This document shows positions 1 through 64,000 of a stretch of 64,000 bases of DNA, piece after piece (positions within the stretch are counted from its first letter, which is position 1; each line of letters opens with the position of its first letter). The position numbers and the translations under genes are program-made. The stretch lies in NCBI RefSeq assembly GCF_036588685.1, contig NC_086373.1, positions 54,808,001-54,872,000 on the forward strand, written 5' to 3'. Below the pieces are notes generated by a model, which did not search any database, had not been told where the DNA came from, and saw only the letters and a program-made list of their open reading frames with translations. Source of the stretch: Mytilus trossulus. Its lineage: Eukaryota.

Positions 1-120
1 GACTTTCCATTTTGATTTCATCACTATTGGCGTCTGAAGATATGTACGGAATTTGTGTGGTCTGTTATGTGGGTAAATGTCTAAATTTTTGTTACTGTTA
101 ATGACCATGTAAAAGCTCAT
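1..120 (-). CDS. Polinton minor capsid (penton)-like protein, N-terminal 40 aa (runs off the window)
   Basis: Not in the ORF track. ATG at 120, one base after the integrase TAA. Translates MSFYMVINSNKNLDIYPHNRPHKFRTYLQTPIVMKSKWKV, resembling the F-Y-x-x-L-x-S-N...Y-P-x-N...F...L...W-x-V N-terminus of Polinton minor capsid proteins. Confidence 0.65.
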   Translation of the reverse strand, partial: MSFYMVINSNKNLDIYPHNRPHKFRTYLQTPIVMKSKWKV

Positions 121-121
121 T

Positions 122-1276
122 TTATAAGTCAACAATATCTCTCTCAGGAATCCACTGACAAAAACATTTATCCCAATCCAGGAATTTTACATAACCCTCA
201 CGTTGACCATTCCGCCTTCGCCATTTAAGCACTTTCTCAACAAACCACAATGCGTCAGCCTCCTTTTTCACACGCTGCAACTCTGTATAATTGAAATTGC
301 CTACAACTTCCTTGTCCAAAAAATCTTGTACTTTATAAAAGATTTTCCCATGTATTAGAAATCGTCTATATATTTTAAATATTTCGGAGGTCCACTGTTG
401 CTGATAAGCTCTTTGAAACGGTTTCTTCAAATGGCTCAGTCTTACCATGTCATTGATTTTAAAATGAAACTGTTTCCCTCTTTTACGTTGTACTTTTAAT
501 GTTTCTTTCTTTTCTCTGATTCGTTTTTCTTTGGGTGGAGTTTTAATATACATATATGCCCACAAATCATATTTGTTTTTCTCATTCACATCTTTTGGAG
601 CTGTATTATTTAAACTTCTATGTGGCGTTGCATTATAACTTGCTACCAAATTTTGTAGAACATTGAGATAGCTATAAGTTCTATGCTTTGTAAAATATCG
701 GAACATCATCCTCCGAAATGTCAAATTGACCCTCTCTGCTATTGACGCTTTACTACTGTCGGAATTTAAATAGACATGATGGTAAATGTCATATTTTTTA
801 AACACACGTTTCAAATCTTTGTTTTTGAATTCAGTTCCCGCATCTGTGGAAACCTTCAAAGGGATTTTACCATGTTTGAAGATTTTTTCAAATGCATCAG
901 CTACTGTCTTCCCAAACTTGTTTTTTAATGGATAAATCCATAAAAACCGTGTGAAAATATCGATAACAACCAACAGGAAACGTGTCTTATTGTTATATTT
1001 CTGTATGTTGGATACATCCATAAGGTCAGCATCGTATTGCTCATACGGTTCCGATACAATTATTTTCACTCTTTTAATTCTACGTTTTACAGGTTTTTGT
1101 AAATTGTAGTCGTCTATTTTTTCCATCCATTTCCTGATCTTGTATACGCTTGGTACATTTCCATCTCTTGATGTCTTCAACGTTTGATAAATTTTTTCAG
1201 CACTTAGGTATGCTCCCCCATTTGCTGTATTGTAATATACATTCCTAAGTTTTTCATCTAAATCATCATTTTCCAT
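122..1276 (-). CDS. Polinton integrase (rve DDE core + C-terminal chromodomain), 384 aa, intact
   Basis: YDADLMD / VIDIFTRFLW / STDAGTEF / SIAERVNLT catalytic motifs, YNATPHRSL, and chromodomain WFVEKVLKWRRRNGQREGYVKFLDWDKCFCQWIP. Confidence 0.92.
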   Translation of the reverse strand: MENDDLDEKLRNVYYNTANGGAYLSAEKIYQTLKTSRDGNVPSVYKIRKWMEKIDDYNLQKPVKRRIKRVKIIVSEPYEQYDADLMDVSNIQKYNNKTRFLLVVIDIFTRFLWIYPLKNKFGKTVADAFEKIFKHGKIPLKVSTDAGTEFKNKDLKRVFKKYDIYHHVYLNSDSSKASIAERVNLTFRRMMFRYFTKHRTYSYLNVLQNLVASYNATPHRSLNNTAPKDVNEKNKYDLWAYMYIKTPPKEKRIREKKETLKVQRKRGKQFHFKINDMVRLSHLKKPFQRAYQQQWTSEIFKIYRRFLIHGKIFYKVQDFLDKEVVGNFNYTELQRVKKEADALWFVEKVLKWRRRNGQREGYVKFLDWDKCFCQWIPERDIVDL

Positions 1277-1622
1277 TGTTAAAAATAGGTTCCAAATCTA
1301 TCATTTTTTCAACTTTATCTATTATGCGAGATGCTCTGTGCGGTGTTTTCAATATAGTATTTTTCCAATCTGTTGATTGTAAAAATGTAAGTTGATAGTA
1401 GACTCTCACATTATCTGGAATATTTGATTGTCTGACTAAATTAACAAAATCGGTGTACACTTTATCTGTTTCTACTTGATAAAAAAAATCCCATGCATTT
1501 CCTCCACTTATGTGTTCCACTTGATTTTCCTTCTTCAGAATGTCAAAAACTGACTTTGCATATATTATATCGAATATGTTATCAAGTCTGGCTATATTTT
1601 CACATGATTCTATCTCATCCAT
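1266..1622 (-). CDS. Polinton-encoded 118-aa protein of unknown function
   Basis: ATG-initiated, globular-looking composition, overlaps the integrase start by 11 nt, virus-like gene packing. Confidence 0.7.
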   Translation of the reverse strand: MDEIESCENIARLDNIFDIIYAKSVFDILKKENQVEHISGGNAWDFFYQVETDKVYTDFVNLVRQSNIPDNVRVYYQLTFLQSTDWKNTILKTPHRASRIIDKVEKMIDLEPIFNNGK

Positions 1623-1669
1623 GTTTTATTAATAATAATAATAATTTATAATGTATGATATTTTTGTTT

Positions 1670-1711
1670 GGGTTAGGGTTAGGGTTAGGGTTAGGGTTAG
1701 GGTTAGGGTTA
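1670..1711 (+). repeat. Interstitial telomeric repeat (GGGTTA)7 in the Polinton terminal region
   Basis: Seven perfect GGGTTA units counted directly. Confidence 0.97.
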
Positions 1712-1761
1712 ATTATTATATTTACCAATTAAACTTTTATCAAATTAAAGCTCTCAAATTG

Positions 1762-1950
1762 TTTTAAATGTTCCTTTTACTACTTCCATATCCAGCATAT
1801 CAACAATTTAAATGATTGGTAATGCGTTAAATTGTTTAATGAAATGAAATTTTTTTTTAAATGTTCAATTTACTTTTACTACTTCCATATCCAGCATATC
1901 AACAATGTTAAATTGATTGGTAATGCATTAAAATTGTTTAATGCAGTGAA
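1762..1950. repeat. ~95-bp imperfect tandem duplication in the Polinton terminal region
   Basis: TTTTACTACTTCCATATCCAGCATATCAACAAT...GATTGGTAATGC occurs twice, starting near 1775 and 1874. Confidence 0.85.
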
Positions 1951-4446
1951 AAAAAAAATAAAAACATTCTTTTATATTTTACAAATTAAAAATCAATATT
2001 TTGATATTATCCAACAAATATATTATGCAATTTTTGCTGACGGGGGCAAAATTTTTGTCAACGTGGCAAAAATATTTGCTGCTGCCACACAATATATACT
2101 ACTGTATGTATTGTTTTAAAATAGCTTTTCGTTCCGTGCATGTATGCATGAACTATTTGACACTGCACGTTCTGCAACCACCAATCTGTCAATCAATCGA
2201 TTTTATAGAAAAGATGTATCATATCTTACATCAAAACAATGTATAACGCCACCCGTTCATCTTTTTCTACAACATGATATATGTGCAGATCACACTGCTG
2301 ACATTACTAGACCAGGCCACATATACCTGAGGCTGTAGATGGGGGTTTACAGAATAGAGAATAATGAACAAAAAATAGAAAGAATAGTATCGGAAGTATT
2401 GGAACAGAATATAAACAAACAGGAACATAAATTGTACGGCTCTAATTAGAAATGATTACAGTTCAAACACAGCTGCATCATACATTAAAGTTAACGGTCA
2501 ATCAGACAGTCTGCTTAAGTTTACGAAAACAATAAATCTACAAATACTTAACACGCTAGGCCAAAGCAAATCAATCTAGGCAATTAAATACCGATCTTAG
2601 ATAAGAAATAAATGTGCAAGTTTCACCCTATGACAGTTTTCAGATAAAAAAAAAAAAAAAAGACGATTTTTAAGTTTGCTGAACATGTTGTGGCTAAAAT
2701 TATGTGCATATTCAGGACTTGAACAAAATAACAATAAATACAGTAGATATAGGTTCGTAATGGAATGTCTTTATTGACTTTGTCTTGTGTAAAAAGCTCT
2801 CTTGAAATCCCAGCGGGTTTAAGCAACTTTAAAGTAAGTGCTTTGGTACTTTTGTAGTTAATATAATTTTTTTTACTTAATTCGCCATTTATTATTTTAT
2901 AATTTACATATGAAACAATAACCCGGATAAATCATTCCAGAAACATGATAGTGCTTACATTTTATAAGAGGATAACAAAATTAGAGAATTATATTTATTT
3001 AGATTGATATCCATGATGGAGCAAAGTTTCAACCACTTTTTTATGTCCCTTTTTATCATAAGATATTCGCGTCATTATTTATATAAAGAATGATGAGGAT
3101 GACGATAAAAACGATGTCTGATGTCCAGTGGTAACTATTACAACATGCATACACCCAGAATAACAACATGATTTATGTTATTAACACGTTTTGTACCAGA
3201 AAAACTGAGTCAGATGTTTTGACGCATTTTTCAGCTGATACAAATAACTTTGTAAGAAGCTTAAGACGTGCCAAGACGCATTATTCTAACTTCAATCGTA
3301 CCAGTATTCAAATGCTTTCATTACTTATAAACGAATGTTTTCTTAACCTTCATTATTTGTTTGATAAGAGCAATGTTACATGTAATATCATGGAAAAAAA
3401 CATTGTTTTTTACGGAAAGCTGGAACAAGGAGCTAAGTCAACAGTGTTATATTCCGGACGTCAACACAAAAAAAAACAGCATGCAAATATATATATGGGG
3501 GATAAGTATACAATTTTTTACACATCAGACTGTACTAGTTATATCATAACTTTGGATACACCAAACAAGGTACTTTATATATGAGTAACAGGCAATGTAC
3601 GCCCTCTATTTTATAGAACTAATTCATAACTATTTGTTTCATTTGTATTCATCTGCCAAATGTGTGTGTTTTGCAAGGTTCAGCAGTTCTTACCCTTTCA
3701 TTTGATACATGTATTTATATAACTTACCAAAAATTATTCTGCATATAATATAGTTTGATTTAAATACGTAAGAACTACTATTTTTTTTAAATACGTACTT
3801 CTTTCCTTTTTGAACGCGCCCAAAATGGTTGGTGTAACATCTTACGAAGTCTATTAAATTTTTTGGGCAAACTATTTCGCTCTGGCTGTTGCTAGTGGTC
3901 GTCTTACACGTGCAGTGTTGTGAGATACTTTTCGTTCCACGTTGAAGGTTTAATGTGACTTACAGCAATTACAGCGCTGTTCCTTTGCTTAATTTTTTAA
4001 TGTGTTTTTTTTAATGTGGTTATATATTCATTTCTGTCACGGATTGATACCCAATATTCTTTTGTTTTTCTATGGAAAAAAATGTTCCTTTACAAAAAAA
4101 AAATATTGGTATATTCCAAACTTCGATTTTTTTTAATAATGTAAATGATTTTTAATTTTAACAAGGAGGTTATTATGAGATATTCTAACCTAACTAAACG
4201 AAAAAGAGAATTGTAATATAAAATCTTACGATTCTAAAGTTTCTTCGAACAAGATCTGTTATCATATGCTAATTACCCATATCATATTTTAATGACCACA
4301 TACTGTGGCCATCGTGATCATATAAACCCTAATAAATTATAAACATTCGAATGTAAAATTTCGCACGATAGATAATGACAAACAAACGACGGAAATTACA
4401 TAATAAATCCACAGCGTGTATCTTAATATATTTGTCAGTACATGGA

Positions 4447-4548
4447 TAACCCGAATAATCCAGTCGTTATATTACGATCACTTCGATCACTCCATTAACC
4501 ATTTCATCGAGAAAAGTAGTGGATAGGGGCTCTGAATTATTCGATTTA
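4447..4548. mobile_element. ~100-bp MITE with 9-bp TSD
   Basis: TIR TAACCCGAATAAT...ATTATTCGATTTA. TSD GTACATGGA at 4438-4446 and 4549-4557. Confidence 0.85.
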
Positions 4549-4711
4549 GTACATGGAGGAAAGATATTCAAAGATTAGGAGCGACGATTCAATTTCCATT
4601 TGTGTATTGTATTTGTCGTGGTTGAAACGGCACCAGGAACATATCAGGATAGACAACAAAAGTCTGTAAGTATCTAGTTTATGTCTTTATAAATATTAAC
4701 ATAGATATTAT

Positions 4712-5035
4712 AATAGATATAGGAGGATGTGGTGTGAGTGCCAATGAGACAACTCTCCATCCAAATAACAATTTAAAAAGTAAACCATTATAGGTTAAAG
4801 TACGGCCTTCAACACGGAGCCTTGGCTCACACCGAACAACAAGCTATAAAGGGCCCCAAAATTACTAGTGTAAAACCATTCAAACGGGAAAACCAACGGT
4901 CTAATCTATATAAACAAAATGAGAAACACGTATATATTACATAAACAAACGACAACTACTGTACATCAGATTCCTGACTTAGGACAGGTGCAAACATTTG
5001 CAGCGGGATTAAACGTTTTAATGGATCCAAACCTT
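4712..5035 (-). mobile_element. Naiad/Penelope-associated 3' end repeat, family B, 5'-truncated within the twister motif
   Basis: Near-identical reverse complement of about 10858-11188. Confidence 0.8.
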
Positions 5036-5499
5036 ATAAGCCTTTCATGCCTTCTGTTGACAAATTTTCTTAACTATGCACTATTTTAGTAGACCACCGA
5101 TGTCCTTTTTTAACTAAAAGAACCTCTTTGAAAAGACACACCTCAGTCGAATCTTTCTTCTCAAATGAATGCCTGAATGGTCATCAAATTTATACTTGTT
5201 ATGGGCAGGCATTTTCGAATAATTTAAAAAAAAATGTATTAATTCTGACTGCAAAATTAAGGAATTTTAAATGGTAAATAATATACATTGTATCTCGAGG
5301 GAAATGTACACACTTAGACAACAGTGAATTTTTTTTCATAAATATTATATAATGGTAAAAGTGTAGCATACACATATCATGTGTACTAACGATTAAACTC
5401 TGGAAGAAATATAGTCAAGCATGAATACAAATTAAAGGGTCCTATTTGGAAAAAATAAATTTTCTCAGAAAGGTATCTCTTTCTTCAGAGGTTTATATG

Positions 5500-6330
5500 A
5501 AACGTTCATGTCTGTTGTGCAGTGATGTTTTTTTCTTTCTCCGACGCCTGTATGCGAGACATAGTAGGTATTGCAACCCAGCGGCACCGGCGACGATGGT
5601 GTACACTCTTTTTTTGAAGCATTATATTTCATAGGTTAGACAATCTAAATGTTTCATACGATATGTTACGAAATTTCCGTCTGTCATATTTCAATGTCCC
5701 GGCAACCTCATTTTCATGGTTCAGTAACTGCTTGATACATTTTGTTTTGTTAAATAAAAAACTCACTTATTATGAGTAATATGATAACTATGTTTGGTAT
5801 ATGGGTTCCTAGCAACATTTACATGTTCGTCAGCTAGGTACATGTAGGGTGAACCTGACCTGGACCTTATTCCATGGATCATTTATCAAAGATAAAGTAA
5901 CTTAAGCAAGACTGTATCTAGATACTATAACTAGTCAGTCATCTATATTTGCTGTATTGATTATTGAAATGATTGTAAGCTGTACATATCTACCCGATAG
6001 GTTCCGTCTGACCTTGGCCTCAATTTCATAGTTCATTGGCCGATGTATGGTGTTGTGGTTTGGTCTATTTCTCAGATGCCTTAAGCAGTAGGGTACCAAT
6101 ATAATGTGTATCATGTATGGAATCATTGTCAGCTGGAAATGTCAGTCTGACAGGTCTCAATTGACTTCGACCTCATTTTTATGGTTCATTGGACAATTTT
6201 TAGTTGTGTGGTTGGGTCAATTTTTCGGGCATTATAAGCAATAGGTCAATAATATGCAGTGTATGGAACAACCATGACAACTGTGGTGTCATGTCTATTT
6301 GTCGGGGTAACATGACCTTAACCTAATTGT
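5500..6330. mobile_element. Degenerate non-autonomous element with internal tandem core repeats (Helentron/pearl-like)
   Basis: Recurrent GACCTCATTTT(C/T)ATGGTTCA-like cores and a GGC-rich microsatellite-like start. Boundaries are approximate. Confidence 0.4.
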
Positions 6331-8083
6331 TTGATGATAAGATGTTGTATTAAGATCTGATTCTCAGGAACTATTAGCAACACCAGAACACACCCACAAA
6401 ATCGCGGTCATATACAGCTTGTGAACTGGGATGATTTTTTGTATTAAAAAGATATTATGTATGGAGAATTTCATAAAAGTATTAAAAGCCCTCTTCCTTT
6501 TTTCAAAGTCTGATATTTGTTTCCTTTCTGTTAAATTCAATATTTTTTGTGTCTCTGGTCTCAGACCACAATTACTCTTCTCCTTTGCTACAATGCATCT
6601 TTTGGTAAAATTTGCACCGCTCCAAACATGTATTAATTGTAACTGCTTATATATAGACCATATTAGTCTAATAAAATATGCTTCTAGGACAATCCATTAG
6701 TGCTTTTTCTTATGAGGGCATTATTAACATGCCAATGGTAGGATATGAATCTTGTATATATGACTGACCGACTAAAGCTAATTTTAGGGGTGGTCGGAGG
6801 GGTCCTGATCCCGAAATCCCCGGCTTAAAAACACGAAATCCCGAGATGCAGAATTTAAAGAAATTCATATCCCGAAATCGAAAAATATATTCCCGGATCC
6901 CGTAAGGGTCAATCCCAAAATCCCGAGGTTCCGAAAAAGTCCTAATTCCCTCTTATCCCTACCCTACTTTCTTTTTTGCCCGATCACTACTTTCAATTTC
7001 AACAATAAGTTTTATGCCCCATCTTTTGGCATTGTGTTTTCTAGTCTGCGAATCTGTGCGTGTGTTCGTTTGTTCGTCCTTCCGTCTGTCCCGCTGCAGG
7101 TTAAGGTTTTTGGTCGAAGCATGATGAATAATTTATCGTGGTGGGAGGAAGAGAAGCGACACACAAAATGAGGTCTTCTCGTTTAATAGTATACATGAAA
7201 ACAATCAAACATTGTAGTTGTGCATTGCTAATGTTAAGTATACGTGATATTTGTAGTAAAACCTCCATACTAAAGACTTTCAACATGATTTGAATGATAA
7301 GTAAGATAAAGGCGAGACATTTGCACTCATATTTGGGTAATAAAATGTGTAAAATGTTGACAAAAGTACATGTACCTAAATTTCAATATATTTTTGTATC
7401 AGAGTGCCGAAGGATCATCTTTAATATTTTGACAGGAAAATGGATATTTCGTTGAATGGGGGAATGTGTTGGGTACATTACTCATACTTTTGCCTGAGGA
7501 AGCTGCTGTTCTTTTTGAAACATGTCTTACTTGTTTTCTGGTATGTCATGTATGTGAATGGGGTAGGTAAAAGTATTGTCAACACAAGTCCTGTGTGTTG
7601 TTTAAAACTTAATGAACCCGGTTTTTTAATTGTAATGTGTGTCTTCAGTTCGCTATCTCCTAGGCATGAACCATTCATCTGTTTTAAGACTCTATGATTG
7701 ATTGATTGATTGATTGATCATGACTGGCTGAATGTCCAATGGCAAATATTACATGCATATTCAGGAAGTTGGGAACGATTCATGCCAATCCTGATAAAAA
7801 ATAAAGAAATATGCTTGAAGAAAATTAATAACAGAGTAAGTGTTCCTGCATTTTAACTTCAAATATTTCTTGTAGAGTGAGAAAAATGTTATGCAACACC
7901 AGCAAAAAAGATTAGATTGTTATTCAGTCCTGACTTATACAGTGTTTCTGAAGATGGAGATTAGGTATGTAATAATGAGTTTTTAATCTGATAGAGTGTT
8001 GACTTTTAAATTGTAAAAGTTTAATGAGTTACTGTACGTTAATCCCTTTATTGTATAAAAATTCAACAACTGCTGTTCAAGTG

Positions 8084-8184
8084 TAGCTCGAATAATTCAA
8101 GCCCTTTCTGTGTCCGATTTTCTCCAACACGAGGTTAATGTAGCCTTCGTAGATCAGCGGAATATAACTGAATTATTCGGGTTA
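8084..8184. mobile_element. ~100-bp MITE with 9-bp TSD, diverged relative of 4447-4548 in the opposite orientation
   Basis: TIR TAGCTCGAATAATTCA...TGAATTATTCGGGTTA. TSD GTTCAAGTG at 8075-8083 and 8185-8193. Confidence 0.85.
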
Positions 8185-8837
8185 GTTCAAGTGCATAGCA
8201 TAGCCATCTTTATCTTGCTGTATCCAGAGGCAATATATATATAAGAAGATGTGGTATGGGTGCCAATAAGACAACTCTCCATCCAAGTCACAATTTATAA
8301 AAGTAAATCATCAAAGGTCAAAGTACGGACTTCAACACTGAGCAAGACTGTTATTAATGACAATTAAAAGAGTGAATAATATTATATAAACAAAATAGAC
8401 ACCATAAATAAAAGAAAGACAGACAGTTTCTTCATCAAATATAATAAATTTTGGTATGATAACTAAAAATGTTTGAAATTGTTTTGAATTTATCGTTACT
8501 TCTTTCAGATCAGGCCTATCCAGAAGCAAGAAAAAGAACAATTCATAGCACGTTCATCTACAGAGAAAGACATGTTTAAAAAAACAGATTTATTTTCAAT
8601 TTTAGAAAAACCTGTTGAACTTTTACTATTTCTTATCTGTTTATTTTACATTTATATGTTGATATTTTTTTTTTAAATTGCTGCACAGTTTTTCTATTCA
8701 GTCCCATATAACAAAAATAGTCAGATCGCAACTTCAAATAAAATACATTTTTATGAATGTTACATGTCATTAAATAGACATGAAAGATGGAAAATTATAT
8801 AGGAACACATTTTTTATGACCTAAATGTATTGTCAAG

Positions 8838-9661
8838 GTAAATTTATTATGTGAACATATCAAATATTATAAAAAATACTGCTGGTTTAAAATAAAATTA
8901 TTCTATGTAGCCTAATGTATTCATACAGATCAGTGTATATTTTCCTAAACAAATTTTACATATTTTTATAACCAGAATAAATTTATTCTGTGTCTCAACC
9001 TTTTAAGTTAACACAACTACTGTACTATCAAAATAGATTTATTTTATATAGCATAATACTTTTAATCCACATTGAATGTAGAATAAATTTATTCTGTGTC
9101 GCCTCCTTAATATGATAACTGTACTTTCAGAATAAATTTATTTTATATATTATTATACAAGACAAAAATCACATTGAACATAGAATAAATTTATTCTGTG
9201 TCTTAACCTCACCATACAGATTACTTTACTTTCAAAATAAATTTATTTTATATTTTATTATAATCATAAATGACATTAAATGTAGAATAAATTTATTCTG
9301 TATCACAGCCTTAGCATACAGATTACTGGACTTTCAAAATAAATTTATTTTAAATATTGTTATAATCATAAATTACATTAAATGTAGAATAAATTTATTC
9401 TATGATTTTCTCGAACTGATAATAGATATCAAGGCTCTTTATAATAAATTTATTTTATAAATGATTATATACAGAAAGCACCATGCATTTAGAATAAATT
9501 TATTCTAAGTTGCATCATTTACGGAGAGTTGAATGAAAATGGACAGTAGAATTCAGTATAAATTTATTTTGAAATGTATCAAATAAATACTAATAAAACA
9601 TAATTGTCTTTGTTTTTCATGATTTTTTCTCAAATACATGGGTTATAGAATAAATTTATTA
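8838..9661. repeat. Array of ~15 16-bp palindromes A(G/A)AATAAATTTATT(C/T)T at ~51-bp spacing
   Basis: Examples at 8974, 9030, 9080, 9129, 9182, 9233, 9284, 9336, 9386, 9441 and 9491. Confidence 0.85.
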
Positions 9662-10348
9662 CGTTCCGGTCTTATTTTGGCCTCTAATTGCACTTGTCAG
9701 AAATTAGAGTGAAAAAAGAGGAAAATTGGTTTTTTCCTTTTTTATTCTGCTCTCTGTTAGTAATAAAATAATTAACCGAAAGAAAATGTCATACCATACT
9801 TTATTTTTAAGCTCATAAAATCTTCCTCATTTTTCTTTATGGCAAAATGGTCTATATGCTAAAATTACGCGCAAGTTTCAAACTTTTGTAGAACTCCGTC
9901 GTGCTTTCAATTCATTGTTATGGATGAAAATATCATATAAAACTCAGTTAAGTTCATTGTTTACGATCTAACTAACTAGAAATATGCCATTTTCGTAAAA
10001 TAAACGAGTTATTACAAGTGTTTTCAAAACCCTTTTATGAAACGAGTTCAAGCAACTGAAGATGCACTAAAAAGCATGTGTCGCTCACCTAGGTCTATAT
10101 GCATTTGCTTGTTTGATTTCTAGTCATGTCGGCCATGTTTGTTGGCAGTCGAGGTCATCGGACACATTTTAAAACTAAATATAGCAGTGATGAGTGTGGC
10201 CAAGTTTTGTTAAATCTGGCACGGAAGTTTTTCATAAGTTAACGGACATCGATGACGACAAAAGGACACGGGCGACGAAAGCCAAGCATGCACAGGCGAC
10301 AAACACCAAGTGATTAGACACATACAGATTCTTCACAATTAAACTCAC

Positions 10349-10423
10349 ATATTGTATTTCTTTTTCTGATCTGTGTTTCGGGAGTTTGGATAAAATTCGT
10401 TTTCCTTCTGTTGACATTCTCAT
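10349..10423 (-). CDS. CNBD2-like gene, coding exon 4
   Basis: TTTCAG acceptor, GTGAGT donor, 75 nt, MRMSTEGKRILSKLPKHRSEKEIQY. Resembles the segment that precedes the first cNMP-binding domain in CNBD2-like proteins. Confidence 0.75.
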
Positions 10424-10619
10424 CTGAAACGTAAAGAAATATTTTTTTTGAAATGCAGATAAAAAAAGACCCGAGATAGTTCGCTCGAAGCTTTCAAAAT
10501 ACTTTTCTCACTTTTCTGTCAATCAAATATATCACATACAAATTGTGTTTGAAAATGGTATACCGCAGGATATCATATTTTAAGATGTCACCATAATAAA
10601 AACCGGTTTTTTTCTAAAG

Positions 10620-11188
10620 TGAACATTGATTGGTTAAATATTTCTCAGTGTGTTTGAATTTGTTTGTTAGCTTTTTGGTCATGAATGTTTGTCTCTGATA
10701 TTTTATTAACTATGCATTTGTATTCAGATATCGCAGATCAAATTTGTTCGTTCATTGTGTAATCATTCGTTTTTTGATTGAGTTAAGTCTGCCAATTGAT
10801 ATTTTATCGTATGTTTTTCTATGTTGTGATGTTATGCTATTGTTTCAGAAAAAGGGAGAAGGTTTGGATCCATTAAAACGTTTAATCCCGCTGCAAATGT
10901 TTGCACCTGTCCTAAGTCAGGAATCTGATGTACAGTAGTTGTCGTTTGTTTATGTAATATATACGTGTTTCTCGTTTCTCGTTTTGTTTATATAGATTAG
11001 ACCGTTGGTTTTCCCGTTTGAATGGTTTTACACTAGTAATTTTGGGGCCCTTTATAGCTTGTTATTCGGTGTGAGCCAATGCTCCGTGTTGAAGGCCGTA
11101 CTTTAACCTATAATGGTTTACTTTTTAAATTGTTATTTGGATGGAGAGTTGTCTCATTGGCACTCACACCACATCTTCCTATATCTAT
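10620..11188 (+). mobile_element. Naiad/Penelope-associated 3' end repeat, family B
   Basis: Same module order as the RT-linked family C tail: twister, GGGGCC motif, then terminal GTTGTCTCATTGGCA. Left boundary is approximate. Confidence 0.7.
10845..10928 (+). ncRNA. Twister ribozyme, type-P5 permutation (family B)
   Basis: TCAGA-AAAA-GGGA-GAAGG-TT-TGGATCCA-TTA-AAACGTTT^AA-TCCC-GC-TGCAAATGTTTGCA-CCTG-TCCTAAGT-CAGG-AA-TCTGA. P5, P2, P3 and P4 all pair. Predicted cleavage at 10883/10884. Confidence 0.8.
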
Positions 11189-11656
11189 GGTTTTAAATTT
11201 TTCATGGCCAATGAGCGGTAAAATAAAAGATTGATTTGATCGGAATTTTTAGGTTAAATCCTTGAACTAGTTTGTTTATTTTATGTTTTATTCTTGTTGT
11301 TTGGATTTTAAACACCTTAACACATTTGTAAAGTTTCTGGTTGAAGACAGTTTATTGACATTTTGGTGTTATTGTGCGTGTCGTTCGTGGTGGGGTTTTT
11401 TGGAAAGGGGGGGGGGGGGGGGGGGGTTCATGAATTATTTTAGTTTCATTTTTGTGATTAATAAAACATGTCATTTCATATTCAACTAAACACCCGGAGA
11501 CGTCAATCTGAAGCTCAATGTAGATTGTCAAATTTATATATAAATGATGTATATCTAACTAAATATCGTATATAGCATTGGTTGGAATGGATTTTCTACC
11601 AAACATTCATGGCTGTTTATTAAATTAAAAAAAAAATAAAAATGATATTATCATAC

Positions 11657-11780
11657 CTGTTTATTAGCTTTATAATATGAGGTATCTATTCGGTTTACAC
11701 AGGGAACTTGTCCGCTATCTGCAGCCGCAAGCTGTTCTGTTAATTTCATCATCTCAGCTCGATATGTTATGGACTCCTCA
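11657..11780 (-). CDS. CNBD2-like gene, coding exon 3
   Basis: TTTGAAG acceptor, GTATGA donor, 124 nt (phase 2 to 0), EESITYRAEMMKLTEQLAAADSGQVPCVNRIDTSYYKANKQ. Confidence 0.75.
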
Positions 11781-13066
11781 CTTCAAATTAAAAAAAAATA
11801 TAAGCTAGGTCTATGGCTATTGAAATAGATTACGCTTATTTTATTATCTGTATGTTTAGAAAACAGCAATAGATCATGCAGTAATCTCCGACTTAAAGTC
11901 CAAGATTGCTCTGATGAATGAGCGACTCCAATACTGACAAAGTCAGCACAATCTCGGACTAACTGAGTACGTTTGGAAGAACATGATAAATTATAAGTCG
12001 ACATTGGCTTTGAAATAGCTTACAGTAACTGCGAGTACTTTTATATCGGTGCTCAGTGTCTTTTTTCAATGAATAAGTTTTTTTTTATTGTGCTTAGTGT
12101 CTATCTAGTGAGACACGCTATTTCCAACTTATGTGTCTCGTGTTTTGATGTAACACCCTTGCCCAAAGTTAGCTGAGGGTACATGGGTTCTTTTATATTC
12201 TTTTTGTTCTGTATTAGTCTGTTGTTTGTTCGTTTGAATTGTTTCACCTATTGTCATGTCGGGGCTTTTAATAGCTGACTATAGAGTATGTGTTTTTTTT
12301 AAGTGTTTAAAACCTTGCGCTGACAGATAATTGCTTAAATTGAAGTCATTGTGGACTTTGTTTTGAACAAATGTATTTGTATAGATATAGGAAGATGTGG
12401 TGTGAGTGCCAATGAGACAACTCTCCATTTAAATAACAATCTATAATTTGTGTCTTGTTTGCAGTGATGCCACATCTCCTTATTTGTTATTCGTATCCTG
12501 TCAATGGTTGATGGTTGTCAAGGGTAGTAACTCCATCATATTGAATTTCAGAAGGTTTTATTTTCATTGTGTGAAAACTCCCCCACATTCCCATCCCTTT
12601 TAGAGGTTGCAACTCCTCATTCAGTATTGACCAATGTATTTTTGACTGTTCTGTTTAAGAACTTGTTAGCATTCAAACTTCAAAAGGTTTTCGTATTTTG
12701 CCTATCAACCTTTAAAACTTTCTTTTGTACTTTTAACGATAATCATTCTTTTTAACATGCTAATTTCATAGTTAAACGGTTAATACCATACACAAATCAT
12801 TTGACATTAATTCATGAATACATTACATTAAGATAAGCTAGATGAATTTGTTATATTTCTGATGTCATTTACAAATGTTAGTTCAATAATAAATAGCATA
12901 AAAGAATAATAAATAAATGAAATGCATGAAAAGGGTCGTTTTCGCATAATCACCCAAAGAAAAGTCATTATGTTTTGATATCCCCTGTTAGACACACTTT
13001 CGTTTAAATGGTCGTCAAAATATGAATAGAAATGTATGTTTGCTGTTGTTATATATATATACATAC

Positions 13067-13149
13067 TTATTCACCATTACTTTGTGGCACAAGTGGATCA
13101 TGTAACCAATGGACCGTGCTATAATTCTAAACTTCAATATCAACCGTTT
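13067..13149 (-). CDS. CNBD2-like gene, coding exon 2
   Basis: TTACAG acceptor, GTATGT donor, 83 nt (phase 0 to 2), KRLILKFRIIARSIGYMIHLCHKVMVN. Phases join exons 1 and 3 in frame. Confidence 0.72.
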
Positions 13150-14475
13150 CTGTAAATTAAAATACAAATATGTTAAAAATACACAAAGAAAATTGATGTT
13201 AAATAATAATATTACTACAAAATGTATAATTAAGTGCCACTCAAACAAATTGAAAAAAAAAAGATTTTTGTAATGTTAAAACCAAAATATATAGATAAAA
13301 AAAAAATGAAAAAAAAAATGATAGGCAAACGCGGATAGCTAAATTTGTTCACGCGTGCGTGTTGCCACATGCATAACAAATCAACTATCATTCGTATAAT
13401 AGGCCAACCATTTCAACTAAATAGGGTAAATGCTTAGGTTACATGTAAAAAATGATGTCGTTCAGATTTGAAGATCTTGAAGTATAGTTCAAGTGGACAA
13501 GCTGTGTTGGAGGTCTAAATTAACTAAGTTCAGTATGTAAAGGCCAACACAATTTGCCCATTGATTGTATGTACCTGTTCGTCGTTCGAGAATGTAACTT
13601 AATGTATAGAATTTTAATACTTTAATCTCAAGTTTAAATCTTCAGTTTGAGAATCGTGAAATATGTTTATACAACGACTAAATGAAGTAAATCGAACGTA
13701 ATTAAATTAAACGATACAAATATTATTAATAGTAAAATTCCTAATTTCACACAAAGTTAAACTATATAAAGAGATAACGGATTGTTCGTTTTGTTTGATT
13801 TAAAGAAAAACTCTTTTGATATGGTTTAAAATTTAATATTACAAACCAAGGTGATCGCACGAGAGTTCTCGAGATGAAAGGACAAGGTCTGGGAACTCGA
13901 GAGTTTTTATTGCAGACTGTCCATATGAGTGTTATGATCATTTATATAATATTTTCGTTTTCACAATCTATTTCTTAATTACATTGTGATTCGTGTTTAA
14001 AACCATCGTTCTCTGAGCGCCACAAAACGTTCTAATAGATCTTTGACCAATTCCCTCATAATTATAACTCCTTAAATGTTAACATGTTTATAAGAGAGGC
14101 GAAAGATACAAGAGGGACAGCCAAACTCATAGATCGAAAATAAAATGACAACGCCATGGCCTAATATGAAAAAGACAAACAGACAAATAATAGTACACAA
14201 GACACAACATAGAAAACAAACTGAAGATTAAGCAACACGAACCCCACATAAAACTGGAGGTGATCTCTTTAAGCATCCCTGTCTTTCAGTGTTTAAACTT
14301 GAGCGTTCTAGATGGAAGTGAATTTAGAAAAGCGATTCGGACGCACGAAACTTTTAAATTGGTATTCTCATTTCCAGTAGCCTTTAACAAATTTTTGACT
14401 TTTGCACTTTGTATTTTGGGATTTAATGTTTTTCCATATAGAGTTAACAAGCGAACAAACGGACGGACGGCCAAC

Positions 14476-15043
14476 AATATAAAAAAGAAGATGTTGTATG
14501 ATTGCTAATGAGACAACTATCCACAAAAGACCATAATGACACAGACATTAACAACTATAGGTCACCGTACGGCCTTCAACAATGAGCAAAGCCCATACCG
14601 CATAGTCAGATATAAAAGGCCCCGAGAAAACAATGTAAAACAATTCAAACGAGAAAACTAACGGCCTTATTTATGTAAAATAATAAACGAGAAACAAATA
14701 TGTAACACATAAACAAACGACAACCACTGAATTTACAGGCTCCTGACTTGGGACAGGCACATACATAAATAATGTTGCGGGGTTAAACATGTTAGCGGGA
14801 TCCCCCCACCCACCCACCCCTTAACCATGGACAGTGGTATAACAGTACAACATAAGAACGAACTATAAAAATCAGTTAAAAAAGGCTTAACTCATCACAT
14901 GGACAAAAATACAAGTGGACGTGGCCGGGTACTTATACATCCCGATACAAAAAGACACAATGAACAGATATGAGATTACTCGCAGTTATCATCTGACAGC
15001 TAGTTCAAAGCCACTAACAACTAATAAAAAAATCATGCATCTA
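14476..15043 (-). mobile_element. Naiad/Penelope-associated 3' end repeat, family A, with a damaged twister at 14736-14828
   Basis: Contains CCTGTCCCAAGTCAGG, AACATGTT, GGGATCCC and the GGGGCC motif. The GAGGG segment is replaced by a GGGT expansion. Confidence 0.7.
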
Positions 15044-16005
15044 AACACAGATTTCAGCAACATGCCAGTATTAATACCGGTGAGATGAAATTAAACTTTG
15101 ATTTTTTATTTCATTGATAAATTTTTAAAAAGGCTTGTGGTTTTTTTTCTTTTCTTTTTATTCACTTTTTTAAGGCATGCAACACTTGTCTGTTCGGAAT
15201 TTGGACTCTGGTGAAAAGTTGTGTCATTGGCAATCATACCGCCCAAACCTCAATATTTGTATATCATAAGGATTTATTTATTATATATCTATATAGAATA
15301 GAATTGAAATAAAAAGTTCAGTATTATACTATATGTCTCAAATGCCAAATTTTTTTTTTATTTACAGTGAAAATTCAAATCCCTAAGAAACTGATATGAA
15401 AAGACATATGAGTTTGACTGAAAACCTATTGACCACATGCAGGTATGAATTCATATGGCTTTTGATAACTTGCTTACATTAAGTATATGTGTTTTACGGA
15501 TTACTGTGAAATATTAAATCAAACAATCTAAATATTATTATAAACAAAATGTTTAATTTGACACTTGTTGAGGACAACTTTAAAAAAAAAAAACAGCTAT
15601 GGATAACTGAATAATAAATTTTAAAAAGTAAGTCTAATTTGTTTGCTCAGACATTGTGTAGTTAAGAAAAACTGTTTGAACAAACATTAAGATTTGCTAC
15701 TTGTTCATCGGATCCGTTTTAAAAAATTGAAGGGAAGACATAACTAAAAGCCATTTTAATATTTAATAGGGGATAATATACTGCTCCTTTCCATATGCCA
15801 TTGGTAAATAAATAAATTTGGTGTTTTTACTGTCTTCTGATTGGTTAAAATTATTAGTTTTATTTTCAATGTTGTCAATTTTGATGGCGACACGCCCACT
15901 CTGACGCTGTGTATTCATACGCCAACATGTGTGTACGCTTGTTATTGTGAATATAAATAATATAAAAAGTTCTTTGAGCCTGATTTTTGAAAGAAATTTA
16001 TTTAT

Positions 16006-16162
16006 AATGAATGGCAATGATTTATTTTGATTTTATTGAACCATAAAACTAATTTTTGACTCTTCACATTTTACATAATCCGCTTCGCGGATTATTCAAT
16101 GTGAATAGTCAAAAATTAGTTTTATGGTTCAATAAAATCAAAATAAATAATAGCCATTCATT
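16006..16162. repeat. Long near-perfect hairpin, probably the end of a Crypton-like non-autonomous element
   Basis: ~60-bp inverted arms around ATAATCCGCTTCGCGGATTAT. Similar hairpins at 41339-41497 and 54304-54620. Confidence 0.6.
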
Positions 16163-17036
16163 AAATGTTCCATGCCAAATTCATATATTGATTTCGTTAA
16201 GCAAATGGTGTATTGCTTTTTCTCTTGGTGTTTTTCTTCGAAACAAACCCCATTGAACCAATATGAAAATAGGGGATATTAATATGGTGTTGTGATATTT
16301 TTAAAAATAACTATTACTAGTAGTCAAAGAAACATTTCTTCGATGTTTTTCTTCGTTATTCGGTTACTAACAATTTAGATTTAGCGAAATAAGTCAAACA
16401 GCATATTTCGAGAATTACTGAACAAAGAATAAGGGAAGCATAATGAAACTTTATATTATGTATATTAATTTAACGTGACTGCAAGAGTTTACATTCAAAT
16501 ATCTTAAAAACAAGTCCTAAGGTACAAAATGTATAAGTGTCATATTTCATGAGGATTTTGCAAATCGTGTATTGAAGAGAAATCCAAATTGATTTTTTTT
16601 CTTTTTGTCTGCTATTCTTTAAGCAATTAATTTAAAAGACATTTAAATCAATTAACTGTTAATCAAATTGTGGGATACAATAACCATGACAGAAAAAGGT
16701 CAGTAGTTCGTAGCGATAGACTTACAATGAATTACTAGTATACATTATATTGCATAAAAAAGCATCAATACCGCCAATTGAAGACGCTGAACATATCCTG
16801 GTATATATACAACGAGTAAAAACCACAAAAATTTAATATGAAATAAATAAATGATGGAAAAATAAAGTTTTTTGTTTTTTTCAAATGTTCTTTTAAAAAA
16901 TAAAATATGATAGTTCATGACAATAAATCAGTTCTTACAATCTTATTAAAATATGAGCTCATATGTAGTATAACATAATCAGAGATCAATATTTTAATTA
17001 GATTGTCAGTTCTTACTATATTCTACAAAATCTAAC

Positions 17037-17465
17037 CTTTCTTTCTTCCGATTTTCGACTTAGGAATGACACCAGCCGAGAATCTTTCAATAAGGTATCA
17101 CCACTACGACGTTTGCTATTGATTCCATGCGACCCATGAATAGTTCCTCTTCGTTTATCATCAGACATGGCTAAAAATTTAAACATAACAGAATCAGATG
17201 TTCTTCTATTACCAACTAGCATTGTCGCCCGTATAGCACCCTTAAACTTCTTTAGAGCACTGCCGCTATTAGGTTTGCCATCATTGTTTATTTTGTCGCG
17301 AGAATAAGATACAATTTCTGTAGTTGATCTCCGTTTCAGTGGCTGGTCGATTGTAGATGAGCTCCAATGCCATTCCCTTTCCGGTGAGGATGAAAATCTT
17401 CGAAATTTTGTCGAAGCCAGATTAACAGAAGTCGTACTACTCGATCTAGATTTTCTACTTGCCAT
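17037..17465 (-). CDS. CNBD2-like (cyclic nucleotide-binding domain protein) gene, coding exon 1
   Basis: ATG-initiated 143 codons, Ser/Arg-rich (MASRKSRSSS...KSEERK), then an AAG|GTTAGA donor in phase 0. The cNMP domains are not in the window, so the family call rests on exon 3-4 similarity. Confidence 0.7.
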
Positions 17466-20117
17466 TTTTTTTTGTAAAATTAAAGAACGTCTTCAGTATT
17501 AGTGAAGTTTTAACTAACTGTTTGATTTACATTAAAACTTAGTTACTTGGGGGTTATTTAAAATGTTACAAGAATTTAAAATCTGTCTTGTTTAATTATC
17601 GAAAATTGAGCCCGACCAATCATTGAAAATAGGTGAAAAATGATAACCATACACTTAAGAATTACAAATAATAGAAACAGATTTTATCAAAGATTAAACA
17701 CGTTTGCATGTTTAATAGTAGAGCTCACTAAAGAAAATAACCCACAAGATACCTCACAAAGAAATCTTTAATTCGTAAAAATAACATTTTGATAATCAAA
17801 GATTCAATTACATCCTTAATAAATAAGTGATTGTTATTTTGCGCACTGTTTCTCATACGATTAAATACGATTAACCCTAAATATTACATTTTTTGTCTCA
17901 AAATGACTGAATAACCTTCCATATTTTCGCATGATTCATCAAAAGGAACGCCTCATACTTCGGTAACATATTTATTGGAAAAAAGGATGATACAAGTACG
18001 AAGATTTTCCTTTATTTCTTTCATGAATTTAATAACTCTCTCCGGTAATTTCTTTTACAGCTCACCTCAATGTTTCGTACATGCTTTTTCTATTATTAGG
18101 ATGTGTAAAGGGGTTTGGGAACATATAATGCATATTAGATAAGCAATAGCGTATGATGTAAATTTCAAAATATATTAAAAGTGAACTGGTTTTGTCTGAC
18201 TTTAATTGATGATTGATTATATATATTGATTTTAAAATATAGGTAAAAAAGAAGGATTGAGCGCAGTCATTATTGCTTCGTGGGAAGTGTTCCATCTAAA
18301 ATCTTGACCACAATTGCATTGCCTTTTTACTATTTATTAAACAAAGTATCCTCAATTATATCTCCCTCTCATGCAAAAACAATCTCATAAAACTATTTAA
18401 TGTACAAATTGAATATTCATTGGTATTTTGTTTTATAGAAATCATTCGTCATATTAATTATTCAGAAAATTGAAAATATTAAAAACAGCTAACATACGAT
18501 AATAAAAACATACTAATCGTATTTCAAAACGATAACCATTTATAATTTCAAAAGAATAAAATATCGATCATATATTATGTATATATTACGATTTATTATT
18601 CAATGTTTGATTTGTATTTCAGAAACTATTAAGGTGCATGAAATGCATTAATACATTTTTACATAATATTTGATGAAATAGATGAAGGTTTGCTGAAAAA
18701 ATCAAGAACATTCAGTTCGCGGATTGTGATGAAGTACAAAAAAATGTAATTATAGTAAGAACATCCGGATCGAAGAATAGTTGTAAACAATATGTTTGAG
18801 AAAGAAAGGAAGAAAGTCTTAAATGAAAATAAAATACAACTTGAAAAACAATAAATATGATACTATAAAATAATAATTATAAATTTTGTACCAAAAAACT
18901 AAGTTATATTAATGTCACCTTATAACAGTAGTACTAAATTAGAATGATCTAAAATTTCAACAGACAATGTATATGCTGAGCTATCTCGTTGCTATTTGTA
19001 ACACATATCCGTCAAATTAAGATAATAATTTATGCCCATAGAAAAACCACTATGGTCATTGTACTAAGTTTGAACTTCGAAAGTACTTTATTATCAACTT
19101 AGTACTTTCGTTTTCAAACAAAAAAGAAATTCTGTTAAATTGTCATCATCATTATTATATGAATTAAAATATCATAAGTTTTATCATTTTTTTATTAATT
19201 TTTTTTTACATAAATCCTTATGTTTGCGGTTAAAACTAAAATCAAATCTTTAGCAACTTATCAAAAAAGCTGCTCAATAAATAGTTTTAGTAAAGTATCT
19301 TAAAATATGAGATTATGAGAAAAGTACGATGAAACATATATACATACCTATAGGTGAGTGTAGTGCAAAATAAGCTCTACCTATACATGTGTTAGTTCTT
19401 CATAAGGTTGAAGACACTGTGATCTAAGCAAGTATATGTATTCAGCCGATTAATTTACCACGAAATTATGAATATGCACACCTTCTATTCAGAGCAAACA
19501 TGTCTTTAATCTTATTTTACATAATTGTAGCTTAGCTAAATTGTTTGCAATTGTCAATGTAAATTTACTTAGGTGATTTCAATGTGAACTCGTTGATGAA
19601 GGAGTCGATCGTTGAGGGATATGATATGGAATTTAATCTGTTTTTGTCAACACATGTATTACTTAAATAACTATTGATGATTACCTGTTGTGTTTAATTA
19701 GTCTTAACCCTACTCAATATTTTCATTCTATGTTTGAATACATATTCAGATTTTAAAAGTCGATATTTAAAGATATGAAATTTGATAACAATGTTCGTTT
19801 TCTTATACATAACTTTTTCTTCCTCGGTACATACAATACTTCAAAAATTGATAATTAATATGTTTGACAAGTCATTAGTTTTTATTAATAAGTCATTAAA
19901 ATATGAATCTTAACCACGTGACCTTTTTACCCTGGTAAGTGACACAATCACACAGTTGAGTAGCAAACTTATATTGATAAAATATTTCTATGTATTTTTG
20001 AAGATTTTCACTTTGTCATTCGACATTTATTTTATCATAAGAACATGTAGAATATATACTGATTAAAGGAAGACAGGTGTGACAAAGGGACAAACCAAAG
20101 CTGTAAGTCAAAGAAGG

Positions 20118-20370
20118 ATTGATTGATTGATTGGTTGGTGTTTAACGCCACTGTCAGTACTTTTGTTGTGCTATTTCAAGGCGGTCAGTTTTAATTAGTT
20201 GGGGAAACCGTTGTACCAAGGGAAAACCACCGACCTATGGTAGGAAAACTGACAGTTATATAGTCAATTAGAATTGCATTGGAGTCGTGTGGAATTCGAA
20301 CTCACAACCAAGTGTTGGTAGGCTAGTGATATAGTAGTTCGACTACATAAAACACTGCCACCACTCGGCC
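20118..20370 (-). mobile_element. tRNA-derived SINE, degenerate
   Basis: Minus strand has box A-like GGCCGAGTGG, box B GAGTTCGAATTCC and a (TCAA)n tail. Confidence 0.7.
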
Positions 20371-22079
20371 ATTTGGTATCATGTCAGGAACATGACAGTT
20401 GCTTTCCTTTCGTTTGATCTGTTTTGAATTTTTCTTAGAATTGGGTATTTTTTTATTTTTTTTTATCATCTCATTTTATCCCGAAGTGAACAGAACAAAT
20501 ATACTTTTCCTTGTCAGCAAACCTTAGTTAATTGATTTTTGTACTTAACAGAGAGACATATATCGAGGAAGAGATGGATATCAGTCCAGAGCAGCTGAGA
20601 TCGAACCCACTTCCCTTCCCCGGTTTTTAAGCAGGTTGTTGTTGCTCACTTGTGAGTTTTCTATGTTGTGTTTCGCAGTCCTATGTCAGCTAGTCTTCTT
20701 CTCCGAGTATTCTTTTGGTATGTTCCGCTATTTCTTTGATTTCTAGTATTTTCTATGAATATGTTTGAAAATTGTGTCTGAATGTGTTACCATTTCAGAA
20801 TTCTGTCATGCATACGGGCAAACATCTGACCAGTTTCTGGTACATGTACAACAGGTCAGTATCCGACGAAATAGTAGACAAAGTAAATAGAATCGTGATC
20901 ATACGGATTAAAGATTTATTTCTATTTCAAGGTATTTTACTAAATAAGCGTCATTTGTTATTACGCATGAGACACGAGTTTTATAGATTATACCATTACA
21001 ATTATAGCACTGACACCTTCGTGTATATATACTATTTCAGTTTCATGTTCAGTCTAAATATTCGTTGGCCTTTTGACCGCTGAGGGATGCAAACTTTGCC
21101 AAATGAAAATTTCAAAATAAGAATTCATTAAACTAACAATTTGGAAATTAGACTTCCGAGACATTTTTGGACTAAAAATTAAAAACTCTCTTAACTCAGT
21201 TACAATAAATTAAATGAAATGTGAAATGAAAAATTAAGATATTGCAATGCATGTTGTCATAATACATGTGTACTTCAAAACGTTGTCCCCATAGTTATAA
21301 ATAAGCTATGCTTGTCATACACATACTATGTTGTGTTTGTCTTTTTTTTTAGCCATGGCTTTTCATTTTTATTTTTAACAGCAGAGTTTGAAAGTTCTGA
21401 CGGTTTATTTTGCCTCTTTTTTCTTTCTCCAATTAAATACTCCAACCATTGTCTGTACTATAAGAGATCGTATACTATTACAACAAATGTTTTGGTACTA
21501 ACCTTCGTCTAAACATTTTAAAAGGTTTAATTGAAATAAATGTCTGCAGAGAAACAATTCTGGATATATGCCTTTATTCATAAACAACAGAACATAAACT
21601 ATATTCAAATCAGTTTGGAGGTTAATCTATAACATTTTGCCTAGAAAAAGTTTGAATGGAGTTAAAATCACGGGAATCTCTGTCGAATTATCATGCACAA
21701 AATTAATGACAAATTGTATTATTTCCCTTAAAAGGGAAGAAAACCTACAGAAAATTCATAATCAATTAAGGATTATGCTATATTTTTTTTTAGAGCAATT
21801 GTGTAAAATACTAGTCCGGATTGGTGTTGTTTATTCGGATTTCAGTCAATTATATTCCCGGAATTTGTGTTTTAAATACTCTTCAGCATCCTATTTGAAT
21901 TAACATTCAAACTGACGAGTCTTGTGAAGACGTAACTACCAAATTATAAGCCTGATACACCTTTGATTAGCTTTTACGTATAAAAGAGTCAGCTTCGTGC
22001 AAACATCTATTTTTGTGTTAGAAGATTTTGTGTGCTAAATCTGTTACTGTTATCAAGGATAAATTATTGCGTCGCTAAG

Positions 22080-22435
22080 TTGTCTTATTTTAATTTCAGT
22101 TTCTTGTGTACAATTTGGAAATTAGTATGGCGTTCATTATCACTGAACTAGTAAATGTTTGTTTATGGGCCAGCTGAAGGACGCCTCCTGGTGCGGGAAT
22201 TTCTCGCTACATTGAAGACCTGGCCTTGAAAACATATAACCTTTCGAGTCAAAACTCCAAAATCAACCAATCAAATTGCTGGATTTCATGTTTCGATCAT
22301 AATTTTTGTGCTCCAAGCACTGAGCAAAGTTTTATGCCTTCAAGGCCTGTTGGTGACCTTCTGCTGTTGTTTTTTTTTCTATGGTCGGCTTGTTGTCTCT
22401 TTGACGCATTCCCAATTTCCATTCTTAATTTTATT
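22080..22435 (+). mobile_element. Family C Naiad 3' end fragment, inverted relative to 22877-24152 and interrupted by a MITE
   Basis: Reverse-complement match to about 22877-23110. Confidence 0.8.
22223..22346. mobile_element. 124-bp MITE with CTG TSD (Harbinger-like)
   Basis: TIR GCCTTGAA...TTCAAGGC. Removing the insert plus one CTG restores GAAGACCTGTTGGTGACC as in the other copies. Confidence 0.8.
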
Positions 22436-23121
22436 ATTCGATACGACAAGTGCTGCTGACCGCACAATTTTTGAGCAACAGGACGGTTGCCACATGAGGA
22501 GCAGGATCTACTTACCCTTGCGGAGCACTTGAGATCGCCCGCAGTATTTGGTCGAGTTCGTGTTTTACTCGGTCTTTAGTTTTCTATGTTGTTTCTTGTG
22601 TACTATTATTTGTCTGTTTCTCTTTTCTATTTTTAGCCATAGCGTTGTCAGTTTATTTTCGATTGGTGAGTTTGACTGTTCCTCTGGTATATTTCGCCCC
22701 TCTTTTATAGTAACTATCCGGCTCATGGTATCATTTCTTCTGAATGTTACATACCTTTAATAATATGCTGATTCAAAATCAAATATCAAAAACATATAAT
22801 TAAGCTTATGGAGGAATGGTTTGAAAAATGTTTGATATAAAATAAACAGGAAATATTGGTATAACTTTTACTAGGAAATAAAATTGAGAATGGAAATGGG
22901 GAATGTGTCGGAGAGACAACAACCCGACCAAATAAAAAAAAAAACAACAGCAGAAGGTCACCAACAGGTCTTCAATGTAGCGAGAAATTCCCGCACCCGG
23001 AGGCGTCCTTCAGCTGGCCCCTAAACAAACATATACTAGTTCAGTGATAATGAACGCCATACTAATTTCCAAATTGTACACAAGAAACTAATATAAAAAT
23101 AATACAAGACTAACAAAGGCC

Positions 23122-23204
23122 AGAGGCTCCTGACTTGGGACAGGCGCAAAAATGCGGCGGGGTTAAACATGTTTGTGAGATCTCAACCCTCCCCCTATAC
23201 CTCT
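23122..23204 (-). ncRNA. Twister ribozyme, type-P5 permutation (family C), ~320 nt downstream of the RT stop
   Basis: AGAGGT-ATA-GGGG-GAGGG-TT-GAGATCTC-AC-AAACATGTTT^AA-CCCC-GC-CGCATTTTTGCG-CCTG-TCCCAAGT-CAGG-A-GCCTCT. Predicted cleavage at 23165/23164. Confidence 0.82.
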
Positions 23205-23520
23205 AACCAATGTAGAAAAGTAAACGCATGACAATACGCACATTAAAATTCAGTTCAAGAGAAGTCCGAGTCTGATGTCAGAAGATGTAACCAAAGAAAA
23301 TAAACAAAATGATAATAATACATAAATAACAACAGACTACTAGCAGTTAACTGACATGCCAGCTCCAGACTTCAATTACACTGACTGACTGATTATGATT
23401 TCATCATATGAACATCAGGCACAATCCTTCCCGTTAGGGGTTTAGTATCATACCATCATAACATATATGAGAAGAACATAACCCGTGTCATGCCAACAAC
23501 TGTTTTTAGAATAAATGTGT

Positions 23521-24152
23521 TTAGTTTCGACGCAAAGACCTTATCAGTGACTCAATATTAACGCCAAAATATGCAATCTTTAATGACTTGACAACATTAT
23601 CGTAAGTATATCCCTTCTTAATACGTCTATTCAAAGGTTTTGTAAGTTTCTGAGGTGAATACTGACACCTTTGTGCTTTATAAAGAATATTTCCATAAAA
23701 AAATGGATGTGAAATACCTGAACGTATAAGAAGTCTGCATGTTGAGCTATATTTACGAATGATGTCTTTATACCGATAATAAAATTTAGTAAATGTTTTG
23801 ACTAGTTTGTGATATCGAAAACCCTGGTGTAATAATTTTTCAGTAATACATAAATTTCTCTCGTTAAAATCTAAAACATTGTTACATGCACGAGCAAATC
23901 GTACAAGTTGAGATATATAAACACCGTAAGATGGTGACAAGGGAACGTCACCATCTAAAAACGGATAATTAACGATAGGAAATGAAAAATCATCCCTTTT
24001 ATCATAAATTTTAGTATTCAGCTTTCCGTTAGTGATATAGATATCAAGATCGAGGAAAGGGCAGTGGTCATTGTTAGTATTAGCTTTATTTAAAGTAAGT
24101 TCAGCAGGATAAATTTCATTAATATACATACTGAAGTCGTCATTATTGAGAG
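23521..24152 (-). pseudogene. Penelope-like reverse transcriptase C-terminal fragment (~210 aa, open)
   Basis: RT-like sequence begins at LNNDDFSMY, just after where the YIDD motif should be. The upstream part of the ORF-track entry is flanking DNA. Confidence 0.85.
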
Positions 24153-27100
24153 TGTGTGCTATTTTTAAACATAGACGCGACCGTTGAGAAATCACAATGA
24201 TATCTTTTGGTTGAGACACTTGTGTTCCACCACAATTGGAAGTATACGATAAAAATAAAATAAAGATGATGTAGTATAATGACCAATGATTCAACTATCT
24301 ATAAAGACTGAAGTTAAAACATATGAACAATTATTGGTCACCACATGTCTTTTTGTGTGTTAGCTCCTGTTGTCGTATATTATATATACATGCTTATCAT
24401 AATTGTATTGTATTTACTGTATAGATATATCGTCTATTTATGTATGAATTTAAATTGTATTGACCTCTTGTACACTGTTGCAAACATCAGATCTAGAGTA
24501 AGCTGTGAAAGTCCCGGGTTAACACAATTGATAAGTAAAAACAAACAAACAACAAGAACTCATATACCATTGTATCGAAACAGCATACTAGTATTATAAT
24601 TACTTGCAGTATATTTTTAGTATGTCAATATCAACAAGACAAACATTCTAACTAATCCTTAAATAGATTATTTGTCTGATCTATGGTCGGATTGTTGTCT
24701 CTTTGACACATTCCCCATTTCAATTCTCAATTTTATTTGAAAAACTCCATTGAGATCTATGATCTCTTTTAATTATATCTCGTGCGTATTAATTTGTTAC
24801 TTGCTAATATTCTAAACGATCAAAGATATGTGGTTCTATGTTAAATTGTTACTGCACTAGCTTAATACCAAATTCAAAGTACACATTAATATGTTTGTCT
24901 CTTTGAATTTGACTAAAAAAAACTTCTACCAACAAAAATATGAATTATTTTTGGATTAACTTGACACATGTCCAATGTATCGTATCGTTTTAAATATTAA
25001 TGATATTTTTTTGCCAAAAAATTCCAATGAATTAATAAAACAAACCGTTAAATGATCATAATCATACTTGATCGGCAAAAATGTGACCACATAAATCGAA
25101 AAGTTAATCAATAGGTATTTGTAAAGAAAGAATCGATTCTTTGATGCGCTTTATAAATAGTATCAATAATATAAGAAGGTAAACAATGCACAGTATATGC
25201 TACCTATACCACGAAATGATTCGGAGGTTGCAACATACCGGAGCTAATTGATGCAATATTGAAGTTCTTGATTGGAGGTCAAAATAGAAGTTGTGGTTCC
25301 TAGAATAATCATTGTAATGTGTTGTTTAATTAAAGAGATTATTAATTAGATCATTTTTAATGAAAAAAGTTAACAAGTTCAATTTCAGTATTTGCAATCT
25401 TAACTTTATACCGATCTAATGCAGTTTCTTAAAATATCTGCAGGTACATGTATCTAGGATAAATAAAGAGATGTGGTATAAATGCCAATGAGACGACTAT
25501 CCAACAATATACATTTTAAAAGTAGATTTTAGTATCTATAGGTCACCGTTCGACACTCAAAAAATGGGCAAAGCCCGTAACGTATTTTTGCATCTTAAAA
25601 TAAGCACCGATAAATAACAATGTAAAAATGTTGAATATCAGCGAGGACATATGTTCACATCACACGAATGGATAACAAAAGTCATGTTCCTGATTTGGTC
25701 CAAGCATTTTCTTATGTAGAAAATGGTGGCATATAGACGTTGTTATATATATCTAGATTAACCTTTTCACTTGAATGAACGTAGCGTACAATTTCATTAC
25801 ATTAACAACAATGAGTGAACAAAACAAACAGACGTAATAGATAAAATTGTCAAAAATAGGAGAACAGCAGTCAATATGTCAACAAAGCAACACAAAAAGG
25901 TATACAGACACAACACGCCAGCAAAAACGGAAGACAAGAATACACAAATTCATTATAGCACAACAACGCAATGATGGGATGTGTAAGTACCGAGCCACGT
26001 CAAATAGACATTTGCCTAAGAGTTCGGAATTTTTGTTATTTTACTTATTTCAGCAAATGTGTGATGATATCTTTTTACATTATCTGTTTGATGAGTCTCC
26101 TTTTTTTTGATTTATTAGTCTGGAACATGTCTTTTAAATATTTAAGTTATAATTGTCAAATTTGTATTTCCATTAAAACACGACGGGTACAAATTTACCA
26201 GACGTTGATCAGGATCTGTGTAACCTTTCAGAGCACATAAGATCACTCAGACTATAATGGTTGGGTTCAATTTGGTCATCCTTTAGTTTTCTATGTTCTG
26301 TTTTGTAAACTGACTGTCGCTCGTTTATCTTTTGGTTTTTCCATGGCGTTGTCAGGTCGTCTTCGACATATGAGTCTTTTGTCTCTCCTATTTTTTTTGT
26401 GATTTCCATGTTCGCGTTTTGTGGTTATATTTTTTTACCGTGGCTTAATAATGAATTGCATATATAGGCGTCAGAATTCGAATGCATCTTCAACCTCTAT
26501 TTTTCAATTACCGGGAGTAATCATGATCACCAACCGATATTTTGTGGAAATATATATTCTTCTTTATGTTAGTTGTTGTTGCGCTGACCGTCGAATCGAG
26601 TAATTTACAACTGATCTTTACACTTTGTTTTTATGTTGTTCGTTTACACCACTGTCCCAGGTAAGGTCAGAGTTGAGTTCTTTATATTGAAACATATTTT
26701 ACTCCTTAACGTTCTTGATCTGTCTCTCCAAAATTATGATCATGTAATTCTAGGATTCCATGGGTTGCTTTCTCAGTTTCTGTCATATTTGTTCTGTCAT
26801 AAGTTAGGCTGTTGGTTTTCTCGTTTGAATTGTTTCATATTTTGCATGCATGTCATAGCCTTTTCATGCTGACAATGCAAACTGGGTTTTCTCCCTTTGT
26901 TGAAGACCGGAAGCTGATAAATAATTGTTTTCTTCCACGTCATTTTGACTATGACGGATAGTTGTTTCATTGACATTCATATCACATCTTCGTATTTTTA
27001 ATTATTTAGGCCTAAGTCATCTACTGAACAGTATTCTTGACTTTTTAATAAGGTTTAAATGCCGTTTTCGTGACCAGCATATAAACTCATTTGCAAATTT

Positions 27101-28815
27101 TCTTGACGATAACAGTTAGCTATACCCGTCATTTTACATTTGGGATTTCTATCCATTGATGACAAATATAGACAAACTGGTAGACGCAATTTATCTGATT
27201 GTATACGTTTAAATATTAATTTGAATATAAAGTCAATCATCATCATTATTGAATGAGCCAGTGCAGATATTCTAAAATTTCAAATAATTTACGGCCTTCG
27301 AGTAGTTAACTTTGTAATGCTCTACGAATACCTTTTGCGATATTAGTAAAATCTAATTTTTACGATGCATATTATGAAATAAACATTTTGAAATAATATA
27401 TATAGGCAGCAATTTTTTCAAACAACCCTGAGTTACAAACTAGAGGCGTCCTATATCTGTTATATTTCCTATTTTGGAAATTTCTAAATATTATCTTTTA
27501 GCATCTCTATACCTTGCATTTTGCATATATTGCTAGAAAATTGTATTAATACATTTGGGAAGACTGGAAACAGTTTTATCTTAATATCTTTTGTAGTTTC
27601 AAGATGGAACCTGGAAAACCTGGAATTGATTTCAAGCTTGTAGCATCCAACGTCAAACCCAACTTCTTATTCTCACATCCCGCGGTTTTTGATGTGATTT
27701 AAATGAACAAAGTTTTGTGTTTTTTTTTAGTATTGATTGATATTGACCTTTCGTTACTTTTCTCTCTGGGTTTTGCAATATGATAATTGACCTATAATTT
27801 GCATTGCCCTCTTTACTTCTTCTTTCTCTGATTACAAATTTTGTAGAAAAATAAACATGCAATTTTTTTTAAATCACGTTAAATAGTTTCGCATGTTTTT
27901 CTTTTGAACAATTTTCTCATTTATAAATTTGAGCAGTAATTTCCAAATTTACAGTATCTGCTTGCAGTGATTATATTTCGTGAAGAAAGAAAAATTATTT
28001 CAATTTGTTAGGACATTTTAGAACAGTGTAGAATGTGAATACTATAATTTGTCCCTTGATTAATTATACTTTAATTGTTCAACATGGATGTTTAATTTGT
28101 TTAAATTACGTAACGATATGAAAAAGAATTTCAAAAGTGGCATCGTGTAGTTGTTGATTGATGTCGATTTGTCGTGACAACGAAATCTTAATTGAAGTAT
28201 TCGTTGTAAATGCCAAAAAATGTTGGTTATTCCAAACTTGGAGCAAAGGACCCTGAAACTTGTTTTGTTAACTGTTTAATGAATTCAAAAGCGATATGGA
28301 TGATATCTAAGTTACAATGATAAATTGGTTTTACTTTTCTAGTTTTTATTGTACGTTTTTGTATATTCCAATGGCCATTGCATTGTCCGACATAACTATA
28401 AAGGGGCAGTTTAAATACGTTATTAATTTTTCTTTTCAATATTTCATCTTATTTTCCCTTATTTTTCTTGATACAGATCGAATCACTACTATCTTAGAAT
28501 ATATGTATTTATATGTTCACAGTGCTGTTTTCGAAGTGAACACTTCAAAGTACAAAAGGAAACCGCTGACTATGCGGTATGGGCTTTGTTCACTGTTGAA
28601 GGCCGTATGGTGACATAAAGTTGTTAATGTTTGTGTCATTTTGATCTTTTGTGGATAGTTGTCTCATTGGCAATCATACCACATCTTCTTTTTTATATTT
28701 CAAAAGAGGGTTTATGCCGGCTTGGTCGCATGCGGTATTAATTCGTTCAGCGTAGTGTTCTTTCTTTAAATGCGTTGATTGAACATCTCTGATGGACTCT
28801 GATATATCTATTTAT

Positions 28816-28909
28816 CAAACTCCGAAACAGTGGTGACGTTGCTTCGCTAAACTATCATTAAAGTCAACGTAGCGTAGTAAAGAGGACGTAACCGCTGTTT
28901 CGGAGTTTG
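28816..28909. mobile_element. 94-bp MITE with 9-bp TSD
   Basis: TIR CAAACTCCGAAACAG...CTGTTTCGGAGTTTG. TSD TCTATTTAT at 28807-28815 and 28910-28918. Confidence 0.88.
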
Positions 28910-31900
28910 TCTATTTATATGTCTAGACTCCATTATTAGTAAGATTAACATATGATATTGAACAGATCATTGTGTATTGTTATATAAAGATGTTTGATCA
29001 TCTTCAGCTGAGGCTTTTATTGTTTATTATATGTTATTTTTATGCTGATTCATTCATGAATATCCCATTCCTCCCTTTAAATATGTAAATGTAGATATAT
29101 TTTTTTTTGCGAATATATGGAAATTTTGAGGTTCTAGTGGCAAAGTTTGTCACATTAATTATTTAACAAATTTTAATAATTGTAGAGAAAAGGAAGCCAG
29201 TAAAAACTAATGAAATATTTTATTTGTAAAGTATACAATTCGGAGTTTTAATATATTTTATTTATGCTTCACCGTATCATTCATTTCCTTGCAATATTCA
29301 GTAACTATATGTATTGCGAAACTTATGTCTTACAGAGAACGCATCTAATGAATGAATTTGTGTACGATTGCAAATATAACTCATTTGACCCACATCAACA
29401 TAAATAGTCCAAGCATAAGACAAAAATAGAGAGCAATTATAAAAGTAATCAAAATATCTCAAGAACGTCCATCAAGTTTCTAATTATGGGATAGGCAATT
29501 TCAGACGTTTTATGTCAAATGTTTTCATTTGAAGTATTTTCATAAACTAAAACGAGGAAATACTAAGTATGTTTACTAAATTTTGCAAGTTGCAATAACT
29601 GATTTTAGGCTATTGGTACTGATTTTAATAATCCTATTATGGATAAGTATTTTACTTTTTACGTACATGTAGCAGGAACTCAAAGCGATAAAACACGTCA
29701 TTTCCGAATTATATGTAAGCTTTGGGAGAGTTTGTCCTTGAATTAATTTTATTTTCTTCCTTGTTTTACTGTTCTAACATTGTATATGATTATATTTGTT
29801 TATCATAAAGATTTGGAACAGTGTATGTATATATATCTAATTAATCTAAAGAATTGGAGCAAGGTTTTAAAAATGTATGATATGTTTAAGACCACTGACC
29901 TTCAGAAAGATGCTGAGAGCAATGTTTTCTTAACTTTGTAGTTGAAATTTTTCTATAAACATTTCCGAAGATATGATGGCTATCTCTGTTTATACAAGAT
30001 AACTTTCTAGTCTAAGATAATTAACGCTTATACTATATTGGTTCTCATGAGTACAAAACGGTCAGTCATTCACAACTTTCAAAGCAATAACAGCTACTTT
30101 ATTCGATTTTCTGTAAATATCAGGAATCATTTAAGAATTTATAATTATTGTGAATGAAAATGTGAAATATTATCAGAACGTACGTGGAATATGAAAATTT
30201 GAATAATTATACCACGTTTCCTGTTTTATGAATGGAAGATACTACATGACCATATTTGGAATAACCACTCAGAAACAAGGAAGGGTAGCGATAAGATTTA
30301 CATTTGTGAAATTCTTGGAGTCCTATAAATTTATACATTCCTTAGTTAACTTTGCATAATCCTTTTACCATTGGAACTAACAAGAAATAGGAGTTTTTAT
30401 AATTTATTTGGAAAAAAAGCAAACAAAATGATGAAAAGTGTAAACAGTTTTGACCAAATAGTGACAATTCTTGCAGCAACAGCACTAATATGTTTGAAAA
30501 CAGCAAAAGGTGAGTGGAATTAGTTTTATATTTAACTATTTTGTTGAATTTTTGTGGATGTTTTGAAATACTCAACGACGGATTATATAAACAAAAAAAT
30601 TAAATTGTTTTAATCAGAGGTTAAGAATTCTAAATTGTTAAAAGATATACATGTATTCGTTTTCCAAGGACGGTATATATCGACCACAAATGATATGAAA
30701 ATATAGCATCTAATAATAGCCATTCTCAATTTTATATGTTTGCTTATTAATTGTAGCTTATTATCTATTGTAGATAACAATATCCCAGTATATTAGTATT
30801 GCCCTTTATTTAAAAAATTATTTCCAAAGAGCACGTGTATCTTGCACTGTGTACTCAATTGAGGATGTCAACACCAAAAAAAAAATGCAGTTCTGTAATA
30901 ATTTACATATTTTTTCATTATGAAAGTTCAAGCAAAACTCACAAAAATCCACCAATTCCTTTTATATTCAAAAGATATGCAATTGAGTTTTAAACCTCAT
31001 GTCACGGATGAATGAATAATGTAAAAAACTATATCAAAGGAGCGGGATAAGCAATCCGATTATAGAGAAATGGCTAAGCATTGGCAACATATGTGAGTCT
31101 AAAGCTTGTAATTATCTTTTTGTGGTGAATAATGAAAAAATACTCTATCTTGTTTTCCTCATTTTATATTTCTTTTTGAATATTTAAATCCTTTACCCCT
31201 AGTACATGGATTGTATAGTTGTATACAATATTGGTTAAGGGCCAGCTGAAGCCCGCCTCCGAGTGCGGGATTTTCTCACTGCGTTGAAGACTCTTTTATT
31301 GCATTTGGCTGTTGTCTGCTCTTTGGTCAGTTGTAATGTCTTTGGCCCATTCCTTGTTTCTATTTTCTAATCTATACATTATTGAAATTACATTATTGAA
31401 ATGTAAACTGTTGCTACGGTCACTTCGTGGACAGAATGGTTTTTTTCAAGCATCATGCACAATCAGTAATTTCAAGACAACAGTTTCCATTCAACTTTAT
31501 ATTAATGTATTCTTTTTACATTTAATCCACTGTTAAATAAGTTGAATCAAGCAAATGGATAGATGTGTTGAGAAACCATGACTCTGGAAGCTTATATATA
31601 AAGTCTATTGACCCTTTAATGTTATTATAAAATATTAAACACATAAAGTAGAAAGTTGTATAAAATGAGACGAACTTTTTCCACAGATACCAAAATATTA
31701 TTCAGATAATTCATTGGTTGATCAATTGTTGCTTCACGCCGTCTTAGTGCGACATGATTGATTGATTGTTGGTTGCTTAACGTCCAGGGGCAAATATTTG
31801 ATGCATGTCAAGGACGACCTTAGCGTGACATGCTATGTTGCACACACTTATTGAAAGTACAATTAGTGTATTATATTTTATTTTATATTTCCTGTTGTAT

Positions 31901-34900
31901 GACCCTTTAGGCATATTAAACTCACAAAAAAAAACTTATTTTAAAGTTGATCTTTGTATTATGATCATTTTATCAAGAATAAAACATAATTATTCAGCGT
32001 AAGAATCAAAACTCAAATTCGAAGTTAAACTTTTGAAACCATCTTTAATTCACTTGCAAGACTTAAATGGGTTAAGGTGGTGCTATGCATAAAAATGGAT
32101 GATGTGGTATGATTGACAATGAAACAACTCTTTACAAGAGACCGAATGACACATAAATTAACAAAGATAGGTCACCGAACGGACTTCGGCAATGAGCAAA
32201 TATCTATGTCCTTTTTGTTTCCACACATAAGTATTTTTATTTGCATTTTTGATTAGTAATTCTTTCAAATTAAAAACTAGCTACAAATGATCTACGGAGT
32301 GGATAATGAAAAAGTACAAAACATTTATAAAAAAAGAGGGACGAAAGATACCAAAGGGACAGTCAAACTCGTAAATCTAAAACAAACTGACAACGCCATG
32401 GCGTAAGAAACCATTACCGTCCTTGTTCTGATGTGTTTGTTGGTTATGCACGGATTCATCATACAAAAGATAAGGAACTAAAGAAATAAAACCGTTATTG
32501 GGGTATACATCGACATACATATGTATACAAGTGTATACTATTGAGAAAACTACATCGACATACATATGTATACAAGTGTATATACAAGTGTTTCGTCCTT
32601 AAAATATGCATAGAGATGTTCTTTTGCATATCTGCTATCCTCCTATTTCTCACTTCAAGTCCTTAATCTTTTGAATATGCAGTGTTTACATGTATTTTAT
32701 GATTGATAGATATTTGGTAGAACGAGTGTAAGTATTCTTTTTCGGCCATTTTCTTAGAGAATAACTTTCAGATTTATAACAAATGCAGTTGCAATTTTCA
32801 AAGTGACGATTGAAAATGAAATATGATTTAAAGGATTTAATCGTTAAAACGTTCTCTTTTCGTTCACGGTGTGTAGAACTGTCTATTTGTGACCTGAAAA
32901 TCTATGTATGCAAATGATTGAGCGTTTTGAACTCTCCAAGAATTTAGCTGAAACAACAGAATTACATTTACTAGTATGGTTTCATATTACAGAATTATCG
33001 TTGATAATCAATACAGAAAATAATTAGTTTATACCTACATATTGTCAATGGACACCTGATTTATGAATGTCAATATTAATTTACACATATTGTTAAGAAC
33101 TATTCAAGGATTCAATCTTCATTAGGTTGATTACGAAATAACGTTTTGGGTTATTAGTTTCAAAATGATTATTTCTCTGACAAATATTAGTACTTATTTT
33201 TTTACTAAAGTAATAGGCAGATTAATAAATATGTAAATACATATGTACACAAGCACTAGAAGAATAGCTTATCGTTTATTGACGGTTAAAAACAAAATTA
33301 AATACGGTTCTGCAATTACAATCTTATTTGAAATTTTTGTAATTCAATATTTCGCACGTATCATTTACATGTCTGCTGTCGTGATTGTTATGGATATTGT
33401 CGTAAAAAAACCCAACCGAATCTCAGTATTCTGAACAAAATTATAGTTCACATAGCGGTAATTTGAGCATTCAGCTTAATTTTATATATTCTACACTGTA
33501 GCATATAATTTTTAGTAGAACTATTAGAATAAACCAGCAGTAAACAATTAAGCAGTAACCGTTAGGCAATCACCAATAAATACTTATTTTTCGTACAATC
33601 TATCAAAAAGCAGTCCACAAAATTAATCTAATGAGTTATATGACGAAAACGAAATTTAAAGACGTATTCCTAATTATTAAGGAAAATAAATTAGATACGA
33701 AGATTTAAAGTGTAAGGCTATATTTAAAGAAACGATAATTTCGCCACTTTTGCAATTATTTAATAAACAGTTCTACCTTGATAATACAGTTCGTTATAGT
33801 GCTAGCAATGCATGGACGTAATCGTGTTTGTAAATGCTAAATGCGAGTAGACTAAACACATGACGGATCAAAGGATTCAGTATTAAACATGATTTGCGAT
33901 AACAACTGTTTTCCGCAAAACCAGCCGTTTAATAGTTTTATTTTTTGTCCATTCAGCTCTGGAAAAAGGTTTGGATCAGTTTGATAGTTTTATTTTTGTC
34001 CATTCAGAACTGGAAAAAGATTGAAGCAATTTAATAGTCTATTTTTGTGCATTCATTTCTTAAAAAGAATTGGTGATCAAATAAACGGATCATTTGCTAT
34101 CCAATGTGATGACGGTTTTCATACGAAAGGACAGGAAACAGCTAGGTGATAAACAAAACCGATCTTGTGGTATCCAATATGCCGAATGCGCTTATACGAA
34201 AATAACTATCATACCTAGCGGGCAGCTTCCGATATCAATAATCGGAATAAATATCCCGCTTGCATTCTGATTGATGTAGCCGCTTTGTCATACGTTAATT
34301 GTCGGTTCCGCATAACGATCTGCTAACCATTCGCTAACGACAGTAATGTAAATATGTACATTTTGTAGTTGAAATAGACCAATAACTCATGGAATAATTC
34401 ACAGACCTGCAGATAAACACAACCCGTTAAAAGAGATAAAACAACAATTTGAAAATATATGTCATGCGTCCGAAATGATTTTCTGGATTTTACCATCATC
34501 GAAAACAATAAAAACCGAATATTTGAAAGACAAGGATGTATTAGAAGCGAAACAGTTGTAGCTCTGATATATGACCATTTATTTGTGATGAGAAAAGCGA
34601 TAACACTTAAATAAAATTGGCTGACGAGCAGTTAAAACTTTAAAGCTTGTTGTGTACTTTGTCAATGTTTTGGTTTTGCATGATACATTTTTGTGAAAAC
34701 AATCCTATTGTATGTTTTGTAAATGTGAATGGGATAGTGACTGTCCCTTGGGTAAATCATTTTTCCATTACTCTTGTAATAATTAATCACGCCGCCGCCC
34801 ACTACTAGTAGTAAAAATAGAAACATAATTAAATCTGCATGTTTAAAATCATATAAATACAGATTTGTTTCGTATAATTTAATATTTTGGTTCATATGTT

Positions 34901-36742
34901 ATGAGATTATATTGCAATTGGTATTTGATGTCAACACGCAAGCGTATCATAGAGCAATAAATGATAAAACATTAATTGATATTGCTCATGCAATTAGACT
35001 ATGTGGATTTCAACATATAAAGTTACAACGCGGAAATATACCCATAATTGTTTCGAATACAATAAGCAAACAGTTCCATCTGCAATGATAAAACTATAAT
35101 TACGCAATGAGAATCGACGGATGACATTCAGGACAAACAAATCGGTTGTTTGAGCGCCAATGGATATGTTTTAGCGCCTCTGCTTTAATCCATTTTTAGC
35201 AAACAATTAAACTATCAATGCTCACTTTAGCGACAGAAAATCCATTTTTTACTTATTTATTATAATAATTGTCGAAATGTACTTCTGTTCATGTAAGCCA
35301 AGACAGCACACTATTAAAATGTCATTTTCATTAAAATGCTAACTTTACTCAATAAAGCCAATGATCTCATTTACACCATCGGTTTCTGAACTTTAAAAGT
35401 TTAAAATATTTTTGTAACCAGATTTGTATTTCAGTTATCGTACATGATATAAATGGCTCTTGATATACTACCTCGACAATATTTACAAAATAATATCTGA
35501 ATTTCTTGGCTTTTTAATACATTTTAAATGCAAGCATGGAATACATTAGATATTGCACCATTCTGTCTTTTAAATAGTTTTACATTGTAACACCCTTTTT
35601 GTCACTTTCAGAATAATTGATAAGTATATGGAAAGTTTCATGGGTGCTCTATCTATCATAGGATTGCTCTTTATACTGTAAAGTTAAGCCTTGCTTGAAA
35701 TTGCGATATGATTTTATATTATTCATAATACAAAAGCCTGCTGTTCTCTGCTCGTGGGAGTTATGATAACGAGCATTCCATGCTAATAGTGCTACTTGAA
35801 GAATTTCATTCATAATATCAATATGAATGTACGGATATACTACTTATAATTTGTCATTCCAGCTGAGAAAATAAAGTCTTGCCAAATTGCTGATATTCAT
35901 TTATCTCTAAGAAGAATCGGTGCGTTGTTTATTAATGGTAAAAAAAAAAAAAAAAAAAAAAAAATAACCAGCTATAGAAGGATTGTCACCACCTTGGTCC
36001 AAGGAAAACCGAAAATAAAAATCTCACAACCAAAAATACCAACAAAAAACCCTGATGTGAGCTCTTTAGCAATCAATTGTTTCCTTTCATGCCTATATCC
36101 ACGCGTGAACTCATTTAAAACAACCATTCTCTGAGCATGGAATGATAATCTAATATGGTTCAATTATTACGTTTATGAAACATTGCTTAGGTTTGATTTA
36201 AAAATTAATTCTTATTGAATTGTGCAAGAGTGTTAGGTTGTTTTTTTTTAGGCAGATAGTCTTGCCAGAAAGGTGCGGTTTTTGACTTTTGGCTTGTATG
36301 CACAATGTTTAGTGCCGAAATATATAAGAATTCGAAATATGTATAAAACACTGAAAATCTGAAATAACAATAAATAAAACCAACATAAAAAAAAGATGTG
36401 GTATGATTGCCAATGCGACATTAACAGATATAAGTCACCGTATTAGACCGTTGTTTTTCCCGTTTGAATGGTTTACACTAGTAACTTTGGTGCCTTTTAT
36501 AGCTTGTTGTTCGGTGTGAGCCAAGGCTCCATGTTAAAGACCGTACCTTGACCTATAATGGTTTACTTTTATAAATTGTTATTTGGATGGAGAATTGTCT
36601 CATTGGCAATCATACCACATCTTCCTATATCCAAGTAAACAGCAAGGTCGACGATCTTTAATTACAAATTATTGTCATAAAACTGGATGGTTTTTTTCTA
36701 AATGAAAATATATATAGACTATATGTGGATATTTCAATCATA

Positions 36743-37588
36743 CTAGCACACACCCGTGACATCGCGGGTCCGTGACTGAAATAAAGTATAAAGCCGCAAG
36801 CCTTACTTTAGTATTAGTATTGTCATCTGATAAAATCATGCCGATTATAAGATACACAGTTTTCTCTGCTTTCAAATCTTTCTGTTTGAACCCGTCGAAC
36901 TGGAACTTATCAATTATTGGTCATGATAAATACTAATTATTTGGAAAACAAAAGATCCAGGAATGGATAAAATCATGCGACATTAACAGATATAAGTCAC
37001 CGTATTAGACCGTTGTTTTTCCCGTTTGAATGGAGATTTTTTTAATCAACAGCATTGACTTTTTTGTCCTATATTAGTTATAAATCAAGTTGAATTCTTT
37101 GATTCGCTGTTTTACGTCACTCATGCCCGCTAACAAATTGAAAACTGCACCTATACGCCTTATTTTTAGTCCAGATTTTTAGTGTTCGTAGTGTTATCTT
37201 AGAAAGTCTTACTGATTAAAATACTACAATAGGTAACAATTTGACAATTTAGTAGTGCCAACCCTGTGATTATGATCCGTGTATATAGCATATAAATCCT
37301 GCATACACTGTTTGGTGGTGCCCCTGTCAGATGCGGAACGTACAGATAAGGTAATAAGTAACAGGTGATTATACTATTGGTATCGGTATCGGACTCGACC
37401 CTGAACTTCTTAATTATTGGCAATATTAATTATATTAATTACGGGGGAAACAAAAGGGCCTGGAGTGGTGTAATTTTTAATCTACTTCTTTGTACTATAT
37501 AAGTTGTATATACAGTTGAATTCTTTGATTCGTCGTTTTCACGTGATGACGGCTGACAAATTGGACCTCGTAATTTCAGTATTATAGA
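36743..37588 (-). mobile_element. Non-autonomous Helitron
   Basis: Minus strand starts TC and ends CTAG, with subterminal hairpin ACCCGCGATGTCACGGGT, inserted between A and T. Second copy at 61768-62913. Confidence 0.85.
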
Positions 37589-39029
37589 TAGTATTATAGA
37601 TATATCTATCTGTATCTTGTAAACATAACGCCATGCTGCATGCAAATGTTAAAAAGGCAAGCGTATATTTGTACCCATTGCATACGCCACATATCGGTAT
37701 GTTTCTATTCAAGAACTTTGGTCGAATATTTTCACTGTACCTGCTAAAATGAGACTCATCTGGTAAATAATCGATCTTTAATAGTGCCACTTGTTTTAAA
37801 GCTCCTCTTTCGAGTGCGCTTGCGTTCACCTACGTTTTCTTTGTTGAACTTGGTTTTTGACAATTTTTAGTTCTCCCTTTGCTTGGTACTTTTTGAACTG
37901 ATGGTTGCCCTGTCGCCTTTTGTACATTTCAATACCATGTTATACACGCCCATCATTGGCTGGTGCCTTCGAAAACCGGTGAATCAAATACATATCATAT
38001 CAGTCTATGTGAAGTACCAAATGGAACATATACCTTGCCCATCGTGTTTTATATAGTTACATTACCAAAGATAGTATATGGGGTGTGAAATAAATGTCTA
38101 AAAAGAAAAAAAGCTTAACACTATTACAGAAAATGTAATGTTAACTTTTTTTTTAAATTGGGCTTTAACCAGTATTTTTTTTACTTTTTTTTATGCATGG
38201 CTTAGCATTGTGAAACCTCCCATCTTACATTCAGCTTCCATAGCATCAAATATTCAAAGAGAAACCTCAACGTCGTACAGTCTTTTCACGTTTTGCAATC
38301 TCCAGAGTAATAAAAATACTAATAAAACAAACAGGCAAATTAATGTTTACCTTCAAATATTATTAAATCAATATTACGGTATCGACCGTGCTAGACCATC
38401 ACATTATAAATTTGGTGGGTTTGCTTTAAGTCATTCACATTTTATATCATTTTACCCATGTGGGAGTTTTAAAGGCTCGTTTAAAGGTTAAAAGCTAGCA
38501 AATTAATTGAACGAAATGTTAAATGATCGAGGACAAAACGATTAAAATTATTTTTTCTTTCACTCTTTTTAATGTAATAATTGTTCACAAACTTTCTATT
38601 TCTAAAGGGTTTAAACGATTGGTAATTTTAGTGTATTAAGGGGGCTCGCGGTTATAAATCAAATTTTTGTTCTAACATAGGATTTCGCAGGTCAAACGGC
38701 CAGAACCTAAAAATGAGTTATAATGAAGCCAAATCATTAGTGTTCAAAATACTTCCGAATATTATATTCTTAATTTCAAGCGTAAATACATACAGAAATA
38801 ACTTTTAACAAAGGGCATGGGGTATCAAATCAACTAATAAATGTTGTTCATGTATTTGTTTATCATGCTACCATTGATTTGGTCCCACTTCAGTTCCGTG
38901 TTGGTGTCATTGTTTAAAAGTAATGCTTTTGTACTGGAAAACAATCAGTTTGCAATTCAATGTAAAATTGCAAAACAAACTATATGCTTTTCCAAATTCA
39001 TTCATTAAATGAGGAGTTATTGCAACTAC

Positions 39030-39195
39030 NNNNNNNNNNNNNNNNNNNNNNNNNNNNNNNNNNNNNNNNNNNNNNNNNNNNNNNNNNNNNNNNNNNNNNN
39101 NNNNNNNNNNNNNNNNNNNNNNNNNNNNNNNNNNNNNNNNNNNNNNNNNNNNNNNNNNNNNNNNNNNNNNNNNNNNNNNNNNNNNNNNNNNNNNN
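39030..39195. other. Assembly gap (166 N)
   Basis: Run of n. Confidence 1.
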
Positions 39196-39341
39196 TGAAA
39201 ATTGCCGGTAAACTGAATCCCTGGTAGAAAATCTTCCTCTACAGATGTCAGTATAATGGTAATCTCTTACGGTTATAGCAGTAAAATTGTTAAAGGGGCA
39301 AAACTGAAAGAAGAAAAAAAATAAGGAAAGGACATGACACA

Positions 39342-39575
39342 GTTTCTAATATCAATGTAGAATTGGAAAACAAACTATATGCTTTTCCCAGAACAGAATC
39401 TACAAACGTTTCTTAATATTAATGTAGAATTGGAAAAAAAGCTATGTGCTTTTCCCAGAATAGAATCTACAAACGTTTCTAATATCAATGTAGAATTGGA
39501 AAACAAACTATATGCTTATCCCAGAATAGAATCTACTAACGTTTCTAATTGGAAAACAAACTATATGCTTTTCTA
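39342..39575. repeat. ~66-bp tandem repeat (3+ units) within a larger duplication around the gap
   Basis: GTTTCTAATATCAATGTAGAATTGGAAAACAAACTATATGCTTTTCCCAGAA repeated. 39196-39341 recurs at about 39669-39814. Confidence 0.85.
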
Positions 39576-41338
39576 AATTCGTTCATTAAATGATTAGTTA
39601 TTGCAACTACACTAGACATGCTACAATTCTCTTTCTTTTCTTTCTTTCTTCCTTATTTTTATATTAACTGAAAACTGCCGGTATACTGAATCCCTTGTAG
39701 AAAATCTTTCTCTACAGATGTCAGTATACTGGTAATCTCTTACGGTTATAGCAGTAAAATTGTTAAAGGGGCAAAACTGAAAGAAGAAAAAAAATAAGGA
39801 AAGGACATGAAACAGGCATTCAACTACAGTTTCATGAGTTCTCTTCTTCGTGTCGCGAAAGAATAATCAGCTTTATTAAAAATAAAGTGCGTTTTAAGTG
39901 CAATATGTTGAGAGTATCAGGCACATTTAAAGTCCAAAGTCTGAAATAACCACAAGGTCTACCAACGACCTCTAATCAACGACCGTGGAATACATATGCT
40001 AAAATAATCATTAGATAATGGCGATTTAATAGATCATTTGCTGAAACCTAAAAGATTGCGTGAGCTTATTCTTTTAACTGAACCAGCGCAAATTTTGACA
40101 CATTCCTGAAGAAATATGTTTTTATTCTATTTTTAGAACTTTAACTATCTAAAATAAGTTTCTGTAATCTTTTATCTTTAGTTGTCAATATATTAATACA
40201 TATTCGAATCGGAACGCAGCAAGCCTATAGAGAAATCAGAGATAAAGGGTCATAATTATTACAAAAATACATATCTAATATCTATACCAAGTTGCGTTAA
40301 ATATGATAAAGAAATATCTGAAATGCATTTAAGACAAAAATAACAAACTAATGAATTTTCAAACAGGCAATTATTGATAAAGTTTTCATTGACATTGTGT
40401 CGAACTATTTTGACATCTTAAAACTTTTTTTGGCATTTTGGCGCGAAAAAATAAAGAGGAAAAACCAATTATGATTACAAAAAAATCTTATGAAGGACAT
40501 TTCCTAAGCGTGTTCTTAATATTGTATATATTCACATTATCACATCATCATATGTGCATGTGTACTTTAAAATTTTTTGAACATCATGTCGTATTATTGA
40601 ACTTGTAAAGCAGATTATAATTTCTTACAGGTGACTGAAGACACTTAGAATGTATACGACTTAGTGATTATTCAGTGTTGATTTTATGTATACTCTTGTG
40701 GAACTCTTTGATATTTATCCGACGTTCATTCTCTTTCATTGATGCTTTCTTACATATATATATATCTATATTTAATACGTTTCCCTCAGTTTTAGTTTGA
40801 AACCCGGATTTGTTTTTTCTCGATCGATTAATGAATTTTGAACAGCGGTATACTACTGTTGCCTTTATATATCCTTTATTCTAACATGACGTCCTTCAAA
40901 CGCTTTGAGTACACACCCGTGGTTAAATTTGAATATATTGCATGGGCTGTTCCGATCGTACTCCCACGTCATATCCTTTTTTTGAATGAGTTTGCGACGT
41001 CATAAAACGATGACGTTAGAATATGAGCATTTTACGGGAAAATACACGCTTGTATTACCGATTATCATCACAACATGGAAACGTGAACAGACGATGCTAA
41101 AATGTGTTATAAGCCATATTTGTTTAAACATTTAAGACATACAAGTAAATTATCATTTAAACTAATTCAAAACTATTTATATACGTTATTTCAAATAGTT
41201 TAAGCATGTCACTAATTCAGTTTTCTCCGTTCTTTTACGCCAATTTAAAAGTGTGTTTATTTCTGGGAATGGCAAATATTTGCCTCCACCTAGAGCGCTT
41301 CGATCCAAAAGAATTGCCGTATTTGACCTATTAGAATT

Positions 41339-41497
41339 GAAATAATTCATGGGGGCTTGAATATATCTAGATTTTACCACGGGTTGTCCCTTTATGCCGA
41401 TATTTTACCCCTCGCTATCGCTCAGGGTAAAATATTTGTCATAAAGGGCCAACCCGTGGTAAAATCACGATATATTCAAGCACCCATGAATTATTTC
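41339..41497. repeat. Long hairpin, Crypton-like element end
   Basis: GAAATAATTCATGGG...CCCATGAATTATTTC arms around CGCTATCGCTC. Confidence 0.65.
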
Positions 41498-43133
41498 TTA
41501 ATTTTCATAAAGTCAATGCATAACATCGATACAAAGTTAATAACTACTAGTATTTATGATTTCTACGAAATATGGGAGAGAGGTTAAAAGTCAACAAGAG
41601 GGCTGATTATAAGCATTAAACGCCATAAAATAAATTAAAAATTGCTTTTTTGTGTTTCTCGTTTGGTGTTCGTAATCGAATGGTTTTACACAAGTCATTT
41701 TGGGGCCCTTTATTGCTTGCTGTTAGGTGTGAACCAAAATGCTGAAGACCGTAAATTGACTTACTTATACTGTTTACTTCTACAAATTTACCACATTTTC
41801 TTAATTATATCTTTTTAGTTGTAAAAGCAACAAGAACATGAAATGGACTTTTAAACCAAAGTTGACGGCGTTAAATTTACTACATTTGGTCGACGCTCTC
41901 TGTACAATGAGCTCTATTTTATACATATTGGTATTTTTCAGGTTATGCCATCGGATATCAGTTTGAACTATGTAGCTATTTAGATGGTACATGTAATCCA
42001 CAGTGTGAATATAAGTTTGTACATTCATGGGGCATATCACTGTGTTCTTCCCCTATCGACAGCTGTTGTGCACCTCCAGCATATGGTATGTTTACTAAAT
42101 AACAAATACGTTATGTTGTTAAAAACATATATTCATACAAATATAGAAGATACATATCTGAAAGAGATTACACTAAACGGTTGACTATGGGAAATATGTT
42201 TTTGAAAAGCTTTGGTGAATGCAACGAAAAAAATGAACCTTTACAATAAATGGTTAAAGTCACAAGAAACGAGTGACTGATGAAAAATAATGGTTATCCA
42301 ATTCTTGAACCAATGCATGTATATATCATAAACTTAGTGTTCTGTGCACGATTCTATAATTTTTTACGCAAATATATCGTATAATCGTCAATTCTTTTTC
42401 TCTCTGTCTGTTAGGATTTAACTAATATGGCAGCTATTAAATGCCGTGTTTTGACTCCGACGTTTACCGATTGTCACCTTAGAGTAAACAATCAACAAAA
42501 AAGCATGGATATTGAGCACGTGTTTCATATGTACAATCAGATAGTAGTTTATTTCAGTAACAGATTCATGCGTATTGCGATCACCGGATTTTTACGAGAA
42601 GGTTCACGTTAAGGTCACTTTGCATACGGAAAATATGTCGGCGAATTGCTTCTTGGAATCAAGCAATTAAAAAGGAGTAAACTTCTTCTAAATGTGGACA
42701 AATTAAAGAATTTTCTTCAGAAAAAAGTATATGTACACAAGTTTAATAATGAAAACTATCCATTCTGTTATAAAAAAAAACATGCATCATTTTTTTTTAA
42801 TTTGAGGTTTCATAGGATTTTTATTGATAATTTGAGGTTTAACTTTCGGGGTCAATGACATGCACACCTCTCGAACGATGGAAAATGGAACAGTTATATA
42901 ATACGAAGAATACGATCCGGTCAAGGACTGCTACTTAAATCAAGGACATTTGTGGATGATAATTTGCCTACCGAAAGAATAACAAACTACTCTGATTATG
43001 GTTAAACAAGTTTGCTTTAACTTAAATTCAAGAAACGTTTTTTTATGATAGTCACATGATCAGTCAAATATCACCTACAATTAAACAAAATATTTTATCC
43101 GCTGTTAACATTTTTTTGATTGATTTTTTGCAG

Positions 43134-43223
43134 TTGAAAGAATGAGAGCAATGCAGACGACAACGACATTAGCGCCAACAACTACTCCTCAAATAGAACT
43201 TCCAAACGCTCTAATCAGCAGAG
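43134..43223 (+). CDS. S1 serine protease, Thr-rich linker exon
   Basis: TTGCAG acceptor, GTAATG donor, 90 nt, phase 1-1, ERMRAMQTTTTLAPTTTPQIELPNALISR. Upstream exons are unresolved (weak candidate ending at 43000). Confidence 0.75.
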
Positions 43224-43383
43224 GTAATGACATTTTGTTTAGCATTGCCCTTTATTTCAGTAAATAAAACATTCATTCACATTTATTGTTCTAAAAGCTT
43301 GTACCAAAAGCTTAAATAATCATAGAATTTGTTCCTAAAATCTTTGTCTTCAATTTTGAAAGTTTTGAATCATTTACTTTTAG

Positions 43384-43564
43384 ACCCTGAATGTGGTGTT
43401 CCAGCAATTCCACATCGATCAAAACGCATCATTGGGGGAACAAATGCACCACGTGGAGCCTGGCCATGGCAGGTGGCGCTCCGGTTTATGACTGGGGTTT
43501 ACATGTGTGGTGGAGCTTTAATCAGTGATAGATGGGTAGTTACTGCTGCTCACTGTTTAAAAGG
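43384..43564 (+). CDS. S1 serine protease, activation site and catalytic His exon
   Basis: DPECGVP...RSKR|IIGG...WPWQV...CGGALI...TAAHC, with AG/GT boundaries. Confidence 0.95.
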
Positions 43565-44099
43565 GTAAGGCACACATTCTCCCCTTCGTAGAATTGTAAT
43601 TGATTTAACTCCAATACTGGTACTATTCTACCTTTTAATTATCAGCAATTTGTCTTTATAAGTAACCTTTATTCGAGACATTCAATTTTTTAAGATGAGT
43701 TTATATTATTTTCTATGTTCTTGCATCTATTGGGCACTTTAATTCCACAAGTCTAACATTATTTTTTTAATGATTAACGTTCATTCTAAGTTGTTTGTTT
43801 AAAGTAATCTATATATGGACATTATATTTTGCATTGGCTTACATTCTAATTTCTGAACGTAACTTTCAGATTTTGCTTCTTCTCATGACACAAAAACTAC
43901 TCTCCTATGAATGAAAATATGCCCATCCGAAACAATGTACATTTTAACGCTACTATTTACTTGTTCTTAATTTATAGGGAAATTACACAAGTGATTTATA
44001 AGCTAGCATTTTTACATTTGTTATTTTCACAAGACCTAATTATTTGGTGCCTGTTTTTTTAACTTATAATTTAACTGTCGGATATTTTTTTACTTATAG

Positions 44100-44199
44100 A
44101 TGGTACAACCAGCCTTCAAGATGGCGTGTTTCAGTAGGTCTCCATTATCTGTATGACGGAGAATCCGGAACTGATATTCCTATCAACAGAATTATACGG
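44100..44199 (+). CDS. S1 serine protease exon
   Basis: WYNQPSRWRVSVGLHYLYDGESGTDIPINRIIR, phase 2 to 0. Confidence 0.92.
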
Positions 44200-44834
44200 G
44201 TATGTTCATTTAAAGTGAATGTCTGCAAAGTAATTGGAAAATGCTTTTTCTGCACTGATAATAATGGTGCTGCTTTAGTACTATCACTGGTTTGTGCTAG
44301 ATACTGAAGACCGCTATTTTTTGTTTGTTTAAGCAAGGCTTTCTTTGATATTTTTTTTAACAAATAGCTTTTTTCAAAGCACTGCATCAACAAATTGTGT
44401 ACGGCGACCCTTCTTATACTTATTTAAACTAAATACTGACCAAACACTGTTTAGAAGATCCTGCTCCACATGTGATACATGTCGTGTTGCTCCTTTACAA
44501 AACTTAGTTTAAAGCCAATGTATCATGCGATTAAGCATCTCGTAGAAGCAATAGGCATCACGTACTAGTAGATTGTTAACTGACTCTAAACCATTTCCAA
44601 ATTCGTAATCTATATTTTTTAACTGTTGTTGTTTCTAATACATTTCTTATGCAGTTAATGACACGTTTTTCTCATACATTTCTCCTTAAAATCAAGCTAT
44701 AATATTTCAATCCAAAAGATCAACTTTTTAAATACTTTCATCTCGAAATAAAGAAAATGAATCTATCTTTGAAATATTCATAATTTTGATGAATTAAAAT
44801 ATTATGATAAAAATAAAATTGTTACCATTTCATT

Positions 44835-45028
44835 AAAAAAAGAGGGACGAAAGATACCAAAGCGACAGTCAAACTCATAAATCTAAAACAAACTGACAAC
44901 GCCATAGCTAAAAATGAAAAAGACAAACAGAAAAACAATAGTACACATGACACAACATAGAAAACTAAAGAATAAACAACACGAACCCCACCAAAAACTA
45001 GGGGTGATCTCAGGTGCTCCTGAAGGGA
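44835..45028 (-). mobile_element. Penelope-like 3' end fragment, family D (other copies near 14093, 22436, 32330, 51580)
   Basis: AAAAGAGGGACGAAAGATACCAAAG...CAAACTGACAACGCCAT. The same tail is attached to RT remnants at 51580-52070. Confidence 0.75.
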
Positions 45029-45190
45029 TTAACTTACATCCATAAAATGCACAGTGCTAAGGATTTTACCATGAAATGTAGATGTACAAAGTTAATCTGA
45101 AATGGAAGATTCTTTGTTTTATTTAGTATAATTAGACTTACTGGAGGCATAACTATGAAAACAAATATTTTAGAACATTTATTTTATTAG

Positions 45191-45617
45191 CATCCAAACT
45201 ACAGAGTTGACCAGAGAGAAAGCGTCGATGAAAATGAGACTGTACCTATTCACAAACAGTACGCCCACGATATTGCATTAATAGAGCTTGCACGCCCTGT
45301 AGATCTATCTACCGATTATATCAAGACGATTTGTCTCCCCTCGAATGGCGATTCCCAGTTTCCCAACAACAACTTGAAGAGAAACGACAATAATGCAAAT
45401 CTGAACCAGGAACCATCAATAGATGAATACATTAACCATCTAAATATACCTGATATTTCTCCAAACTTAGACATGGTCAACCATATCCGATTTAAAAGGG
45501 ATGTCCCTGATTTATTGAAGCAAATTAGGATTAAGAGAGAACAGAGTAACAGCGTGGAATTGTTTGATGTTGAGAATTCTGACCAGTGTTGGGTGACAGG
45601 ATGGGGAGATACGAATG
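45191..45617 (+). CDS. S1 serine protease, catalytic Asp exon with a large internal insertion
   Basis: HPNY...HDIALIEL...ICLP-[82 aa]-CWVTGWG, 427 nt open, phase 0 to 1. Confidence 0.92.
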
Positions 45618-46168
45618 GTAAGTATATTATATACTTAACTTACCATGTACGTTTCTCTTCCTCCTTTCCTCGTTTTTGATTGCTATATATCAATATTGTT
45701 TCTAGTAACTAGCAAAAAGACAGATACCAATAATGGAACAGGAACTGTTGAAATAATATTTTAGTTTTTTTCTTCTTTATCTTGACTGATCTGTGTGTTT
45801 TTTGTTGTTTTTGTTTGTGTTGTTTTAGACTAGTGTTCTATTTCTGTTTTGTACAATGGGTTTGTTAAGCCTGAAAAAAATGTTTTGATTATTAACTAAA
45901 ACATTGAGTCATGAATGGAATTTAAGCAATCAAAATATTCTGATGGAATTAATTGGGTCATGTTTTGGGTTAATTGATTGACATTTATCAATTATCTGCC
46001 AGATAATGCTTAATAGGCATCCAGAGAACCAAGGACTGTTTATCGCTGTCTTGTAAATTCCGTAAAAAAATATCAATCAAGTGACGATATTGGCACATAA
46101 ACTTGCAAACTTTTATTTCATCAGTGACCTTGATCACTGTTGATAATATACATCTATTCTATTTGCAG

Positions 46169-46302
46169 AAGACGATACTGAAGCATCCTTGCGGCAAGTC
46201 CATGGTCACGTGATTAGCAACACAAGATGTAGTGAGTACTGGAAAACTAACATGGATTCTGACATGATCTGCTTTGGTGATGGAACATATGGACCTTGCT
46301 CA
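46169..46302 (+). CDS. S1 serine protease exon
   Basis: EDDTEASLRQVHGHVISNTRCSEYWKTNMDSDMICFGDGTYGPCS, phase 1 to 0. Confidence 0.93.
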
Positions 46303-46627
46303 GTAAGTAAACCAGACGCAAAGGGGTAGGGAAAATAAGGGGTAAAGATATTATAAAAACTGTAACATTCCAGTAAAAAGTGATAAAAGCAAATCCAGTA
46401 TACGGATGACACATACTTCTCGATTAACCTTTATCTGGTATGCCTCAGTTTCAGAATTTTAAAGTCCAATAAAACAAAAACAATAAAACCATCTACGTCT
46501 CAAAAGGGTGATAATAAAATGCAAAAATAGTAAAAGTTCAACACATGAACACAAATTGCATCTTGCAGATACAATTTTGACAAAAACTGTGTTCTCTCTT
46601 CATTTGATACATTCTTTATATTTTCAG

Positions 46628-46789
46628 GGTGACTCTGGAAGTCCGATGTCCTGCAAACGCAATGGTAGATACTACTTAACTGGAATTGTATCTTGGGGAA
46701 CAGAAGGTTGTGATAAGCAAGGATATCCAAGTGTCTTCACACGTGTGACGTCATATGTTGACTGGATAAAGCAGCAAACAGGTGCCTGA
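46628..46789 (+). CDS. S1 serine protease, last exon with catalytic Ser
   Basis: GDSGSPMSC...GIVSWG...C...[15 protein letters not shown], then TGA. Confidence 0.95.
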
Positions 46790-47599
46790 TAATTTTCTTA
46801 AATGGTCTGTGAATTATTAATTTGGATTTCAAAGTCTCTCAGGGAATGGCGAAACTTAACAAGAATGTGATTGGCACGACAGCTTATAACTGGCGATATT
46901 GTTACTCTTATTTATTGGTATATTTTTGACATCTTTAATTCTAAAACTAAAATATTATAAAGAAGAAAATTGTTTAATTTTGTTTAATAAATTGAAGACA
47001 AAAACGTCCAACATATGTTACTTAATAATTAATTACAAATGTGGAAATTTGAGAGAACTGCTCGATGTACTAGTGTTCGGTTACTGTGACAACACACGGC
47101 AAAAAGCTGTAAGTGGCAAATAAAATAGGTGATTAATATTTTGTAGTTATCATTAAATGATTTATATTGAACACAGAAACGTATGGTTTTATCATATTTC
47201 TAATCATTCCCAACTTTATTGAAATAAAATACCTGTTACTAATTTAATTCCAAATGTGTTCTTTTCTTGACGCATTAGTAGACGGGTGTTGTCGTGTAGT
47301 GTTACAAGATGTTAATTAGTAGACGGATGCTTTACATGTAATGTTACAAGATGTTATGCATGATGATGAGGATATACGACAACATAATTGAAACTAACTT
47401 GATGAAATTATTACCTCTTTTCTAAAGTTTCTTTTCTTTTCGTGTTCATCCATTGGAATGACATATAGACGTTTTCATAAAACCTTGACACGGCATACTC
47501 ACTTGAGAATACATCCTAATGAATTGCACTGATTGTTATCTATATCTTCATGTATGTATGTGTTGTCAGCTGTTTCCAACGAAAAATATTTTTACTACA

Positions 47600-50500
47600 T
47601 AAGCGGGTTTAGAAACCTATTATAGGAGCTTTGGATATTATAGATGTCTTCCTGGTGAGCAATACAACAGATGTGTAAAAAAGGATGAACACTAGTATCA
47701 AGAAATGGCCGTTAAAAAGGTTAAAACAAGATAAATGTTTCGGTAGTGAAGCTGGCTCAGTAACCATTTGCATGCTTTACAGTATTATGCTGTATTCTGA
47801 TTTGCTTATTGTGCTTTGGTGTTTTGTATAGAAAGGCGAAAGATACAAGGGTTATTCAATTGCATAAGCCAAAGACTAACTGACAACTTCATGGCAAAAA
47901 AAAAGAAACAAACGAAAAACATCAAAAAGACACGATTTCATTTAAAAGTGATCCTCCAGAATTTCTATAGTTCTTAGAATATAAAAATAAAGATTTCCGT
48001 GATATTTCACTCTGTTACAGTATCTGGATGAAGTCGCTGGTCTTTCCACGATGATCAAGCAAGCAAATAGTTTTACATAAAATGTTTTTTTTTCTATACT
48101 AAAAGACCTAACAGTTAAACTAATTACTACACAGAATTCAATTCATAAAAAATATCGAACAATTTTGAGTTTGAGATGTAATTTTGAGCCAGTTTTGGGA
48201 CGAGGTGTTTTCAATCCATCTTTTTAAATTGAACTTAAAATGATAGAAACATTTTGTTAAAGATTTTTAATAAAACCCATAAACATAGGTTACGACATCA
48301 TTAGACTTTGATGGAATATAAATTGAGTTTAAAAGCAAAATTCACACGAATGCAATAGAGAAAATAGTGTCGCCTAAACTAATTTTGTATAAATTGAAAC
48401 ATTTTTTGCTAAGAAGAAATGTAATGGATGTCGCCTTAAAACGATGGACATAACTAACTTCCAGAGACGATTCAAAGTCTGACAAAATTAGCAGTTAAAC
48501 GATTCAGAGCTTGGCATTTACCAGTCTGTTATTTGTTAAATTGATAAATAATAAATGTTGACTTCAATATGTCGTTTGTTTTTATGTGTGTTGTCGATCT
48601 GCTGTCCCATAGACGTCCAGCCAACACCTAAATTTATTAAAACAGTTGGGTATCCTATTTTTTGTATAGTTAGTGTTGTTAAGTTATTTGAAACTATGTA
48701 ACTTAATAAATATATGATTGCTAACGAGGCAATTAATTGATGAGCAGAAAACAAATGCGTTAACATGTTGATGAACTTCTACTACAAGGAGCCTCTGAGT
48801 TTGATAGATGTGGTTGTTTGGTTTGGATTTACCGGTAGTGCTTTCGCATGCATTTAGAAGTCCTTTTGACACTAATAATTTCAATGACATATACTTGTCA
48901 TTTAATATTATAAATCATTTGTTTTAAACCTCATGTTGCAAGATTTGAGCACGCGATCAGATCACAGCTCATATGATCACACTACATAGATCAGATGATA
49001 TTATAGAATAATAGAATATGAGATTTATTGGTCACGGAAAAATTCCAATAAATAAGGAGAATATCAATAAACATTTTTTTACTGAAGGAGTTAAGTGTTA
49101 AGATGATGACTACTATTGATACCTTTGTTTTATATTCCTTGTTTGAGATAATACTTTTGGCTGCATGATATTTAAAAAATAGTTATTTTCAAAACAATAC
49201 ATTATTAATTGCATGCTTCCCCCATTCAAACGAAAATGTTTTCAACATAACCATAAACAATAACTTTTAAAAGTAACAGCACTTTGTTTCTCATATTTCA
49301 ACTAACTATGCAATTTTCAAGTTAATATTTGTTAGTATGATGATTTTCATTTTTTTCATACGAATCTCATATTTCAACTAACTATGCAATTTTCAAGTTA
49401 ATATTTGTTAGTATGATGATTTTCATTTTTTTCATACGAATCTCATATTTTATCAATTTACAAGTTATATTATAATTTTTATGATAAACTTTAAAAATAA
49501 AAACTCGGTTCAGTTATTCAAATTTTCTTAAAATCAAGATTTAACTATAAAAATCTATATAATTATCAAGAAACTCAGATTTTTCTCCCTCAGGCAAAGA
49601 AGTTGTCATTTCCAGATTGAGTTACTATATCCGAGTAGGATCATAATTGTTACAGAAACTTTTTGAACCAAAACTGGAAAAGATAAAGTTTACATTTCGT
49701 ACAGGATATGTAAGACACAAGTTGTTCCGCTTTGAACCATTCTAACGGTTAAAGCTGGAAAAATAATATATTTATTAAACAACTAGACAAAGTCACTCAT
49801 AAAATCGAAATTCAAAAGTTCAACACATCAAATGAATTGATAACAACTATCATATGCCTGACTTGATAACAACTATCATATGCCTGACTTGATAGAGGCA
49901 TTTTTTAATGTAGAAAATTGTAGATAAGCCATGCTGATGAGGACATATAATTGAAACTGAATAAGTGAATATGAATACCTCGATAGTAAAATACTAGTAT
50001 TTTTTTTGAATTCATATACATTGTAATGACAACTAGATGTTCTCCTGTAAACTTGACTCTACATATCACTTGTGAATACATCTTGTTAATATGTTTCAAA
50101 TATTTATTGTCTGAAAATTAAATAAACAATATAAGTGTCCATAGGAACCTGGATCGATGCCTTCCTGGTGAGTGATACAAGACGACTGATAAATGGGAAA
50201 GTGTATAAAGCAAATAACCGTAAACAGATCAAAATAACATTCTTATTTCGGTGGCACTGACTGCAGGCATGCTCTACAGTACCATACCGAAGTATAATTG
50301 TTTTTTTTTTTGTGTTTGGTGTAAAATACCTCCATTATTTCTTTAATTTTCAAAATACAATCTGTATGTTCGTGATATATCATCCTGTGTCACAGTATGT
50401 ATATATGAAGCCGCTGATATTTCCACAATATCTAAACAATCAAATAGTTTTAGATATTCTTTATCTATACTAGACGACATACAAGGTAAACCATTTTACT

Positions 50501-51350
50501 ACACGATCTTATAAAAAAAACTAACACAGAATTGAATTCATGAAGAATCAAATTTGACAAGTTTGACATGTAGTTTTGGACCAATTTAGATGTACTCAAT
50601 TTGTTATTATTCAAATTAAACATAAAATGATAAAAACATTTTTACAAATTTTTGATAAAAACAATACATACGTCGATGGCCTATCAATTGAGTTTAAAGC
50701 AAAATACATATTCATGCAAATAAAAAAAGGAGTCGGCTTGGCTTAGTGCAATTGTTTATCAAATAGTTCGTTTCTGTGTGTTTTGTGTTTGTTTTTGTTT
50801 CTTTCCGTGATTCTGTTGTTCCGTTGTTTTCCTTTTATAGTTTTGGTTTGTAACCCGGATTTTTTTTTCGCAATAGATTTATGACTTTTTAACAATGGTA
50901 TACTACTGTTGCCTTTATTATTATATGAATTGAAATTGAAAACATTTGTTTTTTAAGAATTAATTAAAGGACGACGTCTAAAATGTAATTCTACGTTGAG
51001 AAACCTAAAAAATTACCTTACTAAATTACAACCACGATTCAGAGATGGTTCGAAGTCTGCCAAAGTTTGCAGTTAAACGATTAAGAACTAAGCATTTACC
51101 AGTATGTCATTTGTTATATTGATAAATGTCGTTTGTTGAACTCGAGATATCGTTTGGTTTTAATTGTGTTGTCGATTTGCTGTCCCATTGACGTCCATCC
51201 AACATTTACAATAAGGGACTCTGATTTTTGTATAGATGTACAACAGTTAAATCTATTTCTCCATTTAAAACTATGAAACTTAATATAAGAAGATTGTGAA
51301 CAAAAACTTCAACATTTCCACGGCTCTGTCTTAAAAGGAGCCTCTGGGTT
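47600..51350. repeat. Diverged ~1.2-kb local duplication (about 47600-48810 vs 50120-51350)
   Basis: Collinear shared blocks TTCCTGGTGAG, ACAGTAT...ATGAAG, CAGTTAAACGATT, GCTGTCCCAT.GACGTCCA and AGGAGCCTCTG. Confidence 0.75.
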
Positions 51351-51579
51351 TAATATAGGTGATTTTTTTGAACTCCAAAAGTTATATATATACCTGCATT
51401 TTGTTTATCTTATTCAATTGTTCATATTGGCAGCTGCTTATTATAGGCCCGTTATAAAAATGCCTAACATCAATACTATATCATTTAGTTTGGAAATGTA
51501 AAAAAAGTTATTTCCCTTTGAATCTTTCTAGCAATTAACTCTGATTCAAACTAAACATTCTATGAAATTGACATTAACA

Positions 51580-52070
51580 AAGCTAAAGATACCAGAGGGA
51601 CAGTCAAACTTATTAATTAAAAATAAACTGACAATGCCAGGGTTAAAAAAAGACAAACAGACAAATATAGTACACATGACTCAACATAGAAAACTAAAGA
51701 CAAAGCAACATGAACCCCACCTAAAACTTGGATGAATCAGATGCTCTGGAAGGGTAAGCAGATCCTGTTCAACATGTTATTACAAACCCGGTGAATAGTC
51801 TAATTCGGTAGGTCACATTCATAAAAGAGACGGGATTGTAGTTACGACGTAAGGAATATCTCCAATATCATCTGTAAAAACGGCTATTCCATAACAGTCA
51901 ACCAACTCGTAATGGCGTCCGTAAAATTTACAAAGGGAATATATCAACTTCATCATTTGGAACTGTTGGTTTAACAGCTGCCTTGTGAAAAGCAACCCTC
52001 TATCAAGGAAATCATGATAGGAAATACAAGCACGGGAATATCGTACCAATTGGGAGATATATACCCCGCA
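51580..52070 (-). mobile_element. Degenerate Naiad-like PLE 3' fragment (family D)
   Basis: VRYSRACISYHDFLDRGLL...KFYGRHYELVD followed by the family D tail. Confidence 0.8.
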
Positions 52071-52835
52071 AAAAAATGCCTGATGTCTTGATTGACAACT
52101 TATTTGTTACACATTTTACATTTGGTATAGGTGTTTTTTCATTGGTTTGCCGCTCTTCTAGTCTACTAAAGAAAATAATTTAGCAGTATTAAGTATGTGT
52201 TCTCACTACATGATTTAATATTTATTATCTTATCATGTAAAAGACAATGTTCAACGCTTGTATCCCATCGAACTTGAGATATATGATACACAAGATACAT
52301 GTAGTTTAGTATGCCTCATACCTTGAATTACATCAAGTTGACAATGCAAGTGGGTTTAAACAACTTTACGAGAAAAGATATACTTTCAGTTTTCCAATTG
52401 TGAACTTTCTATTTCTTTGTAGAGCCTTCATACGGAAAAGATATCTTCCAGTTGAAACGTTATTCCCGGGTTATGAATTATTTCTTAACATAATTGTTTT
52501 GATAGACTGCTCAAAAGGTAACTATTAAACCGATAGTTCCAAGTGGTGAAGTTAAAATCATTCCGCTGCAAGATTTGTCGAGTTACACTTCTGGAGGACG
52601 GTTCGTACCCGAGGGTATCACCAGCCCAGTAGTAAGCACTTTTATACATGAATTATCAATTATATGGTCATTATTAAAAATTGACTGTTTGCAAACGTAG
52701 GAATTATTCGAAATACTTTCTTATCACAGGCATAGATTAGCTTAGCCATATAAGGCACACACTTTTTTTTAAATTTTGGATCCTAAATGCTCTTCAACTT
52801 TATACCTGTTTGGCTCTCTAATCATTTTTATCTGA

Positions 52836-52879
52836 GCGACACTGATGAGTCTTATTTAGACGGAACGCGCGTCTGAGGT
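52836..52879 (+). ncRNA. Minimal type I hammerhead ribozyme, core mutated (GAAA to GGAA), in a retrozyme-like insert
   Basis: CTGATGA-GTCT-TATTT-AGAC-GGAA-CGCGCG-TC. Confidence 0.7.
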
Positions 52880-52930
52880 ATTTCAATATGTTCTTGACGG
52901 ACGCCATCACGTGTTGCTTGACCATTATGC

Positions 52931-53341
52931 AATAAAATTGAGAATGGAAATGGGGAATATGTCAAAGAGACAACAACCCGACCAAATAAAAAAAAAACAG
53001 CAGAAGGTCACCAACAGGTCTTCAATGTAGCGAGAAATTCCTGCACCCGGAGGCGTCCTTCAGCTGGCCCCTAAACAAATATATACTAGTTCAGTGATAA
53101 TGAACGCCATACTAATTTCCAAATTGTACACAATAAACTAAAATTAAAATAATACAAGACTAACAAAGGCCAGAGGCTCCTGACTTGGGACAGGCGCAAA
53201 AATGCGGCGGGGTTAAACATTTTTGTGAGATCTCAACCCTCCCCCTATACCTCTAACCAATGTAGAAAAGTAAACGCATAACAATATGCACATTAAAATT
53301 CAGTTCAAGAGAAGTCCGAGTCTGATGTCAAAAGATGTAAC
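52931..53341 (-). mobile_element. Family C Naiad 3' end, near-identical to 22877-23291
   Basis: Direct sequence match with only a few differences. Confidence 0.88.
53172..53254 (-). ncRNA. Twister ribozyme, type-P5 (family C, second copy)
   Basis: Same as 23122-23204 except for one substitution in the second palindrome. Confidence 0.78.
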
Positions 53342-54435
53342 ATTTGTTTCACAGATGTAGAAGATATGTTCTTATATCGTAATCCCATCCCTTTTCCCGA
53401 ATGTGACCAACCGAATTAGACTTATTACCGCGTTTGTACTAATATGATTAAAATCGACAGGTGCCATGTGACATGTGGAATAGGCACATGTTACCTTTCC
53501 GGGATCATCCGAGATCACTCCCTGTATTTAGTTGTCTATGTTGTGTTTGGTGTTTTTCTATTTGACTTTTTCTGTTTTAGTCATGGCGTTGTCAGTTTCA
53601 TTTCGACTTGAGAGTTTGAATGTCCCTCTGTTATGGTTCGCGGCTCTTTTTTGTTAAAGTATTATGAATTGCATAAAACAAATCAAGGCAAAAATCATAT
53701 ATGGAAATTGTTTAATCTGCATCATTTTGTCATTTTGTTTTACGTTAAGAGAATGAAACGATTTTAAGAGAGCAATAACACAGGGGACAATGCAAATATT
53801 GAGTCAAATAGAAATAAACGACACCATGTCAAACCAACAAAACGCCAACAAAATTAGTAATCTAATGCTAGTGATAAATGTAACTGCCAGTACGCTTTAC
53901 TATTTCACGATGACCTAATGTAGTGGGAACATCAGGGAGAATCAAAGCTTCAAACAAGAGTATGAATTACCCAAATCAGTTAAGTATGATTTTGTTTCGA
54001 ATCGAAAACAAACCCACTGAGGCTGACTATATAACTGTATGCGTTGCGATCGTTGTTGAAGGCCGTACAGTGAACTCAATTCTCTTCATTAAGATGTTGG
54101 ATAATGGTATAAGCATGCATACAATATATCCTTTTATTGCATAGCAATATAATATTTCCCACAGAAAGTAATCAATAGTTAGCGTGCAATAAATTCAAAT
54201 ATTGCACTAGTACAATAAATCTTCAAATTTCATGGCGTCATCAACGACAAAATCTTAGTTTAAACCAATTTTTACTTTCAAATATTATATTGCTATACAA
54301 TAAAAGGGGTATTGCATGAATATTGGGGAATATTGTCCCTCGTAGAACATATATTGTACTCGCAAGCTCGTGCAATACAAAATTCTACTCGGGACAATAA
54401 ACTCATCATAGATACTAGGAATAAATTTTGTATAT

Positions 54436-54479
54436 GCGCTAGACGCGCGTTTCGTCTACAAAAGACTCATCAGTGACGC
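54436..54479 (-). ncRNA. Minimal type I hammerhead ribozyme with intact core, in a retrozyme-like insert (~54399-54591)
   Basis: GCGTCA-CTGATGA-GTCT-TTTGT-AGAC-GAAA-CGCGCG-TC^TAGCGC, with palindromic stem III. The insert splits the hairpin at 54304-54620. Confidence 0.85.
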
Positions 54480-54848
54480 TCGAATGCAAAAAAGTTTAAA
54501 AAAGTCAAATAAAGTACGAAGTTGAAGAGCATTGAGATTCAAATTTCCTAAAATTGTTGCCAACTACAGCTAAGGTAATCTATGCCTGAGCATATTCCCC
54601 AATATTCATGCAAAAAACCTATGATCTTATATTTAAGTTGAACTGTACTTATTTGTATAAATATTTTTACAAAATATTGAAATAACAAAGTTTAAATAAG
54701 AATTAATTTATTTAAAGATAAAGCAGAAACAACAATAAATACACTGCTTAATTTAAAAACTCTTTCGTTCGATTATTAAATAAACAATACATCCACTTTC
54801 AACATAAAATCAACATTCCACAATCCCATGTTACCTTTGTTGTTTAAA

Positions 54849-54922
54849 CTAGACGCATGGTTCGTGTGATAAGTCACGACATGTCCAAGGTTCTGGTGGA
54901 CCCGGACAAACGGTTAAGTTGG
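54849..54922 (-). CDS. PAN + F-type lectin gene, exon 4 (Cys/Pro-rich tail and stop)
   Basis: TTTCAG acceptor, phase 1, ANLTVCPGPPEPWTCRDLSHEPCV, then TAG. Confidence 0.78.
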
Positions 54923-55642
54923 CTGAAATGTAACAACCAAGATCAAAGTAATAGTTATGAGTGTTTACTATTTCTTTGAAATAATTTATCGACCATTAAA
55001 CAAGATTAAGTGTTACTTGTATTCTCATTTGAATTGTTTTAATTTGTAAGTTCGGGGTATTTTATATCTGACGTTGCGGTATAGGCTGTGCTCATTGTTG
55101 AAGGCTGTGATGGGAACTTATATTCGTTAAGTTCTGTGTCATTTTGTCTTTTGGAGAGTTGTTTATTTGATAATCTTACCAAATCTTCTTTTTATATTTA
55201 ATAAACTAAGTATATGCATCTGTCCTAAGTCAGGAACCTGATGTTCAGTGGTTGTCGTTTGTTGGTTTGGTTCATAAATATTTCTCGTTTTTTGTTTTAT
55301 TCTAGATATATTGATCTATAATGGTTAGCTTTTACAAATTGTAACTTGGATGGAGAGTTGTCTCATTGGCACTCATACAACATCTTCTTATATCTATTTA
55401 CATGAAGAAGATCGGTTTCTATGCTGTCAGTATGTCCGATATGGGGAATACCAAACATAATTTGAACGGTTTTTCAAATATTTTTTTCATTATAACCAAC
55501 GAAGGTTACATTCGAATATTAGTGTACTATTTTTACTATGAAAGAGTCTGAAGGTGTTTATGAAACTTTCAGGAGTGAACGCAAACACAAAGTATCTGCT
55601 TCAATATAAAATGTTGTCTGCAAAACTTTAAAAATATCTTAC

Positions 55643-55828
55643 CGAATACCTCCACTTCGCAGAACTGGAATGTATCATGTACTGATCGTGTTAACCTGAG
55701 ATATCGTCCAGTTATCCCATCACTGCAGCCGATTGTTATAGGTTCATTTATTTGTGACAGAAGTGGAGGTCCAGTGTAATACCCACAATACAAAGCATCT
55801 ACTGTCACATCAACGGCACTAAATCTTT
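55643..55828 (-). CDS. PAN + F-type lectin gene, exon 3
   Basis: ERFSAVDVTV...CGYYTGPP...GRYLRL...FQFCEVEVF, the F-type lectin C-terminal signature. 186 nt, phase 1-1. Confidence 0.92.
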
Positions 55829-56097
55829 CTAAAAAATATATATATTCTAAATGAGAACAGATTTCAACTGTCAAATTTGAGATTTAATGTCATTGTATAT
55901 GCCATTTCAAATTATTAACAAAGATTTAATCATAGTTTTGTCACGCTATGTAATGATTCTAGGATTCAAAAATATTTTGGCTTTGTAGATTTTAATTATC
56001 CCCCAAATTTTCTATTTCACGAAATCGCAATTTTTCATGAATCAATGAAAATTGGTATCCACGAAGATAAATTATATATGAATCCACAGTTACTCAC

Positions 56098-56361
56098 CAT
56101 AGGGACTTGAATGATATGTACGTACAGAGATATTAACGAACTTTATAGTATACTTTGCTCCTAGATCCACTTCCCACCAAGTCACAAATTCTTTATCAGT
56201 ATGCACACATGTTCCTCCGTAAAAGTCTTGGCTTTCTAATCCATCCACTGCATTACAAGGGCTCCCAAAAACACCAGAATTGTCATAAACCGAGGATTGA
56301 GTCGTTTGACGGTGGTAAGCTAAATTGCAGAGTCGGTTATTTCCACTTGTATTGAGCTTAT
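56098..56361 (-). CDS. PAN + F-type lectin gene, exon 2
   Basis: NLAYHRQTTQSS...NAVDG...CVHT...WWEVDLG...V.ISVR. 264 nt, phase 1-1. Not in the ORF track. Confidence 0.92.
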
Positions 56362-56793
56362 CTATAAGAAATAGAAAGATGAACTATATACCAATTCTTC
56401 CTATATTTATATACAATATAATTGTTGTTAATTTTTAAATGTAAGCCAAGACATAAAGCAGACTTAATTTTATAAGTGGCATCGTGTATTTACAGTCTGA
56501 TGGGGCAGATATGTTCAACAAAGTGATGATGGCATCATCTTTATATAACTGTACTTAAAGTAAAAGGGTATTGGTAGCTTCTTTTCATCCTCCAAGACGT
56601 CTGCCTAATATGAATAAAGAAACAAGAAGAATGTGCCATCTGATTCTCATAAACGTAAAATGTAAAGTTTGTGTTGAATAATCTTTTCCCAACGTAACAA
56701 ATATCTTATCAATCAAGAAATCAAGCATCTTGAAATCTGAGTCTTTAATAATAATAAAAACGATGGACTTACGGTCACGGATTTGATGAGAAT

Positions 56794-56885
56794 GTCATTA
56801 AAGTGAGAGGGTTAGCGCTATAAAACTAGGTTTAATCCACCATTTTCTACATTTGAAAATGCCTCTACCAAGTCAGGAATATGAC
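56794..56885 (+). ncRNA. Twister-like motif, type-P5, divergent family E (P4 mismatch in this copy)
   Basis: GTCAT-TAAA-GTGA-GAGGG-T-TAGCGCTA-TA-AAACTAGGTTT^AA-TCC-AC-CATTTTCTACATTTGAAAATG-CCTC-TACCAAGT-CAGG-AAT-ATGAC. Confidence 0.6.
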
Positions 56886-57281
56886 AGTTCTTGTCCATTC
56901 GTTTTGATGAGTTTTGTTATTTGATTTTGCCATATGATAATGGACTTTCCGAATTGATTTTCCTCTAAGTTCAGTATTTTTGTGATTTTACTTTTGACAT
57001 AAAGTTTATTATCTCCGTGTCACTTGTAGTCTCTGGTTAAGTGTTGTCTTATTGGCTATTATATTATTTTGCTATTTCTACATTAAAAAAGTTAAACCAT
57101 AATGAGCATGCAAATAACTTGCACTTTGAATTAACTAACCATCGAAATTTCTCACGATATAGTAAAAGAACCATTTTTTGTTGTTAAATATAAATCGGAG
57201 CTCAAGTCAAATTATGCCATTGAAATTGTTTAAAATTCTTAATAATTTATACATTCGTATGACACCTTAATTGAACACATA

Positions 57282-57721
57282 GAATCATATGCAAAACAGT
57301 GAGGCTGTGGCCATTGATTGACGTCCTAAATTATCCCATTGACTGAGACAGATTATGTGTATGTTTGTCTGAAACGACCACTGCTCACTATGTACTTGTT
57401 AAAGACATTAAACTCTCGGGTTACCAAAGGTTCTCAATACCTAAATAAAGTAATTCGAAAACTTAATCATGAATAACACGATGTTATGATTTATATCAAT
57501 AATATAAATCAAAACATAAAGGTTATTTCTGATTAATTTTTCGGATTATTTCATTATTAAAGGCGTTTAAGAACCTTTGGTGACCCTACAGTTTAAATCA
57601 TATAATAAGTAATTAGTGAGCAGTGTTGTTACAGACAAACATTCATATAATCTGTCCCAGTCATTGAATGAATTAAGGACGTCAATCAATGGCCACAGCC
57701 ACACTGTTTTGAATATGATCC
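57282..57721. mobile_element. 440-bp MITE with ~150-bp TIRs, flanked by TA
   Basis: GAATCATATGCAAAACAGTGAGGCTGTGGCCATTGATTGACGTCCT is mirrored at the right end. Confidence 0.85.
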
Positions 57722-60432
57722 TAAGTATTGCTTTGATTCTTTAACATAATACAGTTTTACATTACCTGTTAAACTATCAACCTAGCCATTAGAGTGTGGA
57801 GATAAAGAAGCACTTTAGAGCGTATATTCACAAATGCAATATGAATCAAGAAGTAGAAAATGCAATTTCTCTCATTCAATCAAAAATATAATTTCAGTTT
57901 TACACAATTAACAAATATATACATTAAATTGCTTGACTTATACTATATTTATAATATGGGCATCTGACTTCAAAGCACTTGGTTCACATGCCATTTTACA
58001 TGAAAACTACAGGGAATATGTCAACGTTAATGCATTATGAACTTTTGTCGAGGTACGCATTATGAACTTTTTTTGAGGTATGCATTATGATTCAATCATA
58101 CACGCATTATTGATTTGCAAGTAAATAATCCATGCTATACATTTGAATTGTAATGTGTATTTAGCGAAGTTCAGAAAGATCATAAAATATATGGCTTGCT
58201 TTAACATACTTGACCATTAAAAAGATTATATGAAACAGATCCCTACATCCTTTAAAATTCCGTGTACTGTTATTTGGCTTTCTGAAGCATAACCTGATGT
58301 CAAATAGAACATAGATAATAACAAGAGCAAAAGCAAATACACATGCTTTCTTTATTTTGACGATCTGCCTCGTATTTTCATATGTTCAATGAAAATGACC
58401 ACAATATAGAGAAAATATTAGAACGTATCGGCTTTTGAAAAACATAACCACCTGCGAACCATGGGCATTTCCTACGGTCAGGCCATCATAATCAAGCTGG
58501 TTTAATCCGCCTATAATACTGTAAAAAAAAACTAATATTGGGATACAAAAAAAGAGACATTACAAAACGTTTCTCTTGTGATAACAACATTATACGGAAT
58601 GATCGTTTACAAAATAAAAGAAATAGGTTCAACAAAAGAGGTGTGTGCTAATTTACCATCCTAAATTTGACAAGTAATAACACCTTACCTAGAAAATTCG
58701 AAAGAAATAATAAAACTTCTGAAACTTCAAGTATCTTCCCCGATCAATCCATATTGACTTTTACTTGGCCCAAATGCCTTAGAGGCTGGATGGTGCAGGC
58801 TAATTCACCCTCTGATCCCGGCTCTTGCAATGGTTGTGGGAATAAACAAAGTTTATAGCAAAAGGTGAATAACAATTACTCCAGTTGTACGAAAATACGA
58901 AATACATCAAATTTGGGCTTATAACTTCATATTGCTTCGAATACTGTGTATCTTCTACCCGATTTTCGACAGTGTGAATGTGATAAACAGTATGTTGGTG
59001 AGTCTAAACTGTAGTTTCTCAAAAGTATGAACGGCAGTCGTCGAGAGCACCTGTCACGTGCCGGTTGCAATATCGCAACATCAGAATTTAAAGAATAGTG
59101 ACACAATATTTCGACTACTTAGACCTCTCGGCAATCGCAGTCCCTCTGTATATTCGAGCACCCTCGATCACATTAAGGTAACATCTCCATCCACTGACTA
59201 CAACACTGATTGTTATTGGTACAAAATAATTGTCAGGGAAACATTTTGGATTAGTACATTAGCACCCCACAGATAAACAAAAAAGCGTAGTTAAAATTGC
59301 ATATTGTTATTAATTTATTTTTTTGGGGGGGGGGGGGGGGGGGCATATCTACGCAGTGACTATTGTAAGTACTTAAAATCAGCCTTTCTGTTATTGAAGA
59401 AGCTCAAATTCCATAGCGATATTCATTTTAGGTGCATAAATATGCTGTTTGTGTTTTTAATACTTGAACTGAGTCAATCCAAAACCATTGTTATTTCTAT
59501 GAAATTTCTGAACATCCAAATCCCACTCAGGAAATAATGGACGTCTGCCATAGAAACAAACTTGTGTTTTTAACAAATCCAAGGCACTCGTCAATATTAT
59601 CAGAAATTCCGGAGATTATGTTTTCCAAATGTTGTAAACAATTGCAGCGGTTCAGGGTCAATGCAAATAATTCAAATAGCATTTGTACTTTTCATTGTAA
59701 GGTAATAGTTCAACGATCAATCAGATTTCTATTGCTTCATTTGAGGCTGTCTTTTATTGGAGGATGAAAACTATACGTTGAGACACGTTAAGAAATAATA
59801 TTTTGAAACCACATAAATTGTGTATTATATATTTTAAATGAATACGTCTTTTGTTGTGATACTGAACTCAATTTATAAAACAGTGTATCGAAAGAGATAT
59901 ACAACACCTCTTGAGTCTAATGTATGATTTATTTAATTTTGAAATGATGAGGGTATCGTGTTTAAAAAGTAGGAGTTATTCTTTTGGAATTTGATTTACT
60001 TGGAAATAGAGGATCATTAAATATATTTTGATATAATGTATCGAGTTAATATCTATATCTATATTACTTACTGCAAAGCCTGAAAATTTATTGCAAATAA
60101 TGGTAACCATTGACTGACGTTCTTTATACCACCATCTTAATTAAAATTATAGTACAGTTATCAAAGTACTCAAAAGATACTTTTGTTATTTTTAAACCAG
60201 TTTCGACGACAAAAAAAAACTACAAATTAAGACAAGAGTAGTATACCGCTTTTCAAAAGTCATAAATCGATTTAGAGCAAAGATATTCGGATTACAAACT
60301 AAAACACAGGGAAACACACCAATACTAAGAGTAAAACAACGAAACAGCAGAACACTGAAGTGCAGCAAAAAACAAACGAAAATAAAAGAAAATGGTATAC
60401 CTTGAAGTAAACAGCAATTTACCTGTGCTTAC

Positions 60433-60748
60433 CTTTTTTAGAATTGGTTCTAATCACCAGTGCACCCAGAAATGCTTCCGTTACTGAATTACAGCAGGAA
60501 TCAAGGAAACAAGTGTTCTTTTCTATCTCATAGGTCGCGGAACAACATGTTCCGTGACTTGAACATAAGCTTGCACATGATATATCGGACGTGGCTTGCT
60601 TACTTCCTATTCTTGTTACACTTGTTGCTATTCGATTCCCTTGTTCCAAAATAAAAATGTTCCTATTTGACTGCGAATCAACAGAGCGTATCAAAATAAA
60701 GACAACCACATAAGCAGTTAATTTGATTAATCTAAATTGAAAATTCAT
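60433..60748 (-). CDS. PAN + F-type lectin gene, exon 1 (signal peptide + PAN/apple-like domain)
   Basis: Hydrophobic N-terminus, SCASLC...CCSATYE...CFL pattern, AAG|GTAAGC donor in phase 1. The four exons give 279 aa. Confidence 0.85.
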
Positions 60749-61767
60749 TTTTATTTATTTTTTCAAAAGTTTAATGCAGCAATTGTTGTAATGATACTGT
60801 CAACGTATTATGAATGTGTCTGTCAATGTACAGAAATGTAAGTCTGTTACTACAACATAATCTGTTTTCGCATTCATAAGCATGCGTAAAGCTTTTTAAA
60901 CTTTTGTGATTGTTTAAATCGATGTGTATACATTCCATATATTTATGATTCGGAATATTGCATTTTGAAAAGTAAAATCACAAAAATACCAGCTTACGAG
61001 GAAAATTCTAGTCTGAAAGTTCATAATCAAATGGCAAAATCTAAAGCTAAAACATATCAAACAAATGGATACCAACTGTAATACTCCTGACTTGCTACAT
61101 GCATTTTCTTATGTAGAAAATGGTGAATAAAATCTTGGGTTTACAGTTAACTATTGGAAAACTGTTCTAATCAACAAAGAAAAACATAAATAAAAATGTT
61201 TAAACATGTGTGTTCCTCTTACCAAACAGTGTATCTCTGTTTTAAATGTATATGCCATATATGAACATTAGCTTAAAAGACTGCGAAATATATATGTCAC
61301 ATGATATAATATATAGATTAAACTAAACTATTATTTAGTTAATTAAAGTTGGAAATAATCAAATTATTATATGTGTTAACGTGTATTCTTTTCTGATTTT
61401 TTCCATAATTAATACAAAAAGAATATAAAAGCCAAAAAACTTACCATGATAAGAGACATTTGATAAATATTTAACAGTTTTAATAAACAATAGTAAGTCA
61501 GTATAAAGGAACATATTGGAGGTTTTGCCTGAATGTAATGATTCCGTTATTCTTTTTTAGGAAAATCACTGTTCTATTTTCCATAAAAAAAAATTAAAAC
61601 AGCACGTTAAAAGTTATACGAGTTCAAAGCGCTGTTTTGTATCAACCTTCATCTGTTCACCAGGAACGCTCAAATCCGAATATTTGAAAGTCAAGGATGT
61701 AAACGAACCGAAACACTTAATGAGCTATATAATCTATATGACAAAAACGGTCCTAGAATATATCATA

Positions 61768-62913
61768 CTAGAACACACCCGTGATATCGCGGGTCTGTGA
61801 CATCGCGGGTCCGTGACTGAATTAAAGTATGTAACTATGCGCAAGCCTTATTTTAGTATTAGTATTGTCATCCGATTATAAGAAACACAGTTTTCTCTGC
61901 TTTCAAATCTTTCTGTTTGAACCCGTCGAACTGAAACTAATCAATTATTGGTAATATTATTTATTTGGAAAACAAAAGGTCCTGGAACGGAGTATTTTTT
62001 TATCAACAGCATTGTCCTATATTAGTTATAAATAAAGTTGAATTTGTAACGTGAACCTTTATGTGCAAGGCAAAATAGAGTCAAACAAAAATAAATAGTT
62101 GATATTTTCTATTACTAAAATCACGTAAATCAAAATATACATAAAATGATTGTCAATAATGTTATAATCCGCACATCCTCTACTAAATTCCTATATCCAT
62201 CAAACTCGTATATTCACTAAAATCCAAATAATATCCTTGCGAATAGTTATTCTTTATAGCACTAGATGTAATCCTTAACTCTACAAATGTTCACTCTCCG
62301 GCCCTCACGTAACGGTATTCCCGGCCTTTATATACCAATCCTCGTCGGATCCATGGACGGATCTCCTGACGGATCTCCCGAGGGATCTCTTGGGCTCCGA
62401 CTGGATGTTCATGAAATAAAATATGCAACAAATTCTTTGATTCGCTGTGTTAAGTCATGCGCGCTTACAAATTGAAAACTGTACCTATACGCCTTATTTT
62501 TAGTCCAGACTTTTAGTATTCGTATCGTTATCTTAGAAACTCTAACTGATAAAAATACTACAATGGGTAACAATTTGACAATTTGGTAGTGTCAACCCTG
62601 TGAATTTGACCTTTGTATATAGCATTTTAATCCTGAATACACCGTTTGGTGGTGCGCCTGTCAGATGCGGAACGTACAGATAAGGTAATAGGTAACAGGT
62701 GAATATACTATTGGTATCGGTATCGGACTCAACCCGGAACTTCTTAATTATTGGCAATATTAATTACGTGCAAAACAAAAGGGCCTGGAGTGGTGTAATT
62801 TTTAATCAATACCTTTTTACTATAATAGTTATATATAAAGTTGAATTCTTTGATTTGTCGTTTTTACGTAATTACGGCTGACAAATTGGACCTCGTTATT
62901 TTAGTATTATAGA
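61768..62913 (-). mobile_element. Non-autonomous Helitron (second copy) with a nested solo LTR
   Basis: Same TC...hairpin-CTAG ends and body as 36743-37588. Confidence 0.85.
62045..62430. mobile_element. Solo LTR (Gypsy-like)
   Basis: 386 bp, TGTAAC...GCAACA termini, 4-bp TSD AATT. The empty site AAGTTGAATTCTTTG is present in the other Helitron copy. Confidence 0.8.
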
Positions 62914-63698
62914 TGTCAACAGATGGTTATTATAATTCAGTCATTTCCTATCGGTCATTTGCCAAATGGAATTTTATATTTTTATGCATTAGAAAAAAAA
63001 CCTGTTCTGTACATATAATTATATAAAAGTTGGGGAAATTGTCGTTCGAAGAAATTAAACCCAGCGTAAAAAAGTTGTATGACGCATGTAATTTCCATAT
63101 TCATCTCATCTTATAAATTTAAGGAAAAAAAACTTAATCATGACGAAAGACTGAAACATGTTAAACAATCTTTCTCTATTTTATACTTTCAAGAAATCAT
63201 TCGACTGATCTATTTATCTAATATAGCTATTTTTGTCATAATCTGTATACATGTATAAAATGCAACATACACCATGTCATTAAAAGATCAATTTACTGGA
63301 TTGATTCAATTGATAAAGGCATCATTCAATTTAATTAAAGGGGTTCAATCCTTGATAGCGGGTTAATATTTAAATGTGTTCATTTTAGGTATAGTTATCT
63401 AGTGCAATAATGATAAAAAGACGAGGTTAAAAATAAAAATCAAGCATTTGATATGTAGAGAGTTGATTATCAAAGCGTTATTTTACAACTGTACCATGGC
63501 AATCATTTTTATATGGTTAATAGCTGTTTGCTGAGAATTATTTCACAAACAACAGTAGTACACTAACGAGATGAGCTGAAAGAAACTTGACATTTCATAT
63601 CCCAGTTCCTATCTCAACTTTCTTTTTAATCCAGATCAGTCTTGAAAATTACAGGCAACACTACGGAAGCCGATAAGGGCCGTTCAAAAAAAATATTT

Positions 63699-63895
63699 TA
63701 TGTCGTTGTTACGACATAGCATGTGGTAATTTCGACATAACATGTCGTTATTACGACATCATTATGTCGTAATTTCGACATAACATGTCGTTATAACGAC
63801 ATCGCTATGTCGTAATTTCGACATATCATGTCGTAATAACGACATCACTATGTCGTTTTAACGACATAGCTATGTCGTAATAACGACATCGCTAT
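63699..63895. repeat. Tandem array of 9 palindromic 21-22-bp units (ATGTCGT...ACGACAT)
   Basis: Units read directly. Probably the internal repeat of a MITE. Confidence 0.85.
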
Positions 63896-64000
63896 ATTTA
63901 AAAGAATATGTTTAATGATTGGCAAGAGACTAAATGACAAAGAAATTATCAATTATACGTCATCATAATGTCCCCGATAATTATAAAAGCCACCGCATGG

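What the first reader, a model, noticed from the sequence alone, without database searches (positions are those of the whole stretch)
11044..11113. Second, unassigned covarying RNA structure downstream of the twister in three families
B (11044-11113 +): GGGGCC-CT-TTATAG...TCGGT-GTGAGC.CAAT.GCTCC-GTGTTGAAG-GCCGT...TAAC-CTATAA. A (14623-14555 -): GGGGCC-TT-TTATA...GCGGT-ATGGGC.TTT.GCTCAT-TGTTGAAG-GCCGT...TGAC-CTATAG. C (23021-22951 -): GGGGCC-AG-CTGAAG...CGGGT-GCGGGA.ATT.TCTCGC-TACATTGAAG-ACCTG...TGAC-CTTC. Three stems change sequence but keep pairing, while GGGGCC, TTGAAG and T(G/A)AC stay fixed. I could not fit it to HDV, hammerhead, hairpin or pistol topologies. It is a candidate RT-recognition element (PLE RTs are telomerase relatives) or a new catalytic RNA.
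Basis: partly seen in the sequence, partly recalled or inferred. Interest (0 to 1): 0.7.

Follow-up and report, generated by a model that had tools for sequence, protein, structure and literature searches.

The report
Bulged RNA hairpin in mussel retrotransposons
A 70-letter stretch near the tail of one group of mussel jumping genes, with over 33,000 copies in this genome, changes in matched pairs as a folded RNA hairpin would; it is likely a docking site for the element's own copying protein rather than a new RNA enzyme, though neither role has been tested.

Summary
The sequences are as described. A, B and C are not SINEs but 3' ends of autonomous Naiad Penelope-like elements (B and C with UGA-read ORFs). 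The motif lies between a P5-type twister and the fixed 3' insertion end; 33,275 copies match against 6 controls. Across seven lineages the structure holds: a long imperfect stem, a small hairpin, an unpaired UUGAAG bulge and an unpaired 5' GGGGCC. 14 of 23 pairs change on both sides against 4.5 in a tree-aware null (0 of 5000). T(G/A)AC is not fixed. There is no Rfam, ribozyme-core or pseudoknot match. The motif marks one clade (96/96) and is absent from other twister-bearing Naiads, so it cannot be the general reverse-transcriptase signal. A more conserved hairpin 20-22 nt beyond the insertion end, outside the window's copies, fits that role better. Best reading: a clade-specific accessory binding site for the element's protein (0.4). 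New ribozyme about 0.08: no cleavage trace was seen, and active family B folds it poorly. The scan had noted the twister and SECIS before, not this motif.

The parts
11044..11113 (+). Motif, family B copy: GGGGCC 11044-11049; P1 11052-11057 with 11108-11113; irregular middle 11058-11064 with 11101-11107; P2 11065-11070 with 11095-11100; P3 11071-11076 with 11081-11086; bulge TGTTGAAG 11087-11094
   Evidence: sequence; CM 70.6 bits; pair tables
10852..10921 (+). P5-type twister-like ribozyme of copy B; predicted cut between 10883 and 10884 (cut position from recalled twister consensus)
   Evidence: alignment; Rfam Twister-P5 E=0.0093 on the related C2 copy; weak twister-P1 hit here
10598..11188 (+). 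5'-truncated copy of Naiad family B (3' UTR only); fixed 3' end at about 11187
   Evidence: 97% to the tandem unit in L350, which has a 1003-aa frame with 5 UGA and a DKA motif; same 3' end in most of 30 loci
14555..14623 (-). Motif, family A copy
   Evidence: CM 73 bits
14473..15044 (-). 5'-truncated copy of Naiad family A, twister at about 14811-14742
   Evidence: 90% to L327, which carries a Naiad RT upstream
22948..23021 (-). Motif, family C copy
   Evidence: CM 92.2 bits; z=-3.07
23129..23195 (-). P5-type twister-like ribozyme of copy C
23405..23469 (-). SECIS-like hairpin behind the ORF stop of copy C
   Evidence: Rfam SECIS_1 32.3 bits, gathering 35, E=0.017; 4 in-frame UGA in full units
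22876..24152 (-). 5'-truncated copy of Naiad family C with the RT C-terminus (frame ends 23521), SECIS, twister, motif and fixed 3' end at about 22879
   Evidence: 97.6% to the 4.0-kb tandem unit in L062
4778..4861 (-). Further family B motif copy
52991..53075 (-). Further family C motif copy
31234..31318 (+). Older C-type motif copy
   Evidence: CM 57.5 bits
36485..36568 (+). Older B-type motif copy
   Evidence: CM 50.4 bits

Best explanation
The motif is a covarying bulged hairpin in the tail (pseudo-LTR) of one clade of mussel Naiad retrotransposons, lying between the twister and the fixed point where copies end, and it likely serves as an accessory docking site for the element's own endonuclease-reverse transcriptase protein. 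Shown: position, copy number, covariation, sense-strand asymmetry, clade restriction. Inferred: in RNA read through tandem units, the protein would start reverse transcription internally at the fixed end, held mainly by the universal hairpin 20-22 nt downstream. This motif, 60-140 nt on the other side, would present the invariant UUGAAG bulge and GGGGCC strand to the protein and help select or fold the template. It is then copied into nearly half of all truncated insertions.
For: Invariant bases cluster in the unpaired bulge, the 5' GGGGCC and the adjoining short P2, while stems vary with compensation, as expected of a recognition site. It lies within about 140 nt of a fixed insertion end in A, B and C. 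In PAc, reverse transcription starts internally and the shortest active RNA reached about 90 nt 5' and 55-60 nt 3' of the start (PMC11167929, my arithmetic from its coordinates), a span that here covers the 3' part of the motif and the downstream hairpin. 20 of 95 copies run through the twister cut site, so templates carry twister, motif and start site together. The shared fold is not thermodynamically favoured in A, B, D and E yet covaries, which suits protein-stabilised folding.
Against: No binding data. The motif is absent from 28 other Naiad loci searched (best E=0.12) and, by motif search and by eye, from the published Naiad tails that I saw, so it is dispensable for Naiads at large. Spacing to the end varies. 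It is less conserved than the twister (23 of 73 vs 36 of 67 invariant) and only moderately above the spacer (20 of 107) and tail (16 of 75). Among 80 genomic copies core positions are no less mutated than flanks (0.122 vs 0.091 and 0.098), although post-insertion decay is expected to be neutral. PAc is a Poseidon element, not a Naiad.
Confidence: 0.4

Rival explanations
1. A translation or stability element. After twister cleavage the RNA has an uncapped 5' end; the motif sits 143-160 nt behind it and about 500-570 nt before the next unit's start codon, and would recruit ribosomes or block decay.
For: Position in tandem units. Ribozyme-assisted translation initiation is reported for RNA viruses (PMC13725137, listing only).
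Against: Other twister-bearing Naiads, including Sec-encoding ones, lack it. No RNA ends at the twister in 4 RNA runs. No pseudoknot partner as in exonuclease-resistant RNAs.
Confidence: 0.2
2. A weakly selected structure, kept for RNA compaction or local folding and inherited from the clade's ancestor, with no specific ligand.
For: Clade restriction, moderate conservation, broken pairs and an alternative 7-bp hairpin over the bulge in the young, abundant B variant.
Against: An unpaired UUGAAG is invariant in 10 of 10 representatives across RTs down to 62-68% identity; compensatory changes exceed the null. The representatives were partly picked with a pattern containing UUGAAG.
Confidence: 0.17
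3. A conformational switch that tunes twister cleavage or template use: GGGGCC pairs either with the GRCCU strand (displacing P1) or with the twister.
For: In the alternative register GGGGCC forms 6 of 6 pairs in E, G and C3, 5 in C and 4 in A-type/B-type rows; E folds that way.
Against: No two-sided covariation supports it beyond E; no partner is shared by all lineages.
Confidence: 0.1
4. A new class of small self-cleaving or ligating ribozyme working with the twister.
For: Invariant G/A-rich bulge beside a ribozyme, in an element group reported to lack hammerheads (PMC8557442); no known family fits.
Against: No pseudoknot or tertiary partner. No pile-up of 5' truncations in it (5.6 per 1000 nt at risk vs 3.8-8.9 in the spacer and twister halves). 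No RNA ends. A cut here would separate the start site from the element body. Family B folds it poorly. The twister also left no trace, so these tests are weak.
Confidence: 0.08
5. A DNA-level internal promoter or endonuclease target within the pseudo-LTR.
For: PLE promoters lie in the pLTR (PMC8557442 passages).
Against: Pairing rather than sequence is conserved, and only on the sense strand with G-U pairs.
Confidence: 0.05

Closest known systems
Naiad clade of Penelope-like elements, selenoprotein Naiads Naiad_Scon and Naiad_Mmer (Craig et al. 2021, PMC8557442)
   Same: N-terminal GIY-YIG, RT with DKA motif, in-frame UGA at Cys positions, SECIS after the stop, tandem units, 5' truncation
   Different: The paper reports no twister (0 mentions) and no such hairpin; the published tails that I saw (Scon, Mmer, Mgal, Bpla) show a twister-like sequence but not this motif
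PAc (Poseidon, Anolis) RNA region for internal initiation (Frangieh et al. 2024, PMC11167929)
   Same: Structured RNA near a ribozyme around an internal reverse-transcription start that defines the genomic 3' end
   Different: Different clade and ribozyme; PAc starts inside an AC-rich stem-loop in the ORF, whereas this motif lies 60-140 nt 5' of the start in non-coding RNA; binding is untested here
Twister ribozyme type P5 (Rfam RF02684)
   Same: Describes the neighbouring upstream element (E=0.0093, below gathering)
   Different: No match to the motif itself
Telomerase RNA protein-binding domains and the hepadnavirus epsilon bulged stem-loop (recalled, not from a call)
   Same: Bulged or branched stem thought to bind an RT
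   Different: No sequence or Rfam similarity; the motif is clade-restricted and not at a fixed distance from the start

Membership tests
Naiad PLE (host element) | GIY-YIG endonuclease N-terminal to RT in one ORF | tested here: met
   1008-aa frame with IIYLLT..QYVGET before the RT; relatives carry PF01541 and PF00078
Naiad PLE (host element) | DKG modified to DKA; CxC motif | tested here: met
   features from PMC8557442
Naiad PLE (host element) | Tandem or partial tandem units, 3.4-4.4 kb, 5' truncation | tested here: met
   units of about 4.0 kb (C) and 4.4 kb (B); truncation spread
Hammerhead ribozyme | CUGANGA and GAAA cores | tested here: not met
   0 of 7 lineages (core words recalled); no Rfam hit
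HDV-like and pistol ribozymes | Conserved pseudoknot(s) | tested here: not met
   no shared partner for GGGGCC or UUGAAG within 200 nt in 7 lineages; no Rfam hit
Hairpin, hatchet, twister-sister and TS-like ribozymes | Conserved catalytic internal-loop sequences | tested here: not met
   core words absent in 7 of 7 (recalled words); the middle loop is not conserved; TS-like loops are 5x6 nt and conserved (PMC11620745 passages)
Any self-cleaving ribozyme | Site-specific self-cleavage | not testable with these tools
   indirect tests negative but weak
SECIS / K-turn | Conserved tandem G-A/A-G quartet | tested here: not met
   SECIS pattern absent in 7 of 7; the strand opposite the bulge has no unpaired bases
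Bivalve HCD SINE domain | Non-autonomous tRNA-headed element with a conserved central domain | tested here: not met
   A, B, C and F continue upstream into RT frames; domain sequences of PMC11481361 (listing only) were not compared
PLE RT-recognition element | Present across the element group at a fixed distance from the initiation site | tested here: not met
   one clade only; spacing 130-144 nt; the downstream hairpin meets both
PLE RT-recognition element | Binds the element's protein; needed for target-primed reverse transcription | not testable with these tools
   needs biochemistry

The most novel reading that the evidence does not exclude
Sec-encoding mussel Naiads carry a two-part RNA scaffold for their telomerase-like RT: this bulged hairpin on one side of the internal start and a phylum-crossing hairpin 20-22 nt on the other, like telomerase RNA domains flanking a template. 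Alternatively the UUGAAG bulge is the core of an undescribed catalytic RNA paired with a twister.
Probability: 0.2. Interest if true: 0.8.

Novelty: new variant of a known kind. Interest (0 to 1): 0.42.

Why it matters
[quoted passage not shown] This locus gives a compact, testable map: twister, covarying hairpin, exact start site and a conserved downstream hairpin within about 340 nt. The motif itself is clade-specific, so its general weight is moderate. The downstream hairpin found while testing it is the stronger lead.

Tried and rejected
Rfam: whole window at E<=1 and two short stretches at E<=10 gave nothing on the motif beyond one chance snoR80 match, E=5.5. HDV, pistol, hairpin, hatchet, SECIS and K-turn fits were rejected. 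An upstream helix for GGGGCC appears in A and F only (3, 12 and 18 of 300 shuffles as good; 8 other rows no better than shuffles; alignment fold empty). A tRNA A/B-box resemblance in A and B was noticed by eye and dropped, since C, D and E lack it and the copies are Naiad tails; ARAGORN was not run. Pattern scans of viral and prokaryote contigs: 0 matches each; the Naiad protein had no relative in viral contigs. One search used wrong spacings and caught only odd copies. One search found no closer family for L147 at the chosen cut-off. Sequencing runs: no RNA holder listed. Four raw RNA runs of a related species label showed reads on both strands, 3'-weighted, with no end peak at twister or motif, and no GT-AG joint among those shown (15 of 24 joints shown; 1 joint); this looks like read-through of genomic copies and is uninformative on cleavage. 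Within-genome conservation test: not supportive. An excess of deletions and of A>G in the motif may be alignment bias or subfamily variants and was not used. Literature: 6 searches found no description of the motif. Unseen supplements that may bear on this: PMC7229834 (unreadable here) and the bioRxiv preprints; Repbase and Dfam were not available.

Full report
Observation. The three strings are present as written, with two more full copies in the window and 11 of 15 covariance-model matches at E<0.01. The genome G000 (1.3 Gb; inferred to be a mussel from its size, 14 large contigs and twister-bearing repeats like published Naiad_Mgal tails) has 33,275 matches to GRGGCC-N36..44-TTGAAGRCC against 6 for the reversed control.

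Host elements. Copy C is the 3' end of a 4.0-kb element found in head-to-tail tandems; full units have a 1008-aa frame with N-terminal GIY-YIG, RT, DKA motif and 4 UGA at Cys-like positions, followed by a SECIS-like hairpin. This is a selenoprotein-type Naiad as defined in PMC8557442 (passages, supplement table S1 and parts of File S5 seen). B and A are also tails of autonomous Naiads. The order is ORF, SECIS (Rfam match seen for C), twister, 100-115 nt spacer, motif, 60-85 nt tail, fixed 3' end. The twister matches Rfam Twister-P5 at E=0.0093, below gathering.

More lineages. Of 80 metagenome loci with a Naiad RT, 6 carry the motif, adding C2, D and E. G000 added F (2 near-identical copies) and a single D-like copy G. 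On an RT tree of 32 rows the 9 motif-bearing rows form one side of a branch with 96/96 support; 4 rows whose contigs end before the UTR lie inside. A covariance model found nothing convincing in 28 other Naiad loci, 93 kb, filters off (best E=0.12); 19 of them show a twister, and 15 of the 19 have at least 180 nt behind it, with 3 more seen. Published tails of Scon, Mmer, Mgal and Bpla show a twister-like sequence but no motif by eye.

Structure. The fold is GGGGCC, then one long imperfect stem (P1, irregular middle, P2 with invariant GGU/RCC), a 5-6 bp hairpin P3, and a 3' bulge of 8-12 nt ending in UUGAAG. RNAalifold on 10 rows gives -11.8 kcal/mol with 7 of 21 pairs changed on both sides; the opposite strand gives -3.7 and 0 of 5. 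On the model-fitted alignment (11 rows, one a truncated extra copy) 84% of cells pair and 12 of 23 pairs change on both sides, 0 of 500 shuffles; slid registers pair 38-50%. With 7 lineages on the RT tree and one base moved by hand in the A/B/F rows, 14 of 23 pairs covary against 4.5+/-1.7 (0 of 5000 simulations). An unfitted alignment gives -15.7 against -2.9+/-1.8 in column shuffles, while spacer and upstream regions give no structure and the tail 4 invariant-type pairs. Caveats: the structure was chosen from these sequences; there are only two deep sub-clades; D and E are single contigs.

Against a simple story. T(G/A)AC varies. Single-sequence folding is strong for C, C2 and E but not for A, B and D; in context the shared fold is favoured in C, C2 and F only, 3 of 7. 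The young B variant can form a 7-bp hairpin over the bulge. Invariant positions: twister 36 of 67, motif 23 of 73, tail 16 of 75, spacer 20 of 107, upstream 17 of 156. GGGGCC has no partner shared by all lineages, although it can pair with the GRCCU strand in a register that excludes P1. Among 80 genomic copies the core is not less mutated than the flanks.

Catalysis. No Rfam family, core word or pseudoknot fits. Of 140 3'-intact copies in 1.15 Mb of unselected DNA, 95 passed the identity and edge filters; 45 include the whole motif, 20 cross the twister cut site, and 5' ends do not pile up at either. Four RNA runs show both strands and no end peaks there. These negatives are weak because the twister also shows nothing, as reported for the PAc hammerhead (PMC11167929, parts 1-2 of 4 read).

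RT recognition. In PAc, reverse transcription starts internally and genomic 3' ends mark the start; active templates needed about 90 nt before and 55-60 nt after it. In tandem Naiad units a second hairpin begins 22 nt past the insertion end in 4 of 4 units measured and about 20 nt by eye in motif-less Naiads. It covaries (6 of 16 pairs). A related form (homology judged by eye) lies near the start of 10 published consensi from oysters, ark clam, pearl oyster, mussels and a hemichordate (10 of 11 supplement hits), and 2 of 6 such matches in unselected G000 DNA have a hammerhead core 235-236 nt downstream. That hairpin is not copied into truncated insertions and is absent from the window's three copies. 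It is the better candidate for the general signal. The finding's motif is best read as a clade-specific accessory on the other side of the start: likely a binding site for the element's protein (0.4), with translation/stability (0.2), weak selection (0.17), switch (0.1), new ribozyme (0.08) and DNA element (0.05) as rivals.

Novelty. Six literature searches and term searches in PMC8557442, PMC7229834, PMC11620745 and two 2026 preprints (passages only) found no description. Earlier scan notes cover the twister and the SECIS, not this motif. Verdict: a real, undescribed, clade-restricted RNA structure of a known general kind, function untested; interest 0.42.

Noticed in passing
L062:4058-4092; L144:80-112; L148, L150, L152, L153, L158, L162, L164: Conserved covarying hairpin 20-22 nt beyond the insertion end in tandem Naiad units; a related form lies near the start of published mollusc and hemichordate Naiads. 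Strong candidate for the general RT-positioning signal.
   Followed up: partly
L399, L431 (G000): The related hairpin occurs 235-236 nt upstream of a hammerhead core, suggesting that mussel hammerhead retrozymes borrow Naiad proteins (2 of 6 matches).
   Followed up: partly
L148-L220 and published Naiad_Scon, Mmer, Mgal, Bpla tails: P5-type twister-like ribozymes are widespread in bivalve Naiads, a group reported to lack hammerheads.
   Followed up: partly
window 23405-23469 (-); L062, L350: Families C and B have 4 and 5 in-frame UGA at Cys-like positions; C has a SECIS-like hairpin. B's SECIS was not scored.
   Followed up: partly
L062:4039-4046 and about 4098: The insertion end lies just before a splice-acceptor-like pyrimidine tract and AG in C, B and other Naiads; no spliced reads were seen.
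   Followed up: partly
window 122-1297 (-): 391-aa frame with an rve integrase and a weak chromodomain match, Maverick/Polinton-like by recall.
   Followed up: no
window 54436-54479 (-): Type I hammerhead match, 29.5 bits.
   Followed up: no
window 63698-63895: Self-complementary tandem repeat that gives spurious miRNA matches.
   Followed up: no
random G000 loci: Deletions and A>G changes seem about 4-fold and 2-fold more frequent in the motif than in flanks; may be alignment bias, subfamily variants, RT skipping or RNA editing.
   Followed up: no

Follow-up and report, generated by a model that had tools for sequence, protein, structure and literature searches.

Among eukaryotic retroelements, Penelope-like elements make up the third major class, and the hammerhead ribozymes that they carry are a defining but unexplained feature of it. 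The hammerheads of canonical Penelope elements are, like the motif described here, small ribozyme motifs in an untranslated repeat region; the elements insert as tandems, and the helix beside the cut site gives way to palindromic sequence, which makes pairing between copies necessary (Cervera and de la Pena 2014, PMC4209133). The minimal Penelope hammerhead, with its palindromic helix III, is thought to be active only when copies within a tandem transcript pair (PMC4209133). The Naiad/Chlamys clade, whose copy numbers reach the tens of thousands in bivalves and crustaceans, has been described as having no hammerheads; from this it was suggested that the elements can do without the ribozyme, or even that it parasitises them (PMC8557442).

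Twisters have also been found in retrotransposons. In the Perere-3/RTE elements of Schistosoma mansoni, a twister that likewise has an unconventional P1 lies at the 5' end, defines the 5' terminus of the RNA and has target-site duplications beside its cut site (Liu et al. 2021, PMC8501958), and truncated twisters in RTE elements were mentioned in a note marked 'in preparation' (PMC7761336). A survey focused on type-P1 twisters, with retrotransposons outside its scope, predicted twisters in bivalves (PMC11662667). Our literature search, which covered few subscription journals, found no paper that reports a twister in Naiad or other Penelope-like elements as a finding.

Here we analyse a motif in a 64-kb stretch of DNA (the window; 166 ambiguous bases). 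Judged from sequence comparison, it is rather probably a permuted twister that forms a module of the Naiad 3' untranslated region (UTR), is predicted to cut itself between U23165 and A23164, and would assemble its P1 from two copies.

The host is a Naiad-type Penelope-like element

The motif lies in a truncated element with the following features:

22876-24152, minus strand: 5'-truncated copy of a family-A Naiad (blastn to the full tandem unit, 96.8% identity, reference positions 812-2103)
23521-24294, minus strand: open frame with a C-terminal reverse transcriptase (RT) fragment, stop codon at 23521-23523
23405-23469, minus strand: SECIS-like hairpin (Rfam SECIS_1, 32.3 bits, gathering score 35)

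The copy consists of the C-terminal part of the RT, the 3' UTR and a sharp 3' end at 22876 that is common to more than 30 copies with variable 5' ends. Its RT fragment is 95% identical to RT residues 271-480 (tblastn) and 95-96% identical to well over a hundred scored genomic copies; a first look at the 1.3-Gb genome gave 38,092 RT candidates. Intact copies are arranged head to tail with a period of 4016 bp, against the 3.4-4.4 kb expected of a Naiad unit. Translation of an intact unit (L048, 7193-9910) places a GIY-YIG domain in the first 25 residues, N-terminal to the RT, followed by C-N-C (CxC) near residue 290, RT motifs downstream that include Y-L-D-D, and P-A-D-K-A (DKA) with an in-frame TGA immediately after it (8465-8467). 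The diagnostic features of Naiads described by Craig et al. 2021 (PMC8557442), from which we took the DKA signature, are thus present: an N-terminal GIY-YIG domain with CxC, the change of DKG to DKA, tandem units and 5' truncation. The host is a Naiad-type Penelope-like element. Motifs of two further families, B and C, adjoin Naiad-type RTs that are 70% and 44-50% identical to that of family A.

The sequence-only reading of this DNA, made earlier without database searches, had stated that Naiads were reported to lack canonical hammerheads. This is stated in PMC8557442, and our own search for a canonical hammerhead gave no match at E ≤1 in 18 Naiad loci or in the window.

The SECIS-like hairpin begins 52 nt past the stop codon (E 4e-5 for the 161 nt searched) and occurs again at L048 5930-5994 and L073 3207-3269 (30-33 bits, gathering 35). 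Among the bivalve Naiads are some that code for selenoproteins (Craig et al. 2021, PMC8557442), and family A is probably one of these selenocysteine-encoding Naiads.

A twister-like core in the 3' UTR

The motif sits about 300 nt upstream of the sharp 3' end of the element, and in the intact reference the predicted cut site lies 359 nt past the stop codon. We scored it with a covariance model, R1, which was built from 12 families and contains neither the pseudoknots nor P5. The parts below are given in 5' to 3' order of the RNA after the whole motif, all on the minus strand.

23118-23208, minus strand: whole twister-fold motif, 87 bits with R1
23199-23208, minus strand: P5 5' strand, 10 nt, partner 23118-23127
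23192-23195, minus strand: P2 3' strand GGGG after an AUA linker, partner 23159-23162
23187-23191, minus strand: GAGGG, consisting of G-A and the T1 strand GGG; G 23191 is the presumed general base
23177-23184, minus strand: palindrome 1, 8 nt, after UU, in the position of the P1 3' strand
23166-23173, minus strand: palindrome 2, 8 nt, after ACA, in place of the P1 5' strand and ending beside U-1
23163-23165, minus strand: U^AA, predicted cleavage U23165/A23164, a position that agrees with the Rfam twister consensus
23159-23162, minus strand: P2 5' strand CCCC, directly 3' of U^AA
23157-23158, minus strand: GC, the T2 strand, partner G-U of L4 at 23133-23134
23145-23156, minus strand: P3 hairpin, 4 bp; 4/4 outer pairs covary
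23129-23144, minus strand: P4, CCUG-UCCCAAGU-CAGG, with the 8-nt loop L4 UCCCAAGU at 23133-23140
23118-23127, minus strand: P5 3' strand after a single A, pairing with the P5 5' strand

In T1, GGG at 23187-23189 pairs with CCC of L4 at 23137-23139. The motif measures 83-91 bases. The sequence-only reading had placed a twister core with type-P5 order at 23122-23204, about 320 nt from the RT stop. All the strands that it named are present on the minus strand; its span falls inside 23118-23208, which includes the 10-bp closing P5, and starts 317 nt from the stop at 23521-23523. The cut sites that it predicted here and in another copy, 23165/23164 and 10883/10884, are correct as U^A positions. The minimum-free-energy fold of the monomer pairs GGGUU with AACCC and has no twister core (z = -2.4); we gave this fold no weight because nested-only prediction cannot represent pseudoknots.

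Comparison with described twisters

Rfam twister models gave no match at gathering in the window, where the best was a partial twister-P1 match of 13.3 bits (gathering 67.2) that aligned P3 and P4. A search of the whole genome with RF02684 found nothing above the cut-off (best 24.9 bits, gathering 37.6), and the best full-length Rfam twister match in a related locus scored 24.1 bits. Set beside the Rfam consensus, the core agrees element by element: UAA, a 4-bp P2, GC, a P3 closed by C-G, P4 with the loop UCCCAAGY, an A-rich junction and GAGGG. The P4 loop, UCCCAAGU here, corresponds to the 8-nt loop UCCCAAGC of the twister consensus, and the marks of the class (U^AA 5' of P2, the P2 flanks, the P4 loop, T1 and T2) are all present.

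The closest described form is twister type P5 (RF02684, in a clan with twister-P1, RF03160, and twister-P3), with which the Naiad motif shares the element order, the conserved nucleotides, P2, P4, the optional P3 and P5, and the double pseudoknot of T1 and T2, which here covaries. It differs from type P5 in having two 8-nt palindromes instead of the P1 hairpin, in the last base of L4, mostly U or G in place of C and accompanied by a corresponding change in the T2 partner, and in a P4 of CCUG/CAGG or ACCG/CGGU, and its scores lie far below gathering; one Naiad clade also has a 4-nt GAGG and a bulged P2. The assignment to a permuted type-P5 twister made in the sequence-only reading holds for the core, the order of elements, the helices and the pseudoknots, but not for the Rfam thresholds or for a P1 in cis.

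The same genome contains canonical-looking type-P1 twister candidates, unrelated to the Naiad motif, with the loop CCGG-UCCCAAGC-CCGG. They lie at L003 1483-1542 on the minus strand (G000:C7, ~26.31 Mb) and L002 1512-1596 on the plus strand (G000:C2, ~74.86 Mb), with 55.5 and 30.5 bits (gathering 67.2), and R1 matches them weakly, at about 20 bits.

Copies in the window and in the genome

Further copies of the motif were found at these positions:

53178-53248, minus strand: second family-A copy, 84.2 bits, inside a 430-bp 5'-truncated tail at 52931-53341
10845-10928 (model match 10851-10922), plus strand: family-B copy, 81.6 bits, in a 596-bp tail at 10593-11188
4972-5045, minus strand: family-B copy, 5'-truncated within the motif, 58.3 bits
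14741-14824, minus strand: family-C copy with GAGGG mutated, 50.1 bits, in a 568-bp tail at 14477-15044
56800-56878, plus strand: decayed copy of a fourth family, related to locus L095, 45.3 bits
55147-55235, plus strand: partial copy, covariance-model match

The four copies that had been listed from the letters alone (10845-10928, 14736-14828, 53172-53254 and 56794-56885) were all recovered as covariance-model matches, and two more (4972-5045 and 55147-55235) came to light. The compensatory changes listed with them, in P5, P2, P3 and T1, are all real; in the family-B copy at 10845-10928, for example, P2 is UCCC/GGGA and T1 is UCCU/GAAGG. The copy at 4972-5045 has neither the P5 5' strand nor the P2 3' strand.

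The P4 motif occurs seven times in the window, compared with 0.01 expected, and the core pattern has ~18,700 matches in the whole 1.3-Gb genome, compared with 34 for a reversed control. These matches are mostly dead copies of three families and nearly identical to one another, and nothing can be concluded from copy number by itself. The 135 nt surrounding the twister motif are the only segment of the UTR that can be aligned between families A and C.

Other features of the Naiad tails were seen along the way. A stretch 3' of P5 that ends in GTTGTCGTTTGTT is conserved in families B and C (10929-10960; 14700-14735, minus strand) and in the partial copy at 55219 (55235-55260), and the entire 3' tails of families B and C and of the 55219 copy are ~70% identical over 400 nt. 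The window also has many 3'-terminal fragments of family B/C Naiad tails, 60-190 bp long and without the twister (36442-36631, 8233-8343, 12369-12449, 28594-28700, 41678-41737 and 55316-55402). As extreme 5' truncations, these show that the window is heavily seeded with Naiad tails. At L129 (G000:C1, ~5.498 Mb), two differing twister-bearing tails lie on the same strand at 4312-4389 and 5501-5574. We considered whether this pair, 1189 nt apart, might be a short tandem, retrozyme-like unit bounded by twisters and think this improbable: the two look like different truncated tails, probably from nested insertions.

The motif accompanies Naiad RTs in independent loci

An independent sample consisted of 80 Naiad RT loci from metagenome contigs, chosen by protein patterns only. 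A descriptor based on the conserved nucleotides matched 26/80 loci, always on the RT strand and never on the opposite one, with 0.12 expected from shuffled sequences; R1 matched 36/80 loci, every time on the RT strand. In most metagenome loci the cut site lies 333-363 nt past the estimated stop. When only loci with at least 700 nt of downstream sequence were counted, 17 of 26 had the motif.

In the other nine of these 26 Naiad-like loci the motif was not detectable, and a search of the nine for a hammerhead or any other Rfam ribozyme also returned none. Seven of them have an RT that is at most 45% identical to that of family A; the others are L065 (51%) and L125, a rearranged fragment. These results support the view that the motif is a conserved 3' UTR module of Naiad-type Penelope-like elements that recurs in divergent families.

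In the metagenome contig L095, a motif at 784-864 precedes the RT match by ~2.1 kb, the arrangement that a partial tandem copy lying upstream (pseudo-LTR) would give; the third pair of its T1 is A-U (loop UACC, GAGGU).

Helices and pseudoknots covary between families

A MAFFT alignment of 12 families, made from sequence only, has 96.6% standard pairs at the proposed positions, as against 77% for shuffled and 30-44% for slid controls, and both sides change in 19/25 pairs. When 35 distinct sequences were aligned to R1, 95.8% of cells paired, as against 72% (shuffled) and 36-44% (slid), with covariation between families in 21/25 pairs. The descriptor and R1 select for some of the pairs that are then counted; the parts free of this bias are the MAFFT-only alignment, the unmodelled pseudoknots, P5 and the palindromes.

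Covariation support was found across divergent families in P2, P3, P4, P5, T1 and T2. P2 pairs in 94-98% of cells, and 4/4 of its pairs show two-sided changes. The P4 stem covaries, with A-A-G of L4 kept in 30-32/32 sequences. T1, which is absent from R1, is 100% paired in the 12 families, with double changes from GC to AU, and in the 35 sequences it is 95% and 82% paired with GC, AU, UA and GU types; one large clade has a T1 of 2 bp plus a U-U mismatch, and P2 is bulged there. T2, also absent from R1, is 97-100% paired, and its variable pair (76-201) takes five forms (CG, AU, GU, GC and UG) at 97% pairing. P5 is a stem of 5-21 bp in 24/24 families with unrelated sequences, compared with a mean of 3.7 bp for a null in which the flanks of different families were combined. 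Among the unpaired nucleotides, A+1 and A+2 are invariant (32/32), N-1 is U in 27/32, the G of L4 is kept in 32/32, G-A in 29-30/32 and the last junction base is A in 30/32. As far as comparative sequence analysis can show it, these data show that P2, P3, P4, P5 and both pseudoknots form, and that the unpaired nucleotides of the active site have been kept across lineages.

The likeness to a twister might still be a chance resemblance in a high-copy repeat that is under no constraint at the RNA level, the palindromes being sites that act in DNA. The Rfam scores below threshold and the fact that most genomic copies are dead and near-identical would fit this view. We consider it very improbable, because 21/25 pairs covary between families, including both pseudoknots that the model lacks, and because the motif is specific in strand and position beside RT genes that were fetched by protein alone.

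Two palindromes in place of P1

To form P1 in cis, the stretch that follows GAGGG would have to pair with the one that precedes U^AA, and in no family are the two complementary. Each strand is replaced by a palindrome: palindrome 1 starts two bases past T1, and palindrome 2 ends at or beside U-1, in every family. Across 35 sequences, palindrome 1 is 97% self-complementary, with covariation at 4/4 positions, and palindrome 2, which also covaries, is 99% self-complementary. From family to family their sequences change but remain self-complementary, and some of the pairs are G-U. Such G-U pairs speak further against the chance reading, as do sequences that vary freely as long as they remain self-complementary, which ill suit a protein-binding site. 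Because a perfect palindrome of 8 nt is unable to form a hairpin by itself, pairing between two copies is the simplest reading. Cofolding, restricted to nested structures, predicted homodimers that were 8-16 kcal/mol better than two monomers, which supports such pairing weakly.

The presence of two covarying palindromes in place of P1 suggests a pairing of two copies, as in the Penelope hammerheads. The Naiad motif differs from those hammerheads in belonging to the twister class, in its Naiad host with an N-terminal endonuclease, and in having a pair of distinct palindromes where the hammerheads have a single extended helix III.

P1 has been reported to be dispensable for twister activity (PMC11662667), so the monomer could also be active. 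The twister might then cut as a monomer, and the palindromes would serve dimerisation for RNP packaging or the template switching that makes tandems. Imperfections in P1 do not lower cleavage (PMC11662667), in keeping with this idea, and Perere-3/RTE elements have active truncated variants at their 5' ends (PMC8501958; PMC7761336). Several points tell against it. If the RNA cut itself constitutively in cis, the open reading frame would be parted from the 3' end, at which insertions start; almost every copy of more than 300 bp runs on through the site; and the palindromes sit exactly at the positions of both P1 strands in every family. We therefore regard a monomer twister as unlikely, and prefer the reading in which two copies pair.

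No traces of cutting in genomic copies, and a possible mechanism

Genomic copies were also searched for cut ends. Of 100 family-A copies sampled downstream of the cut site, ~96 continue upstream, and 100/100 of those sampled upstream continue downstream through it. Copies starting at A+1, as would arise if cut 3' fragments served as templates, were looked for, and at most 1-3 break near the site; none of 100 ends at U-1. Since inserted copies run unbroken through the cut site, the RNA that served as their template was either uncut there or rejoined. In this the Naiad motif, internal to the 3' UTR and with copies that read through the cut site, differs from the twisters of Perere-3/RTE.

The intact copies would also fit a twister-like fold that no longer cuts and by which the Naiad RT recognises the RNA or is positioned on it, close to where reverse transcription starts. 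Within the 3' UTR, the motif is separated by ~300 nt from a 3' end that is sharply defined; the Penelope RT initiates internally on its own RNA (PMC11167929); and genomic copies have no cleavage footprint. But A+1, A+2, G-A and the AAG of L4 are near-invariant down to ~40% RT identity, and a pure protein-binding scaffold is not expected to keep the unpaired nucleotides of an active site. A fold of this kind that has lost cutting seems to us distinctly unlikely.

We favour instead a self-cutting twister. By the usual twister chemistry, the RNA would cut itself between U23165 and A23164. Because the strands of P1 are replaced by two self-complementary stretches of 8 nt, the full helix probably needs two copies, and the fully helical form would probably arise only when two copies are paired, either as two RNAs or as ribozymes within a tandem transcript. 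Such a need would restrict cutting to multimeric transcripts, as has been proposed for the dimeric hammerheads of canonical Penelope elements. More speculatively, unit-length products may be rejoined or circularised, and the unbroken cut sites of inserted copies would then be accounted for. The facts described above would fit a scheme in which multimeric transcripts are cut conditionally, when two copies pair, and the products may then be circularised.

A stricter version would be an obligate two-copy twister, in which the palindromes are the split halves of a shared P1 and the products are circularised and become templates for internally initiated, rolling reverse transcription. We put this version forward tentatively and think it somewhat doubtful. 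A parallel to the uncut genomic copies has been reported for a Poseidon element: it initiates reverse transcription internally, can dispense with its hammerhead in vitro, and has no RNA-seq ends at the hammerhead cut site (PMC11167929). As the hammerhead is not needed for canonical Penelope insertion in vitro, a role in processing is unproven even there.

Implications for Penelope-like elements and twisters

If Naiads do carry a conserved twister in a comparable position, a small self-cleaving ribozyme would be a general requirement of the Penelope-like class, met by two unrelated folds. The motif would also place twister, of whose biology in animals little is known, in a second retroelement context and would be a natural case of a twister whose architecture requires a partner copy, and ~18,700 twister-type motifs in one animal genome would have been missed by standard Rfam annotation. 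An obligate two-copy twister, if true, would explain both the tandem insertions and the intact cut site in every copy; it would also explain how a 'ribozyme-less' clade came to out-proliferate its hammerhead-bearing relatives, and would amount to a convergent swap of hammerhead for twister within one class of retroelements.

Follow-up and report, generated by a model that had tools for sequence, protein, structure and literature searches.

Two covarying palindromes in place of helix P1 in a putative type-P5 twister of Naiad-type Penelope-like elements: a candidate module for pairing between copies

The minus strand of the 64-kb window (the whole stretch of DNA analysed here) carries, from 23208 to 23118, a putative ribozyme whose elements follow the order of the circularly permuted (type-P5) twister. 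At the normal position of helix P1 there are instead two self-complementary words, palindrome 1 (pal1) and palindrome 2 (pal2). Their sequence changes between families and their symmetry is kept; we somewhat favour the reading that the two words constitute an RNA–RNA pairing module. A first-pass annotation had placed two such words at 23165-23184. They were found exactly there, on the minus strand, the interval comprising both words and the linker AC. The parts of the ribozyme, all on the minus strand, are the following.

23208-23118, minus: whole type-P5 twister fold (from fold, covariation and a match to Rfam RF02684 below cut-off)
23208-23200 with 23126-23118, minus: P5; the 5′ strand is GGUUAGAGG, followed by UAUA
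23195-23192 with 23162-23159, minus: P2, GGGG / CCCC; the CCCC strand is followed by GCC
23191-23187, minus: GAGGG, the T1 strand of the twister fold
23186-23185, minus: UU, called invariant, between the T1 strand and pal1
23184-23177, minus: pal1 of family C, GAGAUCUC, a hypervariable self-complementary word starting 2 nt after GAGGG
23176-23175, minus: linker AC between pal1 and pal2
23174-23165, minus: pal2 of family C, AAACAUGUUU, ending at U-1 of the predicted cleavage site
between U23165 and A23164, minus: cleavage site predicted from the twister fold
23164-23163, minus: A+1 and A+2, directly after the scissile bond
23155-23146, minus: P3, a short hairpin of the twister fold
23144-23141 with 23132-23129, minus: P4, CCUG / CAGG, closing the loop UCCCAAGU
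23140-23133, minus: P4 loop UCCCAAGU of the twister fold

Structure of the ribozyme

The minimum-free-energy fold of the ribozyme returns P2 to P5. On a 211-nt slice, Rfam RF02684 (Twister-P5) matches 23129-23195 with 23.1 bits (E 0.005), which is below the gathering cut-off of 37.6 bits, and the 21-nt P1 region appears as an insertion in the match. At gathering thresholds Rfam gave no match across the 64-kb window. We did not observe any Twister Rfam match at E ≤ 1 in 20 metagenome loci.

The type-P5 twister is taken here as described by Roth et al. 2014, in the summary given by the review PMC5408937. The Naiad motif shares with it the order P5, A-rich joiner, P2, GAGGG, P1 region, U-1 and AA on either side of the scissile bond, P2, GC, P3, P4 and P5; it also shares the P4 loop YCCCAAGY, both pseudoknots and the conserved AAG, AA and GAGG letters. 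It differs in having UU and two tandem palindromes instead of a P1 hairpin, in scoring 23 bits against the Rfam cut-off, and in that its activity is putative.

Comparison of families bears on each helix of the fold. In a 14-family alignment (A3) the named structure is 93.6% paired with a covariation of 0.487 compared to 0.129 for shuffles, and none of 500 shuffles scored as high; sliding the partner columns by one to three positions abolishes the signal. A covariance-model alignment of 32 distinct sequences gave 91.1% pairing and a covariation of 0.407 (shuffled, 0.120). Both P2 (83-89% paired) and P4 (96-99% paired) contain two pairs that are changed on both sides, and P2 takes the forms CCCC/GGGG, UCCC/GGGA, ACAC/GUGU and GCCC/GGGC in different families. 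The T1 pseudoknot, formed by the GAGGG strand with the CCC of the P4 loop, is paired in 91-98% of cells and occurs in five compensating states (GGG/CCC, AGG/CCU, GGU/ACC, AGA/UCU and GGA/UCC). The T2 pseudoknot, in which the two bases following P2 pair with the G of the AAG-N loop and its neighbour, is seen as AC or GC with GU, GC with GC and CC with GG; in the 32-sequence alignment its pair 93/153 is CG in 12, AU in 8, GU in 5 and GC in 1, and pair 94/152 is CG in 29. The sequence of P5 is wholly different in each family and its complementarity is always kept. The invariant columns of the 14-family alignment are A+1, A+2, the AAG of loop 4 and the G-A-G of the 3′ strand, and these letters agree with the Rfam Twister-P5 consensus. 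Since P2, P4, P5 and both pseudoknots covary, the type-P5 twister fold is supported. Judged from its sequence the motif is a twister in every structural feature of the class apart from the P1 stem next to the cleavage site, which is absent, and the Rfam cut-off; its catalysis is putative.

Seven metagenome loci (L077, L084, L089, L091, L094, L097 and L101 in alignment A4) have GAGG-UU in place of GAGGG-UU and the P4 loop GUUCCAAGG; the second pair of P2 in this group is constant and non-standard (A or U opposite C). The group may be a distinct sub-variant of the twister fold. A genome search with RF02684, in which 79 of 26,711 candidates were scored, returned three other twister-like sites, the Naiad twister family not being among them. 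These are L037 (G000 C7:26314545-26314595, minus), L035 (C9:64010332-64010376, minus) and L036 (1517-1656). They have a canonical core (CCGGUCCCAAGCCCGG, AUAAA), with an ordinary P1 (GACUU/AAGUC) in L037, so the genome also contains conventional type-P1-like twisters in another context.

Other copies in the window

Nine twister copies or remnants of four families were located in the window, as solo 5′-truncated insertions. Besides the family C copy above, the palindromes are seen at these positions.

5011-5029, minus: family B copy with the same two palindromes as the copy at 10865, to which it is inverted (UGGAUCCA and AAACGUUU)
10865-10883, plus: family B copy, UGGAUCCA, linker UUA, AAACGUUU (by sequence)
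14786-14804, minus: family A copy, GGGAUCCC, linker GCU, AACAUGUU; its GAGGG strand is decayed to a G/U-rich run
53215-53234, minus: second family C copy, pal1 intact (53234-53227), pal2 AAAAAUGUUU (53224-53215) with one C-to-A change
56813-56833, plus: family E copy, UAGCGCUA, then a decayed AAACUAGGUUU (family norm AACC-A-GGUU)

Both P2 (GGGA/UCCC) and T1 (AGG/CCU) of the family B copy at 10865-10883 are compensatory relative to family C. Intact copies of family A exist elsewhere in the genome. The second word of family E had been described as imperfect, as is indeed the case for AAACUAGGUUU at 56823-56833. The family B tails at 4713-5035 and 10859-11188 are inverted, about 5.8 kb apart and 98-99% complementary; they could be the inverted-copy structure of a Penelope-like element, or a captured pair. 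The similarity of the E-type family (56777-56995, plus) to its other copies spans about 220 nt only. Rather than a full element that was truncated, this family may represent a short non-autonomous element derived from a Naiad tail.

Two further stretches of the window are recorded here. Positions 63698-63890 hold dense direct and inverted ACGACAT-type repeats. Several miRNA models, from plants and animals, match these repeats below threshold on both strands; the matches most likely reflect a hairpin of repeats rather than a miRNA gene. Positions 39030-39195 are 166 N, an assembly gap or a masked stretch.

Host element

The family C ribozyme lies in a dispersed repeat, of which the window copy has these features.

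22876-24152, minus: 5′-truncated copy of a Naiad-type Penelope-like element, about 1.28 kb; contains the ribozyme and the C-terminal portion of the ORF and ends sharply on the 3′ side
23405-23469, minus: SECIS-like hairpin (SECIS_1, 32.3 bits) between the ORF and the ribozyme

Copies of the repeat end sharply on the 3′ side and are truncated at random points on the 5′ side; identity to the window copy is 97-98% for the best 40 of at least 1,635 candidate matches. In longer copies a single ORF encodes a GIY-YIG motif at its N terminus and then a reverse transcriptase (RT; RYLDD), and it includes an in-frame TGA (translation of locus L033). Locus L031 also has, upstream, a partial tandem repeat of its final 540 nt, which constitutes a pseudo-LTR. 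Homologues numbered 4353 at E ≤ 1e-10. Pfam returned no RT or GIY-YIG match for the pieces of the ORF, and the assignment was made from the translated motifs together with the description of Naiads by Craig et al. 2021 (PMC8557442), who report N-terminal GIY-YIG then RT, a DKA-type motif, a pseudo-LTR and huge copy numbers in bivalves. By these motifs the host is a Naiad-type Penelope-like element. It resembles the published clade in ORF layout, DKA-type motif, pseudo-LTR, copy number and the combination of an in-frame UGA with a SECIS-like element. According to the same paper canonical hammerheads are absent from Naiads, and twisters are nowhere mentioned in it (PMC8557442). In the literature searched we found no paper linking twisters with Naiads or with bivalve retrotransposons.

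SECIS_1-like hairpins, which score 27-33 bits and so fall just short of the cut-off of 35, are a recurrent feature of the interval from the ORF end to the twister: at 23405-23469 (minus) in the window, at L119 945-1005, L094 3720-3786 and L089 4325-4387, and in five more loci. The in-frame TGA at L033 5884 is located where related elements would have Cys. These elements resemble the selenoprotein-type Naiads reported from clams and spiders.

The ribozyme lies about 290 nt from the 3′ end of the element. Exact core matches in the genome number 12,533 for families A, B and C together (reversed-pattern control, 0), the family B pattern giving 3,762 (control, 0), and 10,183 for the E-type pattern (control, 4); the genome total exceeds 22,000. 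In full-length elements the twister occurs twice in the same sense, with about 3-4 kb between the copies: L031 has them at about 4625 and 7667, and L077 at 1-96 and 4168-4277. Upstream copies are present in L077, L096 and L123. The tandem pseudo-LTR setting suggested by the first-pass annotation thus exists in full-length L031 and L077, where the copies are paired, and does not extend to the solo, 5′-truncated copies of the window.

Genomic copies cross the predicted cleavage site and end 288 nt downstream of it, as does the window copy, so the RNA that served as template was uncut. Copies beginning exactly at A+1 are not enriched in the genome (7, compared to 45 at a control breakpoint 9 nt downstream), and several of these 7 resemble internal deletions. 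The uncut template and the lack of enrichment at A+1 both agree with a ribozyme whose monomer lacks constitutive activity. Eleven of the 45 copies that break 9 nt past the cleavage site have CATG joined directly to the P3 hairpin, which looks like a deletion subfamily devoid of the scissile site and of one P2 strand.

Sequence and symmetry of the palindromes

Pal1 is GAGAUCUC in family C and GGGAUCCC in family A. Family B has UGGAUCCA, UGGGCCCA or UGGUACCA, in which the central dinucleotide alone differs (AU, GC, UA), the E-type family has UAGCGCUA, UAGCUAGCUA or UGGCAUGCCA, and a rare family has AAGCGCUU. Among the first 100 family B matches listed, a hand count gave about 43 of UGGAUCCA, about 43 of UGGGCCCA and 5 of UGGUACCA; the same 100 included 9 non-palindromic forms, each seen once or twice, and intermediates between the alleles were scarce (TGGGTCCA twice, TGGACCCA once). 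The three alleles sit in elements that are otherwise 96-99% identical. Among the matches listed, all high-copy pal1 alleles are perfect palindromes and broken forms occur once or twice only.

The comparison was extended to marine metagenome contigs. A scan with a Naiad RT alignment yielded 80 loci of 38-99% identity, and a covariance model built from P2 and P4 alone gave 37 twister-like matches among them. All but one weak match lie on the ORF strand, either downstream of the ORF or in the upstream pseudo-LTR. The layout is the same in every metagenome family: GAGGN, U or UU, a perfect 8-10 nt palindrome, 2-4 nt, a second palindrome, and then (U) and AA at the scissile bond. The pal1 alleles found there are GAGCGCUC, GCAGCUGC, GAGUACUC, ACGCGCGU, GGGGCCCC, CGGGCCCG, GGGCGCCC, GUGCGCAC, GGUGCACC, GGUGCGCACC, GUAGCGCUAC and GGCAUGCC. 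With those of this genome about 20 alleles, each a perfect palindrome of 8-10 nt, are known from about 27 element families.

Pal1 is the strongest covarying helix of the whole motif in the 14-family alignment. All four of its pairs are changed on both sides and 98% of its cells are paired; its central pair is AU in 7, CG in 2, GC in 2 and UA in 2, and the eight distinct central tetramers are all palindromic. A perfect palindrome of at least 8 nt occurs at the same position in 28 of 29 distinct P1 segments from this genome and the metagenome contigs. That symmetry persists while sequence changes, as had been proposed for families A, B, C and E, is borne out by these two results. Two such palindromes arise in 0-0.4% of per-family shuffles in most families. 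The start of pal1 is fixed at 2 nt past the T1 strand, after UU. Predicted self-duplexes of the pal1 alleles have energies of -12 to -18 kcal/mol compared to a mean of -3.9 kcal/mol for cross-allele pairs from this genome, hence the alleles are largely orthogonal.

Pal2 is semi-conserved and is found as AAACAUGUUU, AAACGUUU, AAACUAGUUU, AACCGGUU or AAACCGGUUU, as the odd-centred forms AACC-A-GGUU, AAGUC-A-GACUU and AAUC-U-GAUU, and as AAAC-UG-GUUU with a G.U centre. Its third pair shows one compensating change from A-U to C-G, and it ends at U-1 or U-2, that is, at the scissile bond or one base before it. Given the odd or G.U centres in several families, pal2 is less cleanly a duplex than pal1. 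The family specificity claimed by the first-pass annotation would accordingly be due to pal1 and not to pal2, which is common to several families. Two further ideas on pal2 were tried and rejected. Extension of its pairing over the scissile bond to A+1/A+2 is possible in 5 of about 27 families, approximately what a random linker base would give; a p53-type half-site fits AAACATGTTT and not the other alleles.

The statement that there is no good P1 within one molecule agrees with folding. As a monomer the P1 segment has a minimum free energy of 0.0 in seven of the nine families from this genome; the mean for 27 families is -1.2 kcal/mol, no better than that of shuffles. Energies this close to 0 kcal/mol mean that one molecule by itself forms no P1. 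Taken with the covariation, the sequences suggest that the palindromes probably pair as RNA between copies.

Proposed mechanism

In the mechanism we propose, ribozyme copies of the same family would pair, pal1 with pal1 and pal2 with pal2. The partners could lie on two transcripts, or they could be the pseudo-LTR copies at the upstream and downstream positions of a single tandem transcript; as each full-length element has two same-sense twisters, a tandem transcript carries both partners. Pairing would supply in trans the helix adjoining the cleavage site, pal1 serving as a hypervariable, family-specific “barcode” and semi-conserved pal2 abutting U-1. A scissile bond would adjoin each end of the pal2–pal2 helix, the polarity being that of an ordinary P1, and the pal1 strands would each leave their own core and return along this helix, antiparallel, and could pair beside it. 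Formation of both duplexes at once would give a crossed (pseudoknot-like) topology, which RNAcofold cannot represent and which was argued on paper. The pairing would couple the two ribozymes and gate or coordinate cleavage, and single-copy RNAs would stay intact through the 3′ tail, which has to be copied by the reverse transcriptase.

The strictest form of this proposal is a dimer-gated twister, cutting only when same-family copies meet via pal1 and share a pal2 helix; we regard it as tentative and rather doubtful. Trimming to unit length would then be confined to tandem transcripts with two pseudo-LTRs, whose two ends might also be kept together and ligated into a circle. RNAs with a single copy would remain whole as templates for reverse transcription, and rapid turnover of the alleles would prevent cross-reaction between families.

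The main objection is that P1, although phylogenetically conserved, can be dispensed with in twister cleavage (PMC5408937), and that imperfections in P1 caused no loss of activity in more than 1000 assayed twisters (PMC11662667). Because P1 is dispensable in the twisters studied, the fold does not structurally require a dimer and a monomer with an open 22-nt loop could cleave well. Pairing between two copies is likely. That cleavage depends on such pairing is a weaker suggestion, with the balance against it, and the “obligate dimer” of the first-pass annotation, which the structure does not demand, we think rather unlikely.

The closest parallel is with the minimal hammerheads of Penelope-like elements, whose palindromic helix III allows weak cleavage, and only as a dimer, in the accounts given by PMC4209133 and PMC6765202 (the latter citing Lunse et al. 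2017 for the dimer-acting form). The window itself contains hammerhead matches.

54436-54479, minus: type I hammerhead, 29.5 bits (E 1.7e-05 on the slice), its helix III a loop-less 8-nt palindrome, ACGCGCGU
52840-52875, plus: weaker hammerhead match

By its sequence the first of these is of the Penelope-type, dimer-acting form, and its 8-nt palindromic helix III bears out the parallel with the hammerhead system that had been drawn. The two ribozymes share a host superfamily, a location in the pseudo-LTR or 3′ tail and two copies per tandem, and in both the helix by the scissile bond is reduced to a highly variable palindrome that can pair only between copies. The Naiad twister thus has two features of the dimer type, a palindromic cleavage-adjacent region and two same-sense copies per element. 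The hammerhead is of another ribozyme class and has one palindrome, compared to two in the Naiad twister. The hammerhead cannot adopt its active fold without helix III, but the twisters that have been studied can do without P1, so a requirement for a dimer does not follow from structure in the present case.

Twister-class ribozymes are also known from another non-LTR retroelement: T-variant twisters are present at the 5′ end of Perere-3 (RTE-clade) in Schistosoma mansoni (PMC8501958). These are type P1, sit at the very 5′ end and act as monomers, with a P1 that comes partly from the target-site duplication and a cleavage that sets the 5′ end of the element. In contrast the Naiad twister lies inside the 3′ tail, and copies starting at its cleavage site are not enriched.

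Alternative explanations

The main rival is linkage of RNA dimers in a non-catalytic role, in which the palindromes would dimerise Naiad RNAs like a retroviral dimer initiation site (DIS), unrelated to catalysis. The linkage would serve co-packaging, or template switching that builds the pseudo-LTR tandems; the P1 loop would host the palindromes as it tolerates any sequence, and the twister would act (or not) as a monomer. The DIS of HIV-1 is a short perfect palindrome with alternative self-complementary alleles (GCGCGC and GUGCAC) that discriminate between lineages, and the Naiad palindromes show a like allelism in which each allele keeps its self-complementarity. The DIS occupies a hairpin loop close to the 5′ end, and its pairing begins with a kissing complex; the Naiad palindromes lie close to the 3′ end, within a ribozyme, in a segment that is unstructured. 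Linkage would explain the same covariation evidence. It is also consistent with the dispensability of P1 for cleavage (PMC5408937, PMC11662667) and with the partly tandem and inverted arrangements that Penelope-like elements typically show (PMC8557442; L031). A mere linkage site, however, needs no registry with the active site, and that of pal1 and pal2 is fixed; moreover the hammerheads of Penelope-like elements also have a cleavage-adjacent palindrome, which there affects cleavage. We consider linkage alone to be unlikely.

The palindromes are equally symmetric in DNA. They could therefore be sites for dimeric proteins, or hot spots or by-products of template switching kept by quasi-palindrome correction, at the level of DNA or cDNA. 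Template switching corrects quasi-palindromes, so compensatory changes can arise by mutation, both in one step, and part of the symmetry may then not reflect selection on RNA; the rarity of intermediates between the family B alleles noted above is in keeping with this. Several observations nevertheless favour pairing at the RNA level. The palindromes keep a fixed position relative to ribozyme landmarks, in every case on the ORF strand. Where a palindrome is imperfect, the deviation reads as G.U on the sense strand (AAAC-UG-GUUU in L102 and L084). About 20 unrelated sequences at one fixed place are unlike a site for a sequence-specific protein, and the occurrence of the B alleles within nearly identical elements makes a co-evolving protein unlikely. 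Mutation alone would leave unexplained why two palindromes are kept across families of 40-50% RT identity. Symmetry of this origin is, in our view, distinctly improbable.

Still less probable, and by a long way, are two small intramolecular hairpins, or a mini-P1 hairpin formed by pal2, in a monomeric ribozyme. The outer pairs of both words would covary in such hairpins too, and the variable length of the pal2 centre (0, 1 or 2 nt) is loop-like. Loops of 0-2 nt are, however, impossible, and an 8-nt palindrome with a tetraloop keeps two or three pairs and thus cannot close on itself; the predicted minimum free energies are 0 to -3 kcal/mol, no better than for shuffles. A loop would also not constrain the central pair and tetramer of pal1, which covary; this excludes a hairpin loop and indicates pairing between two copies. 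Two readings of the symmetry remain: either two copies form a duplex, or the symmetry belongs to the DNA. A separate candidate is a hairpin in cis in which the GGUU that follows the T1 strand pairs with the 5′ half of pal2, leaving pal1 in a DIS-like loop. This hairpin can be drawn in many families (3-5 bp) and fails in L102; it lacks predicted stability and was rejected.

Functionless chance palindromes in decaying repeats would account for the broken symmetry of single decayed copies (53215-53224; family E at 56823-56833), but the chance of this is negligible given the shuffles, the covariation statistics, the conservation across about 27 families from several sources and the perfect symmetry of every high-copy allele among the matches listed.

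Conclusions

Naiads are the most abundant Penelope-like elements in bivalves and have been described as a ribozyme-free clade; a twister in their tail fills this gap. The palindromic P1 region in turn brings within reach of tests on small RNAs an old question, namely why Penelope-like elements keep ribozymes in tandem repeats and depend on the tandem layout. The approximately 20 natural palindrome alleles are a ready set of orthogonal pairing tags for RNA engineering. Should the dimer reading be true, two unrelated ribozyme folds in one retroelement superfamily would have converged on a cleavage-adjacent helix formed from copy to copy, and a dispensable part of the twister would have been turned into a control element with lineage-specific recognition. 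If cleavage were in addition dimer-gated, this would be the first natural twister acting as a dimer, having arisen independently of the dimeric hammerheads of Penelope-like elements and following the same logic.
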